Below, one piece after another: positions 1 through 64,000 of a DNA stretch of 64,000 nt. The stretch lies in contig JAVJQW010000017.1 in assembly GCA_040218735.1 (NCBI GenBank), positions 64,001 through 128,000 of the forward strand, in the 5' to 3' direction. This DNA comes from Deltaproteobacteria bacterium. GTDB lineage: Bacteria > Myxococcota > Kuafuiibacteriia > Kuafuiibacteriales > Kuafuiibacteriaceae. Below the pieces are notes generated by a model that was given only the letters and a program-made list of their open reading frames with translations, was not told where the DNA came from and made no database searches. The number at the start of each line of letters is the position of its first letter. Position 1 is the stretch's first letter. The position numbers and the translations under genes were made by a program.

Positions 1-294
1 CCCAAGGGCGGGAACATCAAGATCCGCGTCCGCGACGACGGCGACTACGTCGCGATGGAGGTCCACGACGACGGCCCCGGCATCCCGCCCGAGGTCATCG
101 ACCTCATCTTCGAACCGTTCTTCACGACCAAGGCCGAGGGCGAAGGCACCGGCCTCGGTCTGTCCGTATGTCAGTCGATCCTCCACGCCCACGGTGGAGC
201 GATCAACGTCACGAGTCGCCCCGACGAGGGGACGACGTTCCTGCTCAGAATCCCCAAACAAGGAGGCTCAGATGAGTCGCATTCTGATCGTTGA
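1..294 (+). CDS. Sensor histidine kinase, C-terminal HATPase_c fragment (5' truncated by window)
   Basis: G1/F/G2 boxes [21 protein letters not shown]; stop overlaps the start of the downstream response regulator. Confidence 0.9.
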
Positions 295-1642
295 AGACGA
301 CGCCGAATTTGGCGCCATGGTCGGTGAGTGGTTGGACGCCGCTGGTCACGCCGCGCACACCACCCTCACCGCAGAGGATGCACTGAGAGTGTTGGGCGAA
401 GACACGTACGATGTCGTCATCGCTGACCTCAACCTCCACGGCGAGCTCGACGGCCTCGGCCTCTGCGAGCGCGTCGCCGCCGCGCACTCGGACGTGCCCG
501 TGATCGTCATGACCGCGTTTGGCAGCCTCGAGACCGCCGTCGGCGCGATCCGCGTCGGCGCCTACGACTTCGTCACGAAACCCGTCGAGCGCGGGCAGCT
601 CATGTTGTCCGTCGAGCGCGCTGCAACGCACCGCGCGCTGCAGCGTCAGGTCGCGCGGCTCGAGGAGCGACTCGCGGCCAAGAGCGCGACCGGGAGCATC
701 CTCGGTGAGAGCCCCGCCATGCAGCGGGTGTTCGAGCTCGTCGATCGGGTCGCGCAGGGCGACACGACCGTCCTCGTCACCGGCGAGAGCGGCACGGGCA
801 AGGAGCTGATCGCCCGCGCGCTGCACGAAGGAAGCCCGCGCAGCGAGGGGCCCTTCGTCGCCATCAACTGCGCCGCCCTCCCCGCCCCGCTGCTCGAGGC
901 CGAGCTGTTCGGCCACGCGGAGGGTGCGTTCACCGACGCTCGCGGCGAGCGACGCGGGCTCCTCGCGGAGGCCAACGGCGGCACGCTCTTCCTCGACGAG
1001 ATCGGCGAGATGTCGACGGACATGCAAGTGAAGTTGCTCCGCGCGCTGCAGGAGCGCACCTACCGACGCGTGGGCGGCACCGAAGAGATGAAGTTCGACG
1101 CGCGGCTGATCTCGGCGACGAACCGCGACCTCGAGAAGGAGGTCGCCGAGGGCCGATTCCGCGAAGACCTCTTCTACCGCATCAACGTCATCCGCATCCC
1201 GCTCCCCACGCTCGCGCAGCGCGGTCACGACATCCTGCTCCTCGCGCAGGCCTTCGTGGCCCGCGCCGCGAACCGCACTGGCAAGAACGTCGAAGGGATC
1301 GCGCGCGATGCTGCGCAACGCCTGTTGACGTACCCGTGGCCCGGCAACGTGCGTGAGCTCGAAAACTGCGTCGAATCCGCGGTGGCGATGACCGCGTACG
1401 ATCACATCGTGGTCGAGGACCTACCCGAGCGGATCCGGCGTCATCAGCCCGTCGAGGACCCCATCGAGACCTCGGACCCCACGCAGATGCCGACGCTCCG
1501 CGAGGTCGAGCAGCGCTACGTGATGAAGGTGCTCCGCGCCGTCGACAACAACAAGTCGGCCGCGGCTCGAATCTTGGGCTTCGATCGCCGTACACTCTAC
1601 CGGAAGCTCGACGCGTTCGAGCAGCAGGAGCGTCCGGGGTGA
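272..1642 (+). CDS. Sigma54-dependent response regulator (NtrC family: REC-AAA+-HTH Fis)
   Basis: AGGAGG RBS at 261-266; REC N-terminus; GESGTGKE Walker A; GAFTDA loop; LFLDEIG Walker B; WPGNVREL; C-terminal HTH. Confidence 0.95.
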
Positions 1643-2016
1643 GCCCGAGCAAACAAGTATGGGTGGTCGAGGACGACGACGACTTCCGCGAGATGCTGTC
1701 GGAGGTCCTTCGACTCGACGGGCTCGAGGTGACGGAGTTCGAGAGCGGTGCGCCGCTCCTGAACGCCGCGAAGCAAGAAGATCACCCCGCGCTGGTCGTC
1801 ACCGACCACCACATGCCCGACGTCAACGGGCTCGACGCGCTCGAGGCGCTGCAGGCGGACGGGTTCGCCGTCCCCACGGTGTTGGTGACGGCCTTCGCCG
1901 AGAGCACGGTGAAGAACCGCGCCGCCGCGGTGGGCGCGGTCTTGGTCGAGAAGCCGTGCGACATCTACGAGCTGCGGCGGATCATCCGCGCGGAGCTCGA
2001 CAAGACCTCGGCCTGA
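1639..2016 (+). CDS. Single-domain response regulator (REC)
   Basis: VVEDDDD, TDHHMP, VTAF and KP motifs; GTGA overlap with upstream gene. Confidence 0.9.
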   Translation: MSPSKQVWVVEDDDDFREMLSEVLRLDGLEVTEFESGAPLLNAAKQEDHPALVVTDHHMPDVNGLDALEALQADGFAVPTVLVTAFAESTVKNRAAAVGAVLVEKPCDIYELRRIIRAELDKTSA

Positions 2017-2059
2017 CGAGCCCCGCGAGGGCCGACTTCATCGGCGCCTCCTAGACCTC

Positions 2060-5000
2060 CTAGACGATCGGGACGCAGCGGCAGTCTGCGAAGTCACACG
2101 TCTCGTTCGGCGCACAGCCGCCGCAGTCCGCGGGACAGACACACTGGCACGAGTTGTTCGGGTCGCAGACCTCGTTGTTCTCACACGCCGAGTCACACGT
2201 CGGATCGCACTCGCAGGTGCAGGACGACGCATTGCACATCGTGCCGTCCGGGCAACCGCCGCAGTCCGTCGGACAGATGCAGGAGCAGTCCATCGTCGGG
2301 TCGCAGACCGACAGGCCCGGGCAGCTGTCGTTGCACGTCGGGTCGCAGGTGCAATCGCAGGTCGACGAGTTGCAGATCGTGTTGCCCTGGCAGGCGCCGC
2401 CGCAGTCGGTCGGGCACTCGCAGTTACACGTCGTGCTGTTGCAATTCAGGTTGCCGGTGCACTGGCCGCCGCACGTCGGGTCGCACTCACACGTGCACGT
2501 GCCCTGGTTGCAGACCGTCCCGTTGCCGCAGGCGCCGCCGCAGTCCGGCGCGCACTCGCAGGCACAGGTGTTCGGGTTGCAGACCTCGTTCGGGCCGCAG
2601 TTACCGTTGCAGTCCGGCGCGCACACGCAGTTGCAGTCCGCGTCGCACTCCTGGTTCGCGCCGCAGGCGTTGCAGATCGCCTGGTCGCAGACGCAGATAC
2701 CGAGCTGCGGATCGCAGTTCTGACCGACCTGACACGGCCCGCACGGATCGTCCGGCGGCTGCCAGTTCCGGTAGCTGATGACGACGAGGTCACCCTGCGC
2801 CGGGCGGAAGTTGAAGCCGCGGAAGAAGATCGAGTTCGACGCGGGGTCGTAGTCGAACCCGTTGTCGCGGTCACGCGGCACCGTCGTCACGGTCATCGAG
2901 CCCTGCGGCACCACACCCACGCGGATCGTCGAAGAGATCGGCGGACCGCTGAGCGTGTACTGCGAGGCGGCGCCCGCGACGGCGTCGATGATCGCCTGCA
3001 GCGCCTGGCCCGGCGAGTTGTTGCACGGCGAGTAGGACGCGCCCATCGTCGCCTGCACCACGTCGAGGTAGCCGCGCCCCGGCTCGTTCGCCGGCTGGTC
3101 GAGCGGACCGCCGCAGCCGTAGCCCGTGCACACCGTGGGCGTGCCGACCGGGATGACCTGCGCGAACGCGACACCATTGTTGTTGGTGATCGTGTTGATG
3201 TACGGCGTGAGGAGCGTGTCGATGCAGTTCTGCTGCGCCGTGTTCGGGACCGTCGAGCACGTGTTGTTGTTGTTCGTGACGTAGTAGTCGCCGACGCCGG
3301 TGTTGCAGGTCGGGTTGTAGCCGAAGCAGTTCTGCGCCGACTGCATCGTCAGCTCCTGCGGGTACTCGTCCGAGATGTAGACCACCGCGAGCACCGCGTC
3401 GGAGCGCAGGCGGCGCGGTTGCTCCACACCCGCCGCGGAACGCGGGAGCGCCTTGGCGATCGCGTTGTCCGCCGCCTCGAGCCCGAACTCACAGCCGTCG
3501 GATCCCGACGTGTCCTGCAGGTAGCTGGCGAACAGGTTCGGGTCGCGCACGAAGCCGGCGCCCCGGAGGTCACCGCCGTTGCCGGCGCCCTGGTTGTAGT
3601 CGTTCTCGCTGTGCGGGACGACGCCCATGCGGAAGTCGACGTTGTTCGCGGAGAGCGCCGCGACGATCGAGTTCGCCGCGGTGAAGATACGACCGCGGTC
3701 GTCGTCGGTGGAGCCCGAGATGTCCGCCATCCAGATGAAGTCCGCCACCGACTGACCGGCCGCGGTGAACGGGTCGCAGTCCTTGTCGCGCTCGGCGTTC
3801 GCGAGCGCGAGCGCGGTGCCGTTGGTGAGGTCCTGGATGAAGATCGCCGCGTTGTTCGTGACGTCGTCGTAGGTCGTGCGGTCCATCCCGCCGACCACGA
3901 CGATCAGCTCCTGCGGCATCGAGCGCAGCAGGACTTGGTACGTGAACGTGTGTTGGTTCGTCGGCGCGCCGGTCGCCGTCGGCAGCCCCGTGAACGACGC
4001 CCCGGGCAGCCCCGTGAACATGCGCACCATCGCGTTGCGCACCTGCGCCGCGTTCTGCGTGCCCGTCGTGACGGAGAGGTCGACGACGTTCGACACGTTC
4101 GTGTCGTAGCCGTCGTGCGACGTGATGATGCGCCCGGAGATCCGCTGCGCGTAGGAGAGGTTCTCGGCGCCGGCCGCCGCCTGGAGCTGCGACTCGATGG
4201 CGGCGGACTGCGCCTGAATCGTCGCCGCGCCCGCGAGGAGCGGCATCCGCAGCACGAAGCCCGAGATGTTCGCCGTGGTGTCGTCCACCGCGGCGACGTC
4301 GACGTTTGCGCTCGCCGGCGCGGTCGTGATCGCGGAGTACGTGAACGACAGCTCGGACGCGAGCGTCCACGAGGAGCCGACGTCGAAGTTCACCTGCTTG
4401 AGGTTCGCCGTCGAGCAGATCGCGTTGATGCCCGGCGCACTTCCGGCCGGCGGATCGTTCGGGTCGAGCGGATCGAAGCCGGCGAGGACCTCGTCGCCGT
4501 CGCTGATCATGTCGTTGTCGGTGTCGTCGTCGTTCGGATCGGTCTCACCGAGGCCCGGCTCGAAGAGGCCGTTCATGTTGCCGTCTTCGACGCCGTCCGC
4601 GAGGCCGTCGCCGTCGGTGTCCATGTCGAGCGGGTCCGTGACCGTGGTCGGGTCCTGGTCGAACGGCACGCCCATGCACGCGCTGCCCGGCACGCCCATC
4701 ACGACGCCGAGCTCGACGCCGTCGGAGACGCCGTCACCGTCGGTGTCGGGCACCAGCGGGCTCGTCATGTAGACGTTGAGCTCGTCGCCGTCGGAGAGCC
4801 CGTCGCAATCCGTGTCGGGATCGAGCGGGTTCGTCTCGAACACCTCGGTCATGCCGTTGTGGTTGGTGTCCTCTTCGCCGTCGCCGAGTGTGTCGCCGTC
4901 AGTGTCGACGACGAGCGGATCCGTCTCCGTCGGCTCGCGCATGCCGTTGCGGTTGGTGTCTTCGAGGCCGTCGGAGATGAGATCGCCGTCGGTGTCGCGC

Positions 5001-5683
5001 CGCGCGGGGTGCGTCTCGTTGGCGTCGCGGATGCCGTCGAGGTTCGCGTCCTCGATGTTGTCGGGGAGGCCGTCGCCGTCGGTGTCGACCGCGCGCGGGT
5101 TCGATTCGTCCGCGTCGAGGCGACCGTTCTGATCGAGATCCTCGAGGCCGTCGGGGATCATGTCGCCGTCGCTGTCGGCGTTGACGGGCGAAGTGGTCGT
5201 CGCGGGATCCGCATCCGCGATCGGCGGGCATCCGCTGCCCGGGACCGCCATGGTCACGCCGCGCTCGATGCCATCCGGGATACCGTCGTTGTCCGTGTCC
5301 GGATCGTTCGGATCCGTCTGCATCCCGTTGGGGTAGACGATCGAGAACTCTTGCGCGTCCGACAGCCCGTCGCAGTCGCTGTCGATCATGTCGTTGTTCG
5401 GGTTGTTCGGGTTCGCGCCGCCGTCGCGCGTGTTACCGCCGTCACGGTTTCCGCCGTCGACTTCACCGCCGTCGGGTACGGGGCCGCCGTCGCGGTTCGG
5501 ATCTTCGCCGCCGTCACGTTCGGGATCGACGCCCGTGTCGACGATGGTCTCGCCCGCGTCGCGCGGTGTGCCCATGCCGGGCGGATCTTCGCCGCAGCCG
5601 GAGCACGCGGGCATGAAACACGCGAGGAGCACGGCGATGCCGGCCCGCGGAATGAAGCTGGATGCTGCTGTCGTCCTGTGCAC
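2060..5683 (-). CDS. cglD: CglD-like gliding adhesin lipoprotein (Ca-binding DxDxDG repeats, vWA domain, Cys-rich repeats)
   Basis: Signal peptide with lipobox-type Cys; many DTDGDG repeats; MIDAS DISGS; about 9 Cys-rich 23-24 aa C-terminal repeats; architecture matches myxobacterial CglD as I recall it. Confidence 0.75.
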   Translation of the reverse strand: MHRTTAASSFIPRAGIAVLLACFMPACSGCGEDPPGMGTPRDAGETIVDTGVDPERDGGEDPNRDGGPVPDGGEVDGGNRDGGNTRDGGANPNNPNNDMIDSDCDGLSDAQEFSIVYPNGMQTDPNDPDTDNDGIPDGIERGVTMAVPGSGCPPIADADPATTTSPVNADSDGDMIPDGLEDLDQNGRLDADESNPRAVDTDGDGLPDNIEDANLDGIRDANETHPARRDTDGDLISDGLEDTNRNGMREPTETDPLVVDTDGDTLGDGEEDTNHNGMTEVFETNPLDPDTDCDGLSDGDELNVYMTSPLVPDTDGDGVSDGVELGVVMGVPGSACMGVPFDQDPTTVTDPLDMDTDGDGLADGVEDGNMNGLFEPGLGETDPNDDDTDNDMISDGDEVLAGFDPLDPNDPPAGSAPGINAICSTANLKQVNFDVGSSWTLASELSFTYSAITTAPASANVDVAAVDDTTANISGFVLRMPLLAGAATIQAQSAAIESQLQAAAGAENLSYAQRISGRIITSHDGYDTNVSNVVDLSVTTGTQNAAQVRNAMVRMFTGLPGASFTGLPTATGAPTNQHTFTYQVLLRSMPQELIVVVGGMDRTTYDDVTNNAAIFIQDLTNGTALALANAERDKDCDPFTAAGQSVADFIWMADISGSTDDDRGRIFTAANSIVAALSANNVDFRMGVVPHSENDYNQGAGNGGDLRGAGFVRDPNLFASYLQDTSGSDGCEFGLEAADNAIAKALPRSAAGVEQPRRLRSDAVLAVVYISDEYPQELTMQSAQNCFGYNPTCNTGVGDYYVTNNNNTCSTVPNTAQQNCIDTLLTPYINTITNNNGVAFAQVIPVGTPTVCTGYGCGGPLDQPANEPGRGYLDVVQATMGASYSPCNNSPGQALQAIIDAVAGAASQYTLSGPPISSTIRVGVVPQGSMTVTTVPRDRDNGFDYDPASNSIFFRGFNFRPAQGDLVVISYRNWQPPDDPCGPCQVGQNCDPQLGICVCDQAICNACGANQECDADCNCVCAPDCNGNCGPNEVCNPNTCACECAPDCGGACGNGTVCNQGTCTCECDPTCGGQCTGNLNCNSTTCNCECPTDCGGACQGNTICNSSTCDCTCDPTCNDSCPGLSVCDPTMDCSCICPTDCGGCPDGTMCNASSCTCECDPTCDSACENNEVCDPNNSCQCVCPADCGGCAPNETCDFADCRCVPIV

Positions 5684-5838
5684 GTCGGTTCCTCGACCCC
5701 GTCTACTCGCCTAGCACGGCCCTCGGCCGTTCGTCAGGATTCGAGCGACGTGTCCCCATTCTCCAGGGCAAGGGTCCGCGTTACAAATCGGTACTTTGCC
5801 GAAACCCTTGACCGTAAGGTCGAGCGGGCGCGGGGGGG

Positions 5839-7224
5839 CTAACGGGGGGGCGCGGGTGCCGCGGGTGCGACCTGGGGCTCGATCCGACGACTCGCGTCCC
5901 GGACGAGGCGCTCCGCCTCGGTCTTGCGGGTGAAACCAGGTACCCGGCTCGCACGATCCGCGAGACTCACACACACCTCGTACCGGCGCTGATCGCGCTC
6001 GAAGTAGGCCCAGCGGAGCAGGACTTCACCTTCGCTCGGCGTCCCACGGACCCGCTGCGTCGCCCGTCCGAAGATGCGGCGGGCGCTGTCGTACTGCTTG
6101 CGTGCAATCTCCTGCTCGGCGGCCTTCACCATCGCGGAGGCGAGGTTGGCGGCGCGTTGCGCCTCGGAGAGCCCGTCGTCGAGGGTCGCCGAGGCCCGGA
6201 GCTCCTTGTCCGCCTGGGCGCGAACCTCGGCCTTCGACGCGACCTTCGCCTCGGCGGGCGCCTCGGCGACCGGCGCCTCGTCGACCGACGGCGCCTCCTC
6301 GAAGCGCCGCTTGGCCCCGAGCGAGCGCACCGAGGGCTTCGCGGGGGTCGGCGTCGACGTCGGTCGTTTGGCGTCCGCGGTGTCCGCGGCGTCCAGCTTG
6401 GTCACCGCCTGGCGGGTCGACTCCCTCGCGATCGCGCCTTCGTCGGCGGGCGTCGCGGCCGACGGGCCGGCGGCCCCGCCGATCGGCAGGTCGGGCACGT
6501 CGGACGGGTCGGGCGCAGCGGCGCCGCCGCTCGCGGACCCGGTCGCGGGCGCCCGAGCGCTCTTCTTGGCCAACGCATCGAACGACGGGCTAGGCGGCGG
6601 CGGCGGCGGCGGGGGCTTGCGGGCCGCGCGCGCGCGTCGGCGCTTCGGCGTGCGGCGCGCCTCGTCCTCGCGGTCCCCGTCGATGTCGTCGGCGCGTTCG
6701 AAGCCGTCGCGCTCGAGCTTGGCCTTGTCGCCGAACGCCAACGCCTCCTCGGCTTCCTCGACGGGCTTCGGCTCGGGCGCCGGATCCTGCGCGGGGGCGT
6801 CTGCCGAGCGCGCCGACGCCGTGACGCCGGGCGGGATCGCCTCGGTCGTCGTCTGCGGCTCGGCCATGAAGCTGGTGACGTTCACGCTGACCACGGCGAC
6901 GACGGCGAGCGACGCCGCGGCGGCCAGGCCGAAGGCGGGGGTCAGGAGCAACTTGCGGAAGCGACCGAAGAACGACGACGCCTCGCGCTCCTCCTGGACG
7001 GCCTCGGCGGTCTGGCGAGCCGTGGCGAGGATCAGCGCGTCCAGGTGTTTCGACGGCTCCTCGTCCTCGAGCTCGCGCATGACGCCGAGCGTCTCCTCGA
7101 GCCCCTCCACCTGAGCGGACAGCGCGGCGTCCTCGGACATCGCCTGCTCGAAAGCACGCGCGTCCTCCTCGGACATCTCGTCGAACAGGTAGTCGACGAG
7201 CTGGCTGTCATCGTAACGGCTCAC
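5839..7224 (-). CDS. Membrane anti-sigma factor with C-terminal TPR-like domain
   Basis: N-terminal ASD-like helices (LVDYLFDEMS...), one TM helix, low-complexity linker, helical C-terminus; directly downstream of an ECF sigma gene. Confidence 0.75.
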   Translation of the reverse strand: MSRYDDSQLVDYLFDEMSEEDARAFEQAMSEDAALSAQVEGLEETLGVMRELEDEEPSKHLDALILATARQTAEAVQEEREASSFFGRFRKLLLTPAFGLAAAASLAVVAVVSVNVTSFMAEPQTTTEAIPPGVTASARSADAPAQDPAPEPKPVEEAEEALAFGDKAKLERDGFERADDIDGDREDEARRTPKRRRARAARKPPPPPPPPSPSFDALAKKSARAPATGSASGGAAAPDPSDVPDLPIGGAAGPSAATPADEGAIARESTRQAVTKLDAADTADAKRPTSTPTPAKPSVRSLGAKRRFEEAPSVDEAPVAEAPAEAKVASKAEVRAQADKELRASATLDDGLSEAQRAANLASAMVKAAEQEIARKQYDSARRIFGRATQRVRGTPSEGEVLLRWAYFERDQRRYEVCVSLADRASRVPGFTRKTEAERLVRDASRRIEPQVAPAAPAPPR

Positions 7225-7227
7225 GGC

Positions 7228-7800
7228 TCAATCCTCTTTCGTCACACCCTGGGTCTTCAGATGTTTACGCAAGTGTTCCAACGCGTAACGCATCCGACTC
7301 TTCACTGTGTTCTCCGGCACGCCTACGGCGTCCGCGATCTCCTTGAACGCCATCCCGGCCTGCTCGCGCATCACGAACACCTCGCGCTGCTCATCGGAGA
7401 GCGACGCGATGGCGTCGGTCAGACGCTTCCGAAGACGGATGCTCTCTGCGCCGCGATCGGTCGTGACGGAATCTTCGTCCGCCATCCGGTCACCGAGCGT
7501 CGAGCCGCCCTCTTCTCCTTCCTTCAACGGTTGGTCGAGCGATGCGGTCTTGCGATAACTCGCCTTTCTGATCGCATCGATGCAGTGGTTCCTCGCAATC
7601 GTATAGAGCCACGTCGTGAACTTGGCCTGTCTTTCCCAGTCCTTGGCCGATCGGCAGACGCGCAGGAAGACCTCCTGCATCGCGTCTTCGGCCGCCGCGG
7701 GATTCCCGACCATCTTGAGACAGAAGTTGTAGACGGGGCGCCGGTGCCGCTCCAGGAGCTTCTCGAACGCCCGCGCGTCGCCCTTCTTGAAGGCGGTCAT
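7228..7800 (-). CDS. ECF RNA polymerase sigma factor (start uncertain; frame is open further upstream)
   Basis: Region 2 AEDAMQEVF / FTTWLYTIARNHCID; region 4 EIADAVGVPENTVKSRMRYA. Confidence 0.9.
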   Translation of the reverse strand: MTAFKKGDARAFEKLLERHRRPVYNFCLKMVGNPAAAEDAMQEVFLRVCRSAKDWERQAKFTTWLYTIARNHCIDAIRKASYRKTASLDQPLKEGEEGGSTLGDRMADEDSVTTDRGAESIRLRKRLTDAIASLSDEQREVFVMREQAGMAFKEIADAVGVPENTVKSRMRYALEHLRKHLKTQGVTKED

Positions 7801-7976
7801 CAGGCGCGCGTCGTCCTTGTCGCGGGCCTCCTTCTCCGGGTCGACGGGGCGGCGGCGCTTGCGCCGCGCGGGTGCGGAGCCGGAGGGATCGGCGGGCGCC
7901 GCGGCCTTCGCCGCGCCCTCTTCGCCCGCTTTTCCGACTTCCGCCTTGATGACTCGGTCCCCGCTCGCCGGTGACG

Positions 7977-8714
7977 CTATCTCGAATCGGCGCCCGGTGC
8001 ATCGCCCGGACGTCCGGGGAGCTTCGGCAGGGCCGCGAGCAGCTTCTTCGTCGCCTCGGTGCTCGGTGTCTCGAACAACGCCTCCGCCGTCGCCATTTCG
8101 ACGAGCGCCCCGTCCGCCATCACACCGATGCGATCCGCGAGCCGTCGCGCCGCCCAAAGATCGTGGGTGACGAACAACATCGCGAGCGCGAGCGAGGTCT
8201 TCAGCGCTTCCAGCAGACCGATCAGCTGCGCCGCCACCGACACGTCGAGGCCGGCGAGGGGCTCGTCGAGGATCAACAGCTTCGGCGACGTCGCGAGCGC
8301 TCGCGCCACCGCCACCCTTTGCTTCTGACCACCCGAAAGCTCGTGCGGCCGCTTCGCGAGGACCGACTCCGGGAGCTGCACCTGCTCGACCAACCCGCGA
8401 AGCATCGACAGCGTCGGGCGCTCCCCCCGCACCACCCAAGGTTCGGACAGCGTGCGCTCGACGGTCCACCGCGGGCTCAACGTGTGTCCGGCGTCCTGCA
8501 AGACAACTTGCATCTCGCCCCGCGGCGGGTGCTGCACACGGCCCGCCGTACAGCCCTCCAACCCACACGCGAGGCGCACGAGCGTCGACTTCCCCGAGCC
8601 ACTCTCACCGACGAGCGCGACGACCTCCCGCGGAGCGACCGCTAGCGAGACGTCGGCGAGCGTGAAGCTGTCGTAGGTCTTGCCGACCCCTTCGAGTCGG
8701 AGGAGGTCGCTCAC
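7977..8714 (-). CDS. ABC transporter ATP-binding protein (peptide/nickel type)
   Basis: GESGSGKS, LSGGQKQR, LILDEP, THD motifs. Confidence 0.9.
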   Translation of the reverse strand: MSDLLRLEGVGKTYDSFTLADVSLAVAPREVVALVGESGSGKSTLVRLACGLEGCTAGRVQHPPRGEMQVVLQDAGHTLSPRWTVERTLSEPWVVRGERPTLSMLRGLVEQVQLPESVLAKRPHELSGGQKQRVAVARALATSPKLLILDEPLAGLDVSVAAQLIGLLEALKTSLALAMLFVTHDLWAARRLADRIGVMADGALVEMATAEALFETPSTEATKKLLAALPKLPGRPGDAPGADSR

Positions 8715-11101
8715 GAGTCGAGCGCGGCGATGAGCTCGTCCTTCGTCAGGATGCCCTTCTCGATGAGGAGCCGTCCGAGGGCCAGCACGAGCTGCGCGCG
8801 GTCCGCGCTGCTGAGCGCGTCGTTCGCCATCAGGTCATCGACGAGCCGCACCGCCTCGGCGCTCGGCTCGGGCGCTTCGATGTCGATCGACGGCCCCGAC
8901 TCGGTATCACCCGTCGGCTCGCCCTCGAGCTCGGGGGGCGGCGGCGCCGGCTCCCAGAACGCACCATCGAGCGCCGACAACACCGAGTTGCGATCCACGG
9001 TGTCCTCGGACGGCGTTGGATCGTCCGCCGCCTCTTCGAGGTTGGGAGCGTCGTCCTTGTCGTCGACCGTCGTCTTCTCGCGCGGCGGCGGGACGAACGT
9101 CTCTTCGTCGTAAGGGCTGGGGAGCGGCTCGGCGCCGAGCGCGGCGGTCGCGGCCTCTTCGCGCAAGAGGGCTTGCACGTCGGACGTGTCGATCCGCGGG
9201 TTCGTCGGCTCGTCCTCCGCCTGCGGGGCCTTGGGCGCCGGCGGCTTGGCGACCTGTCGGTTCGACTCGTCGAAGAGCCGCGTCGCCGGGGCGGAGGCGC
9301 CGTCCTGCCACGACCCGAACGGCGCGAGCTCGGCGCCCGTGTCGTCGTTTTTGTTCTCGCTGCTGTCGTCCATCAACGACATCAGGCTCGAAGGCTCGAT
9401 GACCGGCACCCGATCGGCGTCGGAGTCGTCGGACGGGGTCATGCGCGCCGGCGCCTCGGTGCCGAGCTGCTTGGCCTCGACGCTGGGACGCGGCACGTCG
9501 GGCTTCGACGGCTCGGGCTTCGGGAGCTCGGCCTTCGACTGCGGACGCGGGACGACCGGCGCCTCGGTGGGCGGCTCGAACTTGATGACGTCGCTGTCGA
9601 GCGGTTCGAGCGACACCTCTTCGATCGCCGCGATGACGTCCTCGTCGCTCCCGCTCGGCTTCCCGGGCGGAGTCTCGACGAACCGCGCCTTCACCTCGGC
9701 CGGCGACGACGGGATGTCCGAGGCCCCGGCCAACCCGGGCGGACGTGCCTTGTCGGGCGGCGGCGGGACGAACTCCTCACGATCCCAATCGATCGCGGGG
9801 ATGATGCCGGTCTTGTCGAGGCCGACCGGGATCTCGTCGATCCCCGGCCCGTCGAATGGGTGGTGCTCGTCGGCGAACTCCACCGGGACTTCGAGTGTCC
9901 CCGCGAACCGACGACGCTGCTCGGGCGAACGTTTCTCGGGCGGCTGCGTGCGCGCGTCGTGGACACGCATCTGGTGCTGCAGCTCGGCGGCGCCCAGCTC
10001 GCTCAGCTCGAGCTGGCTGGTCTTCAGATCCTCGTCGTCATCCGGCTCGTCGAGCAACGCGAGGTGCTCGAGCGACGCCTCGGTCGTCACCGGGTCCTTC
10101 TTGTCGGCGGCGTCCGCGTCGGAGGCCGCGAAGCTGGCGAGCGGGTTGTCCGGCTCCCCCAGATCGCCGAACGCCTTGACCGCGAGATCCCACTGCCGGT
10201 CGATGTCCGAGACGGGCGCGTCGGCGGCGTCGGAGGATTCGATCTTCCCGAACGGTCCGGGATCGATCCGCGTGCTCACGCTGTCGGGCGGATCGAGATC
10301 CTGCGGCATCACCGGGAGATCTGCGGACGCCTTCGGTTGCGGTGCCGCGGTCTGCGACAAGGAGAGCGCGTCGAGCTCGGGGGGCCGCGCGCTGTCGATC
10401 AGGGTCGCCTGATCGAAGGCCGGGTAACGCGGTCGCGAGGACGACTCCGCGGCCGGCTTCACCGGTTGACCCGTCGGTGTCCCGCGGAGCACGGGGGCCG
10501 CGTCGGGCCGCCCCGAAGCGGTCCCGCCCGCGCGCACCGGCGAGGGCATCGTGGCCCGGGCGGAGAAGTCTTCGTTCTTGCGCAAGGGCGGCGGACGCAC
10601 GGAACCCGTCGCGGCCGGCGGCGGCTTCGGCGCTGCGGGGGCCGCGACGCGTCGGTACTGATTGGCGATCGCGAGATCGAGATCCGAAGCGGTCGCCATC
10701 AACACCCGCACCTGCCGACCGGTGATGCGTTGCACCTCGCCGATCGCTTCGGTGTCGAGCGGGTCGACCATCACGAGGTAGAGCAGCTCCGCCTGGTTCG
10801 TGCGTTTGATCGCGATCGGCAGCACGCCGTAGCGCTGCGCGACGTCGGCGGGGATCAGCTGCAACACCCGCTCGTGGATCTTGAGGTTCGAGACCGTCAC
10901 CGCCTCCAGCCCGAGCTTGGCGGCGACGGCCTTGGTGAGGCGCTCTTCGTCCAGCACGCGCCGGTCGGAGAGGACACGCGGCAAGCGACGCCCCGAGCTC
11001 TTCCCCTCGGCGAGCGCCGCCGTGAGCGTGTCGGGCTCGATGAGGCGCATCTCGACGAGGAGGTCGCCGAGGCGGCTTCGGTCTGGTCGTGGGTTCACCA
11101 T
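8711..11101 (-). CDS. MshEN/GspE-N domain protein with long acidic Pro-rich region, no ATPase
   Basis: N-terminal RLGDLLVEMRLI (degenerate MshEN) plus T2SSE_N-like fold; C-terminal LLIEKGILTKDEL. Confidence 0.75.
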   Translation of the reverse strand: MVNPRPDRSRLGDLLVEMRLIEPDTLTAALAEGKSSGRRLPRVLSDRRVLDEERLTKAVAAKLGLEAVTVSNLKIHERVLQLIPADVAQRYGVLPIAIKRTNQAELLYLVMVDPLDTEAIGEVQRITGRQVRVLMATASDLDLAIANQYRRVAAPAAPKPPPAATGSVRPPPLRKNEDFSARATMPSPVRAGGTASGRPDAAPVLRGTPTGQPVKPAAESSSRPRYPAFDQATLIDSARPPELDALSLSQTAAPQPKASADLPVMPQDLDPPDSVSTRIDPGPFGKIESSDAADAPVSDIDRQWDLAVKAFGDLGEPDNPLASFAASDADAADKKDPVTTEASLEHLALLDEPDDDEDLKTSQLELSELGAAELQHQMRVHDARTQPPEKRSPEQRRRFAGTLEVPVEFADEHHPFDGPGIDEIPVGLDKTGIIPAIDWDREEFVPPPPDKARPPGLAGASDIPSSPAEVKARFVETPPGKPSGSDEDVIAAIEEVSLEPLDSDVIKFEPPTEAPVVPRPQSKAELPKPEPSKPDVPRPSVEAKQLGTEAPARMTPSDDSDADRVPVIEPSSLMSLMDDSSENKNDDTGAELAPFGSWQDGASAPATRLFDESNRQVAKPPAPKAPQAEDEPTNPRIDTSDVQALLREEAATAALGAEPLPSPYDEETFVPPPREKTTVDDKDDAPNLEEAADDPTPSEDTVDRNSVLSALDGAFWEPAPPPPELEGEPTGDTESGPSIDIEAPEPSAEAVRLVDDLMANDALSSADRAQLVLALGRLLIEKGILTKDELIAALDS

Positions 11102-11114
11102 CTCGACGTTTCGT

Positions 11115-11990
11115 TCACCGGCGGTTCACCAGCGAGAGGTACTCGTCGTGCGAGAAGACGCCCTTGTCGATCAAGAGCTCGAGCATCACGCGCAACGCTT
11201 TGGCCTGTTGTTTCTGGGCGCCATCGAGCCGTCCCGCGAGATCCAACGCGCTGCCCGGGATGATCGCCTGCCCCATCGCGGTCGCCTGCAAGCCCGGTTG
11301 CGCGCGAGGGCCGTTGACACCCGGCGGCGTCGACGACGGCGGCGCCGCGCCGTGGTCCGGATCGCTCGCGCTGTGCGTGACGGCGCGTGCCTGCGGGTTC
11401 CAAGGGCCCGGATCGTCCGGGGAGATCGTCGCGGCTTCGTCCGGCATCAGCCCGGAAGCCGCCATGGCCGCGTGGTACTCCGAGTTGATGTGCAGCTCGG
11501 ACGAGGTCTCCGACAGCTCGATCGAATCGGGGAGCTCGATACCGAACTTCGGCACCGGTCGCAGCATCTTCGCAATCGCGGCCTCGATCTCGCGGTGCCC
11601 GGCGATCGTCGTCTCGATCTTCAGGCCGGTGCGAAACCGCAGCTCGTCCATCGCCGTCACGTTCGTCGGATCGGCCGTCGCGACCACCAACACGCGGCGA
11701 CTCTCGTCGTACGCCTCGGGGCACAGCTCGTTGGACTTCGCGAACTGAACGTCGATCTTGTCGACGATCTCCGCGGGCAGCGGACCGCCCGTGAACGTCG
11801 CGCGGCTGACGCCGAGCTGCTTCGAGAGCGCCTTCACCAGCAGGTCCTCGGACACGAAGCTCATGTCGACGAGGATCTTCCCGAGCCGACCGCCCCACTT
11901 CTGCTGTTCGCTCAGGGCCGCCTTCAGCTTCAGCTCGTCGATGACGCCGGCACGCACGAGCAGCTCGCCTAGCCTGATCCTCGTGGCCAT
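11115..11990 (-). CDS. MshEN/GspE-N domain protein, no ATPase
   Basis: Tandem RLGELLVRAGVI...ALSEQ / RLGKILV...ALSKQ motifs; C-terminal LLIDKGVFSHDEY. Confidence 0.85.
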   Translation of the reverse strand: MATRIRLGELLVRAGVIDELKLKAALSEQQKWGGRLGKILVDMSFVSEDLLVKALSKQLGVSRATFTGGPLPAEIVDKIDVQFAKSNELCPEAYDESRRVLVVATADPTNVTAMDELRFRTGLKIETTIAGHREIEAAIAKMLRPVPKFGIELPDSIELSETSSELHINSEYHAAMAASGLMPDEAATISPDDPGPWNPQARAVTHSASDPDHGAAPPSSTPPGVNGPRAQPGLQATAMGQAIIPGSALDLAGRLDGAQKQQAKALRVMLELLIDKGVFSHDEYLSLVNRR

Positions 11991-12093
11991 CGCGGGAGGC
12001 CGAAACCTTAGCGCGAAAATGGGGACAGGGGCCACTTTTGGGGCGCGTCGCGTCCCAATCCAACACGTCGCCTGTCGGCCTACACGCTCCGGG

Positions 12094-12864
12094 TCAGAGC
12101 GGCTCCGCCTCCACACCGTCCGGCGGGACGAGCGTGAACAGGGTCGCGTCGAGGGGCACGTCCACGTCGGCTTCGGTCAGCTTGATGCGCACGTCGAGCC
12201 CGTCCATTCGGATCTCCATCGAGCGCGGCAGCGGTCGTCCGCCGGGCGTCGCCTCGAAGTCGTCGAACTTCACATGCACGCGCTCCGCGTGGTTCGTCGC
12301 GAACAGTTTCATCTCCTCGACCACGCGTTTCACCGGGTCGACCCTCAACCAAACGCGCTCGTCGAGGTTCGAGGTGAGCTCCAGCGCGAGCGCGTCCGTA
12401 TCCTCGATGCGCTCGACCTTCGCGGGATCGAACCGGTCGGACGTCGGCACCCCACCGAGCAGCGTATCCACGACCTCGCTCGCCTTCATCGACAGCGGCA
12501 ACAGGCGCGAGATGTTCTGCGGCGTCGCCCGCCCGGTCTTGAGGCGCCCCTGCGAGAGCAACCATAGGGTCTCGCCGTCACAGGCCATCACGTCGATGGG
12601 CTGCTCCAACGGAGACAGCGTCTCGATCCGAAACCGCCCCGGCCGCTCGGCGAGCAGGACCGCCTTCAGCCGAACCCGCCCCTGATCACCGTAGTAGGTG
12701 ACCCGCCCCAGCGCGCGGAGGTTCTTACGATCGTTGTCGGCCCGCAGCGACTCCAGCAGCGCCGCCGGCTCGGGGAGCGGCCGCATGTCGGTCTGCTCGG
12801 GCGGCGTCTTCGGACACCCGAAGGTTGAAAAGAGGAGAACGGCGATGAGACCCCAGGTCCGCAC
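12094..12864 (-). CDS. LolA/LolB-fold (DUF4292-like) lipoprotein
   Basis: Lipobox TFGC; ERPGRFRIETLSP; C-terminal LDATLFTLVPPDG. Confidence 0.7.
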   Translation of the reverse strand: MRTWGLIAVLLFSTFGCPKTPPEQTDMRPLPEPAALLESLRADNDRKNLRALGRVTYYGDQGRVRLKAVLLAERPGRFRIETLSPLEQPIDVMACDGETLWLLSQGRLKTGRATPQNISRLLPLSMKASEVVDTLLGGVPTSDRFDPAKVERIEDTDALALELTSNLDERVWLRVDPVKRVVEEMKLFATNHAERVHVKFDDFEATPGGRPLPRSMEIRMDGLDVRIKLTEADVDVPLDATLFTLVPPDGVEAEPL

Positions 12865-12915
12865 TTCAAGGGCACCAACAAGCAGAGGACGGCGCGGATG
12901 TCCACGTGCGGGCGA

Positions 12916-14751
12916 TCATCGCGGCTTGGCCATCGACATGCGGCGCTTGAGCTTCTCGACGACGCGGTCCACGTCGGCGCCCCTCCCCAGCACCCGCGCG
13001 CGCACCTGCGCGGCGTACGCGGCCTTCGCGCGGGTGAACGCGGCGCGCGCTTCGTCGTCGCGCTCGAGTGCGACGAGCGCGTCGCCGTAGTGCTCCGCGA
13101 TCCGCGGATCGCGAGGGAGCAAGCGATGCGCACGCGCGAGGAACGGGAGGGCGCGCTCCGGTTTCTTTCGCTTGAAGAGAATGCGCCCGTACGCCGCGAG
13201 CGCCGCCGCGTCGTTGTAGGTGAGCTCGAGCGCCTCGCGCACGAGTCGCTGCGCCTCCGGAAGCGACTCACCGCGCTCCGCGAGGTACCCGCCCCAGAAC
13301 GTCAGGAGCGCGCCGTCGTCGGGGTTGCTCGTCAGCGCGCGCCGCACGGCCTTCTTGACCAGCGCGTCGCGCCCCGCGTCCGCGGCGACCTCGGCGAGGA
13401 GGACGTCGAGGCGACGGTCGTCGACGCCTTCCACCTCGCGCAGCGCGGCGATGCGCTCGAGCGCGTCGTCCAGCGCGACGTGGCGATACGTCAGCCACAC
13501 TTCGCGCTCGATCAACGCCGGGGCCGTCGGGTTCGCCGCGCGCGCCTCGGTGACCATCGCGAGGGCGTCGTCCGCGTGGCCGCGGCGGCTCTGCACCAAC
13601 GCGAGGAGCGCGACGAAGGTCGGGTCGTCCGGCTGGAGCTCGAGCGCCGCGCGCGCCGCGAGCTCGGCGCGATCCAGTTGCCCCATCCGCATGTGCAGAT
13701 GAACGATGCGGCGGCGCGCGTCCCCGAACAGCTCGCCGGGCGCCACGAGCTGCAGCTCGGCGAGCGCGCGCGCGTCGTCGCCGAGGTGATACCGGGCGAG
13801 CCCCACCGCGAAGTCGAGCTGCTGCCGGTTGTCGCTGTGCGTGCGCGCCTTCTCCAGCCGGACCACGGCCTCGGCGTAGCGGCCCTGCTCGAACAGGAGG
13901 TACCCGACGATCCCGTCGGCGCGCGGGTCCTGCATCAGCGCCTCCGCGCGACCGAGATAAGTATGGGCGAGCGCGTCCTCGCCGAGGATCAACTCGGCGC
14001 GCGCCGCGCCGAGGAAGGCGCGGGGATCGACGGGGTCTTGGCCGACGAAGCTCCTGAACCGCTCCGCGGCGCGCTCCGGTTCGAGGAGCCGCTGGTCGAC
14101 CTCGGCGAGGCGCTCGACGAGGTCGAGGCGGCTCGGGTCGCGGCGACGCGCGCGCTCGTAGAGCTGCCGAGCCGCGGCGTACCGACGGCGGGTCGTTTGG
14201 ATCTCCCCGGCCCACGCGAGCGGCTCGGCGCTCTGGGGCACGCGGTTCGCGGCGCGGGCGAGGACGTCGAGCGCCCGGCCATCGCGACCGGCGGCCCGGT
14301 AGATGCGCGCGAGATCCAGCCAGGCGTCGAGCGACGTCGGGTCGACGCGCAGCGCGCGCCTCAACTCGCGGACGGCGCGTTTTTCCTTCCCCTCGGCGAT
14401 CGCGACGGCGGCGGAGACCCGCCACGCCTCGGGATCGCTCCGGCCGAGGACGATCGCCCGGTCGGCGTGACGGCGGGCCTTGGCGACCCGCCCGAGATCG
14501 AGCTGCGCGCGCGCGAGGCGGATCGTGAGGTAGGCGGACTCGGCGTCGTAGACGAGGGCGAGCGAAAGCTCGTCGCTCACCTTCTCGCCGTCGCCGTGGG
14601 CCGCCGCGAGCTCGGCCCGCATCGCGTGGTAGTAGGCCTGGGCGCTGATGTAGCGACCGTGGGCACCACGGCGCGCCGGGCGTGGCCGGGCCTCGGCGTC
14701 GGGGCCGAGCGACAAGGCCACCGCCAGCGCGACGAACGACGCGGCCCTCAC
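12916..14751 (-). CDS. Exported TPR-repeat protein (start approximate)
   Basis: Signal-like N-terminus, repeated TPR helices, C-terminal IAEHYGDAL motif. Confidence 0.8.
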   Translation of the reverse strand: MRAASFVALAVALSLGPDAEARPRPARRGAHGRYISAQAYYHAMRAELAAAHGDGEKVSDELSLALVYDAESAYLTIRLARAQLDLGRVAKARRHADRAIVLGRSDPEAWRVSAAVAIAEGKEKRAVRELRRALRVDPTSLDAWLDLARIYRAAGRDGRALDVLARAANRVPQSAEPLAWAGEIQTTRRRYAAARQLYERARRRDPSRLDLVERLAEVDQRLLEPERAAERFRSFVGQDPVDPRAFLGAARAELILGEDALAHTYLGRAEALMQDPRADGIVGYLLFEQGRYAEAVVRLEKARTHSDNRQQLDFAVGLARYHLGDDARALAELQLVAPGELFGDARRRIVHLHMRMGQLDRAELAARAALELQPDDPTFVALLALVQSRRGHADDALAMVTEARAANPTAPALIEREVWLTYRHVALDDALERIAALREVEGVDDRRLDVLLAEVAADAGRDALVKKAVRRALTSNPDDGALLTFWGGYLAERGESLPEAQRLVREALELTYNDAAALAAYGRILFKRKKPERALPFLARAHRLLPRDPRIAEHYGDALVALERDDEARAAFTRAKAAYAAQVRARVLGRGADVDRVVEKLKRRMSMAKPR

Positions 14752-14822
14752 CCGCGCAACGTACCATCGCCCGATAGCCCCTAACCACCCGAGAACCATC
14801 GGAATCGGCGCCGCCGCGTGCT

Positions 14823-14852
14823 TTGACACGGGTTTCGGCCTGTCGCTATGCT
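14823..14852 (+). promoter_or_regulatory. Sigma70-type promoter for the OmpA-family gene
   Basis: TTGACA-N18-TATGCT, 35 bp upstream of ATG 14888. Confidence 0.55.
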
Positions 14853-14887
14853 CCCGGCGCTCACGGACCTGGGCAGAGCCACTTACA

Positions 14888-17044
14888 ATGCCGAACATTC
14901 GCTCCCTCGCGCCCCTGCTCGTCTCACTGGTGATCCCTGCGACTACGCTCGCGCAGACGCCGGATATTCCGAGCCCTCCACCACCACCTCCGCCGGCGCC
15001 CGCGCCGACGCCGACACCCGCACCCGCGCCGAAGACGACCGAAGCGCCGCCGCCGGAGAAGAAGGCGCCCGCGCCGGAACCGAAGGCGTCCGCGCCGATG
15101 GCCAAGGCCGCGCCCGCGCCGACGCGCGTGACGACGCCCGCCGAAGAACCGCCGGCGAAGGGTCGCTCGGTCGCGGGACGTCTCGCGGTGAGCCCCTCCG
15201 GTTCGACGGGTCTCATTCGGGTCGCCGCCGCGGAGAGCGTCGCACCCAAACTGATCCGCGTATCGTTCGGTCTGGACTTCTTCTCCGTCGGTTCGTTGTT
15301 CGCGGACTCCGACGGCCACTCACGCGTGGGCGGAACGCTCGCGATCTCCGGCTCGCCGGTCGACTACGTGGAGCTGTGGCTGAATACACGGGCGGTCTCG
15401 AACAGCAACGACCTCACCGACCCCACGCTCATCCAGTCTCAGGGTGACGTGGCGCTCGGTATCAAAGGCTTCTACCCGGTCGCGGATCTCGCGAACGTCG
15501 GCCTCGACCTGCAGCTCAAGTTCCTCTCGGGCGTGGGCGCGTCGAGCTTCGACTTCGGCTCCACCGAGCTGCGCGTGCGCGGCCTGCTCACGACGGACCT
15601 CATGCGAGCGACCGAAGAGATCCCGGTTCGCGGCCACCTCAACATCGGCTTCACGCTCGACAACTCCGACAAGCTCGTCCCCGAGGGCGTCGCGCTGACG
15701 GACGCGGAGCGTTTCGCGCTCGGCATCTCCGACTTCAACCGCTTCGAGATCGGCGTCGGCGTCGAGGTCCCGGTGAAGTACGTGACGCCGTACCTCGAGT
15801 ACACCGTCGAGTTCCCGCTGTCGTACCTCGCGACGCCCGGTGTCGTGGTGTCGAGCAACGCGCTTCGTCCGGCGCAGAACACCGTCGGGGTCTCGTCGGA
15901 CATCGCGCGGCCCGCGGTCCAACGTGTCATCCCCCAGCGCATCACCCCCGGCGTTCGGATCACCGCGATCCCGAAGCTGACGCTCGACATCGCGGTCGAG
16001 ATTGGCATCACGCCGGACGTCGGCACCGGCGTGCTCGCGGTGCCGCCGTACAACGTCATCATGCTCGCGTCGTACCCGCTGGATCCGTTCGGCGTGGAGG
16101 ACTCCGGCCGTGGCCCGTCGGGTCCGCCGATCACCGTGCCGGTCATCGTGCCGGAGCAGGTCGAAGCGCCGCCGAGCACCGGTCAGCTCGCGGGTCTCGT
16201 GACCAGCGACAAGGACGGCAAGCCGATCGCGGGCGCGGTGATCACCTTCGACCGCGGCACGCCGGTCGCCTCCGCGGCGGACGGTCGGTTCGTCTCGCAG
16301 CAGATCGAGCCGGGGCCCGTGAAGGTCACGGTGTCGAAGGAAGGCTTCAAGAACGGGACGGGCGAGATGCAGGTCGGCGCAGACGGCACGGTCGAGCTGA
16401 ACGTGGCGCTGGTCCCCGAGATCAAGGAAGGCACCATTCGTGGGCGTGTGCTGGACGACAAGGACCAGCCGATCGGCAACGCGAAGATCGTGGTCGAAGG
16501 TCCGACGAAGAAGACGATCAACGCGAGCGAGTCCGGCGCGTTCGAGCTGAAGGCGCTCGCCGGCCGGTACTCGGTGATGGTCGACGTGCCCGACTACTTC
16601 AAGAAGGCGCGGGAGTTCACGCTCGAGGCGGGCGGCAGCTACGCGGGCGACATCGTCATCCGCAAGCGCCCGGCCGAGGCGGTCGCGGAGCGCAAGGGTG
16701 ACCGCATCGTCGTGAAGGAGACGGTGCACTTCGTCAGCGGCGAAGCGCGCCTCGCGCCGGACGCGGCGGCCCTCCTCGACGGCGTCGTCGACGTCCTCGT
16801 GCAGAGCCCCGACATCAAGCGGCTCCGGATCGAGGGCCACACCGACAACGTCGGGAGCGAAGAGACGAACCTCGACCTGTCGCGCCGTCGCGCGCAGGCT
16901 GTCGTGGACTACTTCGTCGCGCAGGGCATCGACGCTTCGCGGTTGTCCGCGGAGGGCTTCGGTTCGACGCGCCCGATCGCACCGAACCTGACGCGCCGCG
17001 GTCGCGAGCAGAACCGCCGTGTGGAGTTCCACATCGTGCAGTGA
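14888..17044 (+). CDS. OmpA-family protein (beta-barrel, two carboxypeptidase-regulatory-like domains, OmpA_C)
   Basis: Signal peptide, Pro-rich linker, IEGHTDNVG / LSRRRA / NRRVEF peptidoglycan-binding motifs. Confidence 0.9.
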   Translation: MPNIRSLAPLLVSLVIPATTLAQTPDIPSPPPPPPPAPAPTPTPAPAPKTTEAPPPEKKAPAPEPKASAPMAKAAPAPTRVTTPAEEPPAKGRSVAGRLAVSPSGSTGLIRVAAAESVAPKLIRVSFGLDFFSVGSLFADSDGHSRVGGTLAISGSPVDYVELWLNTRAVSNSNDLTDPTLIQSQGDVALGIKGFYPVADLANVGLDLQLKFLSGVGASSFDFGSTELRVRGLLTTDLMRATEEIPVRGHLNIGFTLDNSDKLVPEGVALTDAERFALGISDFNRFEIGVGVEVPVKYVTPYLEYTVEFPLSYLATPGVVVSSNALRPAQNTVGVSSDIARPAVQRVIPQRITPGVRITAIPKLTLDIAVEIGITPDVGTGVLAVPPYNVIMLASYPLDPFGVEDSGRGPSGPPITVPVIVPEQVEAPPSTGQLAGLVTSDKDGKPIAGAVITFDRGTPVASAADGRFVSQQIEPGPVKVTVSKEGFKNGTGEMQVGADGTVELNVALVPEIKEGTIRGRVLDDKDQPIGNAKIVVEGPTKKTINASESGAFELKALAGRYSVMVDVPDYFKKAREFTLEAGGSYAGDIVIRKRPAEAVAERKGDRIVVKETVHFVSGEARLAPDAAALLDGVVDVLVQSPDIKRLRIEGHTDNVGSEETNLDLSRRRAQAVVDYFVAQGIDASRLSAEGFGSTRPIAPNLTRRGREQNRRVEFHIVQ

Positions 17045-17051
17045 GGATGGG

Positions 17052-18224
17052 ATGAGCGGTAACGACAAGCGCGGCGCGGACGCGGGACCGGAGCTGGGCG
17101 CACACACGCCCAAGCGCCGGAGTGACTCGGGGCGAATGCTCGAGGGCAAGGTCAGCCTTCGCGACATGGACCGCCCGCCGCGCCGCGGTCGCCTGCTGAT
17201 CGTGGAGCCCAACGCGGACGTCGCGCGAGTGCTGGAGGTCCGGCTCGCCCGCGACGGCCACGAGGTCGTCATCGTCACCACCGGTAAGGCGGCGCTCGCC
17301 AGCGCGAAGGATCACGCGCCGGACGTCGTGCTGGTCGACCGCGGGGTGTCGGACGTCCCGAGCCTCGACTTGATCGAGCGGCTGCGCGGGATGGCCGAGT
17401 CGATGGAGGTCATCTTGATGACGGTCGACCCGACCACGGAGATCGCCGTCGCGGCGATCGACCGGGGCGCGTTCGACACCGTCGGCAAACCGTTCTCGAA
17501 CCTGAAGCTCGTCACGTCGAAGGTGAACAACGCCGTCGGCAAGGTGCACGCCGAGCGCGACCGCGCGGAGCTCGCGCGGGTGCTCTACGAGCAGACGCAG
17601 GACCTCGCGGAGCGCGAGGCCGAGGCCGAGGCGTCGAAGTCGAGCGACATTCTCCCGGTGCTCACGCACGACGACGACGAGGACGACACCGACACGATCG
17701 ACTTCGACGACATGTCGGGGGTCGACCCGCTCACCGGCATCGCGAACCGCCGCGCGTCGGAGCAGCGCTTCCGGAGCGAGACGGCGCGCGCGCTGCGTTA
17801 CGACCGCCCGCTGTGCATCGCGCTCGCGAGTGTGGATGGGCTCTCGGATCTCATCGAGGCCGAGGGCGGCGACGTCGGCGACGGCGTGCTGCGCGGCATC
17901 GTGCAGCTGTTCATCGGGATGGTGCGCGACGTCGACTTCATCGCGCGCCGCGAGGGCGGCGAGTTCTTCTTCCTGTTCCCGGAGACGACGAAGGAGAACG
18001 GCATCGTCGTCCTGGAGCGCATCCGCGTGCGCATCGCGCAGACGTCGTTCTCGGACGTCGTCGACGGCGACCACGACATCAAGCTGTCGGTCTGCTTCGG
18101 CGTCGCCGGGCTCCCCGCCGACACGATGAACGTGGACCGCCTGGAGCGCGCCGCGGAGACCGCGCTGCGTCACGCAAAGACGATCCAGGACGTGGTCGTC
18201 CCTCACGGCTCCGAAGCCCCGTAG
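17052..18224 (+). CDS. REC + degenerate GGDEF protein
   Basis: REC domain; DPLTGIANRR; RDVD I-site; A-site reads EGGEF. Confidence 0.85.
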   Translation: MSGNDKRGADAGPELGAHTPKRRSDSGRMLEGKVSLRDMDRPPRRGRLLIVEPNADVARVLEVRLARDGHEVVIVTTGKAALASAKDHAPDVVLVDRGVSDVPSLDLIERLRGMAESMEVILMTVDPTTEIAVAAIDRGAFDTVGKPFSNLKLVTSKVNNAVGKVHAERDRAELARVLYEQTQDLAEREAEAEASKSSDILPVLTHDDDEDDTDTIDFDDMSGVDPLTGIANRRASEQRFRSETARALRYDRPLCIALASVDGLSDLIEAEGGDVGDGVLRGIVQLFIGMVRDVDFIARREGGEFFFLFPETTKENGIVVLERIRVRIAQTSFSDVVDGDHDIKLSVCFGVAGLPADTMNVDRLERAAETALRHAKTIQDVVVPHGSEAP

Positions 18225-18334
18225 CGGCCCCCCTGGCCCTTCGATCGGGTTCGACGCGCGGGGCTCGCTCGCGCCGGTGTCTTTTTTCGATCCGCCCCCG
18301 GTAATCGCCCCTCGCCGCATCGTAAGTTGAGGGT

Positions 18335-18967
18335 GTGGGGCCCCGAGAGGGAGTGGGATCGGAGGGCGTCAGCGTCGAGCGACGGCTCCTCCGCATCGTG
18401 CGGCGAGAACCGGCATCGCCGGGGGCCGTGCGGCGCGAAGGGCGAGCGATCGTCAACGAGATCTTCTTTGCGGTGCGGTGGATGGTTCGATCGAAGCTAC
18501 GCGTCTTTCGAACGCAGGCGATGGACGGGATGTCCGAGGAGGACCTCGTTTCCGAGATCGTCCTTGCGCTGATCGACGACGACTGCCGCGCGCTCGAGAA
18601 GTTCGATCCCGAGCGCGGCTCGTTGCGTTCGTTCGTCGCGACGTTCGCCGAGTGGAGGTGCGCCGACATCCACCGCCGCCACAGTCGGCGAGGGGATTTC
18701 GCGGAGCTCGAGAGTGCGCCCGAGCCTCGCGACCCGGCTTACAGCCCGGAGGATTTCGTGCGCGGTCGTCAGGCCGAGCGCGCCGTTCGCAAGCACGTCC
18801 TCTCGAACCTCTCCGCAAACGAACGGCTCGCCTTTGCCCGGTACTACGACGACGAGCTCCCGGGGCCAGAGTTCGCGCGAACGATGGCGTGGAGCCCTGC
18901 TCAGGTCTACCGGTTCACCTATCGCGTCCGGACGCTCGCACGCGCCTTCTTGAGGGACGACGCATGA
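18335..18967 (+). CDS. ECF-like sigma-70 factor (start approximate)
   Basis: Region 2 EDLVSEIVLAL...KFDPERGSLRSFV; region 4 helix-turn-helix; ATGA overlap with next gene. Confidence 0.8.
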   Translation: MGPREGVGSEGVSVERRLLRIVRREPASPGAVRREGRAIVNEIFFAVRWMVRSKLRVFRTQAMDGMSEEDLVSEIVLALIDDDCRALEKFDPERGSLRSFVATFAEWRCADIHRRHSRRGDFAELESAPEPRDPAYSPEDFVRGRQAERAVRKHVLSNLSANERLAFARYYDDELPGPEFARTMAWSPAQVYRFTYRVRTLARAFLRDDA

Positions 18968-21900
18968 GCAACGAACGGTCGGACCTCGAGCTGGACGCGC
19001 TGCTTCGCGAGACCCCCACGACGTCGGCGGTGTGCCTCGACGAGGCCGGCCCCGACTTCGACGCGATCGCGGCGAGGCACGAAGGCTCGCTCTCCCCCGA
19101 AGCGACGGAGACGCTGAGCGCCCACCTTCGAGACTGCCGGCTCTGCCGAGAGCTCGATCTGCAGTTCGCGGAGCTGACCGCGTCCGACCCGCTCGCCGAC
19201 GTCGACCCGGCGACGATCGACCGCGTGACGGAGGCCGTGGACCGACGCTTCGGGAGCCACGAGGACGTCGTGCAGCAGCTCGCGTCGCGCCCGCCACGCG
19301 CGCGTCCGCGGTGGCGGCACGCCATCGCCGCGGCCGTCGCCGCGGCGCTCGTCCTCTGCACCGTCACCTTCGTCTTTCTCCCCTCGCCCCCGGCCTACGA
19401 GATCCGCGTCGCGACGCGTGGACGACCGCTGGCCACCAGACGATCGCAGAGCGATGCGGCGGGGCCCCGTGACTCGGGGAAGTACGGGCCGCAGAGCATC
19501 CTGGCGTACGACGTCACGGTGTCGATGCCGCCCGGCGCGGCGGAGCCGGTCCTCCAAGTCTACGTCGAAGGGATCGACGGCCGGCTCACACGCGTCACGC
19601 CCTCGATCCAAACGAAGCTCGAGCGCGACGAAGTTCGCTACGTCGTCGAAGGTCGAGGCAGCGACTTCTTCGGTGAAGGCGCGGGTACCCGCTCCCTTTG
19701 GTTTGGAGTCGCGCCGTCGCCCGGTGCGTTCGGTGCGGTCGACGGCCAACGTCCCGATGCGCCGGGTTCCGACGACATTACATGGGCGCGTGTCGAAGCC
19801 GAGTACGTCATCGCCGCCGCGGTCGCGCCGCCGGAAGCCGCGCTGTTCGGGGCGCTGGCCACGGGTTGGTTCGCCGGAGCGCAGACGATGTTCTTCGACG
19901 CGACGCACCGACCTCGCGTTCGGCTCTCGGGTCGCGGCGCGTGGACCGTCAGCGTCGAGGACGACCGCGGAACACACGAGCTCGCGCGCGAGACGCTAGA
20001 CCGCTTGGACGATGCTCGGCACGTGGTCCTCGACCTCCCCTGGGTTGCGCCGCGCCGGGGGACACTGATCGCGGCGGCCGACGGCGTGGAGCGCCGACGT
20101 TGGGCGATCGTCTGGAACCCACTCGAACATCCTGACTTCGCGGGTCGATTCGAACCGCTCTACGCACGCGTGGACGAGGGTCGCGCGGCGTTTCGCGCGG
20201 GTCGTCGCGGCGACGCGGAGCGAGCCTGGCGGCGAGCCATCGAGTTGGCCGAAGCGGCGGGTGTCCTCAGCGAGGCGTCCCGACGCCGATCCGCGCTCGC
20301 GTACGTCGCGCTGAGCGACGATCGATTCGACGAAGCGCTGCGACTCCTCGAGGCGGCGCGCGCGGACGCCCGTAAGCTCGACTCGTCGAAGCTGTCCGCG
20401 GAAGCCGACTACTACGAAGCGCTCGTACACCTCGAACGGCGCGGCAACGGGGCGTTCGTCGCAGCCGAGCGATTGCTGCAGGCCGCCATCAGCTTTGCGG
20501 AGTACGAAGGCGACACGCGCCATCTGCAGCAGATCGTACAACCGCTCGTGACGCTCTGGTCGGAGTACGGGCGCGCGGCCGAGGCGGTGCGTTTGCTTCG
20601 ACGACACCCGCCACCGCCGGACGCAGACGACGTCGCCCGCGGACACTACTTCGGGAACCTCGCCGGCGCGCTGTACCACGCACACCGCACGGGCCAAATG
20701 ACGGTGGCGCGCGAGACGCTCCACGGCGCAGCGCAACGCGCGCTCCGCCACTTTCAGGCCAGCGGAACGAAGCAGTTCGAGGCGAACGTTCGCGCGCTCA
20801 TCGCACGCGCCTCCCTCGACGCCGACGACGAAGCGACGGCGCGTGCTCAGGTCGACGCGCTCCTGGCGATGACGAACGACGAGCGGACCGAAGTGCGTTG
20901 GGAGGTCCGGATGCTCGATGCGGAGCTTGCGCTGGCCGAGGGACGGCTGGAGGAAGCAAGCGAACGTCTGCTTTCGATCGAAGCCAACGCGCTCGAAGAA
21001 CACGACGGCGACGACTCCCGAGTGGCGTGCGCCGCGCGCGCGTTGCTCGGGCGCGTGCACGAGGAGGCGGGGCGCGCGGAGCGAGCGCGCGCCGACTATC
21101 TCGCCGCCACCCGACGTCTGCGTGCGCTGCGCAGGACGCTGGTGAGCGCGCCGGCCCAGGCCTCGATGCTCGCCGATGAGGCCGACCTGCATCGACGAAC
21201 GTTGGGGGCGCTCCTCGACGCCGGCCTCGTGGACCAAGCCGTCGAGCACGCGAGTCAGCGCCGCGCGGAGGTCCTGGTCGGCCTGGCGGGCGAGGACGCG
21301 CATGTCGAGGCGATGGACCTCGCGGCGATACGATCCAGGCTGGGGGACCGACGCGCCCTCGTCATCGCAGCGCGATCACACCGCGAACCCTTGAGCTTCT
21401 GGATCTCGAACACACAGGTCGACGTCGCGCGCGGCGACGACGTGCTGAAGCAGTGGGAGGCACGCGCGGCGACGGTCGACCACATCTACATCTCGCCGGG
21501 TGGCGAGCGCTGGGCGTTCGAGCTCGCGGTGCCTCCGGGCGGTGCCACGGTTTCTTGGGTTCCACACGCGGGCGTCGTCGGACGGAAGCGGACGAGCGCG
21601 GCTTCGGGTGCCGTCGTCGTCGCGGACCCGAACCGTGACCTCGCCTTTGCCGAGCGTGAGGGGCGCTCGGTCGCGTCTCGACGCACGGACTCCAAGCTCT
21701 TGATCCACGAGGGGGCTACGCGAGCGGCCGTCCTCGACTCGCTCGGCACCGTACGACTGTTTCACTTTGCCGGGCACGGTCAGGTCGGGCGGAACGATCC
21801 CTGGAGCGCTCGCCTTCGACTGGCGGACGGTGACCTGACGATTCATGACATCTTCGAAGCGCGTCCCGACGGCATTCACTTGGCCGTGCTCATCGGCTGC

Positions 21901-22134
21901 AGCACGGGTGAAGCCCAACGCGAAGGCTCGGATGGGTTGCCTCAGGCGCTACTCACCGCCGGGGTGAGGACTGTCGTCGCCAGCGTCGATGGGCTGGATG
22001 ACACACCCGAGCTCGGGCGGTTCGTGGCGGCCTTCTACGCGGCGGGCGGCGAAGAGACCCCGGGGGAGGCGTTCCGGATCGCGGCGGCTGCATCGCCGGC
22101 GGGTCGGTCGTTTCGACTCTGGGGTGAGCCTTAA
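18964..22134 (+). CDS. Zinc anti-sigma (HxxxCxxC)-TM-TPR-CHAT caspase-like protease fusion
   Basis: HLRDCRLC; hydrophobic AIAAAVAAALVLCTVTFVFL; TPR-like helices; CHAT motifs VADPNRDLAFAERE, HFAGHG, LIGCSTG. Confidence 0.85.
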   Translation: MSNERSDLELDALLRETPTTSAVCLDEAGPDFDAIAARHEGSLSPEATETLSAHLRDCRLCRELDLQFAELTASDPLADVDPATIDRVTEAVDRRFGSHEDVVQQLASRPPRARPRWRHAIAAAVAAALVLCTVTFVFLPSPPAYEIRVATRGRPLATRRSQSDAAGPRDSGKYGPQSILAYDVTVSMPPGAAEPVLQVYVEGIDGRLTRVTPSIQTKLERDEVRYVVEGRGSDFFGEGAGTRSLWFGVAPSPGAFGAVDGQRPDAPGSDDITWARVEAEYVIAAAVAPPEAALFGALATGWFAGAQTMFFDATHRPRVRLSGRGAWTVSVEDDRGTHELARETLDRLDDARHVVLDLPWVAPRRGTLIAAADGVERRRWAIVWNPLEHPDFAGRFEPLYARVDEGRAAFRAGRRGDAERAWRRAIELAEAAGVLSEASRRRSALAYVALSDDRFDEALRLLEAARADARKLDSSKLSAEADYYEALVHLERRGNGAFVAAERLLQAAISFAEYEGDTRHLQQIVQPLVTLWSEYGRAAEAVRLLRRHPPPPDADDVARGHYFGNLAGALYHAHRTGQMTVARETLHGAAQRALRHFQASGTKQFEANVRALIARASLDADDEATARAQVDALLAMTNDERTEVRWEVRMLDAELALAEGRLEEASERLLSIEANALEEHDGDDSRVACAARALLGRVHEEAGRAERARADYLAATRRLRALRRTLVSAPAQASMLADEADLHRRTLGALLDAGLVDQAVEHASQRRAEVLVGLAGEDAHVEAMDLAAIRSRLGDRRALVIAARSHREPLSFWISNTQVDVARGDDVLKQWEARAATVDHIYISPGGERWAFELAVPPGGATVSWVPHAGVVGRKRTSAASGAVVVADPNRDLAFAEREGRSVASRRTDSKLLIHEGATRAAVLDSLGTVRLFHFAGHGQVGRNDPWSARLRLADGDLTIHDIFEARPDGIHLAVLIGCSTGEAQREGSDGLPQALLTAGVRTVVASVDGLDDTPELGRFVAAFYAAGGEETPGEAFRIAAAASPAGRSFRLWGEP

Positions 22135-22385
22135 TCGTCGCCTTCGCCGCGAACGTACGCGCCCAAGACGTCCGAACGCGCCCACGCCTCGGCCAAAAAT
22201 GCACGCGCGTGACTCAAGTCATGTGCGGCAAAAGTGACGTACGCGTTGCGCTCACTAACTGGACCTTCGGGCAGGTCATCGGTGGCGCACCGATGGGTTT
22301 CCGCGAGCGAGCGAATCGCGGCGAGATCAGCCGAGCGCGTGATTCTGAGAACCACGGCCCAAACCTCCCGACTTGCGATCACCAT
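22131..22385 (-). CDS. 84-aa protein resembling a stand-alone subtilase prodomain
   Basis: Shares LGAYVR and overall pattern with the N-terminus of the neighbouring S8 protease; stop overlaps the CHAT gene stop. Confidence 0.6.
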   Translation of the reverse strand: MVIASREVWAVVLRITRSADLAAIRSLAETHRCATDDLPEGPVSERNAYVTFAAHDLSHARAFLAEAWARSDVLGAYVRGEGDD

Positions 22386-22543
22386 CTTTCGTTTTACCTC
22401 TTGTTTCGACAGTTCGGCCCGCCGCCGGCGCTCCTTGAGCTTCTTCCTTCGAAACTATTCCTCCCTTTGAGGGTCGCGTCCAATGCACTACGCTTCGCGG
22501 CCCCGGGCCACCCACGCGGCCCACGGGACGAGCCACGCACTGT

Positions 22544-23764
22544 ATGCACGAACCACGAGTCCTCATCGCCCGGTTCACTCCATCGGCCGCTCGTAACGCG
22601 GCGAACGCTCTGGAGAGAGAACGCGCCTATCTCACAGCGTTGTTCCCGGAGCTCGACGCCACGTACTTCAACGTGAGCTCGCAGGATGATCGGCCGCATG
22701 AGTTAGCCAAGATATGCCGGTCGATTCACGGGTGCCTGGGTGCGTACGTGCGAAGTGCGCCGCGGCCGGCTTCGATGCCCATGCATCATCGTGATGCACA
22801 ACGGCACCTCGATGCCGCGCCCGGGCTCGGCGTGTCGTCTCTGTGGAAGGCACCCGGCGGCAACGGACAAGGCGTTCGCGTACTCATCTATGACTACGCG
22901 ATCGACGAGGACCACGTTTGTTTCCAGCACGGACTCACTTCGATCGACTCGGTCAAACGTTCCGATCCGAAGCTGCGCGATCACGGCACCGCCGTCGCGG
23001 GGGTCGTGGGCGCGAGGCAGGTGCCGAACGGTTCTCTGCCGCGCGGCGTTTCGGGGTGCGCTCCGGGCGCGTCGATGATCTTCTTCGCCGTCTCACGCGG
23101 ACGAATGCAGTGCAGCGACCTGTGGAAGGCCCACGACCAGCTCGAAGAGGGAGACATCCTCCTCCTCCCGCAGACCGCTCGACTCGATACGAACGTCGCG
23201 GGTGCGCCCACGTTCCCGTGGGTTCCTCTCGAGTGGTTTCCGGACATGCAGATACCGATCGAGGCGATGACGAAGAAGGGCATCATCGTGGTGCAAGCCG
23301 CCGGTAACGACGATGCCAACCTCGACGATCCCCTGTTCGACGCGCCACCGAAGCCCGGGCATTTTCCCAGCTGGCGCAACCCGTTCAGCGTCGCCCGCGG
23401 GAGCGGACCGAGCTCGATCATCGTGGGTGCTTCCCATGTCGACATTCAGCAGGGTCGGATGCCGTACTCCAACTTCGGTCGCTGCGTCGACGTGCAAGGC
23501 TGGGGTGAGAACGTCGTGACGTGCGGCTACGGTGACCTCGAGGACCCGGGCGATCCGCACTGCCGGTTCACCGCGGCGTTCTCCGGCACCTCGGCGGCGG
23601 CCGCGATGATCGCCGGCACGCTCGCCTGCTTGCAGGGCGTCCGAAAGGTCGACCCGAGTAAGGGGTACATCACCCCTGCGAATGCGCGCGCGGTCTTGCT
23701 GACGCACGCGACGAAGGCTCCCGCTTCTTACGAGCCGATCGGGGACCGGCCGGACTGGGGCTAG
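22544..23764 (+). CDS. S8 subtilisin-like serine protease, no signal peptide
   Basis: Triad YDYAID / HGTAVAG / SGTSAAA and oxyanion AAGN. Confidence 0.9.
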   Translation: MHEPRVLIARFTPSAARNAANALERERAYLTALFPELDATYFNVSSQDDRPHELAKICRSIHGCLGAYVRSAPRPASMPMHHRDAQRHLDAAPGLGVSSLWKAPGGNGQGVRVLIYDYAIDEDHVCFQHGLTSIDSVKRSDPKLRDHGTAVAGVVGARQVPNGSLPRGVSGCAPGASMIFFAVSRGRMQCSDLWKAHDQLEEGDILLLPQTARLDTNVAGAPTFPWVPLEWFPDMQIPIEAMTKKGIIVVQAAGNDDANLDDPLFDAPPKPGHFPSWRNPFSVARGSGPSSIIVGASHVDIQQGRMPYSNFGRCVDVQGWGENVVTCGYGDLEDPGDPHCRFTAAFSGTSAAAAMIAGTLACLQGVRKVDPSKGYITPANARAVLLTHATKAPASYEPIGDRPDWG

Positions 23765-25043
23765 CCTCTCCCAAGAACGGCGACGCAACCCTGTACCCGC
23801 GGCGCGGGACGTTCTCGAACGGCATCGGGAAGCCCTCGCGCTCGATTCGCGCACGAATCTGCTGGAGTGCAGAGCGAATCGCGGTGTCGGTCACTACGCC
23901 GCAGGCGTCCTTGAGGGCGGCGACGCTCACGGGTTCACCTCGGGCCTGCAAGAGGCAGCAGAGGATGCGCCAGTTCGTGCCTCGGAAGGTCAGCACCCGA
24001 CCGCTGTCCGTGACGATACCGCGGCTGTTCGGGCGCGCGGGATCGGGCTGGAGGCCAGGCGAGCCCTCCGCCGATGGCGGGGTTGGCGTCGCTGGGTTCC
24101 CTTGGGGTCGCGGCGCCGGCGCCTCCAGCGGGCGCGCTCGTGCGGCTTGCGCGAGCGGGTCGTGGACTGTTTCGGCATCCAAGCGCTTCCGTAGCTCGGA
24201 CGCGACGAGCTTGTGCGTCACGCTCGGAGCGACCAAGCGCAGCCGTCCGGCGTCGTGACGCAGCAGCCCACAGCGGAGCAGCGGCTGGATGGCCTCATCG
24301 GCGGGGTCACATTTTTCGGTCCCGTCGTCGAGGACCGAGACGAGCGCCCCGACGGACGCGCGTGCGTACTCGAACACCCAGGCCACCGCGTCCGCGACGT
24401 AGCTCGTCGCGTTGAGTCGCAGGTAATTCGAGAGCTGATCGTAGTCGCCGAAGAGCTCGGATCGTCGTGATGCGCGCGCGAGGAGCGTGGGGTGACCGTC
24501 GGTCGCGCCGAACACGTTCGTCCACACGTCTTCGGAGAGCTTCCCCATCAGGTCGGTGAGCGCAGCTCGGGTGTCGTCCACCGTCGGGAGGTCCATGAAG
24601 TAGCGATCGAACTGGTGGATCTCGTTCTGCCGCCGATTCACCCAGTCGCGCTCGGGATCGTCGTTGCCGATCGCACGTTCGGCGACGTCGTCGCGTGACA
24701 AGCGCGAGGTCGCGACGAGGCGTGCGTCGGGGATCGAGCGCAGTGTCTTCTCGAGTCGAGCGTCGTAGAGGATGTCGAAGTCATCGACGAGGAGCGTGTC
24801 GGTGCCGCGTGCGCTTCGACACCATTCGGCGATCTCCTGTCCGGCTCCGGGGTCGCCACCCATCACGAGCGTCGCACCCTCCGAGCGCGACAGGGCGCGC
24901 AGGAGCGACGTCTTCCCCATACCCGGCGCGCCCTGCACGAAGTGACGACCGGGACGCAGCGCGGGCTCCGGTCCGTCCGATCGGGACCACGAAGGAGGCC
25001 GGAGCTTGGCGACGAGGGGTCGATGAAGGATCTCGAACTTCAT
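23670..25043 (-). CDS. STAND-like P-loop ATPase with C-terminal OmpR-type winged helix
   Basis: GAPGMGKT, LLVDDFD, GHP motif; C-terminal ENVPRRGYR. Confidence 0.8.
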   Translation of the reverse strand: MKFEILHRPLVAKLRPPSWSRSDGPEPALRPGRHFVQGAPGMGKTSLLRALSRSEGATLVMGGDPGAGQEIAEWCRSARGTDTLLVDDFDILYDARLEKTLRSIPDARLVATSRLSRDDVAERAIGNDDPERDWVNRRQNEIHQFDRYFMDLPTVDDTRAALTDLMGKLSEDVWTNVFGATDGHPTLLARASRRSELFGDYDQLSNYLRLNATSYVADAVAWVFEYARASVGALVSVLDDGTEKCDPADEAIQPLLRCGLLRHDAGRLRLVAPSVTHKLVASELRKRLDAETVHDPLAQAARARPLEAPAPRPQGNPATPTPPSAEGSPGLQPDPARPNSRGIVTDSGRVLTFRGTNWRILCCLLQARGEPVSVAALKDACGVVTDTAIRSALQQIRARIEREGFPMPFENVPRRGYRVASPFLGEASPSPAGPRSARKKREPSSRASARPRAHSQG

Positions 25044-25156
25044 GTGCAGAACGCGCGGTAATATATAGGCATATGTATCCATTCGCCAGTATGTGACGAG
25101 AGAATACACCTCCGTTCACAGAAACGGGGCAGTGTGGGGGGCAGCACTCCGGCCTT

Positions 25157-25549
25157 TCAGCGGATTTCCAGGGGGACCTCGAAGGACTCGGAGCCCTCGA
25201 ACTTGAGGAGGCACGACGTCGCGGCGGCGGCCTGGTCGGGGCGCGGCTCGCCGGCCCACAGGTGCTCTTCGTCGAACGTGGACGGCACGTCCAAGCCGAT
25301 GCTCCAAGAGGCGGTCCCGTTTTCGCATTCGACGGTGAGTGAGGTCGGCGAGAAGGCCTCGTAGTCGCCACCGGGCTTCAGAACGATGTCGACGGTGTCG
25401 TAGACGAGATCTTCCAGGAGGGAGCCCTCGCAGGTCGGGCAGGGGTGCGTGGTCGCGTCGGTCGTGACGGCGAGCTCCTCCGTGGGGGGCGCGCACGCAA
25501 AACCGAACAGGGCGGCGGAGAGGATGAGGACGAGTCTGTGTGTATGCAT
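25157..25549 (-). CDS. Small hypothetical lipoprotein
   Basis: Lipobox GFAC; CPTC plus two further Cys. Confidence 0.65.
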   Translation of the reverse strand: MHTHRLVLILSAALFGFACAPPTEELAVTTDATTHPCPTCEGSLLEDLVYDTVDIVLKPGGDYEAFSPTSLTVECENGTASWSIGLDVPSTFDEEHLWAGEPRPDQAAAATSCLLKFEGSESFEVPLEIR

Positions 25550-25692
25550 ATATTTTTATATTGATACATGTATATCACTCGGCAAGGATCGGATCCCCTC
25601 GTTGGGCAAAGATCGTCGTCGAATCACCACAGTCGTCGTCGAAGCGCCCGGGTCTGGGGCCTCGATGTGTCACAACGCGCCGGAATCAGGGC

Positions 25693-25708
25693 TGGCCTGG
25701 GCCTTGCT
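25693..25708 (+). promoter_or_regulatory. Sigma54 -24/-12 promoter
   Basis: TGGCCTGGGCCTTGCT (GG-N10-GC), 15 bp before ATG 25724. Confidence 0.6.
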
Positions 25709-25723
25709 GTGGGGTCGCCCACG

Positions 25724-26506
25724 ATGCGGATAGCCCAGACGCTCCTAGCCCTCTCCCTCGCCGCTGGATCCTTCGCGTGCGGCGCCACCTCCGACGGTCA
25801 GATCGGCGAAAACGGCGAAGTGCGGTTCTCGCTGGTCGTCGACTTCATCGACAACGCGAGCATCGACGACGACGTCGCCACCCACCGGACGCTGTTCGTC
25901 GCCATGCAGCACCCGAAGCGCGGCTTCCTCGACGACGAGACCTACACGAAGCTCTCCCTGCAGGTTCGCAACGAGGACGGCGAGCTCGTCTCGTCCGTCT
26001 TCCCGCTCGGGTTCGCGCAGTACGGTGTCGTGTTCGAGCAGGCCGGTCGCTACAAGCTCGTGGCGATGGACGGCGGCACGCAGCTCGACGCGTTCTCGAT
26101 CAACGTGCGCGACGTCGACGACATCGCGCTGTCACGCCGCGTCGTGGTGAGCACGACCTACGAAGACGACAACGGCGACACGTGCGCGCGCGTGCAAGAG
26201 CTCGACGGCATCGAGAACGTCGTCCTGCACGAGAACCAGAGCGTGCAGATGTTCGTCGTCCCGCGGGCCTCCGACGGCGCCGACCTCATCGGCTTCCTCG
26301 CCCTCACCGGCGACGGTCCGGACAGCGTCATCCTCCACTCGCCGTTGGTCGGTCAGGGGCGTCGCGCGAACAGCCTGATCGTCACGCCCGACAGCACGAT
26401 GACCCCGTCGATCCGCGTGGTCATCGAGGACGCCGACGGCGGGCACCGCATCGACGTCGAGCTGCCGACCAAGAACGAGCCCTTCGAGCTCGACTGCAGT
26501 GACTAG
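25724..26506 (+). CDS. Hypothetical beta-rich lipoprotein
   Basis: Lipobox SFAC; high GC3 codon usage. Confidence 0.75.
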   Translation: MRIAQTLLALSLAAGSFACGATSDGQIGENGEVRFSLVVDFIDNASIDDDVATHRTLFVAMQHPKRGFLDDETYTKLSLQVRNEDGELVSSVFPLGFAQYGVVFEQAGRYKLVAMDGGTQLDAFSINVRDVDDIALSRRVVVSTTYEDDNGDTCARVQELDGIENVVLHENQSVQMFVVPRASDGADLIGFLALTGDGPDSVILHSPLVGQGRRANSLIVTPDSTMTPSIRVVIEDADGGHRIDVELPTKNEPFELDCSD

Positions 26507-27117
26507 AGCGCCTCGATCCACCGCACGACGGCAGCGGTGATGTCCTCTTCGGGGACGCGGCGCATCCCGTGGTCGCCGCCTTCGAACACGTCGAGGGTCA
26601 CGCGTTTCTTCGGGAGCTTCGCGAGCACCGGGCGCAGCAGCTCGAGATCGCAGAGCGCGTCCTTGCTCCCCTGCACGAACAACATCGGTGCCTTCACGTC
26701 GGGCAGGTGCGCATCGCGCAGCTTGTCCTTCTTGCCGGCGGGGTGCAGCGGGTAGCTCAAGAGGATCAGCCCGTCGACCGGGTGCCCCTCGGCGGCGAGC
26801 ATCGTCGTCATGCGACCGCCCATCGAGCGGCCACCGAGCACGACGCGTTCGAACTTGCCGAGCTTGTCTTCGAGCTGTGCCAGCCGCGCCTTCGCCGACT
26901 CGATGAGCTTCGGCATGCGGTCCGGCGCGCGCTTGCCGGCGACGCGGTACGGGAAACGCGCGCGCACCACGGTCGCGCCGAGCGCGGGGAGCGCCTTGGC
27001 GAGCGCCCGGATGTGTTGCTGATCGACGTCACCGCCCGCGCCGTGCCACAGCACGACGAGCGTGCCGGACAGCGGACCGGATTCGGGTTCGTGAACGAAG
27101 TACGCCTGCTTCGCCAT
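26503..27117 (-). CDS. Alpha/beta hydrolase (KANL3/Tex30-like)
   Basis: HGAGG, GRSMGG nucleophile, QGSKD, GDH. Confidence 0.9.
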   Translation of the reverse strand: MAKQAYFVHEPESGPLSGTLVVLWHGAGGDVDQQHIRALAKALPALGATVVRARFPYRVAGKRAPDRMPKLIESAKARLAQLEDKLGKFERVVLGGRSMGGRMTTMLAAEGHPVDGLILLSYPLHPAGKKDKLRDAHLPDVKAPMLFVQGSKDALCDLELLRPVLAKLPKKRVTLDVFEGGDHGMRRVPEEDITAAVVRWIEAL

Positions 27118-27151
27118 CGACGGCGATCGATACCACGGGCGGTGCGGGGGA

Positions 27152-27904
27152 TCAGTGGTTCGCGGCCGAGGTCAGCGTGACCTCTTCGAGCCAGTTGACG
27201 AGGCGCGTGAAGTCGAGCGGCTTGTGCATCACCGCCGACGCGCCGAGCTTCTCGATGACCTGCTCGGCGTTGTCCCAGTACAGCGCCCCGGACACCACCG
27301 CGACCGGGAGGTTCGGATGGGAGCCGTGGACGCGCTGCAGGAGCTCTTGCCCCGGGATGCTCGGGAGCATCCAGTCCATGACCACGGCGTCGAACGCCTG
27401 CGCGTCGAGGTGATCGAGGCCGGACGGCGGTGATGTCGTCACGGAGACCTCGCAGCCCTGACGCTTCAGCCGGCGCCGCATCATCTTCAGAATGCCGGGG
27501 TCGTCGTCGATGACGAGGACCCGCCGACCGTCGAGCTGGCCGCGCGCGGCGGCGGCGATCGGAGAAGGTGTGCTCTCGACGGGCGCCGGCCGCCCTTCCG
27601 CCCACGCTTCCAACACACGCGTGATGCGCGGCGGCGTGTCCGGGCGGACCTCGATGCGCACGCCGCGCCCCCGCACCCACGTCGCGACGAAGCCCTCGAA
27701 CGACACCGGCTCCGCGCCCGTCTCGTTGAACTGGATCCGCACACTCTCGGTGTAACGAAGGTCGGCGCGGTTCGTCTCGACGAAGACCCCCACCGGATAG
27801 ATCTCGGTGATGGGCGCCTCGAAGGAGATGCCCTCCTGCACCCAGCAGGTCATCCGCGTCGGGACGGGCAGCCCTTGGGCCTCTTGGAACGGCGACGGAC
27901 GCAT
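27152..27904 (-). CDS. PilZ-like + REC response regulator
   Basis: N-terminal PilZ-like strands (ITEIYPVGVFVET); REC LVIDDD, MDWMLP, KP. Confidence 0.75.
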   Translation of the reverse strand: MRPSPFQEAQGLPVPTRMTCWVQEGISFEAPITEIYPVGVFVETNRADLRYTESVRIQFNETGAEPVSFEGFVATWVRGRGVRIEVRPDTPPRITRVLEAWAEGRPAPVESTPSPIAAAARGQLDGRRVLVIDDDPGILKMMRRRLKRQGCEVSVTTSPPSGLDHLDAQAFDAVVMDWMLPSIPGQELLQRVHGSHPNLPVAVVSGALYWDNAEQVIEKLGASAVMHKPLDFTRLVNWLEEVTLTSAANH

Positions 27905-27975
27905 GGCGTTCCCCCTAGGGTTCGGCCGAGCCCCGCGGACCTTGAGCACTTTCCGTACGAGCGCCGGACGGCGTT

Positions 27976-28458
27976 CTATTCCGAGCCTTTGGTGCGCGAA
28001 AGTGCGCGGACGATCTTCCACTCCTCCGCGGTGACCGGCTGCACGGAGAGCCGGTTGCCCTTTCGCAGGAGCGACATCTCCTCCAGCCCCGGCGTCGTCT
28101 TCATGCGCGGGAGCGACACCGGGTGTTTGAACGGCTTGTCCGCCTTGATGTCGACCATGAACCAGCGCGGGTTCTCGGGGTCGCTCTTTTCGTCGTGGTA
28201 CTTCGACTTCGGATCGAACTGCGAGTCGTCCGGGTAGCCTTCGCGAAGGACGGTCGCCGTCCCCATGATCACCTGCGGGTTCACGCGCGAGTGATAGAAG
28301 AACACCTGGTCGCCCTTCTTGATCTCGTCGCGGAGGAGGTTGCGTGCCTGGTAGTTGCGGACGCCGTCCCAGGAGGTCGTCTGATCCTTCGACGCGAGGA
28401 GGTCATCCCAGGAGAAGGCTTCGGGTTCGCTCTTCATGAGCCAGTAGCGTTTGGGCAT
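27976..28458 (-). CDS. EVE domain protein
   Basis: YWLMKSEP, WDGVRNYQARN, RLSVQPV. Confidence 0.95.
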   Translation of the reverse strand: MPKRYWLMKSEPEAFSWDDLLASKDQTTSWDGVRNYQARNLLRDEIKKGDQVFFYHSRVNPQVIMGTATVLREGYPDDSQFDPKSKYHDEKSDPENPRWFMVDIKADKPFKHPVSLPRMKTTPGLEEMSLLRKGNRLSVQPVTAEEWKIVRALSRTKGSE

Positions 28459-28470
28459 CGAGTGGTCCTT

Positions 28471-29049
28471 TCAGCGGTTGTGGAGGCGCGGCTCGAGCGG
28501 CGCGTCGTCGATCACCCACGCCTCGTGCGCGGACACCTCCGCGAGGCGAGCCGCGACGACCTTCGGGTCGAAGATCGCTTCGGCGAGGTCGACGTACATC
28601 CGGTGGTGACGCGCCTCGCACGCGAGTAGTGAAGTGTACAGATCACGAAGCTGCGGATCTTCGAGCTCGGCCGCGAGGATCTTCATCCGCTCGCAGCTCC
28701 GCGCTTCGATCAACGCACAGCACAACAACGTATCGAGGAGTCGGTCGGGCTCCGTGGCGCGCACCACCGTCATGAGCTTGCCCGCGTACGGGCTGGGGCG
28801 CTGGCGTTTGTACTCGAGCCCCCGCGACTCCATCACGGTGAGCACCTGCTCGAAGTGCTCGAGCTCCTCCCGCGCCAGCTCCGACAGCGGACGCATGAGC
28901 GCCGTGTGCTGCGGGTAGCGAAAGATGAGGTTCACCGCGGTCGACGCGGCCTTCTTCTCGCAGTGCGCGTGGTCGAGGAGGATCTCGGGCATCGCGCCGA
29001 GCGCACGCTCGACCCACCCGCTCTCCGTCTCACCCGCCAGGTGCAGCAC
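28471..29049 (-). CDS. miaE: tRNA-(ms2io6A37) hydroxylase
   Basis: DHAHCEKKAA, EELEHF, IEARSCER, EARH di-iron motifs. Confidence 0.92.
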   Translation of the reverse strand: MLHLAGETESGWVERALGAMPEILLDHAHCEKKAASTAVNLIFRYPQHTALMRPLSELAREELEHFEQVLTVMESRGLEYKRQRPSPYAGKLMTVVRATEPDRLLDTLLCCALIEARSCERMKILAAELEDPQLRDLYTSLLACEARHHRMYVDLAEAIFDPKVVAARLAEVSAHEAWVIDDAPLEPRLHNR

Positions 29050-29125
29050 GGCCGAGTGACTAACGAAGGTGTCGCGTCGCGTGCAAGCTTCTACGATCCC
29101 GTCGGCGCGCACGCATTCCGATTGC

Positions 29126-30352
29126 TCAGAGCAACTCGTCCCGACCGCGCGCCGCCGCGACCGCCATCTCGACGCGGTCCGAGCCCCAGTACAGCGACGC
29201 AGGGCGGCCTTCGGCCCGCACCACGGTGGTCGGCGCGCCGAACGCCTCCGCTTCGACGGCCGCGTTCGTCGCGTCGAAGAGGGCCTGCTTCTGCTCCTTC
29301 GCGTTGGCGACGAGGGCGGGACCGTCGAAGCCACACTCCGTCGCGAGCGCTGCGACGACCTCGGGGTCCGAGATGTCGCGGTCCTCGCCCCAGTACGCCA
29401 CGAAGATCCGCTCGACGAGCTTCTTCGCCTCCGGGCTCTCGGTGCCGACCGCGAGCGTGACACGCAGCGGGAGGATCGAGTTCATCGGGAAACGCGACGG
29501 CCACCCGAACGGCGTCCCGAGCGCCTTCGCCTGACGCTGGAGGTCCGCCGCCATGAACGTGCGCTTCGACTCACTCATCTCGAAGAGCGGCACCATCACC
29601 TGCCCCACGGCCTTGAACACCGCGCCGAGCAGCATCGGGCGCCACGTCGCGTGCGCCCCGAACGAACGCGCCGCCCGAACCGTACCGAGGTACGCAAACG
29701 GGCTGGAGTAGTCGAAGAAGAAGTCCACCGGATGTGTGAAGTCACCGTTCGCTTCAATGGAACCGGGCGTCCCGCCGAGCGCAGCCTCGACGTGGCCCAT
29801 GCGGTCCTGGCCCCAGTAAAGCTCACCGTCGACGAAGAACGCGGGCGCGCCGAAGACACCCCGCTCGATCGCCTCGTCGGTGCGGCGGCGCAGATCGTCT
29901 TTCGTCGCCTGCTCGTCGATCTTCGCGAGCACTTCGGCGGCGTCGTGGCCCGTCTCGGTCAGGAGCGCACCGAGGACCTCGCGGTCCGAGATGTCACGAC
30001 CCTCGACCCAGTAGGCGCGGTAGATGCGGTGGATGAGGGGCATCGGGATGCCCGTCACGAGCACGGCACGCAGCGCCTCGACGCTCCGGAACGGGTGCCC
30101 CGACGGCATCGCGTACTCCGCGCCGAAGAGGTTCGCGTAGCGCTGCAGATCGTTGGCGTTGTGGCGCGCCTTCTCCGCACCGTGGGCTTCGAACAACCGC
30201 TGCGGCTGACCGACCGCGCGCAGGACGCCACCGAGTAACATCGGCTTCACCTCGAGCTTCGCGCCGGTGCGCTCGGCGAGCGCTTCGACCTGCGTCGAGG
30301 ACAGGTACGCGTAAGGGCAGGAGAAATCGAACCACCACTCGAGGGTCTTCAT
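29126..30352 (-). CDS. Tandem DsbA-like / HCCA isomerase (GST-kappa) double-domain protein
   Basis: FDFSCPYAYL...GVFGAP...WGQDR followed by FDYSSPFAYL...AFGAP...WGSDR. Confidence 0.9.
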   Translation of the reverse strand: MKTLEWWFDFSCPYAYLSSTQVEALAERTGAKLEVKPMLLGGVLRAVGQPQRLFEAHGAEKARHNANDLQRYANLFGAEYAMPSGHPFRSVEALRAVLVTGIPMPLIHRIYRAYWVEGRDISDREVLGALLTETGHDAAEVLAKIDEQATKDDLRRRTDEAIERGVFGAPAFFVDGELYWGQDRMGHVEAALGGTPGSIEANGDFTHPVDFFFDYSSPFAYLGTVRAARSFGAHATWRPMLLGAVFKAVGQVMVPLFEMSESKRTFMAADLQRQAKALGTPFGWPSRFPMNSILPLRVTLAVGTESPEAKKLVERIFVAYWGEDRDISDPEVVAALATECGFDGPALVANAKEQKQALFDATNAAVEAEAFGAPTTVVRAEGRPASLYWGSDRVEMAVAAARGRDELL

Positions 30353-30392
30353 TGCGGCTACCGCATACCACGTCATGCTACGGTCCCGCTCC

Positions 30393-30593
30393 ATGACGTT
30401 GCGAAACGTCCTGTACGCGGCGTTCTGCCTGGTGTGCCTTTTGGCCCTGACCTGGCCCGGCTATCCCATGTTCGGGAACCGCATCGATCCGCGGGTCCTC
30501 GGCCTGCCCTTCTCCCTGTTCTGGAACGTGCTGTGGATCCTGCTGTCGTTTGCGGCGATCGGCGCGTACCACGCCACGCGGCCGAGGCGCTGA
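30393..30593 (+). CDS. Small 2-TM partner of SSS transporter (DUF3311/DUF997-like)
   Basis: NRIDPRVLGLPFSLFW; directly upstream of the symporter. Confidence 0.85.
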   Translation: MTLRNVLYAAFCLVCLLALTWPGYPMFGNRIDPRVLGLPFSLFWNVLWILLSFAAIGAYHATRPRR

Positions 30594-30595
30594 CG

Positions 30596-32068
30596 ATGCC
30601 CTCCACGACCGTCGTCCTCGCGATCAGCGTCGGCTACCTCGTCGCGTGCCTCGCCCTCGGGATGTGGCCGAGCAAGAAGTCGAGCGCTTCCAGCGAAGGG
30701 TTCGTCGCGGGCGACCGCGGGCTCGGGCTGCTGCTGATGTACTTCATCACCGGCGCGACGATCTTCTCCGCGTTTGCGTTCCTCGGCGCGCCCGGCTGGG
30801 CGTACTCGAAGGGCGCCGCCGGCTTCTACATCCTCGGCTACGGCGCGCTCGGGTTGGTGCCGTTCTACTTCATCGGTCCGCGCGCTTCGCGTGTCGGTCG
30901 TGAGTACGGCTTCGTCACGCAGGCGCAGATGATGTCGGTGCGCTTCGACATGCCGGCGATCGCGGGGATGATGGCGATCGTCAGCATCGTCGCGTTCGTG
31001 CCCTACCTCGCGCTGCAGATGCAGGGCGCCGGTTACGTCGTCGAGACGATGACCAACGGCGACGTGCCCGCGTGGTCGGGGGCCCTCGTCGTGTACGTGG
31101 TCGTGACGGCGTACGTCCTCAAGAGCGGCGTGCTCGGCGTGGGGTGGACCAACACGTTCCAGGGCATCTTCATGATGGCGCTCGCGTGGGGGCTCGGGCT
31201 GTACCTCCCACACGAGCTGTACGGCGGGATCGACGAGCTGTTCGCGCGCATCGCGGCCGAGCGCCCGGATCATCTGCTCGCGCCGGGGAAGACGTCGGCG
31301 GGTCAGCCGTGGTCGTGGTCGGAGTACTCGTCGGCGGTGATCATTTCGATCGTCGGCTTCTCGATGTGGCCGCACCTGTTCATGAAGTCGTTCACGGCGA
31401 AGAGCGAGGAGACGATTCGCCGCACGGTGCTGCTGTACCCGACGTTTCAGATCTTCTTGGTGCCGCTCTTCATCATCGGCTTCTGCGGCGTGTTCTTCGA
31501 GCCGCCGCCGGCACGTGCGGATCAGATCCTCCCGCACATCCTGATGAACACGCAGATCCCGTCGGTGATCGTCGGGCTGTTCTGCGCGGGTGCGCTCGCC
31601 GCGTCGATGTCGTCCGGCGACGCGATGGCCCACGCCGCAGCGTCGATCGCCGTGCGCGACGGCGTCGTCGAAGCCGCGAAGAAGAAACTCGAGCCGAACG
31701 CCGAACGACGCTGGATTCGCATCGTCGTCGTGCTCGTGATGATCGCCGCGTACGGCGTGGCGATCGTCTACAAGGGCTCGCTCGTGTTCCTGCTGCTGAC
31801 CACGTACGGCGCGGTCGTGCAGTTCGCCCCGGGCGTGCTCGCGTGCCTCTACCTCCCGCGCGTGCGCGGACGTTCGGTGCTCGCGGGGATGATCGCGGGC
31901 TCCGCCGTCACGGGCGTCTTCGTCGCGTTCCCGGAGTGGAGGCCGTTCGCGATCCACGCGGGCGCGTACGGACTCGTCGTGAACGTCGTCGTGTTGGCGC
32001 TCGTGAACCTGGGCGCGACCGCGCGCGACGAGGCCCGACGTTTCGTCGAGATCGCCGCGCGCGAATAA
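30596..32068 (+). CDS. Sodium:solute symporter
   Basis: SAFAFLGAPG, AASMSS, about 13 TM segments. Confidence 0.92.
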   Translation: MPSTTVVLAISVGYLVACLALGMWPSKKSSASSEGFVAGDRGLGLLLMYFITGATIFSAFAFLGAPGWAYSKGAAGFYILGYGALGLVPFYFIGPRASRVGREYGFVTQAQMMSVRFDMPAIAGMMAIVSIVAFVPYLALQMQGAGYVVETMTNGDVPAWSGALVVYVVVTAYVLKSGVLGVGWTNTFQGIFMMALAWGLGLYLPHELYGGIDELFARIAAERPDHLLAPGKTSAGQPWSWSEYSSAVIISIVGFSMWPHLFMKSFTAKSEETIRRTVLLYPTFQIFLVPLFIIGFCGVFFEPPPARADQILPHILMNTQIPSVIVGLFCAGALAASMSSGDAMAHAAASIAVRDGVVEAAKKKLEPNAERRWIRIVVVLVMIAAYGVAIVYKGSLVFLLLTTYGAVVQFAPGVLACLYLPRVRGRSVLAGMIAGSAVTGVFVAFPEWRPFAIHAGAYGLVVNVVVLALVNLGATARDEARRFVEIAARE

Positions 32069-32089
32069 CCCACGGAGGTCCGCGAAGTC

Positions 32090-32539
32090 CTACTCTTCGC
32101 TCGCGCCGCTCTGCCCGCCGGTCGACTCCACGGCCTTGCCGGTGTCGCCGGTCTCGAGGCGGACGGCATCGCCGCTCGCCGCGCCGGTCGTGGTCTGGGT
32201 CTGCGCCTTGTTGCCGACCTCGGCCGCGACCTGCGCTTCGACGCGCGCGGCGTCGGTCTTCGGCGGCGCGACGTTCTCGGCGCCGGCGCGGGCCTGCGTG
32301 AGGTTCGTCTGGTTGCGGGCGCCGATCCCGTTGAAGGTCCGGACTTCCTTGTGCGCGTCGGCGCGAATCTCGTTCTTCACGGCGACGTTGTTGTCCTGGA
32401 GGCGCACGACGCTATCGGAGATGGCGATCGTGTTGTCGGCCTCGCGGGAGCGGGTATCGGTGGTGGCGCTATCGAGCGACTGGGTCGCATCGATGGCGGC
32501 GGTGGTGTTGACGACGTTGGCGTTGATCTGAAGGGCCAT
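32090..32539 (-). CDS. Hypothetical Ala/Thr/Asn-rich protein (149 aa)
   Basis: Clean codon usage; sigma54-like promoter immediately upstream. Confidence 0.7.
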   Translation of the reverse strand: MALQINANVVNTTAAIDATQSLDSATTDTRSREADNTIAISDSVVRLQDNNVAVKNEIRADAHKEVRTFNGIGARNQTNLTQARAGAENVAPPKTDAARVEAQVAAEVGNKAQTQTTTGAASGDAVRLETGDTGKAVESTGGQSGASEE

Positions 32540-32551
32540 GCCGACGTGTAG

Positions 32552-32567
32552 AGCAAGGTCCGGGCCG
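32552..32567 (-). promoter_or_regulatory. Sigma54 -24/-12 promoter
   Basis: CGGCCCGGACCTTGCT, 12 bp before ATG 32539. Confidence 0.6.
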
Positions 32568-32639
32568 ATCCGACATGGCTCGGATCGACCCGGACCCCAC
32601 CGCCCGGGGAGGGGCGAGTTGCGGATCCTGCAACGGGGC

Positions 32640-33836
32640 TCAGAGCGGCCGGGCCTCCAGCGCCTGGAGCGCCTCCAGCGCGTGCGCGGCGTGGGGGCCT
32701 TCGGGCGCCAACGCGAGGTACCGGCGGTACTCGGCGGCGGCCTCGGCGGGCCGCTCGCGCTCCGCGAGGGCGACGGCGAGCGCGTGACGCGCCGGGGCGT
32801 AGTCCGGGTCGGCCTCCAACGCGCGGCGGAACTGCACTTCGGCGGCGTAGGGTTTGTCGAGCGCCTGGTATGCGCGCCCCATCCCGACGAAGGCGGGCGC
32901 GGGGTCCCGCCCCGACTCGGCGACCGCCTCGAACGCGAGCAGCGCATCCCACGGCTGGTCGAGCGCGAGGAGGTCCTCGCCGAGCTGCAGCGCCGGCGGC
33001 GCGTCGTCGTCCACGCGATCGGTGGCGCGCGCCTCCACCGCGGTCGAGGCGCCAAGGTCCTTCAAACGCGTGCCGCGCGGCGCGGCACGCGAGCGGTGGA
33101 CGGCCGGCGCCGAAGCGGATGTCGAATCGGGCGCGAAGTTGGAAGGAGCCGCCTCATCAGCCGCCGCGACGCGCTTCGGCGCAGCACGCGAGCCCGAAGG
33201 AACCATCGAAGACGCCGCGTCCGGCCCGGCCGCCGCGACGCGCTTCGGCGCCGCCCGCGAGCCCGAAGGAGCCGTCACAGACGCCGCCTCCTGATCGGCC
33301 GCCGCGACGCGCTTCGGCGCCGCCCGCTCGCCCGGCCCGGCCTTCACGGGCGCCGCCTGCGGGTCAGGCGCTCCCGTCACCGGCGCTGCCGTCAGTCCGA
33401 CCGGCGCGACGTGTTCGCTCGTACTCGATCGCGAGTCGGGCACAGGTTCCGCGATCTCAGGGGCCTGCTCGGGCGCCTCCACAGCATCTCCGCGCTCGGC
33501 CGGCGCTTCATCCTCCGCGACGCCCACCGGGATCGCAGCGGCGTCCGGCTCGAGCCCGAACCCTTCGCCGTCGAGGAGCGGCGACACGGCGGGGACGTCC
33601 GCGAGCGGCTCACCGACCTGCAGCGCCGCGTCGACCTGCGCGGCGACGTGCGAGCCGCGCTCGGCGATCGCCACGATGCCAAGGGCCACCACGGCGACGG
33701 ACGTCGCGAAGACCAAGCCTCGCGTGAGGCGCCGCTGCCAGACGAACCGCCGGATCATGCGTTCGGCGTCCTCGGCGCGCAGCCTTCGGCGTTCGTGGGT
33801 GTGAAGATCGACGGGGAAGCTCGGGAGCGTGTTCAT
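32640..33836 (-). CDS. Membrane-anchored TPR protein with repeat-containing linker
   Basis: GGAGG RBS, one TM helix, three RAAPKRVAAA repeats, C-terminal TPRs. Confidence 0.8.
   Translation of the reverse strand: MNTLPSFPVDLHTHERRRLRAEDAERMIRRFVWQRRLTRGLVFATSVAVVALGIVAIAERGSHVAAQVDAALQVGEPLADVPAVSPLLDGEGFGLEPDAAAIPVGVAEDEAPAERGDAVEAPEQAPEIAEPVPDSRSSTSEHVAPVGLTAAPVTGAPDPQAAPVKAGPGERAAPKRVAAADQEAASVTAPSGSRAAPKRVAAAGPDAASSMVPSGSRAAPKRVAAADEAAPSNFAPDSTSASAPAVHRSRAAPRGTRLKDLGASTAVEARATDRVDDDAPPALQLGEDLLALDQPWDALLAFEAVAESGRDPAPAFVGMGRAYQALDKPYAAEVQFRRALEADPDYAPARHALAVALAERERPAEAAAEYRRYLALAPEGPHAAHALEALQALEARPL
33144..33326. repeat. 69-bp coding tandem repeat, about 2.5 copies
   Basis: GCCGCGACGCGCTTCGGCGC at 33163, 33232 and 33301. 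Confidence 0.85.
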
Positions 33837-33878
33837 GGCGAGTACCTCCAGCGCGCGTCGCGCTCGCAGGTCTCCAAC

Positions 33879-33894
33879 AGCACACGCCGGGCCA
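33879..33894 (-). promoter_or_regulatory. Putative sigma54 promoter
   Basis: TGGCCCGGCGTGTGCT upstream of ATG 33836. Confidence 0.45.
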
Positions 33895-33991
33895 GCGCGA
33901 CTTCGGGCTCGAATCGTTCGTGATCTGTCGTGGGACGCACCAGGTGAGGCGATCGGTCACGGGCGCGCTGGGACCGAACGACGCTCTGACC

Positions 33992-35605
33992 TCACCGAAA
34001 CAAGGTCAGCGCCTCCCGCGCGGCTTCCACGAGCGGAGCTTGCGCGACCGCACGCGCATCACGCAGGACGGCACGCATCGTCTTGTTCGCCGCGTCAACG
34101 TCGCCCTCCGCCCAGGCGGCCCACGCGCTCCCGTAGCGCGCGTAGAGGTCCTCGCCGGGGCTCGGTCCCGAACGCGCCGCTTCCACGTACGCCTTTCGGG
34201 CTTCCGCCGCGCGTCCGCGCAAGAAGTGAACGTCGCCCACTTGCAACAACACTCGCCGCCGCGACGCCGCAACTTCGGTTGCGTCATGACCGTCGGGCGG
34301 AGCGTCGTACACCGCGAGGGCGCGTTCGAGCCACGGGAGCGCCCGCTCGTGCGCAGGGTTCCAAAGCGCCGCGATGCGGAGGATCTCCGCCACCGCGATC
34401 GGGTCTCGCGTTGGGGGGCGCGGCGATTCGAGGATCACTTCCGCGTCCAACGCCGCGACGATCCGCCACGTGTCGGCGTTGCTCGCGTCGACCGCGGACA
34501 CACACGGCGTCGCCGCGTCCTCGCCAGCGAGGCGCCAGGCGGCTTCGAGCCGAACGACGCGCGCCCTCCGCTGAAAGTCCTCGACGAAGATGGCCTGCCG
34601 CCGCGCCTCTTCGCTTCGAATGATCGTCGCGAAGTCCCGCCACTGCTCGGCCTCCTGTTGGCCGTAGGTGATCAGCGAAGCGTCCTCGAGACCTTCGAGC
34701 TCCGCCTTTGCGCGCGCCGAACGCGCCTCGAGGCGTGCGAGGCGGACGTGCGTCGGAGGCGGGGCCACTTCGAACGCCGGGTCGAGGATCGCCCCCGCCA
34801 GCTCGACGGCCTCCGAGAGCACGCACTGTCGAAGCCGCACGGCGGCGCGCAGCACCGCCACCTCCGGAGTGCGCCGAGGGTCGAGGCCCTGCATCGCGTC
34901 CCACGCGGCGTCGTCGTTACCGGAACGGTAGTGCGCCCAAGCGCGCTCGATGTGGCGCGGATCGTCGGAAGCGGCGTCCGAGAGGATCGTGGTGTACCGC
35001 GCGACGCTCGCCTCGAAGTCTCCGGCTTCGTAGTCCAGACGAGCGAGCGCGCTCTCGGCTTCGCTCGCGACATCGGCTTGCCCCTTGCGGCGGGCGACCT
35101 CGCCGGCGTTCTCGAAGTGCTTCCGTCCTGCGATCGCATCGCGGCGATGTCCGGCGGCGATCAGGCCCATGCGAAACTGCGCGCGCGGGTAGTGCTCGGA
35201 GCTCGCGGGTACCTCTTCGAGGTGGGCGATGGCCGCCTCGCTGTCGCCCTTCCGCGCGTCGTGCGAACCCAACGCGTAGTGCGCCCACGTCCGCTGTTCG
35301 GCGGACAGCGGCAGCTTCCACAGCCGCGCGCCGATGTTCGCCTCGAGCCAGACGGGCAGGACGAGGCGGTCGTCGATTCGCCGCCCGACCTCGACGAGCA
35401 AGACCTCCGCCCGCGTGCGGGCGGGGCCCGGTTTCGATCGCCCCACCTGAGACATCAACAGCCGCATCGCGACGTGGAGGCGATCGTCGTCCATGAGGTC
35501 CCGCGCACGGGCCTCGAGCGGTTGGATCGCGACGCGACGTTCGTGTCTCGGCGTCGCGCAGCCGACGAGCGCGACCAAAGAGAGTCCGAGCCACAGCTTC
35601 TGCAC
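33992..35605 (-). CDS. TPR lipoprotein, divergent GltC-like with GltD-like C-terminus
   Basis: Lipobox LVGC; colinear motif matches to this window's GltC and GltD (see findings). Confidence 0.7.
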   Translation of the reverse strand: MQKLWLGLSLVALVGCATPRHERRVAIQPLEARARDLMDDDRLHVAMRLLMSQVGRSKPGPARTRAEVLLVEVGRRIDDRLVLPVWLEANIGARLWKLPLSAEQRTWAHYALGSHDARKGDSEAAIAHLEEVPASSEHYPRAQFRMGLIAAGHRRDAIAGRKHFENAGEVARRKGQADVASEAESALARLDYEAGDFEASVARYTTILSDAASDDPRHIERAWAHYRSGNDDAAWDAMQGLDPRRTPEVAVLRAAVRLRQCVLSEAVELAGAILDPAFEVAPPPTHVRLARLEARSARAKAELEGLEDASLITYGQQEAEQWRDFATIIRSEEARRQAIFVEDFQRRARVVRLEAAWRLAGEDAATPCVSAVDASNADTWRIVAALDAEVILESPRPPTRDPIAVAEILRIAALWNPAHERALPWLERALAVYDAPPDGHDATEVAASRRRVLLQVGDVHFLRGRAAEARKAYVEAARSGPSPGEDLYARYGSAWAAWAEGDVDAANKTMRAVLRDARAVAQAPLVEAAREALTLFR

Positions 35606-35673
35606 GGAGCGAACGGTACACACGTCGCGTAGGCCGGCAACGTGCGGTGGCGACGGATGTCGCAGTCGACGCG

Positions 35674-37182
35674 CTACCCGCGTTTATCGGTGGTCTTGCG
35701 CGTCTTCTTCTTCTTGCCGGCCTTGCGCGCACGCTTCACGGCGGTGGCCTGCTTCTTCGGGTTGTACTGCGCCTTCTTCTTCCCGCGCTCGGCCGGCTTC
35801 TTCTTCTCCTTCTCCTTGTGGCTGCGGTAGCCGACGAGGAGCGGGATGCCGTCGAAGCCGTACGCTTTCCGCAGCTCGTTGATGAGGTAGCGGCGGTAGC
35901 TGTAGTGGATGAGCTTCGGGTCGTTGACCGAGATCAAGAACCGCGGCGGGCGCACGTCGATCTGCGTGACGTAGTAGATGCGCCCCTGCTTGCCCTTCTT
36001 CGAGGGCGGCGGGTGCCGGTCCATCAGCTCCTCGACGAACTTGTTGAGCTTCCCGGTCGTGATGCGCCGCCCGTACTCCTTGTGCACCTTCTTCGCGGTG
36101 GGGAGGAGCCGGTCGACGCCCTCCCCCGTGTGCGCGCTGGTGAACACCACCGGCGCGTACGCCAGGTGCGGTAGCTCTTCGCGGAGTTTGTCGCTGATCT
36201 CCTTCTTCGTCTTGCCCGACACCGCGTCCCACTTGGACACGACGAGGATCACCGCCTTGCCCTTCTCGTAGGCAAACGCGGAGACCTTCGCGTCCTGGTT
36301 GGCGACGTCTTCGGTCGCGTCGAGCAAGAGCAGCGCGACGTCGGATCGTTCGAGCCCCTTGAGCGCCGCGATCACCGAGAACTTCTCGACGCGCATCGCG
36401 ATGGAGCGCTTCCGGCGAATGCCGGCGGTGTCGATGAACAGGTACTCCTGGTCCTGGTGCAGGACGAGCGAGTCGACGGAGTCCACCGTCGTCCCTGCGA
36501 CCTCCGAGACGAGGTGGCGGTCCTCGCCGAGCATCCGGTTGATCAGCGACGACTTGCCCGCGTTCGGTCGGCCGATCACCGCGATTCGGATCGGGCCAGT
36601 GGCGTCGCTCGGGTCCTCGCCGGGGGATGGGAGCTCGTCGACCAGCCCCATCTCGTCGATCGGCGTGGGGAGACGATCCGCGATCATCTCTTCGAGCTCA
36701 CCGACGTTGCGCCCGTGCGCGGCGCTGATCGGGAGCATGTCGGGCAGCCCCAAACCGTAGAAGTCGTGCAGCAAGTCTTCTTGCTTCGGGCCGTCGATCT
36801 TGTTGACGCCGACGACCACCGGCTTGCCGCTCTTGCGCAGCATCTTCGCGACGTCGTGGTCCTCCGGCGAGATGCCGACGCGGCCGTCGGTCAGGAAGAT
36901 CATCGCGTCCGCTTCGTCGATCGCGAGCTGCGTCTGCTCGACGACACGACGCATGATCGGATCGTCCGAAGTCGGATCGAACCCGCCGGTGTCGACGAGC
37001 ACCACGTCGACCGAGCCGCGGGTGCCGTCCAGCGTGGCGTCCGCGTAGATGCGGTCGCGCGTCACGCCGGGCATGTCCGCGACGATCGAGCGCTGCGCCT
37101 TGAGGAACCGGTTGAACAGCCGCGACTTCCCGACGTTCGGGCGCCCCACGATCGCGACGATCGGCTTGCCGCCTTCCATCAC
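35674..37182 (-). CDS. der: Ribosome biogenesis GTPase Der
   Basis: Two G domains GRPNVGKS / GRPNAGKS, DTGG / DTAG, KH-like C-terminal domain. Confidence 0.97.
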   Translation of the reverse strand: MMEGGKPIVAIVGRPNVGKSRLFNRFLKAQRSIVADMPGVTRDRIYADATLDGTRGSVDVVLVDTGGFDPTSDDPIMRRVVEQTQLAIDEADAMIFLTDGRVGISPEDHDVAKMLRKSGKPVVVGVNKIDGPKQEDLLHDFYGLGLPDMLPISAAHGRNVGELEEMIADRLPTPIDEMGLVDELPSPGEDPSDATGPIRIAVIGRPNAGKSSLINRMLGEDRHLVSEVAGTTVDSVDSLVLHQDQEYLFIDTAGIRRKRSIAMRVEKFSVIAALKGLERSDVALLLLDATEDVANQDAKVSAFAYEKGKAVILVVSKWDAVSGKTKKEISDKLREELPHLAYAPVVFTSAHTGEGVDRLLPTAKKVHKEYGRRITTGKLNKFVEELMDRHPPPSKKGKQGRIYYVTQIDVRPPRFLISVNDPKLIHYSYRRYLINELRKAYGFDGIPLLVGYRSHKEKEKKKPAERGKKKAQYNPKKQATAVKRARKAGKKKKTRKTTDKRG

Positions 37183-38174
37183 GCTTCCTCTTCCTCGATC
37201 TGCGCCATCGCCTCGGCCAACAGCTGAGGCGAGATCTCCACCTCGGGCTCGTCACCCGAGGGACCACCGTAACCCAGCTTCGCCATCGCGCCCGCGTCGG
37301 ACGACCAGTCACCCGTGACGCGCACGTGCAGCTCCAGGAACACCTTCGTCCCCACGAGGTACTCGATGTCCTTGCGCGCGCGCGTCCCGATGTCCTTGAT
37401 GCGCTCGCCGCGGCGCCCGATCACGATCGCCTTCTGAGAAGGACGCTCGACGTGGATCGTCGCCGCGATGCGCACGATCTTCGGGCGCTTGTCCTCGAAC
37501 GAGTCCAACGTCACCGCCGCCGAGTACGGCAACTCGTCCTTCGTCGCGAGCATGACCTTCTCGCGGACGAACTCGGCGACGATCGAGCGCTCCGACTCGT
37601 TCGTCACCTCCTCGCCCTCGAAGTACGAAGGCCCCTCCGGCAGCGCTCCGGCGAGCTCCTTCAGCAGGCGGTCGAGCCCCTTCTTCTTCGACGCCGAGAT
37701 CGGCACGACCGCCGCGAGGCGCTCGCCTATCTCCGACTCGAACCGCTGAATCTGAAGGAGCATCCCCTCCTTGTTCTTCACGCGGTCGACCTTGTTCAGC
37801 ACCAGCACCACCGGCTTCGTCGACTGCGACAGCACGCCGAGGATGCGCTCGTTGCCGGGCGTGACGCGGTCGTCCTCGCGCGCTTCGACCACGAGCGCGA
37901 TGACGTCCGCCTCGGCGATCGCCTGCTCGGCCTGCGCGACCATGTAGCGGTTCAGCGGCCCCTTCGCCTGGTGGTGGCCGGGCGTGTCGAGCAAGAGGAG
38001 CTGCGCGCCCGGCGGGTTGAGCACGCCGAGGAGGTTCTTGCGCGTGGTCTGCGGCTTGTGGGTCGTCGCCGCGATCTTCTGACCGAGCAGCGCGTTGAGG
38101 ATGGTGGACTTTCCGACGTTGGGACGCCCCACCAGGGCCACGTAGCCCGACCGATGCGGCGTCTCGTCCGTCAT
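37179..38174 (-). CDS. era: GTPase Era
   Basis: GRPNVGKS, PQTTR, DTPG, NKVD, KH motif VIGRRG. Confidence 0.97.
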   Translation of the reverse strand: MTDETPHRSGYVALVGRPNVGKSTILNALLGQKIAATTHKPQTTRKNLLGVLNPPGAQLLLLDTPGHHQAKGPLNRYMVAQAEQAIAEADVIALVVEAREDDRVTPGNERILGVLSQSTKPVVLVLNKVDRVKNKEGMLLQIQRFESEIGERLAAVVPISASKKKGLDRLLKELAGALPEGPSYFEGEEVTNESERSIVAEFVREKVMLATKDELPYSAAVTLDSFEDKRPKIVRIAATIHVERPSQKAIVIGRRGERIKDIGTRARKDIEYLVGTKVFLELHVRVTGDWSSDAGAMAKLGYGGPSGDEPEVEISPQLLAEAMAQIEEEEA

Positions 38175-38175
38175 C

Positions 38176-38817
38176 TCACTTGCCGGCGGTGCGGAAGATC
38201 GTGACCTTCTTCATCACGACGTCCTGCACCGGCTTGTCCCCGGGCGCGGTCTTCACACGCGCAATCTTGCGCACCACGTCCATGCCCCCGATGACCTCAC
38301 CGAACACCGAGTGCCGGTTGTCGAGGTGCGGCGTCGGCCGCTCCGTGATGAAGAACTGCGAACCGTTCGTCCCCGGCCCGGCGTTCGCCATCGACAGGAT
38401 CCCCGGCTTGTCGTGTTTGAGCGACGGGTAGAACTCGTCCGCGAACTTGTACCCGGGGCCGCCGCGGCCGGTGCCCGTCGGGTCGCCGGTCTGGACCATG
38501 AAGTTCGGGATGACGCGGTGGAAGATGATGCCGTCGTAGTAGTTCGACTTCTTCACCTTGCGAGTCTTCGAGTCGATGTAGGGCTGCTTGCCGCGCGCGA
38601 GGCCCACGAAGTTCGCGACCGTGCGCGGCGCGAGCTTTTCGTGGAGCTTCACTTCGATCGTACCCAGCGTGGTCTCGATCTTGGCGTGGAGCTCACCCTT
38701 GCCCTTCACGCCCTCGAGCGCCTGCTTGATACCGATCTGCTTCGGAGGCTCCTGCGCCACCGCGGTGGACGCGGCGCCGACGAGCAGTGTGAACGCGAAG
38801 AGGCCAATTCGATGCAT
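38176..38817 (-). CDS. Exported cyclophilin-type peptidyl-prolyl isomerase
   Basis: Signal peptide; [15 protein letters not shown]; [15 protein letters not shown]. Confidence 0.95.
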
Positions 38818-38850
38818 CGCGGCCCAATGACACCACACAGACGAGCACGG

Positions 38851-39555
38851 TCAAGTCTGACCGTCGTCACGCATCTTCGCGAGCACCGCGCGGGCCGCCT
38901 GCTGCTCGGCGCCCTTCTTCGTGCGGCCCTCACCGCGCCCGAGCACCGTGTCGTTCACGCACAGCTCCACGACGAACGACCGCTCGTGCTCGGGTCCGTG
39001 CTGATCCACCAGGCGATACACGGGTGTCACGTGATGCTCGGCCTGGATGTGGTGCTGCAGCTCGGTCTTCGGATCGCGCCGCTCCAGCGTGCCGTCCTTC
39101 GGGAGCTCGATGCGGCTCAGGAGCACCCGCTCGGCCTCCGCGTAGCCTGCGTCCATGTAGATCGCCGCCATCACCGCCTCGAAGGCGTCCGAGAGGATCG
39201 ACGCCTTGTCGCGCCCGCCGGACATCGCCTCGCCGCGCCCGAGGCGGAGGGCCTCGCCGAGCTGGAGCTCGCGCGCCATCCGCGCGAGGGCCTTCTCGCT
39301 GACGACGGACGCACGCATCTTCGAAAGCGCCCCCTCCCGCGCGTCCGGGAACCGCTTCATGAGCGCGACGGACACCACGAGATCGATCACCGCGTCCCCG
39401 AGGAACTCGAAGCGCTCGTTGTCGTGCGCGCGGTCGTCGGCGATCTCGTTGACGAAGGAGCGGTGCGTCAGCGCCTGCGTGAGGAGCTTCGCGTCCGAGA
39501 ACTCGTAGTCGAGCAGCTGGCAGAGGCGGACCACCGGGTCCTTCGAAGTGCTCAC
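38851..39555 (-). CDS. rnc: Ribonuclease III
   Basis: ALTHRS, NERFEFLGDA, C-terminal dsRBD; GTG start overlaps mnmA stop. Confidence 0.97.
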   Translation of the reverse strand: MSTSKDPVVRLCQLLDYEFSDAKLLTQALTHRSFVNEIADDRAHDNERFEFLGDAVIDLVVSVALMKRFPDAREGALSKMRASVVSEKALARMARELQLGEALRLGRGEAMSGGRDKASILSDAFEAVMAAIYMDAGYAEAERVLLSRIELPKDGTLERRDPKTELQHHIQAEHHVTPVYRLVDQHGPEHERSFVVELCVNDTVLGRGEGRTKKGAEQQAARAVLAKMRDDGQT

Positions 39556-40748
39556 GCGAGCCCCTCCTCGATCCACGCGCCGCCGACGACCTCTTCGCCG
39601 CGGTAGAATACCGCCGCCTGCCCGGGCGCGACGGCGCGGACCGGACGATCGAAGTCCACGCGCACGCGGCCGCCGTCGAGCGGGACGACGGTGCCCTCGG
39701 TGCCGTGGTCGCGGTAGCGGATCTTCACGGTTGCGCGGACGGGCGCCTCGGGGCGGCCCGCCGGCCATGACGCACGGGCGGCGACGAGCGCGGTCTTCTC
39801 GAGCGACGCGGCCGGGCCGACGACGATCGTCTGCTGCTCGGCGTCGATGTTCAGCACGTGCAGCGGGTGCTTCGCGGCGATGCCGATGCCCTTGCGCTGC
39901 CCCACGGTGAAGTTCATGACGCCGTCGTGCCGGCCGAGCTCGCGCCCCGCCTCGTCGACAATCGGTCCGCGGTGATCACCCGCCGCCTCCGGCTGCCGAC
40001 GCACGAAGCCTCCCGCGCCAGCGCCGCCGACGAAACACACCTCCTGGCTCTCGAGCTTGTGCGCGACCGGCATGCCGGAGTCGAGCGCGAGCGTCCGGAC
40101 CTCTTCCTTGGTGCGCGCGCCGAGCGGGAACAGGAGCGTGCCGAGGATCTTCTCCGCGACACCGAACAGGAAGTACGACTGGTCCTTGTCGCGGTCGACG
40201 CCGGTGTACAGGCGCGTGACGTCGTCGTGGGTGACACGTGCGTAGTGGCCGGTCGCGAGGCGCGCGCAGCCGAGCGCACGCGCACGCGCGGCGAGGCGCC
40301 CGAGCTTCACGAAGCTGTTGCAACCGACGCACGGGTTCGGCGTGCGCCCCGCGACGTACGCGCGAACGAACGGGCGAACGACGGCGTCGTCGAAGGCGTC
40401 GCGCGCGTCGATCACGTAGAACGGGACGTCGAGCATCTCGCTCACCCGGCGTGCGTCCTGGAGGTCGTCCGGCGGGCAGCAGGCGCGCGGCGCGAGCGGG
40501 TTATCGGGATCGGGATCGTGCAGGCGGAGCGAGAGGCCGACGACGTCGACGCCGGCCTCGCGGAGTAGGTAAGCGACAACCGCGGAGTCGACGCCACCCG
40601 ACATCGCGACGGCGACGCGCTGTCCGCGCAGCGTATCGAGCTCGCGCGCGATGGCGTCCGCCGTCGGCGGCGCGACGACGTGCGTCGGCGCGGCGTCGGT
40701 CGACGCAGCCTTGTCGAAATGTGCGAGGTTGGGCGCGCCGCTGTTCAC
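39552..40748 (-). CDS. mnmA: tRNA-specific 2-thiouridylase (start approximate)
   Basis: MSGGVDS, TPNPCVGCN, ATGHYA, KDQSYFL, PGQAAVFY. Confidence 0.95.
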   Translation of the reverse strand: MNSGAPNLAHFDKAASTDAAPTHVVAPPTADAIARELDTLRGQRVAVAMSGGVDSAVVAYLLREAGVDVVGLSLRLHDPDPDNPLAPRACCPPDDLQDARRVSEMLDVPFYVIDARDAFDDAVVRPFVRAYVAGRTPNPCVGCNSFVKLGRLAARARALGCARLATGHYARVTHDDVTRLYTGVDRDKDQSYFLFGVAEKILGTLLFPLGARTKEEVRTLALDSGMPVAHKLESQEVCFVGGAGAGGFVRRQPEAAGDHRGPIVDEAGRELGRHDGVMNFTVGQRKGIGIAAKHPLHVLNIDAEQQTIVVGPAASLEKTALVAARASWPAGRPEAPVRATVKIRYRDHGTEGTVVPLDGGRVRVDFDRPVRAVAPGQAAVFYRGEEVVGGAWIEEGLA

Positions 40749-40767
40749 GGTAGCGCCCGCGTGGGCG

Positions 40768-41154
40768 TCACGCCGTGGCGAGTCCGCCGCCTTCGCCGGC
40801 TTGTCCGTCACCCGAGCCATCGTCGCTGTCCTGGTCGTCCTCACCGATGGGCCGCTCCGGACGCGGCGCCATTCCGGGTGGATAATCCACGCGTTCCTTC
40901 AGCTCTTTGCCAACCTTGAAGAACGGGAGGCGCTTCGCCGGTACGTGGATCGTTTCCCCGGTGCGGGGGTTTCGGCCCGTGTACGCGTCGTAGGACTTGC
41001 TCGTGAAGCTGCCAAACCCGCGAATTTCGATGCGCTCTCCGCGCTTGAGAGCCTGCGTCATCTGGTCGAAGACCAGGTTGACGACCTGCTCGGCGCGCTT
41101 CTTCGTGATCTTGGCCCGTTCGGCCAGCTTCTCGACGAGCTCCGACTTGTTCAT
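40768..41154 (-). CDS. ihfB: Integration host factor beta / HU family protein
   Basis: MNKSELV, IEIRGFGSF, GRNPRTG, FKVGKELKERV. Confidence 0.85.
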   Translation of the reverse strand: MNKSELVEKLAERAKITKKRAEQVVNLVFDQMTQALKRGERIEIRGFGSFTSKSYDAYTGRNPRTGETIHVPAKRLPFFKVGKELKERVDYPPGMAPRPERPIGEDDQDSDDGSGDGQAGEGGGLATA

Positions 41155-41204
41155 GAACTTCCCCAGCGAGATGTGATTGGCTTTTGCCGCGACTCGCTCA
41201 TCGA

Positions 41205-41278
41205 CACTCCCGACAGGACTCGAACCTGTGGCCTACGGTTTAGGAAACCGTCGCTCTATCCAGCTGAGCTACGGGAGC
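41205..41278 (-). tRNA. tRNA-Arg (CCT)
   Basis: Cloverleaf GCTCCCG...CGGGAGT-G; anticodon arm ACGGT-TTCCTAA-ACCGT; GTTCGAGTCC T-arm; CCA not encoded. Confidence 0.95.
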
Positions 41279-41292
41279 AACCCCCACCCGCT

Positions 41293-41321
41293 TTGGTAGC
41301 CTGGCCCGAAAGTCCTGTCAA
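41293..41321 (-). promoter_or_regulatory. Sigma70 promoter of tRNA-Arg
   Basis: TTGACA-N17-TACCAA. Confidence 0.6.
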
Positions 41322-41340
41322 TACCGCAACATATCAGCTT

Positions 41341-41364
41341 CCCGGCCCCGTGCGAAGGGCCGGG
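41341..41364 (-). terminator. Hairpin downstream of apt
   Basis: CCCGGCCC-N8-GGGCCGGG; no U-tract. Confidence 0.4.
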
Positions 41365-41366
41365 CC

Positions 41367-41900
41367 TCAGTACGTCACCAGCGCGAAGCAATCGTGCGCG
41401 GCGAGGCGCTGGCGGCCTTCCAGGAAGCCGAGCTCCACGAGGAAGGCGACCTCGGCGATCTCCGCCTGGGTCTGACGTACGAGGTTGCAAGTGGCCGCCG
41501 CGGTGCCGCCGGTCGCGAGGAGGTCGTCGATGACCACCACGCGCTGGCCCGCCTGCAGAGCGTCCTCGTGCATCTCGAGCGTATCCTCGCCGTACTCCAG
41601 CTGATAGCTCTGCGAGCGCACCTTGCGCGGGAGCTTGCCGGGTTTGCGCACCAGGACGAGCGGCTTCTCCATCTTCGCGGCGATCGGGGCGCCCAGGAGG
41701 AAGCCGCGCGACTCGATGGCGACGATCGCGTCGACGTTCCGCGCCGCGTAACGCTCCGCGAACATGCCCGCGAGCGCGGCGGTGCTGGGACCGTGTGCGA
41801 AGACGGGGGTGAGGTCCTTGAAGACGATCCCGGGCTTCGGGAAATCCGGGACGTCCTTGATCAGGTCACGTATCTGCTCGGAGAGCTGGCGATGATCCAC
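41367..41900 (-). CDS. apt: Adenine phosphoribosyltransferase
   Basis: PDFPKPGIVFKD, ESRGF, LEYG, DDLLATGGT. Confidence 0.97.
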   Translation of the reverse strand: MDHRQLSEQIRDLIKDVPDFPKPGIVFKDLTPVFAHGPSTAALAGMFAERYAARNVDAIVAIESRGFLLGAPIAAKMEKPLVLVRKPGKLPRKVRSQSYQLEYGEDTLEMHEDALQAGQRVVVIDDLLATGGTAAATCNLVRQTQAEIAEVAFLVELGFLEGRQRLAAHDCFALVTY

Positions 41901-41931
41901 CGGCCGATGATGCGACCGATCCGGCTCGACT

Positions 41932-42606
41932 TCAACGCGTGGCGATGACGTTGCGGAACCAGGACACCTCGGTTTGCGCCGTGATCTGCGCGATCTGGGT
42001 GTTCCCGTTGCCATCCGCGCACTCCTCGACCTGACGCTGCAGCTCGAGGCGCACCAACACCGTGTCCTGTACGTCGACCGGCACCACGCCGACGAGCGGC
42101 GCGGCCACGGAGACGTCGAGCCGACCGACCGCCGGCGCATCGAACACCCCGACGTTCTGGAGCACGAGCGGCACCGGCTCCTGATCGAGGCGAACCCGCA
42201 CGGACACGTAGCACCGCGTGGACCCGTCGCGCTTGGCGACGGTGCCGGTGAAGTTCGTTCGGATCATGAAGTAGCCGGAGCCCGGCGCCACCACGCGGAA
42301 GCTGTCGAACTGCTGAATGGCGGGCCCGTCCGCGAACGTCAGCGTCGCGACCGCCGGCTGCGTGAGCAGGATCGGCGTCCCGCCCTCGGGCCCCGGCTGT
42401 CCAGGCGCTCCGGCCGCGCCCTGCACCCCGGTCGCACCGGTCGGTCCCGTCGGCCCGGGCGCGCCCATCGGCCCCTGCGGCCCGGGCGACCCCGGAGACC
42501 CGTCCGGCCCGGAGCACGCCGCGAGGAGGAAGCAGGAGAGCAGGAGAAGATGCTTCGCCACCGCCCCGAGAGTCACCGCGCTCCCGTACCGAGTCAACGC
42601 CATCAC
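41932..42606 (-). CDS. Collagen-like lipoprotein
   Basis: Lipobox LAAC; about 14 Gly-X-Y triplets; beta-rich C-terminal domain. Confidence 0.85.
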   Translation of the reverse strand: MMALTRYGSAVTLGAVAKHLLLLSCFLLAACSGPDGSPGSPGPQGPMGAPGPTGPTGATGVQGAAGAPGQPGPEGGTPILLTQPAVATLTFADGPAIQQFDSFRVVAPGSGYFMIRTNFTGTVAKRDGSTRCYVSVRVRLDQEPVPLVLQNVGVFDAPAVGRLDVSVAAPLVGVVPVDVQDTVLVRLELQRQVEECADGNGNTQIAQITAQTEVSWFRNVIATR

Positions 42607-42608
42607 CC

Positions 42609-42779
42609 GGTCGGGTCCCGGTCCCGGTCCCGGTCCCGGTCCGGGTCACGGTCCGGGTCACGGTCCCGGTCCGGGTCCGGGTCCGGGTCCCGGTCACGGT
42701 CACGGTCACGCTCACGGGATCGGTCACGGGCCCGGTCAGCTCACGGTCAGCTCACGGTCAGCTCACGGTCACGGTTCAC
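42609..42779. repeat. Intergenic microsatellite: about 20 GGTC(CC/CG/AC) hexamers then 3x GGTCAGCTCAC
   Basis: Read directly from the sequence. Confidence 0.9.
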
Positions 42780-42833
42780 GGCCGGAGCGCCCTTCCACGC
42801 CCGCCGTTTCGCGGTCCGCCCGACCTCAGGCCG

Positions 42834-43568
42834 TCACTTCGGCAGGAACCCCGCCGGGTTCACCGGCTTCGCGCCCTCGCGCAGCTCGAAGTACACGCGC
42901 GGCGAGGCCACGCCTCCGCTCGTCCCCACGACGCCGAGCACGTCCCCGAGCGCCACCTCCTGCGCGACCTCGACGCAGTTGGTCGCGTTGTGCGCGTAGA
43001 TCGTCGCGAGCCCGCCCTCGTGGGCGACGATCACGATGTTGCCGTAGCCGGGCTGCTCGCCCGCGAAGAGCACCTTGCCGGCGTTCGCCGCGCGGATCGG
43101 CGTCCCGGCGGGCGCCGCGATGTCGAGGCCTTCGTGCGGGAGGCCCTCGATCGTCCCGTACTTCGCGATGACCACGCCGCCCACCACCGGCCACGCGAAG
43201 CCCTTATCGGAGCGTTCGAGCGTCGGCATCGGCTTCGCGGTGCAGTCGAGCGTCGTCTCGACGACCGGGGCCTTCGGCGCGGGCCCCACGGCCGGCGGCG
43301 GCGGCGGGCCGGCCTCGGCGGCGGCGACCTTTCCGGGGATCAGAAGCTCCTGCCCGATCGACAGCTTGTCGGGACGCTCCAGCTCATTCAGCGCGACGAG
43401 CTCCTCGAGCGCCACGTCGTACTTCTTCGCGATGCCGTACGCGGTGTCACCGGACTCGACTCGGTGAATGCGATGCTCTTTCCGAAGGTCGAGCCGCGAT
43501 GCCGGCGGTCCCTGACGCCCCGCGCACGCCGCGGCGAACAACAGCAGCAGAACGAGCCCGATCCTCAT
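42834..43568 (-). CDS. nlpD: LysM + M23 lipoprotein (NlpD-like)
   Basis: Lipobox AAAC, LysM, HEGLDI, TIYAHN; downstream of surE; final HxH reads PRVYFE (likely inactive). Confidence 0.8.
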   Translation of the reverse strand: MRIGLVLLLLFAAACAGRQGPPASRLDLRKEHRIHRVESGDTAYGIAKKYDVALEELVALNELERPDKLSIGQELLIPGKVAAAEAGPPPPPAVGPAPKAPVVETTLDCTAKPMPTLERSDKGFAWPVVGGVVIAKYGTIEGLPHEGLDIAAPAGTPIRAANAGKVLFAGEQPGYGNIVIVAHEGGLATIYAHNATNCVEVAQEVALGDVLGVVGTSGGVASPRVYFELREGAKPVNPAGFLPK

Positions 43569-44374
43569 CGCACCGGCACCACGTCGATCTCGACCGGAGG
43601 CGCGACGCCGTCCGTGCGCGCGAAGCCATCGAGCTCGAGCGCACCCAGCGGCCCCGCGAGCGCGCGCGGGTTGGTCTGGTCCACGGACAGCGGCGTCACC
43701 GACACGAGGCCGTCCGCGATCGCGTTGCAGTCACTCCCGGGGAAGTCGTGCGGGTCGGCCGGCACGCCACCGATCCAGAAGTACGGCGCACCGCGCGGGT
43801 CCTCGCGACGCGCGACGGAGTGCCGAAAGAGCCGGTGCCCGAGGAACGTCATCTGGTAGCCGGTCGGCTCGCCGCCCGGGACGTTCACGTTGAGCGTCGT
43901 GTTGTTCGGGAGCCCCTCGTTCAACACTTTGGCCGCCAGCGTCGCGGCGAAGCGCGCCGCGATCGTGAAGCTGCCCCGGGCGACGTCGGTGAGAGACACC
44001 GCGATGGACGGGACGCCGAGGAGCGTCCCCTCGATCGCGGCGCCGACGGTGCCGGAGTAGTGCACGTCGAAGCTGAGGTTCGGTCCCGAGTTCACACCGG
44101 AGACGACGAGGTCCGGCGCGCGGTCGAGGAGCTCGTGCACACCGAGGTACACGCAGTCCGCGGGTGAGCCTTCGACGGACCACCGATCCTCGCTGTGCTC
44201 GTGGCAACGCAGGATGCGGTGCAGGCTGATCATGTGCGAGACGCCGGACTGGTTGCGGTCGGGGGCGATCGTCACGACGCGACCGAGCGGGCTCAGCGCG
44301 TCCGCAAGGTACGCAATCCCGGGTGCGTGGATACCGTCGTCGTTGGTGACGAGGATCAGTCGGTCGCCGCTCAT
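43565..44374 (-). CDS. surE: 5'/3'-nucleotidase SurE
   Basis: ILVTNDDG, GSPADCV, SGVNSGPN, YSGTVGAA. Confidence 0.97.
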   Translation of the reverse strand: MSGDRLILVTNDDGIHAPGIAYLADALSPLGRVVTIAPDRNQSGVSHMISLHRILRCHEHSEDRWSVEGSPADCVYLGVHELLDRAPDLVVSGVNSGPNLSFDVHYSGTVGAAIEGTLLGVPSIAVSLTDVARGSFTIAARFAATLAAKVLNEGLPNNTTLNVNVPGGEPTGYQMTFLGHRLFRHSVARREDPRGAPYFWIGGVPADPHDFPGSDCNAIADGLVSVTPLSVDQTNPRALAGPLGALELDGFARTDGVAPPVEIDVVPVR

Positions 44375-44417
44375 GATGTTCTCGAAACATCCCCCGCGGC
44401 GCGTGGCAACGGGAGTC

Positions 44418-45170
44418 CTACGATGCGAGGCGCGCGGACTCGGGGAGCGGCACGAAGTCCTCGCGCTCGAACGGAGGCGCCTCGAACGGCCAGGGGCCGG
44501 CCAGGTGGCAGAGCACGCGCTGCTGCACCGGAGCGGGCGGCGCGTTGATCGTGACCGCCTTCGCCTCGAGCTCCACCGGCTCGGCGAGGAGCCGGACGAG
44601 ATCCGGCGCGTAATAACGCGGGACGAACCCGATCCGCACCCCCTCGGCGCGCACCGCGACCGCGTTGGGATCGTCGGCGTTGGCAGCGTCGTGTTCGAGG
44701 GACAGCAACGTCCCCGGCGTGAGCGACGCCGCGAGCGACTGCGCATCGGCGGAGCGGTGCCGAAGGCCGTGCACGAAGAAGTCGATGTCGAAGAGACCGG
44801 TTTTGTCGTCGATCGGGAACGGGAACACTTCGAACGAATCGGTCGTCCGACGCCCGAGGCTGCGCGCGAGGATCGACAGCGGGTCCGCGTCGGCGCCTTC
44901 GAGATCGAGGCGCCGCAGGTACGCCGTGAACTCCTCGCGCGAGCGCGACATGATGCGGTTGTTGAACATCGGGAACAGCGTCGGCGCGCGATACACCCGA
45001 CTCGTGTCCGGGAAGCCGGGGAGCGGTCGCAGCCCGGCGCGCGCGTGGGCGTCCTCGTAGCCGCGCACGTAGAGGTACTCGAAGCCCCCTTCCCCGTGGC
45101 GAAGCCGCCCGATGGGGAACCATTGGCGGGATACGTGATCCTGCCAAGCGAGGAAGAGCGTCGTCACCAC
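44418..45170 (-). CDS. HipS/HipA-N-like + HIRAN domain protein
   Basis: N-terminal LFLAWQD...IGRL...FEYLY and LFPMFNNRI; HIRAN LEHDAANADDPNAVAV...IGFVPR. Confidence 0.8.
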   Translation of the reverse strand: MVTTLFLAWQDHVSRQWFPIGRLRHGEGGFEYLYVRGYEDAHARAGLRPLPGFPDTSRVYRAPTLFPMFNNRIMSRSREEFTAYLRRLDLEGADADPLSILARSLGRRTTDSFEVFPFPIDDKTGLFDIDFFVHGLRHRSADAQSLAASLTPGTLLSLEHDAANADDPNAVAVRAEGVRIGFVPRYYAPDLVRLLAEPVELEAKAVTINAPPAPVQQRVLCHLAGPWPFEAPPFEREDFVPLPESARLAS

Positions 45171-46084
45171 GCCGCTACGATCTCGCCGATGCGCCGCTGG
45201 TTCACGAGCACCATCCTAACAGCGAGCTCGCGATGAACGGGCGAAATCCGTTCCTCGGGCAGTCTTTCGAATAGATCGCGGACGTCGGCCTCGGTGACGG
45301 TGGCCAACCGAGCCCACCACGCGCGGGCCGCTTCGGGGCGAGCCGAGACCGCCGCCATGAACGCCTCCAGCGTCGTCAGGGGCTTCGTCGCCGCCCGGGA
45401 CGCGTAGAACGCCGAGCGCGCCCTCTCGACGTAGGACTCCACGGTCACCCGCGGATCGCCCCCCTCCACCCGCAGGCGCGCGCGGCGCTCGGGCTCGTTT
45501 CGGCCGAGGGACGAAGCGTGGTCGTAGGTTGGCGCGAGCGCCGGCGCCGAGGAGCGCATGGTGACCGCCCAGTTCTCGTGGTGGCGATCCGTGTTGCCGA
45601 TCAGCGCGTCGAGCATCACGTACCCCACCATCTGATCGGGCGCGGTCCACGGCTCGATCGGGGGCGTGTCCACCACGGTCGGTCCCGCCTCGAAGTGCAC
45701 GAGCGCCTCCATCACCGCCGGCACCGTGTGCTGCCCCACGTGGTAGCGCTCCTCCTGCGGGTAGTCGTGGTACAGCCCCATCAACAGCTCGTTGCCGTGG
45801 AAGAGGTGCTCACCCGGCGCCAGGAAGGACGGCGACACGATCCCCCACGTGCCCTCCAGCTCCGCGAGCTCGACGTCGGCGGCCGGGATGCCGATGCGGT
45901 GCGCGAGCTCGGCCGCGATCTTCTCGGACCAGTCTTCGTTTGCGCGCCCTCGCTTGAATAGAATCTTCTCGTCGTTCTCGTCGAAGTACCAAAACTTGAA
46001 CTTCGTCCCGAGCGTCTCGTCTTCGCGGCGCGCGTGCGGCGGGACGATCACGACGTCGAACGGCTCCACGACGCCGTGAATCAT
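45164..46084 (-). CDS. HipA-like Ser/Thr kinase (HipA_C)
   Basis: LGTKFK Gly-loop, LFK, EDWSE, DALIGNTDRHHENW, APTYDHASSLG. Confidence 0.88.
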   Translation of the reverse strand: MIHGVVEPFDVVIVPPHARREDETLGTKFKFWYFDENDEKILFKRGRANEDWSEKIAAELAHRIGIPAADVELAELEGTWGIVSPSFLAPGEHLFHGNELLMGLYHDYPQEERYHVGQHTVPAVMEALVHFEAGPTVVDTPPIEPWTAPDQMVGYVMLDALIGNTDRHHENWAVTMRSSAPALAPTYDHASSLGRNEPERRARLRVEGGDPRVTVESYVERARSAFYASRAATKPLTTLEAFMAAVSARPEAARAWWARLATVTEADVRDLFERLPEERISPVHRELAVRMVLVNQRRIGEIVAAW

Positions 46085-46092
46085 AGAATGAT

Positions 46093-46881
46093 TCAGCGAG
46101 CGCGCCAGGGCCACAGCAACTCGCGGTGCCAGGGCTCCGGTTCGACGTCCTCGAGACCGTAGGCGTCGGGGCGTCGGTCGGAGATCTTCGCGGTGCCGAA
46201 CAGCACGTCCCACAGGAACAGGAAGTTGCCGTAGTTACCTTTGTAGTGCGTGACGCCGTCGCTCGCGTTGCGCCCGTGGTGCGCCGCGTGGGTCGTCGGC
46301 GTGGAGATCACCCGCTGGAGCAGCCACACCACCGGCTTCGCCCCCGGCACCCGCGCGAGGTGCTCGTCCCAGGCCACGGACGAGTGCGCGCCGATGATCA
46401 CCACCATCTTCACGATGTAGTAGACGTAGTAGACCGGCGCGAACCCGAGGTAGAGCAGCACGCCGGAGAACCACAGGCCCGGGAGCATCGCGTAGTACAG
46501 CAGGCTGTTCCGGAACACGACGCGCACACACAGGTACTGCGCGGAGTGGTGCGCACGGTGGAAACGGAACAGGAGCGGGTGGCTGTGCGCGAGGCGGTGC
46601 CACGTGTACTGCATCAGGTCGTCGGCCACGATCAGCGTGACGAACATGAGCCACGCCGGCCACGCGGCGAGCGCACCTTGGCTGCCCTGCGCGACCCACG
46701 CCGTCGCCACGGCGGTCGCGGTGAGGATCCCCGGGACGATCGCGATCGGGAGGAGCGCCGAGCCGAGCTCCACGAGGACGTCATCGCGGGTCGTCTCCTC
46801 GACGTAGAGCAGCCGCCCCGCCACCAGCTCGACGACGGCGAACCCCACGAAGATCAGCGTGACGACGAGTCGATAGTCCAC
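46093..46881 (-). CDS. Sterol desaturase / fatty acid hydroxylase
   Basis: His boxes HRLAH, HRAHH, HAAHH; NYG...WDVLFGT. Confidence 0.92.
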   Translation of the reverse strand: MDYRLVVTLIFVGFAVVELVAGRLLYVEETTRDDVLVELGSALLPIAIVPGILTATAVATAWVAQGSQGALAAWPAWLMFVTLIVADDLMQYTWHRLAHSHPLLFRFHRAHHSAQYLCVRVVFRNSLLYYAMLPGLWFSGVLLYLGFAPVYYVYYIVKMVVIIGAHSSVAWDEHLARVPGAKPVVWLLQRVISTPTTHAAHHGRNASDGVTHYKGNYGNFLFLWDVLFGTAKISDRRPDAYGLEDVEPEPWHRELLWPWRAR

Positions 46882-46911
46882 GCGCCCGTTCAGGATAGGG
46901 GACCGGCCTCG

Positions 46912-46954
46912 AAAAGGAGAAGGCCCGCGACAGGAGCTGCCGCGGGCCTTCTTT
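46912..46954. terminator. Intrinsic (possibly bidirectional) terminator downstream of tRNA-Pro
   Basis: 12-bp stem AGAAGGCCCGCG / CGCGGGCCTTCT flanked by short A/T runs. Confidence 0.75.
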
Positions 46955-46975
46955 GGACTCTCGGTCTATCGACGA

Positions 46976-47050
46976 TCGGGGCGAAAGGATTCGAACCTTC
47001 GACCCCTTGACCCCCAGTCAAGTGCGCTAACCAGACTGCGCTACGCCCCG
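46976..47050 (-). tRNA. tRNA-Pro (GGG)
   Basis: CGGGGCG...CGCCCCG-A acceptor; CTTGA-CTGGGGG-TCAAG anticodon arm; GTTCGAATCC; CCA not encoded. Confidence 0.95.
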
Positions 47051-47112
47051 TCGATTCGAGAACCCGTCAGATAGCGAGACGCGCCGACGGGTGTCAACCA
47101 TTTGGGGCTTTT

Positions 47113-49185
47113 CTAGACCAACACGGCGCCGGCGTTGAAGGCGGCGGCCTCGCCGAGGAGGGCGTCGTTCAGGGAGGCCCGCTCGTCGGAGACCATGGCG
47201 ACCAGCTCCAGGATCTGGGGGTGCGTCATGATCAGCTCGTCGAACTTCTTCTTCGACAGACGGAGCACAAAACAATCCGAGGTCGCGGTGACGCTGGCGA
47301 CGGTGGGCTGGTTCGTCAGGAGCGACATCTCACCGAACATGTCGCCCGGCCCGAGGCTCGCGAGCACGAGTTTGTCGCCACCGGGCTGCGACTTCGCGAC
47401 CTCCAGCGCGCCGTACAGGAGGATGAACAGCCCGGTGCCGCGCTTGCCCTCTTCGAGGAGGACGTCGCCGGCCACGAAGTTCTTGCTCTTGAAGCGCTCC
47501 ATCAGCGTCCGCCGCTCGTCCGGCGAGAACGGCGCGAACAGCGGGTGCGTCGCCATCGCCGTCGACAGCAGCCGCTGCCGGTAGAAGTTCCGCAGCACCG
47601 CCGCGACGCTCGGGTACGTGTTCACCACGTGGTCCAGGACGTCCTTGTTGATCTCGAAGATCTGCGCCTCTTCGTCGACCACCACCGACGCCGTCCGCGC
47701 CCCGTCCTGCAGCAGCGCCATCTCTCCGAAGAAAGCGCCGTCCGTGAGGATGGCGAGGTCGATCTCGTTGCCGTCCGGCCCGCGCCGCGTGACACGAACA
47801 CGGCCCGACGCCACGACGAAGAACGAGTCACCCGTCTCCCCCTCGCGGATCACGTACTCACCGGGCTCCATCTCGCGCATGTCCATCTGCACGAGCAGCT
47901 CGATGAACGCGTTCTTCGGAAGATCGGAGAACAGCGGGATCTGCGGGCGCCCGACGTCGCCGGTCGAGTCCTCGATGGGCGACGTCAGCTCGATGACCGG
48001 CGCGTCGGGCTCGACGTCCGCCTCGTCGATCGCGATGACTTCGGCCCTGGCCGGCGGCGCATCGACATCCTCGATCTCGATGACCCCGTCCCAAGTCCCC
48101 TCGGGCGCCGCGGGCGGCACCGTCGCGAGTGAAGGCTGCGTTGGCTCCAGGCCGATCGCGATCCCTTCACCGTCGTCCGCCTCGACATCGAGCGGCTCGT
48201 CGCCGTCGGACGGGGTGTCGTCCTCGGACAGCTGCGTGAGCAGCGAAGCGATCTCCGACGACGTGTCGGCGTCCACGTCGACCGCGGACTCGTCGCCGGT
48301 GTCCTCTACGATCTCGATCCCCTCGCGGAGGGTCTCGAGCGCCTCGGGGCTGACGGTGATGTCGAGCTCCGAGTCTTCGAGTCGCTCGCCCACGATCACC
48401 TTCGGCTCCTCGACGACCTCCCCGACCACGATCTCCAGATCGGAGTCTTCGGAGGCCGGCGGCGAGGTCGCGCCCGACGCAGGCCAAGCCGCGGCAGGCG
48501 GCGCCCCCGACGCGGGCCACGCGGCGGCGGCCGGCGCGCCCGTCTGGGGCCAGCCGGGTGCGTTCGTCGGCGGTGCTTCCGGCGACGACGTCGACGTCGG
48601 CCACGCGGGCTGCTGCCCGGAGGCGGCTTCGGGCGTCGACGACGACGAAGGCCAGGCCGGGGTGTCCGTTACAGCGTTCGACTGCGGCCACGCGGTGGGC
48701 GCGTCGGCCGGGGCGTCCGGCGCCTGGAGGCCTCCCCCGCCCGAGAGATCGATCATCCCGTAGTCCATCCCGGGCACGTTCCCGTGGGGCGGCGGCGAGA
48801 TGCCCATCCCCTCCAGCGTCACGGGCGGGCCCGCGGTGGCTGCGACCTGCGGTGCGGGTGTGCCGCGGCGCTTGGCGTACAGGTCCGCGAGCATCGCTTG
48901 AGTGCTGGTGTGGTCGGCGTCGACGCTGAGGATCATCTTACAGACGGCGATCGCCTTGAGGAGCAATCCATCCTCGGCGTACGCGCGCGCGACGGGTTCG
49001 TACTCCGTCACCGCGGCGTCGAAGTTGCCCATCTTCCGGTGGATGTCGCCGATCTTCAGCTGGCACTGGAGCTCGGACGGGTCTTCGAACACGACGCGCT
49101 CGTAGAGCTTGAGGGCGTCCTTCAGATCCCCTTCGGAGTAGGCGCGCGACGCCTTGTCTTTGAGCTTCCTCTGTTTGTCGCCCAT
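47113..49185 (-). CDS. TPR + acidic linker + tandem cNMP-binding domain protein
   Basis: N-terminal TPRs; FGEMALLQDGARTAS and FGEMSLLTNQPTVAS. Confidence 0.9.
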   Translation of the reverse strand: MGDKQRKLKDKASRAYSEGDLKDALKLYERVVFEDPSELQCQLKIGDIHRKMGNFDAAVTEYEPVARAYAEDGLLLKAIAVCKMILSVDADHTSTQAMLADLYAKRRGTPAPQVAATAGPPVTLEGMGISPPPHGNVPGMDYGMIDLSGGGGLQAPDAPADAPTAWPQSNAVTDTPAWPSSSSTPEAASGQQPAWPTSTSSPEAPPTNAPGWPQTGAPAAAAWPASGAPPAAAWPASGATSPPASEDSDLEIVVGEVVEEPKVIVGERLEDSELDITVSPEALETLREGIEIVEDTGDESAVDVDADTSSEIASLLTQLSEDDTPSDGDEPLDVEADDGEGIAIGLEPTQPSLATVPPAAPEGTWDGVIEIEDVDAPPARAEVIAIDEADVEPDAPVIELTSPIEDSTGDVGRPQIPLFSDLPKNAFIELLVQMDMREMEPGEYVIREGETGDSFFVVASGRVRVTRRGPDGNEIDLAILTDGAFFGEMALLQDGARTASVVVDEEAQIFEINKDVLDHVVNTYPSVAAVLRNFYRQRLLSTAMATHPLFAPFSPDERRTLMERFKSKNFVAGDVLLEEGKRGTGLFILLYGALEVAKSQPGGDKLVLASLGPGDMFGEMSLLTNQPTVASVTATSDCFVLRLSKKKFDELIMTHPQILELVAMVSDERASLNDALLGEAAAFNAGAVLV

Positions 49186-49188
49186 GCC

Positions 49189-50847
49189 TCAGTCCTGGTT
49201 GCCGCGGGACGGCGTCGGCACCGTCCCCGCGATCGTGCGTGCGAGCTGGATCGCGAGGTCTTCGACGAGCGCCGCCGCCGCCGGTCGAGCCTCCTGGGGC
49301 CCGATCCGTTCGGCTTCGTCGCCATACCGCATCAGGCGGTCCTTCGCCCAGCGACCTTCCGGCGCAGCCGCGTCGGAGAGCGATGCGGTGACCTCGCGCG
49401 CCGCGTCGAGCTGCGCCTGCACGACGAGCGCGAGCGCGCGAATTCGACGGGTCGCCCACCCGGCGTCGCCGGCCTCCTCGATGGCGCTCTCGGTCGGCGC
49501 GCGTCCGTCCGCAGCCGCCACCGCGGCGCGTAGCAGCCCGCGGACGACCGGGAACAGCGCATCGTACGGCCCGTTGTCGAGGTCGCGGCGTGACTCCGCC
49601 ATCACCGAAGCGAGGTCGATGCGCTCCGTGCGCTCCTCTTGCTCCTCGTCGCCCTGCTCGAGCGCCGCCTTGCGGAGGATGCGCTCGTCGGGCGGGATCG
49701 CGACCGTCGCGACGGTCTGCGGCACGACGGCGGGCGTCAGGCCGAGCAACGCGTGGCGGCGGGCTGCGAGCGTGGCCGCGGCTTCGAGCTTCGTACGCCA
49801 GGCCTCCAGGGTGTCGTCGTCCAACGGCGCGTCGGTCGCGCCCCACCGCGCGACGGCGACGGCGGCGCGCGGCGCGGCCTCCTCTTCGACGCCCGCGTCC
49901 GGATCCACGCGCTCTTCGACGATCTCGAGGACGTCGTCCTCGTCGTCGCCGCTCGTGTCGAAGGCTTCGTCGAGGATGTCGGTTTTGTCATTGTCGAGGG
50001 CGGCGTCCGCCTCGTGCGGCTTCGGCGCCTCGTCCTCGAGCGGCGGGACGAGGACAAACGCGTCGTCCTCGAGCTCGGGCGCCTGGGCCCGCGCGAGCGC
50101 TTCGCGGGCGACCGCGATCTCGATGAACGTCGCGAGCGACAACGCTTTCGCGTCCGTGCCGAACAGCGCGAGGACACGATCCGATCGCCCGAGCACGATC
50201 GCCGTGACGGCGGTGCTCACGCGAGGCCCGAGCGTGGTCGGCGGGAGCACGGGGAGGATCGCGCGCGTCGCGGACAACAGGTTCGACGTCGCGGCGAGCC
50301 GCGCGAGGCAGCGCGGGCTGTACGCGACCTGCGAGAGCGCGCGGTTGCGCTCCGCGCGGCTGAGCGTTCGCTCGGCGAGCCCGGCGAGGAGCGACGGTGG
50401 GAGGCCTTTCTTGCTCCCCTTGAAGTCCGCGCTGACGGCCTCGAAATCACCGAGGATGGAGTCCGCCGTCGACGCGTCGATCCCGTGGTCGACGAGCACG
50501 TGATGGATCCCGCTCCGACGCAGCGGCTCGTGCCGCAGCCCGGTGTGCCCGGCCGGAACCATCCCGACCGCGACCTTGGCGACGATGAACGCACCCAAGC
50601 TCGCGTGCAGGCCGTAGCCGTCGACCGGCTCGTCGCCCCACACCGTGGAGAGGATCGAGGCGAAGCGATCGTCGTACTCTTCGATCACGGCTTCGGGATC
50701 GACGACGATCGAGTGCGCGGTCAGCGCGCGCGCGATCTCGCGCGCCTCGTCTTCGGCCGACGTCTCGGCCCCCGGCGCGCGACGCTCCAACGCGGACCAC
50801 GAGAACGGCGCGGGGACGCCGGGTGCGGGCTCGGTCTGGGTCTCCAT
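49189..50847 (-). CDS. Hypothetical protein
   Basis: Long ORF in operon orientation, 3 bp from the next gene. Confidence 0.7.
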   Translation of the reverse strand: METQTEPAPGVPAPFSWSALERRAPGAETSAEDEAREIARALTAHSIVVDPEAVIEEYDDRFASILSTVWGDEPVDGYGLHASLGAFIVAKVAVGMVPAGHTGLRHEPLRRSGIHHVLVDHGIDASTADSILGDFEAVSADFKGSKKGLPPSLLAGLAERTLSRAERNRALSQVAYSPRCLARLAATSNLLSATRAILPVLPPTTLGPRVSTAVTAIVLGRSDRVLALFGTDAKALSLATFIEIAVAREALARAQAPELEDDAFVLVPPLEDEAPKPHEADAALDNDKTDILDEAFDTSGDDEDDVLEIVEERVDPDAGVEEEAAPRAAVAVARWGATDAPLDDDTLEAWRTKLEAAATLAARRHALLGLTPAVVPQTVATVAIPPDERILRKAALEQGDEEQEERTERIDLASVMAESRRDLDNGPYDALFPVVRGLLRAAVAAADGRAPTESAIEEAGDAGWATRRIRALALVVQAQLDAAREVTASLSDAAAPEGRWAKDRLMRYGDEAERIGPQEARPAAAALVEDLAIQLARTIAGTVPTPSRGNQD

Positions 50848-50889
50848 GGGGAGGAGGAGGTTAACAGGGGTTGGGTTGGCGCCCTACAC

Positions 50890-50919
50890 CCCGGTCCGGG
50901 TCCCGGTTCCGGTCTGGGC
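50890..50919. repeat. Short copy of the GGTCNN hexamer repeat
   Basis: CCCGGTCCGGGTCCCGGTTCCGGTCTGGGC, intergenic. Confidence 0.6.
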
Positions 50920-50936
50920 TCCCGATTTGGGCCGAG

Positions 50937-51614
50937 CTACATCGACCGCTTCTTGGGGCGCATGCTCTCGCGGGTGCTCGGATCCGCAGGCTCGCTCGGC
51001 TTGGAAGGATCGGCCTTCTTCGCCGCCGGAGCCTCCTGGTCGGAGTCCCCACTTCGCGTCTCGACCGCCTCGGCCGGGTCCTCCACCTGCTCGTCCTGCT
51101 CCTCGCGGAACCGGTCGAAGGCCTCCTTGCTGAAGACCTTGGAGCCCTCCGCCATCGCGTCCTTGAAGATCTTGCTGAGGTCCTCGCGGGACAGCTCCGG
51201 GCGCTCGAAGTAGGCGATGGTGAGCTGCCCGAAGCCCCACGTGATCGCGAAGGAGGAGGCCGCGCTCGCGGCCGTCAGCACCCACTTCGCCGGCGGGAGG
51301 AGGTTCTTGAGCGCGGAGATCGCGACGTGCCCCGCGAGCGTGAGGCCCCCGATCGCGCCGAGCTCCACCGCGACGCGCTTCGCCTCGGTCGCGGACAGGT
51401 CGCGGCCGAAGATCTTCCCCACGGTCATCACCATGGTGGTGTGGATGGGCAGCAAGAGCGCGAGGTCGACGAGGGGGACGGGCACCGCCTGCGACGCCGC
51501 CGAGGCGTACGCGGCGATCGCAACGACCTCCCCGCCCTTGACGGAGCGCTCTTCGTCGGAGGCCTTGCTCCAGTCGCGCTCACGGATCTCCGCGAAGGTG
51601 TCGAGCCAGGACAT
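50937..51614 (-). CDS. DUF697/YcjF-like membrane-associated protein
   Basis: AVPVPLVDLALLLPIHTTMV...GKIFG. Confidence 0.75.
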   Translation of the reverse strand: MSWLDTFAEIRERDWSKASDEERSVKGGEVVAIAAYASAASQAVPVPLVDLALLLPIHTTMVMTVGKIFGRDLSATEAKRVAVELGAIGGLTLAGHVAISALKNLLPPAKWVLTAASAASSFAITWGFGQLTIAYFERPELSREDLSKIFKDAMAEGSKVFSKEAFDRFREEQDEQVEDPAEAVETRSGDSDQEAPAAKKADPSKPSEPADPSTRESMRPKKRSM

Positions 51615-51651
51615 CGCGAAGAGTTCTACAGCAGGGGGCGGAACCCGGCTA

Positions 51652-52470
51652 TTAGAACGTGTACTTGAAGTTCACGACCTCGATGGCGAGGCCGGGGATG
51701 AAGTCCGCGCCGGCGAAGATGGCCGTGAAGCGCAGGTTCGAGCCGATCGTGAAGCCGTCGAGGAGCGTGTACAGCTCGGTGCCGACGGAGAGGCCGGCGA
51801 TCCCGCCGATGCCGAGGCCGCCGGAGTCGGGCAGCGCGCCGTTGATGCCGGGGCCGGTCGCGGCGGGCGCGAGCGGGTCCGGGTTGAGCAGCGCGAGGCC
51901 GCCGTCGAGGCCGAAGACCAGACCGACACGATCCGCGACGCGGAGGCTGCCCTTGAAGGCGACGCCCGTCTGAATCACCGAGTAGTCGTTCGGGTACGTG
52001 TTCGGATCGACGTTGGGATCGTCGTTCGCCGTCGCCGTGCCGGAGCCGCCGTTGAGCAGCATCGCGAAGCGAAGGCCACCGGAGAGCGCGAAGTCCGGGG
52101 TGTCGACGAGGTCGTAACCCGCGACGATGCCGTAGTACGGCTGGATGTTCGACGTGGGCCGCGTGGGGAGCGGACGCAGCGGGCTGTTCGTGTTCGTCCC
52201 GCCGAAGCGGAAGTAGATGCCGAAGTCACCGCTGACGAACACACCGCGGCGCACTGCGAGCGGCGTCGACGCGTCGTCCTCGACCTTCATCGCGTCGCCG
52301 GTCGCGGCGGCTTCGCCCCCTTCACCTTCTTCGGCGTCTTCGGATTCGGACGCGTCGCCCGCCTCCATCGTCTCTTCGGTCTCGGTGCCTTCCGCCTCGT
52401 CGTCCTGCGCGAAGGAAACGGCAGGAATCAGCATCGAAAGGGCGAAAGCAGCAAGGTAGGGGCTCCGCAT
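51652..52470 (-). CDS. gltH: Gliding OM beta-barrel CglE/GltH
   Basis: Signal peptide, amphipathic strands, terminal KYTF; follows gltG. Confidence 0.7.
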   Translation of the reverse strand: MRSPYLAAFALSMLIPAVSFAQDDEAEGTETEETMEAGDASESEDAEEGEGGEAAATGDAMKVEDDASTPLAVRRGVFVSGDFGIYFRFGGTNTNSPLRPLPTRPTSNIQPYYGIVAGYDLVDTPDFALSGGLRFAMLLNGGSGTATANDDPNVDPNTYPNDYSVIQTGVAFKGSLRVADRVGLVFGLDGGLALLNPDPLAPAATGPGINGALPDSGGLGIGGIAGLSVGTELYTLLDGFTIGSNLRFTAIFAGADFIPGLAIEVVNFKYTF

Positions 52471-52569
52471 TTCGGGCGCGACCATTCCAGACGGCACGTA
52501 CGAATTCAAGTGCGAAAACGGCTCACCGCCGATGTCCGTACGTGGGTCTTGTCGAGGGTTTCAGGCAAG

Positions 52570-52622
52570 GCGGCCGCAGGACGCGGCCGCCCGAGCGCGC
52601 GGCCGCAGACAGATGCGGCCGC
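52570..52622. repeat. Four GCGGCCGC palindromes (twin stem-loop)
   Basis: Copies at 52570, 52583, 52599 and 52615. Confidence 0.75.
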
Positions 52623-52640
52623 TCGAGAGGAAGACCCGAA

Positions 52641-54584
52641 TCAGGTCGCGGCGAAGACGAAGGGGTACGTCACGACCACGATGCCGCCACCACGCGGCTT
52701 CGGGAACTTCAGCGAACGCATGACCTTCACGGTGCACGCCTCGACCGTCTTGTCGTTCATCGACGTCTCGCGGACCTTCGCCGCCGCCACCGATCCGGTC
52801 GGCGCGATGGTGAAGTAGATGGAGATCTTACCCGAGAGGTTCGGGTTCGCGTTGAGCTGCTTCTCGTAGCAGTACTTGAAGCGCGCCAGGTTACGGCGAA
52901 TCACGCGACCGATCTCTTCCTTCGACAGCGAGCCCTTGATGATCGTGCGGCCGGGGACGATGCGGGTCGTGCCCTTACCGCGACCACCGAGGTCGATGTT
53001 GCCGTAGCCGCCGGTGCCGCGGCCGTGGCCGTGCGTGCCGAGGCCGCCGATGCCGAGCGAGTTGCCGCCGCCGCCCGCGCCCGTGCCGCGGGTGCCGAGG
53101 CCGCCGGCGCCGCCGGCGTCGCCCATGGCCGTGCCGCGGAGGCCGCCCATGGCGTTGTTGATGCCGGTGCCGAGGCCGCCGGGCCCGAAGACGTTGGAGA
53201 CCGCGCCGGCCTCGCCCGCACCCTTGAGGATGCCGAGCAGACCCGAGTTCATCGCGATCTTACGGTCCTTCTCACGCTTGTTCGGGTCGACGCGCGGGGC
53301 GCCGGCCTTCGACGCGAGGGCGTCCTTCTTCGGCTTGTCCTTCTTTCCGAACTTGCCTTCCTCGCCCTTGTGCTTGGCGCCGCCCTTCATGCCGGAGAGG
53401 TCGAGCTTCTTGCGCTTCTTCTCCTCCTCCGGAGCCTTGAGGATCATCTGCGCGAACCGGTTCTGGTTCTTGAACAGCTCGTCGACCATCGACGAGTTCG
53501 TGTGGGGCGTGATGAACGCGGCCGCCACGAAGAAGATGTGCAGGAGCGCCGAGATGGCGAACACACGCGGGAAGTACCAGTCCATCACCGCGCCGGCACC
53601 GAACGCCGCGTTGCCGCGAACGTACTGCGCCATGACCGTCAGCGTCCCGCTCTTGTAGACGAGCCGCTCGCCCATCTTGAGCTGGTAGGCCTTCGCCGGG
53701 AACGGCGCGTCGGTCGGGCTCAGCGACACATCGGTCGTCGTCGTCCCGTCCTTCTTGCGCAGCCCGACCTTCGCATCCGCCGGAACGACGATCTGCGCCT
53801 CGGTCCCCTGGTTCACCGCGATCGTGAAGTTGTCCGCGGGGAGCGCGTCGACCTCGAGGTCGTACTTCCGGCCGCCCTGCAGCTGGAAGCCGGAGGGGCG
53901 AATGCCCGCGGTGATGGCGCGCGGCTGCGCGACCTCGGCCGCGTCGAGCACGGTGTCGCCCCAGAGGAACGTCACCTCGAGCGCGTGCTGCTCGTTCGTC
54001 GGCTCGTTCTTCTCGCCGAGCGGCGTCGTCAGCAGATGAGGTTCGAAGTCGTCGTTTTCTTTGACCACGTTTGTGTTCGCTTTCCGTTCCCGAATGCGCT
54101 GGGTCGGCAGGTCCGCCCCAGGCTTTTGAACTGGCTCGGCGGAGGCCTTCACCTCCGGCGTCGCAGCGACCGGAGCCGCCGCTTTCGGTGCTTCGTCTGC
54201 GGCAACCGTCGCGTCTTCGTCGACGAGGTCCGCCACGCGCGGCGCCGCCGGCGTACCCGCCTGATTTGCGGGTACGGCAGCGCCGAGCTGGGTGATGGTC
54301 AGCTTGACGCCGCCCACCGCGATCTCGTCGCCCATCTTCAGCGTCGTCGGCTCGGTCACGGGGTTGCCGTTGACCGTCGTGCCGCCTTCGCTCCCCAGAT
54401 CGATGATCGTGACCTCACCCTCGGGCGTGACCTTGACGACCGCGTGAATGGACGAGACGTCCGGGTCGTCGAGGCGCAGGACCGCAGAGGGCCCACTCCC
54501 GATCAGGATGCTGTCGCTGTCGAAGACGGCGTCCGACGTCTTGCCGTCCGCCGCTGCGATCTGGAGTCCGATGGTGTTCGACAT
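52641..54584 (-). CDS. gltG: Gliding protein GltG (FHA-TM-TonB_C)
   Basis: N-terminal FHA-like domain, TM with SALLH motif, Gly-rich linker, YCYE...FPKPRGGGIVVVTYPF. Confidence 0.9.
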   Translation of the reverse strand: MSNTIGLQIAAADGKTSDAVFDSDSILIGSGPSAVLRLDDPDVSSIHAVVKVTPEGEVTIIDLGSEGGTTVNGNPVTEPTTLKMGDEIAVGGVKLTITQLGAAVPANQAGTPAAPRVADLVDEDATVAADEAPKAAAPVAATPEVKASAEPVQKPGADLPTQRIRERKANTNVVKENDDFEPHLLTTPLGEKNEPTNEQHALEVTFLWGDTVLDAAEVAQPRAITAGIRPSGFQLQGGRKYDLEVDALPADNFTIAVNQGTEAQIVVPADAKVGLRKKDGTTTTDVSLSPTDAPFPAKAYQLKMGERLVYKSGTLTVMAQYVRGNAAFGAGAVMDWYFPRVFAISALLHIFFVAAAFITPHTNSSMVDELFKNQNRFAQMILKAPEEEKKRKKLDLSGMKGGAKHKGEEGKFGKKDKPKKDALASKAGAPRVDPNKREKDRKIAMNSGLLGILKGAGEAGAVSNVFGPGGLGTGINNAMGGLRGTAMGDAGGAGGLGTRGTGAGGGGNSLGIGGLGTHGHGRGTGGYGNIDLGGRGKGTTRIVPGRTIIKGSLSKEEIGRVIRRNLARFKYCYEKQLNANPNLSGKISIYFTIAPTGSVAAAKVRETSMNDKTVEACTVKVMRSLKFPKPRGGGIVVVTYPFVFAAT

Positions 54585-54594
54585 CAGGTCGTCC

Positions 54595-54867
54595 TCAGAG
54601 GTTGTCTGTCGAGTTGAACAACTCCGGGAGGAAGTTGGCGCGGACCTTCAGGAGCGAAGTGAACTTCGTCTTCTTGCGGTTGAGCAGGTACGAGCCCTCG
54701 GGCTTCGTCAGCTCACCCTGAATGGTGACGTCCGAGAAGTCGATCACCGTCTTCTTCTTGAACTCGGTCCGGTCGGCCTCGCGAACCACGCCGCCCTCTT
54801 GGGCGAACGCAGCGCCGGCAAACGCCAACGTCATCGCCACCATCAGAATCTGAATCGAACGCTTCAT
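54595..54867 (-). CDS. gltF: Gliding protein CglF/GltF
   Basis: Signal peptide; KKKTVIDFSDVTIQGELTKPEGSY...NFLPEL. Confidence 0.9.
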   Translation of the reverse strand: MKRSIQILMVAMTLAFAGAAFAQEGGVVREADRTEFKKKTVIDFSDVTIQGELTKPEGSYLLNRKKTKFTSLLKVRANFLPELFNSTDNL

Positions 54868-55034
54868 TCCTTCGATGCTCCTCGCCTCCGGTCCTTCCGT
54901 AGGTCCAGGGTGCTCTTTTCGACACCCGATCCCACTTCAGGGTTCCGGTAATCGCTCATCTGTCCGTCGATTTCGAATCGGTCAGCAGACTGAGCGGTGT
55001 CCTTGTACCGAAAATCACTGGCCTCGGCACGCGA

Positions 55035-56378
<1,344 letters not shown>

Positions 56379-56385
56379 CGTCAAA

Positions 56386-59300
56386 TTACTCCCGCGCACC
56401 CGTGGCCGCCTCGGCCTCTTCGGCCGCAGCATCGCCCTCACCGGCGTCCATGGTGTCGACCTCTTCGGCCGGCTCTTCTTCCATCATCTCGCCGCCGGCG
56501 GGCGCCGCACGGACGTCCGCGACGATGAACCCTTCGGCCCCGCGGAACTTGCGCTTCTGCAGGTCCGGGAACTTGTTCGGGTTCAGCTCCTTGAGGTTGC
56601 CCTGCGAGGTCAGCGTGCACTCGTTGTAGATGTTCAGCTCGTAGGCCTTGTCGAGCGCGCGCTCGAACGCGCCGATCGCCTTCTCCTCCGGACCGAGCGC
56701 GACCGTGTCGAGCTCCGCGCGGTAGATTTCGAGCTGGTCGTCGGTCAGTCGCCGCGGCAGCGGCGCGTTCCGAATCGAGTTCGCCATCTCGCGGTACACC
56801 TGGCCCATGCGGGTCAGCGCGCAGATACCGTAGTCGCCGTTTCCGTACTCGAGGACCGCCAGGTACTTACCGGGCGACTTGCACTTGTTGCCGCCCGAGT
56901 CGACGCAGGCGAGCGCCTCGGCGCCGGCGAGCTTCTTCTGGAGCGTCTTGCGGTTCAGCGTCAGCTTCATGTTCTTGAAGCCGGTCCACTCACCCTCGAG
57001 GAGCTCGAACGCCGCGTGCGCGCCGGCGAGGCGGGCGCCGTCCGCGTCCTGATCCTTCTTCTTGAGCTTCGGGTACTGCTTGACGAGCGCCGTGTACTCC
57101 TTGAGCGCGTCGCGGCGCTTGCCGAGCTTCTCGTGGGCGAGCGCCACGCGGTAACGCGACTCGAACTTCTTCGCGGCCGAGGCCTTCGCGTACTTCTTCG
57201 AGAAGTCGTCGAAGCACTTCAGCGCCTTCTTCCAGTCCTTGCCGGCCTCGTGCAGCTCGCAGATGCGCCAGTAAACGAGCGCGGCGTCGTCCTTCTTCTT
57301 GAACTCCTTGGTGTACTCGGTGAACTGGTCGATCGCCTTGTCGCGGTCGCCGAGGCCCTCGTAGTACAGGCCGGAGTTGTAGAGGGCGTCCGCCGCCTTC
57401 TCGTCCTTGTCGTAGTCCTTGTAGTACTTGCCGTACAGCTGCGCGGAGCGCTCGAAGTCGGCGATGCGCTCGTAGAACTCGGCGAGTAGCCAGTCGTTCT
57501 TGATGGCGAGGTCCGACTTCTCGTACTTGCGCTTCATCAGCTCCGACGCCTCGATCGCGTGGTCGAGCTCGTCCGCCTGGTTGTAGATGAGGACCGCCGA
57601 GTAGATCGCCTTGTCGGCGTACTGCGAATCCGGGAAGTCCTTCTGGAACTGCGAGAACCGCGTCGCGATCGTCGCGAGCGCCTCTTCCTTCGCCACGGGA
57701 TCGCCCAGGTCGCGCGCCTTCTTCTCACCCGTCTGAATCGACAGGTACGTCGCGCCCTCGAGGATCGTCTGGACCTCTTCCTGGAACTTCTTGTCGCCGC
57801 GCGACAGCTTCTTGTTGTCCTTGAACCCGCGCGCGTAGCCGGCGAGCTCGTCCCACTTCTTCTGCACGTTGAGCGAGTCGAGGATCAGGTTCGCGGCCTT
57901 CTTGGAGAGCTTGTCGCCAGGCCACCGCTCGATGATCTCGTTGTACCGCTCGGCGGCCGCCACGAAGTGGTTGTGCTTGTAGTACAGGTACGCCGCCTTG
58001 AACTTGATCGCGGGGAGCTCGTTGTCCTTCGGATCCGCGATCTTGAAGTAGAGGTCGCACGCCTGGGAGAGGCGGAGCTCGTCCTCGGGGATCGGCTCTT
58101 CGTCGTACTTCTTGCCCTCCTGCAGACCCGCCAGCTTGATCTGCGTGGTCCGCGACGCCTCCGACTTACCCTTCGCCTTCTTCTCGACGACCTTCATCGA
58201 GCGGTCGAGCTTGCCTTCCTTACCCTCGGCGATGACCTTCTCGTACGCGAGGATGGCGTTGTACGCGGCGGTCCGCGCGTACTTGCCGGCGGCCTTCTTG
58301 TCGGGCTGCGTGGTCGCGACCTTCGTGTAGATGTCCGCGGCCTTCTTCCACTCCTTCAGCGCCCAGAGCACCTCGCCGTAGAAGAAGCGCAGCTCGTACG
58401 CGGAGTCGGTGTTGCTGAACGCCTCCAGGTACTTCGCGTAGATGTCGCGCGCGAGCTCGTAGGTCGGCACGTCCTTACGCTTCTGCGCGTCGCGGTGGTA
58501 CTCGGTGACGAGGTCGCGGAGCTTGCTCTCGGTCAGGTCGTACGCGTACTCGAGCGACGCCTTGCCGTCGTCGCCGCGGTCCTGCTGGTAGCGGTACCAA
58601 GGCGTGCCGGGGCGGTACAGGTCGACGAGGCGCTCGACCTCCTTGCGGACCTTCTCCTTCTTGTTGAGCTGCGAGTACGCCTCGACGATCGACGCCTGCA
58701 GGTAGGGCGACTTGTCGTGCATCGGGTACTTGTCGATGAGCATGCGGTACGTCTTGATCTCGAGGTTCCACTTACCTTGGTCGTGGAACAGCGCACCGAG
58801 CTTCGTCGTGTAGCGGATCGCGATGTCCTCGCTGCCCTTCTTCTTGAAGTAGGCGAACGCGGTGTCGGTCTCGTCGACGTACGAGAAGAAGCGCGCGAGG
58901 TCGCCGAGCGCCTCCGCCTTCAGCTGGACGGACTTCTTGTCGCCGGCCTTCTCGGAGCGGTCGATGACCTCCTTCAGCTTGGTGATGCCCGCGCCGTACT
59001 CCTGGATGTTGTAGTCGCACCACGCGAGCTTGTAGAGCGCGTAGTTGTAGATGCGGTTGCTCTTCGCAGCGAGCGCACGCTCCAGCGCCTTGCGCGCCTT
59101 CATCACGTTGTTGTCGTTGAAGAAGTGCTCGCCGAGCTGCAGGTACGCGTCCGGCACCAGGCGGCTCTTGGGGAACTGCTTGATGAGCGTCCAGTAGTGG
59201 GAGACGGCCTTCTTCTTGTTGCCCGCTTCGTACTCGTTGTAGCCCAGGTAGAAGAGGACCTCGTCGTTGCGCTCGTACGTCGGGTACTCGGTCATCACCT

Positions 59301-59865
59301 TTTCGTAGAGCTTCAGAGCGTTCTGCTTGATGAGCTCGGACTTACGCAGGAAGTCCTTGATCTTCGGCGGGTCACCGCGCTGCCCCGCGTCCGCCCACTC
59401 GTTGTACGACTTCTCGTACGTGTCCATCTCGAGGCCGTACTTGTACTTGGACTTCTCCCAGTACAGCTCGGCGAGACGGAAGATCATCTCGGCCTTGCGG
59501 CTCGACGGTGCTTTCGGGATGAGCTTCTTCAGCTCTTCGATCGCCTCGTCGCGCTTCTTGTCGGCCTGCTGCGTGCGCGCGACCGCTTTTTGGTCGAGCT
59601 CGGTCTCGACCTTGAACGACGCGGCACCCGCGCGCGCGAAGGGATCGTCCTTCTTCTTGGCGTCAGCGGGCGCTTCCGCCTTCGCCTCCTCGACCTTCTT
59701 CTTCTTCTTCTTCTTCGTGCGACGCTTCTTCTTACGTCGACGCTTCTTCTTGGCGATGGCCTCTGTGGGCCAGGCGCCCTCCGTGACGAAGCCCACGACC
59801 GCCGTGAGGCCGAGGATCAGGAAGAGCTGCCGGAGCAGGGTGAGAAGACGAAAGCGATGCAACAT
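56386..59865 (-). CDS. gltD: Large periplasmic TPR protein GltD/AgmU
   Basis: FRLAELYWE, LYKLAWC, long TPR array, APLPRRLTDDQLEIY...PEEKA C-terminus. Confidence 0.87.
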   Translation of the reverse strand: MLHRFRLLTLLRQLFLILGLTAVVGFVTEGAWPTEAIAKKKRRRKKKRRTKKKKKKKVEEAKAEAPADAKKKDDPFARAGAASFKVETELDQKAVARTQQADKKRDEAIEELKKLIPKAPSSRKAEMIFRLAELYWEKSKYKYGLEMDTYEKSYNEWADAGQRGDPPKIKDFLRKSELIKQNALKLYEKVMTEYPTYERNDEVLFYLGYNEYEAGNKKKAVSHYWTLIKQFPKSRLVPDAYLQLGEHFFNDNNVMKARKALERALAAKSNRIYNYALYKLAWCDYNIQEYGAGITKLKEVIDRSEKAGDKKSVQLKAEALGDLARFFSYVDETDTAFAYFKKKGSEDIAIRYTTKLGALFHDQGKWNLEIKTYRMLIDKYPMHDKSPYLQASIVEAYSQLNKKEKVRKEVERLVDLYRPGTPWYRYQQDRGDDGKASLEYAYDLTESKLRDLVTEYHRDAQKRKDVPTYELARDIYAKYLEAFSNTDSAYELRFFYGEVLWALKEWKKAADIYTKVATTQPDKKAAGKYARTAAYNAILAYEKVIAEGKEGKLDRSMKVVEKKAKGKSEASRTTQIKLAGLQEGKKYDEEPIPEDELRLSQACDLYFKIADPKDNELPAIKFKAAYLYYKHNHFVAAAERYNEIIERWPGDKLSKKAANLILDSLNVQKKWDELAGYARGFKDNKKLSRGDKKFQEEVQTILEGATYLSIQTGEKKARDLGDPVAKEEALATIATRFSQFQKDFPDSQYADKAIYSAVLIYNQADELDHAIEASELMKRKYEKSDLAIKNDWLLAEFYERIADFERSAQLYGKYYKDYDKDEKAADALYNSGLYYEGLGDRDKAIDQFTEYTKEFKKKDDAALVYWRICELHEAGKDWKKALKCFDDFSKKYAKASAAKKFESRYRVALAHEKLGKRRDALKEYTALVKQYPKLKKKDQDADGARLAGAHAAFELLEGEWTGFKNMKLTLNRKTLQKKLAGAEALACVDSGGNKCKSPGKYLAVLEYGNGDYGICALTRMGQVYREMANSIRNAPLPRRLTDDQLEIYRAELDTVALGPEEKAIGAFERALDKAYELNIYNECTLTSQGNLKELNPNKFPDLQKRKFRGAEGFIVADVRAAPAGGEMMEEEPAEEVDTMDAGEGDAAAEEAEAATGARE

Positions 59866-60145
59866 ACGCGGGATACCTCGTGCTTCGGGGCTTCGAAGCC
59901 CCAAACGAATGCGGACCATGCCCGACAGATCCTGGGCTCGGGACCCGTCGGACGACCGATGCGCCATTCTTTGAGGGAGGGCGTACCGGACGGTCAAGAC
60001 CGAATCCCGGCTCATGAGCACGAGTCGGCGCCGACTGTCGGAATGAATCACCTGATGTGGGACATTGAGCTGACGCGCTGCGCCAGATGGCGCGGCGGGG
60101 AACTTCGAAACTGGGGACGGGGGAGATGAATGGGGACGGGGAACG

Positions 60146-60179
60146 GCGCTCCCCGTCGCGCTTCGCGCTCAGGGAGCGC
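60146..60179 (-). terminator. Hairpin between gltC and gltD
   Basis: GCGCTCCC...GGGAGCGC with inner GCGC-TTC-GCGC; weak U-tract. Confidence 0.4.
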
Positions 60180-60181
60180 TG

Positions 60182-61693
60182 CTACTGGAACACGGCCTCG
60201 ATGCACTCGTCCTTGATCGAGTGCTCGTAGTACCCGAGCTCGTCGATCCAGTACTCGCCGAGGAACGCCCAGTACTGGAACTTGGCGTTCGGCACGATCG
60301 GGCGCGGACCCTTGGCGCGCGGCCCCTTCGTGATGTCCTTACCGGCCTCGAGCATCTTGCGCTCGGCGTCCGCCGTCTCGAACTTGATGATGCGCGCCTG
60401 GTTCAGGAAGTCGTCGAGGAAGACCGCCTCGCGGCGGAGCTGGTCGCGCACCAGCTTGCCGGTGAGCGCCACGCGCTGCTCGCGCTGGTCCTCGAGCAGA
60501 CCGATCAGCTGAGCCTTGAACCCGCCCTCCGGGAACGACGACTTCGCCTTGCCGAGCTCGGCGTCCACTTCGCGGACCTGCGAGAGGAACTTCTGGAAGC
60601 GACGGTTGTTCGAGAGCTGCAGCCGGATCTCCGACGGGAACTTGTCGTTACCGTCCACCACCAGCTCGACCATCTCGGCGTCCGTCTGGTCGCCGTCGAG
60701 CCAGGGCTTCAGTTTCTCGGACATCGGCTCGTAGAGCGCGAAGAAGTCGTCGAGCGCGCTCCGCACGCGATCGAAGTGGCACATCTGGAAGTACGTCGTC
60801 GCCTTCAGGACGAACGACTCCGCGCGGTACCGGTCGTCGAAGTACGGCGACTGGATCGAGTGCACCATCCCGAGCGCCTTACCGAACTGCGCGTTCTGGT
60901 AGTACGCCCAGCCCGACTCGAACATCGCGTCGTACCAGTCCTCCGAGAAACGCGGCACCTTCTCGTAGTAGTTCACGCTGTCCTGGAAGGAGCCCTGCGA
61001 GAAGTACGCGCGCGCCTTACCGAGGAGCGCGAGGCGGTACAGCTTCTTGTTCGAGTCGTCGGTCGCCGCAGCGAGCGCTTCCTCGATCTCCGAGAAGTGT
61101 TTGATCGCCTCGCCGTAGTCCTCGGCGCCCTGCTCCGTCGCCGTCTTCACGGCCATGATCGCCAGGAGGTAGCGCGCCTTGATGTAATACGGGGACGACG
61201 ACGTCACCGCTTCCAGGAACTGCTTCGCCTCCTGGTAGTCACCACGACGCTGCGAGATCATCCCGATCATGTAGTTGATCGAGTTGAGCTGCTCGGCCTT
61301 GAGCCGCGCGAACGCCTGCGAGTAGCCCTTGTTGACCACCTCGGGGATGAGCGTGTCGTCGCCGATCTCGTCCGCGACGTTCAGCAGCCCCTCGGTCGCC
61401 TTCAGGAAGTACGGGTGGTCCTCACCCTGGTTGAAGACCTCGCCGTAGAACTGGTACGCCGGCAGCAGGTACCCCGCCTTGTAGAGCGAGTGGGCGAGGT
61501 AGTACTCGGCCTTCACCTTCGCGTCCGGGTCGTCCGAGTTCTCCATCACGTCGTAGAACAGGAACGCGGCGTCCTCGTGTTTGTCCGAGTTGTACGCCTG
61601 GATCGCGCCGTCGATGTCCTGCGCGTTCGCGGCGCCGGCGACGTGCATCACGCCACCGAACACCAAGAGCGGAAGTGCTTTCGTTCGAAGCAT
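60182..61693 (-). CDS. gltC: Gliding TPR protein GltC
   Basis: Signal peptide, TPRs, C-terminal YWAFLGEYWIDELGYY...C. Confidence 0.9.
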   Translation of the reverse strand: MLRTKALPLLVFGGVMHVAGAANAQDIDGAIQAYNSDKHEDAAFLFYDVMENSDDPDAKVKAEYYLAHSLYKAGYLLPAYQFYGEVFNQGEDHPYFLKATEGLLNVADEIGDDTLIPEVVNKGYSQAFARLKAEQLNSINYMIGMISQRRGDYQEAKQFLEAVTSSSPYYIKARYLLAIMAVKTATEQGAEDYGEAIKHFSEIEEALAAATDDSNKKLYRLALLGKARAYFSQGSFQDSVNYYEKVPRFSEDWYDAMFESGWAYYQNAQFGKALGMVHSIQSPYFDDRYRAESFVLKATTYFQMCHFDRVRSALDDFFALYEPMSEKLKPWLDGDQTDAEMVELVVDGNDKFPSEIRLQLSNNRRFQKFLSQVREVDAELGKAKSSFPEGGFKAQLIGLLEDQREQRVALTGKLVRDQLRREAVFLDDFLNQARIIKFETADAERKMLEAGKDITKGPRAKGPRPIVPNAKFQYWAFLGEYWIDELGYYEHSIKDECIEAVFQ

Positions 61694-61695
61694 CG

Positions 61696-62616
61696 TCAGT
61701 TGTCCTCACCACCGAGCAGGAAGCTCACACCGAGCTGCGCGTAGACGTTGCTGCGGATCGCGTCCGTGAACCGCTGCGTCGCCTCCTGCGTCTCGGGGCG
61801 GTAGACCCGCGCCGAGAACAGGTAGTCCTTGATCTCGAACTTCAGGCCGAGCCAGTTCGAGAAGTAGAAGCGAACACCGCCCGAGAGCGAGCCCATCACC
61901 TGCAGCGACGCCGGCTCGTAGACCTCTTCGAACTGGTCGCCCATCAGCGGCGGCGCCGCCGGGCACTCCTCGTTCGGGAACGCGACGGGGTCGAGCGCGG
62001 TGCCCGGCGTGCAGCGCACGCGGGTCTGACCGACGCCGACGCCAGCGCCGACGTAGAAGTTGAAGTTACCGAGCGAGGCGCCGAACAGCTGGACCTTCCC
62101 GTAGATGGGGCTCCACTGCACGCCGAGGCCGGCCGCCCAGAGCATCTGGGTCAGCTTCGCCGTCTCCGGCGTCAGCTTGCCCTTCTGCAGAATCTCGCGC
62201 GTCAGCCCCGACTCGGTCGGGAACATGTAGCCGCCGAACAGCTCGATGCCGAAGTTCTCCGCCACGTGGTACGTCACGCTCCCCGCCGGCGCGAACGTCT
62301 GCACGAACCGGTCGGTGAACGACGCCGCGAGGAGCGGGGTCAGCTCGAACTTGCCGTCGACGAGGAACGCCTTCCGCTGGACGGCGTAGATCGTCTCTTC
62401 CTGGTCCGCGATACGCGCGAAGGGCGCGTCGTCGTCGGCCATCTCTTCCGAGGCGTCCGCCCCGTCGTCCGCGGCCTCTTCCGTCGCCGCGCCGTCGGTG
62501 GGCGCGAGCGGATCGACCTCTTCGGTTTCAGCCTCGTCGTCCTGCGCGAACGCGAAGGTCGGCACCGCGACCGCCGCCGACAGAACGAAGGCCATCGTCT
62601 TGAACGCGCGCATCAT
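61696..62616 (-). CDS. gltA: OM beta-barrel GltA-like
   Basis: AVQRKAFL...FELTP, WSPIYGK; symbol assigned from B-A-C gene order. Confidence 0.75.
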   Translation of the reverse strand: MMRAFKTMAFVLSAAVAVPTFAFAQDDEAETEEVDPLAPTDGAATEEAADDGADASEEMADDDAPFARIADQEETIYAVQRKAFLVDGKFELTPLLAASFTDRFVQTFAPAGSVTYHVAENFGIELFGGYMFPTESGLTREILQKGKLTPETAKLTQMLWAAGLGVQWSPIYGKVQLFGASLGNFNFYVGAGVGVGQTRVRCTPGTALDPVAFPNEECPAAPPLMGDQFEEVYEPASLQVMGSLSGGVRFYFSNWLGLKFEIKDYLFSARVYRPETQEATQRFTDAIRSNVYAQLGVSFLLGGEDN

Positions 62617-63359
62617 TCATCCCCTCCGAACGCGAACTGCACGCCCGCCTGGAAGTGAAGGTTGAACGTGAAGCCGCCGACCTGGTTCGCCGGATCCGCG
62701 TAGTTCGCAGGATCGGGATAGAAGTAGTCGCGGAACTCGAGGCGCAGCGCCACGAGACGGCTGAAGTAGAACCTCAGGCCGAGGCCGAAGTTGAACATGG
62801 GACCGACCGCCGTCTCGTGCGAGACACCGGCGTTCGGGTCGCCCGTGAAGCCGCCGCTCTTGCGACGCGTCCCCGCGACGCCCGCACCCGCCACGAAGAA
62901 CAGGTCGAACGACGGGTCGAGCTCCGACGCGAACGAGATCTTGCCGTAGACCGGGACGAACATGACGTCCGCTCCCGCCATCCACTGCAGCTGGAACTGA
63001 TCGGACAGCTCCGGCTCCGAACCGAAGTTGCGTCGAATCTCGTCCATGATGCTCGTCTCGCTCCCGAAGAAGTAGCCTCCGTGGAACTCGAGGCCGAGGA
63101 GGTCCGAGAAGTTGAACTGATAGGCGCCCATGACGCCGATCGACTCCACGAACTTCGTCACCATCGATGTGGAGAAGAAGAGCGACGCCTGGTGTCGGCC
63201 CGACATACCGAACCGTTTGTCGACGAGGACCGGCAACAGCGCCGGATCCTCACCGCCCTGGAGCGCGAACGCTTCCGCGGCGGGAGCTAAGCACGCCGCG
63301 CCGGCGAGGAAGCCGACGAGGAGTGACCGAGTCGTTTTGCTGGGCCTTCTGGACATCAT
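62613..63359 (-). CDS. gltB: OM beta-barrel GltB-like
   Basis: Paralog of the neighbour (PVYGK, GLRFYFS, EFRDY); symbol assigned from gene order. Confidence 0.72.
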   Translation of the reverse strand: MMSRRPSKTTRSLLVGFLAGAACLAPAAEAFALQGGEDPALLPVLVDKRFGMSGRHQASLFFSTSMVTKFVESIGVMGAYQFNFSDLLGLEFHGGYFFGSETSIMDEIRRNFGSEPELSDQFQLQWMAGADVMFVPVYGKISFASELDPSFDLFFVAGAGVAGTRRKSGGFTGDPNAGVSHETAVGPMFNFGLGLRFYFSRLVALRLEFRDYFYPDPANYADPANQVGGFTFNLHFQAGVQFAFGGDE

Positions 63360-63488
63360 GTTCCTGATATCGCGCGCCAAATGGGCGATTCGGGTGTGCC
63401 GCTACCATGCACCCGGTAGGGTGACAACAGTGGCGTTCTCATTCCGCCGATTAACCGATTGGGGTTCCGCCGAGGCGACCGCTTCGGG

Positions 63489-63998
63489 TCAGTCCAACTG
63501 GACCATGCCGTAGGGTGTTCGGTAGGCGCCGACGTTGTCCGCGCGGAAGTACCCGAGGCTCATCGCCCCGTCGATCGCGATGATGTTCACGCGGTCGTCC
63601 GTGTACGGATCCGAGGCCATCACGCCGGCCGGTCCGTACGCCGTGAGGTGGTCCCAGTCGATGTTCGGGTTCGGCACGGCGTTCACCATGACCCGGACGC
63701 CGTCCATACCGATCCGCGCGATGCTGGAGCCCGAGGCGATGTAGAGGCTCCCGTCCGCGGCCCGCGCGAGGGCCGAGATGTTGGCGACCTCCGTCGCGAA
63801 CTCGTCGATCGGCGCGGACATCTCGGGCACGTACTGGAGGATCTTCCGCGTCGACGTCTCGCCGGCCAGGAAGCTGTTGTCGGGCCCCGGCGCGATCCCG
63901 TCGAACCGAAGCGTCGGATCGGTCGGGACGATCGAGCGGATATACGTCCCGTCCTCGGCGAACACCACGAACCGCACGACCGGCGTCCGGTTGCTCCG
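63489..63998 (-). CDS. Beta-propeller (NHL/SMP-30-like) protein, 5' truncated by window
   Basis: Repeated blades GIAPGPDNSFLA, ALARAADGSLYIA. Confidence 0.6.
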   Translation of the reverse strand, partial: RSNRTPVVRFVVFAEDGTYIRSIVPTDPTLRFDGIAPGPDNSFLAGETSTRKILQYVPEMSAPIDEFATEVANISALARAADGSLYIASGSSIARIGMDGVRVMVNAVPNPNIDWDHLTAYGPAGVMASDPYTDDRVNIIAIDGAMSLGYFRADNVGAYRTPYGMVQLD

Positions 63999-64000
63999 CA

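Follow-up and report, generated by a model that had tools for sequence, protein, structure and literature searches.

The functional core of the locus at positions 18335–25549 of the window (the whole 64,000-nucleotide stretch of DNA analysed here) is probably a transmembrane switch of the DdvS/DdvA type, built as a fused form of a four-gene module, with the neighbouring S8 subtilase and STAND-wHTH regulator as separate units; we give this reading a probability of about 60 per cent. The core (18335–22134) consists of genes for an ECF sigma factor and an anti-sigma-CHAT fusion protein. A CRISPR-independent, CHAT-bearing anti-sigma factor controlling the adjacent sigma factor is the best reading of these two genes, and to this extent the sequence-only reading, made before our analysis, is upheld.

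Layout, composition and conservation of the locus

Six genes are present as open reading frames (ORFs) at 18335–25549; their coordinates, as first described from the sequence, are borne out, and the genes are real. The sigma factor gene (18335..18967, plus strand; 210 aa from the first GTG, with a true start possibly later) is translationally coupled to the fusion gene (18964..22134, plus strand; 1056 aa), whose ATG overlaps the sigma stop by 4 nt. A conserved small ORF (22131..22385, minus strand; 84 aa) is convergent with the CHAT gene and divergent from the S8 subtilase gene (22544..23764, plus strand; 406 aa, no signal peptide), and the 158-nt intergenic region between the two (22386..22543) presumably holds their promoters. 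This gap contains no coding-like frame, a search of it for promoter-like sites and shared motifs found none beyond the level of shuffles, and no promoter motif was found to be shared in the regions upstream of 14 operons of the four-gene module (defined below) or in the gap. The gene for a STAND-like P-loop NTPase with a C-terminal OmpR/PhoB-type wHTH (the ATPase-wHTH; 23670..25109, minus strand; 479 aa from the first start) overlaps the 3' end of the S8 gene by 95 nt, and a lipoprotein gene (25157..25549, minus strand; 130 aa) lies upstream of it on the same strand. Because the genes occupy both strands and run in converging directions, they cannot form a single operon; by orientation, there are at least three, and probably four, transcription units.

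The claim that the six genes differ in composition from their flanks holds for four of them. The GC content at third codon positions (GC3) is 0.81 for the sigma gene, 0.81 for CHAT, 0.79 for S8, and 0.785 for the ATPase (5th–11th percentile among 5097 coding-like ORFs of the genome), against 0.88–0.94 for flanking genes, whereas the lipoprotein gene is unremarkable (GC3 of 0.878, 40th percentile). The depressed GC3 common to the four genes fits joint acquisition. The flanks consist of housekeeping genes, and a Pfam/PADLOC scan of the window ORFs revealed no defence island there.

The whole stretch is colinear in a contig from another metagenome (101 differences and no gaps), and 19 of the 30 listed strain differences inside the fusion gene fall on third codon positions (our own tally). 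Two more remote relatives also carry orthologues of the CHAT, S8, and ATPase genes on common contigs. Altogether, four related genomes retain the six genes as a group, at protein identities as low as ~75 per cent; in one relative, the proteins are 77 (CHAT), 79 (S8), 75 (ATPase), and 88 (small ORF) per cent identical to those of the window. Because the four genomes are close kin, we count their shared gene order as one observation.

The sigma factor, the anti-sigma-CHAT fusion and the four-gene module

The sigma factor matches TIGR02937 (1.1e-12) and Sigma70_r2 in Pfam/NCBIfam searches, and its best match in the PDB is the ECF sigma factor 9isn_F (3.3e-14). It is 28–36 per cent identical to sigma factors encoded at six other places in the same genome, of which five have a CHAT match no more than ~4 kb away, and can be aligned with 11 sigma factors of the four-gene module. 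Together with the ATPase-wHTH, assigned from motifs in its family alignment, it makes up the two transcription regulators originally proposed for the locus.

The fusion comprises, in order, a ZAS domain, a transmembrane (TM) segment at ~118–139, two beta-sandwich domains (146–384), a TPR region (393–778), and a CHAT domain (786–1056). Cys24, His54, Cys58, and Cys61 are present in its ZAS domain, and the last three residues are invariant in all seven aligned anti-sigma N-termini, including those of stand-alone module anti-sigma factors. A profile of this N-terminal region matches RslA (6.3e-6) and ChrR (1.7e-5), and the N-terminal domain of DdvA at an E-value of 0.09 only. There is one hydrophobic segment (121–139; a helix at 118–132 in the AF2 model, which has a pLDDT of 79.9), preceded by an Arg-rich stretch; under the positive-inside rule, we infer that the large C-terminal part, including CHAT, is periplasmic. 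The CHAT domain matches its Pfam model at 1.5e-19, and all 34 aligned sequences keep His938 and Cys979, which agrees with the earlier description of an intact His/Cys motif. The two best Foldseek matches of the model are DdvA structures (8rw5, 7.7e-13; 8rot_A, 3.4e-12). VIA-align gives Z-scores of 22–27 to craspase, separase, and DdvA, and ranks craspase (26.7) and separase (24.8) above DdvA (22.9), whereas in the sequence-profile search the best match of the CHAT domain is DdvA (8rot_B, 1.5e-11, versus 2e-9 for craspase).

The window fusion represents, in fused form, a module of four genes that occurs in multiple copies both in this genome and in relatives. We define the module as an ECF sigma factor, a ZAS anti-sigma factor, an exported TPR-CHAT lipoprotein, and an exported S8 lipoprotein. 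Six full copies exist in the genome; their S8 proteins all carry a signal ending in Cys, as do the CHAT proteins of the five full copies with an informative N-terminus (both read by eye). Co-localisation of CHAT, sigma, anti-sigma, and S8 genes outside the window locus, on which the sequence-only reading had staked its proposal, is indeed widespread: by our own tally, 10 of the 21 CHAT matches in the genome lie no more than 4 kb from an S8 match, and CHAT adjoins S8 at nine places besides the window locus. All four genes occur in 9 of 20 loci fetched around CHAT matches of relatives, and four of these nine complete modules have the order sigma-anti-sigma-CHAT-S8, as in the window. The second protease also differs at other loci, such as L014, which has an M48 peptidase. 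A review has already noted subtilase and CHAT genes in the gene context of ECF54 (PMC8999054).

The sigma factor, ZAS domain, and CHAT domain of the window are homologous to those of the module. The window locus differs in that the anti-sigma and CHAT parts form one polypeptide, which ties the protease to what is presumably its substrate, and in that its S8 belongs to another family and has no lipoprotein signal (406 aa without a signal peptide, compared to 635–784 aa with a lipoprotein signal in the module).

The subtilase, the small ORF, the ATPase and the lipoprotein

The window S8 protein matches Peptidase_S8 at 1.7e-20, from residue 108 onward, and scores only 10.3 bits against a profile of module S8 proteins; it is not of the module type but a member of a broad and widespread S8 family. 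This family contains 1235 relatives (for the 118 listed from outside its own clade, identity is 31–39 per cent) and is found, in unrelated gene contexts, across many phyla and in one archaeon. When 119 relatives were mapped to the S8 DNA, all matched in one frame, and the N-terminal region is homologous; a prodomain-like region (approximately residues 1–80) thus lies within the same protein. Among 31 aligned sequences, none departs from His147, Asn255 (oxyanion), or Ser350. At the position where 29 of the 31 have Asp, the window protein has Ile115, and its Asp117, two residues later and presumably at the canonical spacing of the S8 motif, stands in a column with Glu in 30 of the 31. Of the catalytic triad described as intact, His and Ser therefore stand, and Asp is ambiguous. 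The protein lacks an export signal and is predicted to be cytoplasmic.

The 84-aa ORF was called in four assemblies with 88–99 per cent identity among them, and this conservation points to a real gene (GC by codon position: 0.67/0.50/0.66). Its initial label of a protease inhibitor or free prodomain lacks significant support. The ORF matches no Pfam or PADLOC family, scores ~4 bits against two prodomain profiles, aligns to the prodomain with an hhalign probability of 3.3 per cent, and reaches an E-value of 4.1 against the S8-family prodomain in a six-frame search of the whole window; the likeness is limited to a C-terminal motif and is not significant.

The ATPase-wHTH, which gene callers start at Met23 (457 aa), has weak Pfam matches below cut-off (AAA_16, 0.0015; Trans_reg_C, 0.0075). 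An alignment of 43 family members displays Walker A and Walker B motifs, a GGHPxL motif, and an OmpR-type wHTH. The AF2 model (pLDDT of 84.6) retrieves RuvB with Foldseek, as well as 2qen, Cdc6/ORC, and plant NLRs (~1e-6 to 2e-5 for the latter three), and atlas clusters labelled 'nSTAND + Trans_reg_C' score 0.92. Pfam nSTAND models match some relatives, below cut-off only, and one distant relative (P0161) bears an N-terminal TIR domain. A search of 1.84 billion proteins gave just 50 representatives at E<=1e-3, and the protein is, as judged from its sequence and model, a rare STAND-like regulator; the lack of an export signal suggests that it is cytoplasmic. STAND-type transcription regulators include, for example, MalT and AfsR. 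The window protein shares with them a P-loop NTPase domain with Walker A/B motifs, a GxP-like motif (GGHPxL), a helical and winged-helix module, and a DNA-binding output domain, but it is only ~450 aa long, lacks a repeat sensor domain, and carries its OmpR-type wHTH at the C-terminus, and no Pfam nSTAND model reaches cut-off with it.

By eye, the N-terminus of the 130-aa lipoprotein reads as a signal sequence that ends in Cys. The protein matches no Pfam, NCBIfam, or PADLOC family and has no paralogue in the genome; its exact sequence occurs in five contigs, along with one near-identical member.

Proposed mechanism, rival readings and known systems

In the switch that we favour, the zinc-binding N-terminal domain of the single-pass anti-sigma factor would keep the ECF sigma factor in the cytoplasm, while the periplasmic part (two beta-sandwich domains, TPR, and CHAT) would combine the roles of sensor and protease. 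We infer the order of steps, by analogy, from that proposed for DdvA: an envelope signal would activate the His/Cys site of CHAT and the periplasmic domain would be clipped off; an RseP-type site-2 protease would then cut within the membrane, and degradation of the cytoplasmic remnant would free the sigma factor. The genome encodes RseP-type M50 peptidases. In the window locus, the 'second protease' slot of the module is occupied by the S8 without a signal and the small ORF divergent from it; these are a transcription unit separate from the switch and are possibly linked to it, as a regulon member or a cytoplasmic step. The lipoprotein and the STAND-wHTH constitute a third unit, and we found no evidence tying it to the switch.

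The six genes were at first read as a single proteolytic cascade, and one could still see in them one conflict or cell-death system, in which the STAND ATPase senses a signal, the sigma factor is freed by CHAT, and an effector subtilase is released from a free prodomain inhibitor. We consider this improbable. A direct cascade is argued against by the predicted locations, because CHAT would be periplasmic while S8 and the ATPase have no export signals, and the transcription units are at least three. The joint retention of the six genes speaks for one system, but only as the single observation that close kin provide. An S8 does occupy the slot normally held by the module S8, yet module-type sigma/anti-sigma genes lie near none of the 80 nearest relatives of the window S8 (one weak CHAT/TPR match and one weak P-loop match are nearby), and none of its eight closest relatives in related genomes adjoins a CHAT, sigma, or ATPase gene. 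Similarly, a free prodomain-like ORF is located directly upstream in 28 of 80 loci of the S8 family, and the small ORF of the window is conserved, but its likeness to a prodomain is not significant. The low GC3 common to four genes and the TIR domain of P0161 would suit such a system; against it, the flanks are housekeeping genes, no full-length ATPase relative besides the genome's own copy exists in 401 genomes of the phylum, and linkage of the ATPase to CHAT or S8 was not found outside three close relatives. Finally, matches to PADLOC-DB 2.0 consist only of the generic PDLC03014 'subtilase' (2.5e-11) and a weak mad8 match (0.0016), with none for the sigma, CHAT, lipoprotein, and small-ORF proteins, and hence name no anti-phage system.

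At the other extreme, the locus could hold three unrelated units that are adjacent by history only: a DdvS/DdvA-like switch, a self-contained cassette of small protein and S8 from a widespread family, and a lipoprotein with a STAND regulator. Strands and intergenic gaps divide the locus in this way, and the distributions differ: the sigma and CHAT families are multi-copy in this genome, the S8 family is scattered over many phyla in unrelated contexts, and the ATPase family is rare and not found in relatives. However, the module leads one to expect an S8 gene directly after a CHAT gene, and the depressed GC3 fits joint acquisition. Because the 11.6-Mb genome has only ~25 S8 genes, the chance that some non-module S8 would lie beside one of ~11 CHAT loci is low (~0.03, our own rough estimate). 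We therefore find a purely historical adjacency somewhat unlikely, and prefer a DdvS/DdvA-type switch flanked by separate units, of which the S8 may be linked to it.

Craspase combines type III-E Cas7-11 with the TPR-CHAT protease Csx29, its substrate Csx30, and an ECF sigma factor. The window fusion resembles it in its TPR-CHAT fold (VIA-align Z of up to 26.7) and in the logic of a CHAT protease freeing an ECF sigma factor from an anti-sigma-like protein. It differs in being only 10–12 per cent identical, in having no cas genes detected at its locus, and in its predicted periplasmic CHAT fused to an anti-sigma domain, whereas that of craspase is cytoplasmic and RNA-guided.

The sequence-only reading recognised no named system in this combination, but an ECF sigma factor with a ZAS-TM-TPR-CHAT anti-sigma factor is the published architecture of DdvS/DdvA of Myxococcus xanthus (PMC11506125; see also PMC6061681 and PDB entries 8rot, 8rw5, and 8rlz), and the locus thus corresponds in part to a described system. 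DdvA features RseP-dependent intramembrane proteolysis, a dimeric arrow-shaped assembly, and a CHAT domain lacking three helices; even for DdvA, CHAT autoproteolysis is a proposal (PMC11506125). The window fusion is just 16 per cent identical to DdvA, with no phmmer match from a single sequence. DdvS/DdvA controls an adjacent CBASS/type III-B CRISPR island, a feature that may not define the family, whereas no Cas or CBASS model matches any of the 42 (7 + 35) window ORFs scanned with PADLOC. Both clusters contain a further peptidase gene, C25-type in the ddvS-ddvA operon (PMC11506125) and, in the window, an S8 that has no signal and forms a transcription unit of its own. In both, the gene for a single-pass anti-sigma factor directly follows a co-oriented ECF sigma gene; the anti-sigma factor has an N-terminal zinc-binding domain (C/H ... 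H-x3-C-x2-C) and a predicted periplasmic region of ~900 residues, whose C-terminal TPR-CHAT carries a His-Cys dyad. The core of the locus matches the described DdvS/DdvA architecture, and DdvA is its closest solved relative by Foldseek.

Gene layout and the sigma/anti-sigma-CHAT core

The source genome is 11.6 Mb long with a G+C content of about 70%. The sequence-only reading of six genes at 18335–25549 is essentially right. An ECF sigma factor gene (18335–18967, + strand; TIGR02937, 1.1e-12) is followed by the gene of a 1056-aa anti-sigma-CHAT protein (18964–22134, + strand), with a 4-nt overlap between the sigma stop and the ATG of the second gene. An 84-aa small ORF (22131–22385, − strand) lies on the opposite strand to, and divergent from, the gene of an S8 peptidase (22544–23764, + strand; Pfam, 1.7e-20). 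The gene of a P-loop/wHTH protein (ATPase-wHTH; 23670–25109, − strand) shares its last 95 nt with the 3' end of the S8 gene, and a 130-aa lipoprotein gene follows at 25157–25549 (− strand). Positions 18300–25600 are fully covered by a 32-kb contig of another metagenome, with 101 differences and no gaps; in the CHAT gene, 19 of the 30 listed strain differences are at third codon positions (a tally over 40 of 152 rows).

The unusual codon composition reported for all six genes holds for the sigma, CHAT, S8 and ATPase genes, with GC3 of 0.785–0.81 versus 0.88–0.94 in flanking genes (5th–11th percentile among 5097 coding-like ORFs of the source genome, each 300 aa or longer), and for the small ORF (GC3 0.66), but not for the lipoprotein gene, whose GC3 of 0.878 is ordinary for the genome. 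The flanks encode housekeeping or ordinary signalling functions (OmpA-like protein, response regulator with GGDEF, alpha/beta hydrolase, EVE, MiaE, DsbA, Der, Era, cyclophilin, MnmA). A conflict role had also been proposed; in the PADLOC check, no Cas or CBASS model matched any of the 42 window ORFs scanned. Elsewhere in the window, two adjacent ORFs (44418–46234 and 47113–49188) strongly match the PADLOC candidate system PDC-M03 (B, 8e-77; A, 5.4e-99). About 900 nt beyond this pair, past a 290-aa ORF, is a 691-aa ORF whose matches are Pycsar-cyclase-like and TIR-like (about 1e-15 to 1e-22). The gene of the 130-aa lipoprotein has a divergent neighbour at 25568–26506, another ORF whose product starts with a lipoprotein-like signal (internal Met at residue 53, '...LAAGSFAC'); it matched no Pfam, NCBIfam or PADLOC family.

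A sigma-70 promoter scan of the region gave 0 promoter-like sites, not above shuffles. Between the gene of the GGDEF response regulator and the sigma gene, a GC-rich hairpin is followed by a T-run (18256–18290). It is possibly a terminator separating the two genes, with the region's terminator-like sites not above shuffles (4 versus 3.9 expected).

The N-terminus of the anti-sigma-CHAT protein carries the pattern Cys24...His54-x3-Cys58-x2-Cys61, followed by an Arg-rich stretch and a single hydrophobic helix (121–139). Residues 1–140 are 24–37% identical to stand-alone anti-sigmas of the source genome and its relatives, and H54, C58 and C61 are invariant in 7 of 7. In the PDB, a profile of the N-terminus matches the ZAS anti-sigmas RslA (6.3e-6) and ChrR (1.7e-5). 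It reaches only 0.09 for the N-terminal domain of DdvA, the transmembrane TPR-CHAT anti-sigma of Myxococcus xanthus that is paired with the ECF sigma factor DdvS. The AlphaFold2 model (pLDDT 79.9; alignment of 34 sequences) consists of low-confidence N-terminal helices, a TM helix (118–132), beta-sandwich domains (146–384), a TPR region (393–778) and a CHAT domain (786–1056), in which His938 and Cys979 are invariant in all 34 aligned sequences.

As a single sequence, the protein had no match in the PDB. Its sequence profile has its best CHAT match in DdvA (1.5e-11, versus 2e-9 for craspase). In a Foldseek search of the PDB with the model, DdvA ranks first and second (8rw5, 7.7e-13; 8rot_A, 3.4e-12; 16% identity), ahead of craspase TPR-CHAT and separase. 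VIA-align gives Z of 22–27 for the DdvA, craspase and separase groups, with 22.9 for DdvA over model residues 309–1054. The sigma and anti-sigma-CHAT core is best read as a fused DdvS/DdvA-type switch with unusual neighbours, and the initial view that no described system matches is not supported. For the six-gene combination as a whole, no description was found in the literature on CHAT, ECF and subtilase contexts.

A paralogous four-gene module

The core has paralogues in the source genome. In a tblastn search, the window sigma factor matched six other places in that genome, five of them no more than about 4 kb from a CHAT match. ORF calling and Pfam identified six complete four-gene sets there (L013 and L015–L019), each encoding an ECF sigma factor, a zf-HC2 anti-sigma with a single TM helix (about 250 aa), a TPR-CHAT protein (called lengths 844–1383 aa, the greatest of them probably from a start set too early) and an S8 peptidase of 635–784 aa. 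Read by eye, a signal ending in Cys is present at 6 of 6 S8 N-termini and 5 of 5 informative CHAT N-termini. No canonical ECF motif, bipartite motif or 7-mer was common to 14 module upstream regions above shuffled controls.

Profiles built from the source-genome copies were used to scan 20 loci fetched around CHAT matches in relatives, several of the negative loci ending at contig edges. All four genes are present in nine (L036, L037, L039, L041–L044, L047 and L049), including one from a genome of another family (G030), and two more have CHAT and S8. The order of the genes in four of the nine complete loci is sigma, anti-sigma, CHAT, S8. We conclude that the window anti-sigma-CHAT is, judging from sequence, a fused form of this multi-copy module, with sigma, ZAS and CHAT ancestry common to both. 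With both the split form and the fused, DdvA-like form present in a single genome, there are natural pairs for asking whether CHAT cuts the anti-sigma in cis or in trans.

The second protease varies. [quoted passage not shown] Since the window in turn has a signal-less S8, this variation suggests that such switches need a partner protease but can exchange one type for another. According to a review, proteolytic control has been proposed for the group ECF54 on the ground that genes of carboxypeptidase, subtilase and CHAT proteins are conserved around its members (PMC8999054).

The S8 peptidase, the small ORF and the ATPase-wHTH regulator

The window S8 is of a different kind from the module S8, whose profile it matches with 10.3 bits only, and is signal-less. 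The search found 1235 relatives at E ≤ 1e-3. Those listed from outside its own clade, 118 in number, show 31–39% identity to it, and their named sources span several phyla. Most relatives likewise start without a signal peptide and share with it an N-terminal region of about 80–100 residues ending '...VEAAYVKP'. A frameshifted or truncated S8 gene was considered and rejected: a single reading frame is matched by 119 of 119 relatives, and homology extends over the N-terminal region.

Intact catalytic motifs had been claimed for both proteases. The claim stands for CHAT and, in the S8, for His147 and Ser350, which are invariant in the family alignment together with Asn255, but not for the family's Asp column (29 of 31), which is Ile115 in the window S8; two residues on, the family's Glu column (30 of 31; 'IIDIEG') is Asp117. 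We take Asp117 to have the canonical spacing of the S8 motif, the family's own Asp lying two residues before the canonical position, and the window S8 is therefore likely, but not certain, to be active.

The expectation that CHAT and S8 genes recur together is borne out in the source genome, where, by tally, 10 of 21 CHAT matches have one of about 25 S8 genes no more than 4 kb away, but not for the window type of S8: no module sigma or anti-sigma lies near it in its 80 nearest loci (species-representative genomes), which yielded one weak CHAT/TPR match and one weak P-loop match. The eight closest matches in related genomes are S8 proteins of 452–964 aa in unrelated contexts, three with DUF4215 or PKD domains, and none of the eight has a CHAT, sigma or ATPase gene beside it.

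At 28 of the 80 loci (within L102–L175), a free ORF of about 90 aa (82–204 as called) lies directly upstream of the S8 gene on the same strand and resembles the S8's own N-terminal region ('...LxPxHPGxxDP...VEAAYxKP'). The S8 family itself is widespread, with members from many phyla of bacteria and from one archaeal MAG. The pairing resembles a cassette of two genes, one for a prodomain and one for its protease, of which we found no description in the literature on CHAT, ECF and subtilase contexts. A profile of the free prodomain-like ORFs had no significant match in the window. The 84-aa small ORF ends '...VLGAYVRGE' and scores about 4 bits against the prodomain family (hhalign probability 3.3%), which does not establish homology. 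Its GC pattern is coding-like apart from the low GC3, and its exact sequence is present in a protein collection, in a cluster of four members from four assemblies, the most distant 88% identical; in the genome of that member, CHAT, S8 and ATPase are 77%, 79% and 75% identical. By this conservation, the small ORF is a real gene. Consecutive accession numbers of CHAT, S8 and ATPase in one relative suggest that no protein-coding gene was called there between CHAT and S8.

Orthologues of the ATPase-wHTH occur only in the three close genomes that also contain CHAT orthologues, on contigs whose lengths agree with those of the CHAT contigs. There is no paralogue in the source genome, 40 relatives gave no match except a partial one to the wHTH, and among 401 genomes of the phylum the only full-length match is in the source genome, the others being partial, to the P-loop or the wHTH. 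Also from the phylum, ten candidates close to 440 aa in length have the P-loop in the middle of the protein and are not family members. A profile search of 1.84 billion representatives found 50 proteins at E ≤ 1e-3, nearly all of 420–480 aa, with the motifs GxxGxGK[T/S], hhhDD and GGHPxL and a C-terminal OmpR-type wHTH. The AlphaFold2 model (pLDDT 84.6) resembles an archaeal Walker ATPase (2qen), RuvB, RFC, Cdc6/ORC and the nucleotide-binding domains of plant NLRs (E about 1e-6 to 2e-5), and ESM Atlas clusters are named 'nSTAND + Trans_reg_C' (score 0.92). We found no nSTAND-wHTH regulators of this type in the literature, and a family member (P0139) used as a query against metagenomes returned nothing. 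One distant member (P0161) has an N-terminal TIR/SEFIR domain (TIR_2, 8.3e-21), a hint that at least some members act in conflict. Where the ATPase and S8 genes converge (23670–23764), the ATPase ends in a disordered tail that its three orthologues conserve; the likely cause is that the opposite strand encodes the end of the S8.

Possible mechanism and comparison with DdvS/DdvA

By analogy with DdvA, the ZAS domain would sequester the sigma factor, a signal would lead to CHAT cleavage outside the membrane, and a subsequent RseP cleavage would free the sigma factor. RseP cuts truncated DdvA, and CHAT autoproteolysis in trans has been proposed for DdvA without demonstration (PMC11506125). M50 peptidases are encoded in the source genome.

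The sequence-only reading joined all six genes into a single proteolytic cascade. That a second protease recurs beside such switches while its type changes (S8 lipoprotein, M48, C25 and, in the window, a signal-less S8) speaks in favour of some link of the switch to the window S8. A direct CHAT-to-S8 cascade has against it the different predicted compartments of the two proteases, their separate transcription units and the unrelated distribution of the window S8 family, and the single six-gene cascade is not supported. An indirect link can be imagined, in which the signal-less S8, the small ORF and the STAND-wHTH protein would form a cytoplasmic arm of the periplasmic CHAT switch: an intracellular subtilase, restrained by a free prodomain-like protein, would be turned on through the freed sigma factor or else be under the gating of the STAND regulator. 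We consider this improbable, at perhaps one chance in ten. If true, the proteolytic response would span two compartments and involve neither CRISPR nor cyclic nucleotides, and it might serve abortive infection.

To our knowledge, DdvS/DdvA is the only case studied so far of an anti-sigma with a periplasmic caspase-like domain. The fused switch described here has modest practical value, since its core architecture is already known. DdvA spans the membrane as an anti-sigma whose zinc domain is cytoplasmic and whose TPR-CHAT part, about 900 residues long, is periplasmic (PMC11506125). Like DdvS/DdvA, the window core places an ECF sigma factor beside a transmembrane anti-sigma with a zinc domain, and its TPR-CHAT part is predicted to lie outside the membrane.

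Follow-up and report, generated by a model that had tools for sequence, protein, structure and literature searches.

Stand-alone inhibitors that resemble subtilase propeptides are represented by POIA1, yeast IB2 (the peptidase B inhibitor), Arabidopsis SPI-1, TgMIC5 and SUB1-ProM (PMC6993865). The same source, as far as available, describes prokaryotes as having few protein protease inhibitors, and most known free propeptide inhibitors come from eukaryotes (PMC6993865). In the bacterium Aeromonas sobria, the gene adjoining that of the subtilase ASP encodes ORF2, whose C-terminus blocks the catalytic site, according to the portion of the study at hand (PMC5638518). The window, i.e., the whole 64,000-nucleotide stretch of DNA analysed here, contains an arrangement that resembles both cases: an 84-aa ORF on the minus strand and a 406-aa S8 subtilase gene on the plus strand, head-to-head and with 158 nt between their ATGs, as the initial annotation had placed them (Table 1). 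It is reasonably probable, in our view, that the small ORF belongs, as a divergent member, to a bacterial family of free paralogues of subtilase propeptides, so far without a name, and that its product inhibits the adjacent S8 protease in trans.

Like the MEROPS I9 type, TgMIC5 and Plasmodium SUB1-ProM, the putative inhibitor is the product of a small separate gene, has a predicted propeptide-like fold and bears little likeness in sequence to the propeptide of its target; SUB1-ProM is likewise found beside subtilase genes (PMC6993865). Unlike the I9-type examples, all eukaryotic in the part of the source available (PMC6993865), the family is bacterial and, at family level, clearly paralogous to the cognate prodomain. 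It also departs from the I9 type in that the Inhibitor_I9 profile matched neither the small ORF nor any of 43 free members, and in that inhibition here is putative. The likeness to ASP-ORF2 lies in a bacterial gene that adjoins a subtilase; ASP, however, is propeptide-less and secreted in the account at hand (PMC5638518), whereas the S8 proteins considered here keep a prodomain and appear to lack a signal peptide. ORF_2_N was matched by none of the 43 family members. As a lead only, one Atlas feature row, at 0.82, carries ORF_2_N in 16% of its members.

Among named domains, Fervidolysin_NPro-like (PF22148) and Peptidase_S8_N (PF16361) are the nearest Atlas structures to the ORF and to a canonical family member (TM 0.65-0.72). 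Both are normally fused domains; among the 43 free members, PF16361 was matched once (E 0.0017) and PF22148 never. No Pfam or NCBIfam match to these members was better than that E-value, and none came near a curated cut-off.

Table 1. Features of the locus, in window coordinates.
Feature	Coordinates	Strand	Basis and remarks
ECF-type sigma factor, neighbour	18335..18967	+	TIGR02937 above cut-off
CHAT protein, neighbour: weak zf-HC2-like N-terminus, TM helix 121-139, TPR-like region, CHAT with His/Cys motifs	18964..22134	+	convergent with small ORF
Small ORF, putative stand-alone subtilase-propeptide-like protein	22131..22385	-	84 aa from ATG, 74 aa from GTG 22355; fold, weak family match, complex model
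Shine-Dalgarno-like GGGAGG, 8 nt before GTG 22355	22364..22369	-	putative, from sequence
Divergent intergenic region, 158 nt	22386..22543	.	between the two ATGs
S8 protease, whole gene, 406 aa	22544..23764	+	Pfam PF00082, E 1.7e-20
N-terminal prodomain of S8, about residues 1-72	22544..22759	+	HMM, hhalign, AF2 topology; without signal peptide
S8 catalytic domain, without extra C-terminal domain	22775..23764	+	PF00082; D117/H147/S350, oxyanion N255
STAND/AAA-like ATPase with C-terminal winged helix, neighbour	23670..25043	-	convergent with S8; Walker A and B in sequence; sub-threshold matches to AAA_16 (E 0.0014) and Trans_reg_C (E 0.007)

The protease itself has the marks of its class: a subtilisin fold is predicted, and the Asp-His-Ser triad (D117, H147, S350) and the oxyanion N255 are all intact. 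Its prodomain was recovered by the prodomain HMM at E 8e-4 among 899 window ORFs and by hhalign with a probability of 93%. In the AF2 model it runs E5-11 H13-25 E28-32 E41-46 H51-60 E64-71, after which the linker at 75-77 is modelled with low confidence. Identity to the S8 proteins at the subfamily loci described below is 30-38%, and a phmmer search of PDB sequences with the window S8 gave no match.

The small ORF had been described as a copy of the first ~70 aa of this protease. The hexamer LGAYVR is indeed identical in the two, and from the two sequences alone this shared 6-mer is the sole feature beyond chance (17/20000 shuffles against S8 residues 1-80; 48/20000 against the whole S8). The pairwise likeness as such is not significant, with a BLASTP E of 0.22 and shuffle p-values against S8 residues 1-80 of 0.083 (local) and 0.02 (global; 5000 shuffles). 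Homology at family level is credible nevertheless, because the predicted topology is the same, a family of free prodomains occurs near S8 relatives and the complex model described below points the same way. The DNA-level match between the two genes is just 16 nt, which rules out a recent duplication. In a quick tree, the ORF forms a long branch inside the free group and is not sister to its own prodomain. A fresh copy was thus rejected in favor of an old paralogue.

The family was delineated from the relatives of the protease. An alignment of 102 S8 homologues (120 were listed) retrieved 535 confirmed genome stretches, of which the 80 best are our loci. A profile built from 113 fused prodomains detected a free prodomain-like ORF in 42 of these loci, and one more round raised the count to 46 of 80, in 45 genomes and 9 phyla including Myxococcota. 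Reversed-sequence controls yielded nothing below E 0.35. The gene pairing is therefore family-wide; its orientation is another matter. Of these 46 free genes, 38 lie upstream on the same strand, three downstream on the same strand and two downstream in convergent orientation, so that divergent transcription, which had been taken as a feature of the pair, is rare (3/46, in 2 genomes). No free copy was detected in the remaining 34 loci, an upper bound since copies as divergent as the one in the window would be missed, nor by HMM in four of four plasmid S8 loci; a tblastn search of plasmids with a canonical family member found no match either.

Free family and fused prodomains are, by profile comparison, clearly homologous (hhalign probability 98.9%, E 3e-17). 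The free proteins end directly after the last strand, like a cleaved propeptide, in a conserved tail, A-Y-x-K-P-x-x-E-x-P: the distance from the conserved Tyr to the C-terminus is 9 residues in 143/191, and the last residue is Pro in 145/192. In the quick tree, built on few columns from the 46 free proteins and the 46 cognate prodomains (L073 dropped as a duplicate and the window pair added), 42 of 46 free proteins separate from the prodomains as one group (SH-aLRT 89), a pattern that points to a duplication long ago. Overall similarity within cognate pairs is high (residual 10.8; 0/20000 permutations as high), with a median rank of 13.5 of 46. We did not count it as co-evolution, confounded as it is by kinship.

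The profile of the family matches 1569 representatives at E <=0.001 (50% identity clusters), an upper bound that includes fused prodomains; among the best 150 of these matches, 149 are 80-207 aa long and one is a repeat artefact. The top free-family clusters in the Atlas are labelled "hypothetical protein" (720 members), and in the PDB the A2 family profile matched unrelated chains only. In the literature that we searched, most subscription journals lying outside it, no description of a free-prodomain family was found. There is reportedly work on caspase-subtilase-inhibitor operons in predatory bacteria, which this search did not find.

Does the small ORF belong to this family? Sequence scores alone tie it to the family weakly. 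Three HMMs miss it (E 2; unlisted at E <=2; E 1.4), and the hhalign match to the family is weak (probability 13.5%, E 0.002). In glocal alignment, it reaches a z of 0.6 with the free family (98/400 shuffles as high) and of 3.3 with prodomains (0/400). Still, it aligns with the family end to end and in register at 9-24% identity. Its tail keeps A-Y, has lost both prolines and is one residue below the modal length; K-P is likewise lost from the prodomain of the window S8. Over the last strand and tail (10 columns), the ORF scores best with its own S8 (rank 1 of 46), and over the whole domain it ranks 11. It also adjoins, at a distance of 158 nt, the start of an S8 of the right subfamily. Given its position and fold together with its length and register, the small ORF is very likely a highly derived member.

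Whether the ORF is a gene at all also deserves comment. The frame is open, with typical codon-position GC (0.68/0.52/0.66), and its stop overlaps that of the CHAT gene in TTAA 22131-22134. The Shine-Dalgarno-like site makes GTG 22355 the candidate true start, probably in preference to the ATG, and the Atlas record of the protein starts at residue 11. The codon model used in this analysis did not call the ORF; the same model gave low scores throughout the rest of 18335-25043 and failed to call the ATPase. Since the S8 and CHAT genes are low in it too, the miss is not specific to the small ORF. In the intergenic region, no sigma-70 consensus promoter was found, and promoter and repeat scans returned nothing above chance. 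The sole relative found in a homologue search with the ORF, among two candidates, is one protein of 99% identity; no Pfam, NCBIfam or PADLOC family was matched, and an Atlas feature search gave no usable match.

A single-sequence AF2 model of the small ORF reached pLDDT 79.5 and pTM 0.70 (Atlas pLDDT 0.77). Its topology, E8-15 H21-30 E33-37 E48-54 H57-68 E73-81, has the same order as the S8 prodomain. A ferredoxin-like fold is thus predicted, in line with the propeptide fold expected in the initial annotation. Structure matches in the PDB are generically ferredoxin-like, with a best Foldseek E of 1.2e-3 and VIA matches of Z 7-9 (best Z 9.0, rmsd 4.5, 78 aligned). The matched types are ACT, S6, NikR and BMC. 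No subtilase propeptide is among the PDB matches listed by Foldseek and VIA, which does not exclude one. In the Atlas, the best-TM row (0.70) is a subtilase cluster with a Fervidolysin_NPro-like share and a second such cluster follows at TM 0.65, with ACT domains and anti-sigma proteins in the same list. The predicted fold thus fits a propeptide without proving one, the fold being common. One could take the ORF for a decayed remnant or for an unrelated ACT-like protein of ferredoxin fold whose likeness to a prodomain is incidental. The non-significant sequence scores, the longest branch of the quick tree (5.0), the range of structure matches and the silence of the codon model would all suit such an origin. 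We regard it as quite unlikely, given the open frame with its typical codon-position GC, the Shine-Dalgarno-like site, the confident single-sequence fold, the family position beside S8, the Fervidolysin_NPro-like cluster at the top of the Atlas list and a complex model that passed against three controls.

For that model, ESMFold2 was given the small ORF (38-row alignment) and S8 residues 78-406 (102 rows), with family rows present in the partner alignment. The score was 0.89 against 0.00 for the best of the three controls; in calibration, the score mark was reached by 116/157 solved complexes and 2/215 mismatched pairs. Runs share at least 77% of contacts, and partner pLDDT is at least 83. In the modelled interface, the sheet of the small ORF and its residues 74-82 lie against S8 184-194, 210-217, 232-238 and 269-274, which we take to be the starts of two surface helices and the substrate strand, i.e., the canonical propeptide site. 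The last residue of the small ORF in a confident contact is 82 of 84; D83, D84 and all S8 triad residues are absent from these contacts. The small ORF is predicted to dock on the propeptide site, although the model may owe its pass to subtilisin-propeptide structures already solved and to the family rows of the partner alignment. As complexes of subtilisin with propeptide are already solved, such a pass shows likeness and not binding by the window copy.

These observations shape how we picture the pair, with processing, inhibition and purpose drawn by analogy from known S8 biology. The S8 protease would be made as a zymogen that appears to lack a signal peptide. Its own prodomain would fold it, be released by a cut in the linker around residues 73-80 and in the end be degraded. 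Next, the free paralogue would take the same S8 surface, its sheet packing on S8 184-194 and 232-238, its last strand pairing with the substrate-binding strand 210-215 and its tail aimed at the cleft. The block on mature S8 would last until dilution or degradation removes the inhibitor, or until the protease is released without it. With the inhibitor encoded by its own gene, the cell could keep the mature protease blocked. Of the original proposal of an inhibitor acting in trans on a cytoplasmic protease, what survives is a propeptide-like protein with a gene of its own, whose predicted binding site is the propeptide site of an S8 that seems to have no signal peptide; the notion of a copy of that protease's own prodomain does not.

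The same docking could serve folding instead, with the small protein as an external chaperone that, like Aeromonas ORF2, folds S8 in trans and inhibits only transiently. ORF2 adjoins asp, is needed for maturation and places its C-terminus at the catalytic site, in the portion of that work available (PMC5638518), and the prodomain in the window is compact and divergent. ASP, though, is propeptide-deficient according to a reference title, whereas the window S8 and all of its 80 relatives match the cis-prodomain profile; the 34 loci with no detectable free copy are a further argument against a folding requirement. We hold the chaperone role to be unlikely and continue with the free prodomain as a trans-acting inhibitor.

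In the window, the gene order is sigma factor, CHAT, free prodomain, S8 and ATPase with winged helix. CHAT orthologues are known at 85% and 78% identity, and an S8 at 80%. No CHAT or ECF protein occurs among 150 of 151 chosen neighbours of loci with a free copy (proteins >900 aa and one other left out), and the window sigma factor, CHAT and ATPase had no phmmer match at any of the 80 loci. The sigma/CHAT/ATPase surroundings are not conserved with the module.

Among subtilase toxin-antitoxin and conflict systems, IetAS likewise has an S8 peptidase in a small cluster; PADLOC returned a generic subtilase match only, with no ietA-type match for the ATPase. S8-PTS, too, has its S8 peptidase in a small gene cluster (PMC9424270); in the window, an ATPase adjoins the S8. 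According to the part of the source at hand, S8-PTS depends on both a BetaH toxin and an immunity gene (PMC9424270). Neither was seen in the window, and identity with S8-PTS was rejected. As a lead only, an ECF sigma factor, a CHAT protein and a subtilase lie side by side as in ECF54-type loci (PMC8999054). In the available part of that study, ECF54 is described without an anti-sigma factor and as mainly actinobacterial (PMC8999054), whereas the CHAT protein in the window combines a weak zf-HC2-like head with a TM helix.

A toxin-antitoxin-like pair and a regulated cleavage had both been suggested for this locus. Many S8 tails of the subfamily bear extracellular-type binding domains (tachylectin, FG-GAP, hemopexin, DUF5648). 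A hydrophobic 12-mer above 2.0 occurs in 2 of 80 S8 N-termini, both times before the probable Met, and hydropathy thus suggests that the S8 proteins of the subfamily are made without signal peptides. Hydrophobic N-terminal extensions, some with a lipobox, are present in 12 of 149 free proteins. Immunity proteins often bear a hydrophobic N-terminal extension or lipobox. Set together, these traits would suit a triggered switch in which S8 serves as an effector, either self-toxic or delivered, with the free prodomain as its antitoxin or immunity protein, the protease being freed when that protein is destroyed, e.g., by the TPR-CHAT protein under control of the ECF sigma factor. The window cluster is moreover island-like in its low codon-model score, and CHAT and subtilase neighbours were proposed as ECF54 regulators in the part of that work at hand (PMC8999054).

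Several observations, on the other hand, go against such a switch. Lying behind a TM helix, the CHAT domain probably faces outward, which argues against its cutting a cytoplasmic inhibitor; CHAT and ECF proteins do not recur near the family; and PADLOC found nothing more specific than a subtilase. An antitoxin is also hard to reconcile with the loci, including all four on plasmids, that have no detectable free copy, and with an S8 that keeps its own prodomain. We judge the triggered switch to be quite unlikely, and the toxin-antitoxin and regulated-cleavage ideas are possible but unsupported.

In 19 of 48 S8 proteins with a tail, a match to the C-terminal domain lies downstream. A broader reading would take the module to be a signal-less subtilase with free versions of its own domains on either side, the free prodomain being a resettable brake or immunity protein and the free C-terminal binding domain a decoy or sensor, with the version in the window wired to the sigma/CHAT/STAND cluster as a proteolytic switch. 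We put this forward very tentatively, as doubtful.

Taken together, the pair in the window is probably a bacterial version of the known stand-alone propeptide inhibitors, with the family mattering more than this one divergent copy. The finding indicates a large bacterial family without annotation, whose members go with a single uncharacterised subtilase subfamily. If the free prodomains do inhibit in trans, they would be a source of natural subtilase inhibitors and would show how bacteria restrain a signal-less subtilase after its own prodomain is lost.

Codon-model scores are low across the block of sigma factor, CHAT (TM-TPR-CHAT), small ORF, S8 and ATPase genes, and GC is slightly reduced at 22-26 kb of the window (0.65-0.66). 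By these two measures, the block resembles an acquired island. Orthologues of its CHAT protein were found at 98%, 85% and 78% identity, one of them labelled as a Deltaproteobacteria MAG. The ATPase-wHTH ORF, which has a low-complexity tail, lies on the strand opposite to S8 and shares 95 nt with the 3′ end of that gene.

Some free prodomains among the relatives carry signal- or lipoprotein-like N-termini, both at the loci L051, L062, L023 and L068 and in the individual proteins P0128, P0129, P0157, P0177, P0202, P0243 and P0272; such N-termini are absent from those of their partner S8s that were seen. Upstream of S8 at the B. thuringiensis plasmid locus L083 lies a 77-aa hypothetical gene, ferredoxin-like by eye, for which no HMM match was found and which may be a further, very divergent free prodomain.

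In several loci, the small gene directly 3′ of S8 is a free copy of the C-terminal domain of that same S8. A downstream match to the S8 tail was detected for 19 of the 48 tailed S8s, at 33-88% identity, and no Pfam match was found for the 84-aa type of copy. Both ends of S8, prodomain and C-terminal domain, are present as free copies in several loci.

Features of the window and of S8 relatives (window coordinates unless a locus is named)
Feature	Location	Strand	Remark
Low-scoring block	18335-25043		
ATPase-wHTH/S8 overlap	23670-23764	opposite	
Second ECF sigma factor and anti-sigma-like gene	5842-7800	-	judged from sequence only
Two genes, possible HIRAN and HipA-like kinase proteins	44421-46084	-	resemblance by N-terminal sequence
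77-aa hypothetical gene	L083 3374-3607		
Free C-terminal-domain copy, 84-90 aa	L003, L006, L020, L026, L031, L049, L051-L053, L058, L061, L062, L069		downstream of S8
Free C-terminal-domain copy, further loci	L064, L067, L030, L001		downstream of S8
Free C-terminal-domain copy	Haloferax L081 5548-5802		judged by eye only
Low-complexity ORFs, 87-101 aa	L031 (11784-12056), L006, L014, L020, L061, L069		3′ of C-terminal-domain copy
Two S8 genes among several repeated small peptidoglycan-binding genes	Calothrix L043 5643-12862		

Other genes also recur downstream of S8. The low-complexity ORFs contain repeated D-x-G-G-x-P-like stretches and could be precursor peptides or substrates. RimK/MvdD-like ATP-grasp genes, recognized by matches that score below the curated cut-offs, lie 3′ of S8 in eight loci (L007, L008, L040, L042, L055, L063 and L072/L073), often accompanied by a second related ORF; a link between these ATP-grasp genes and peptide maturation is possible.
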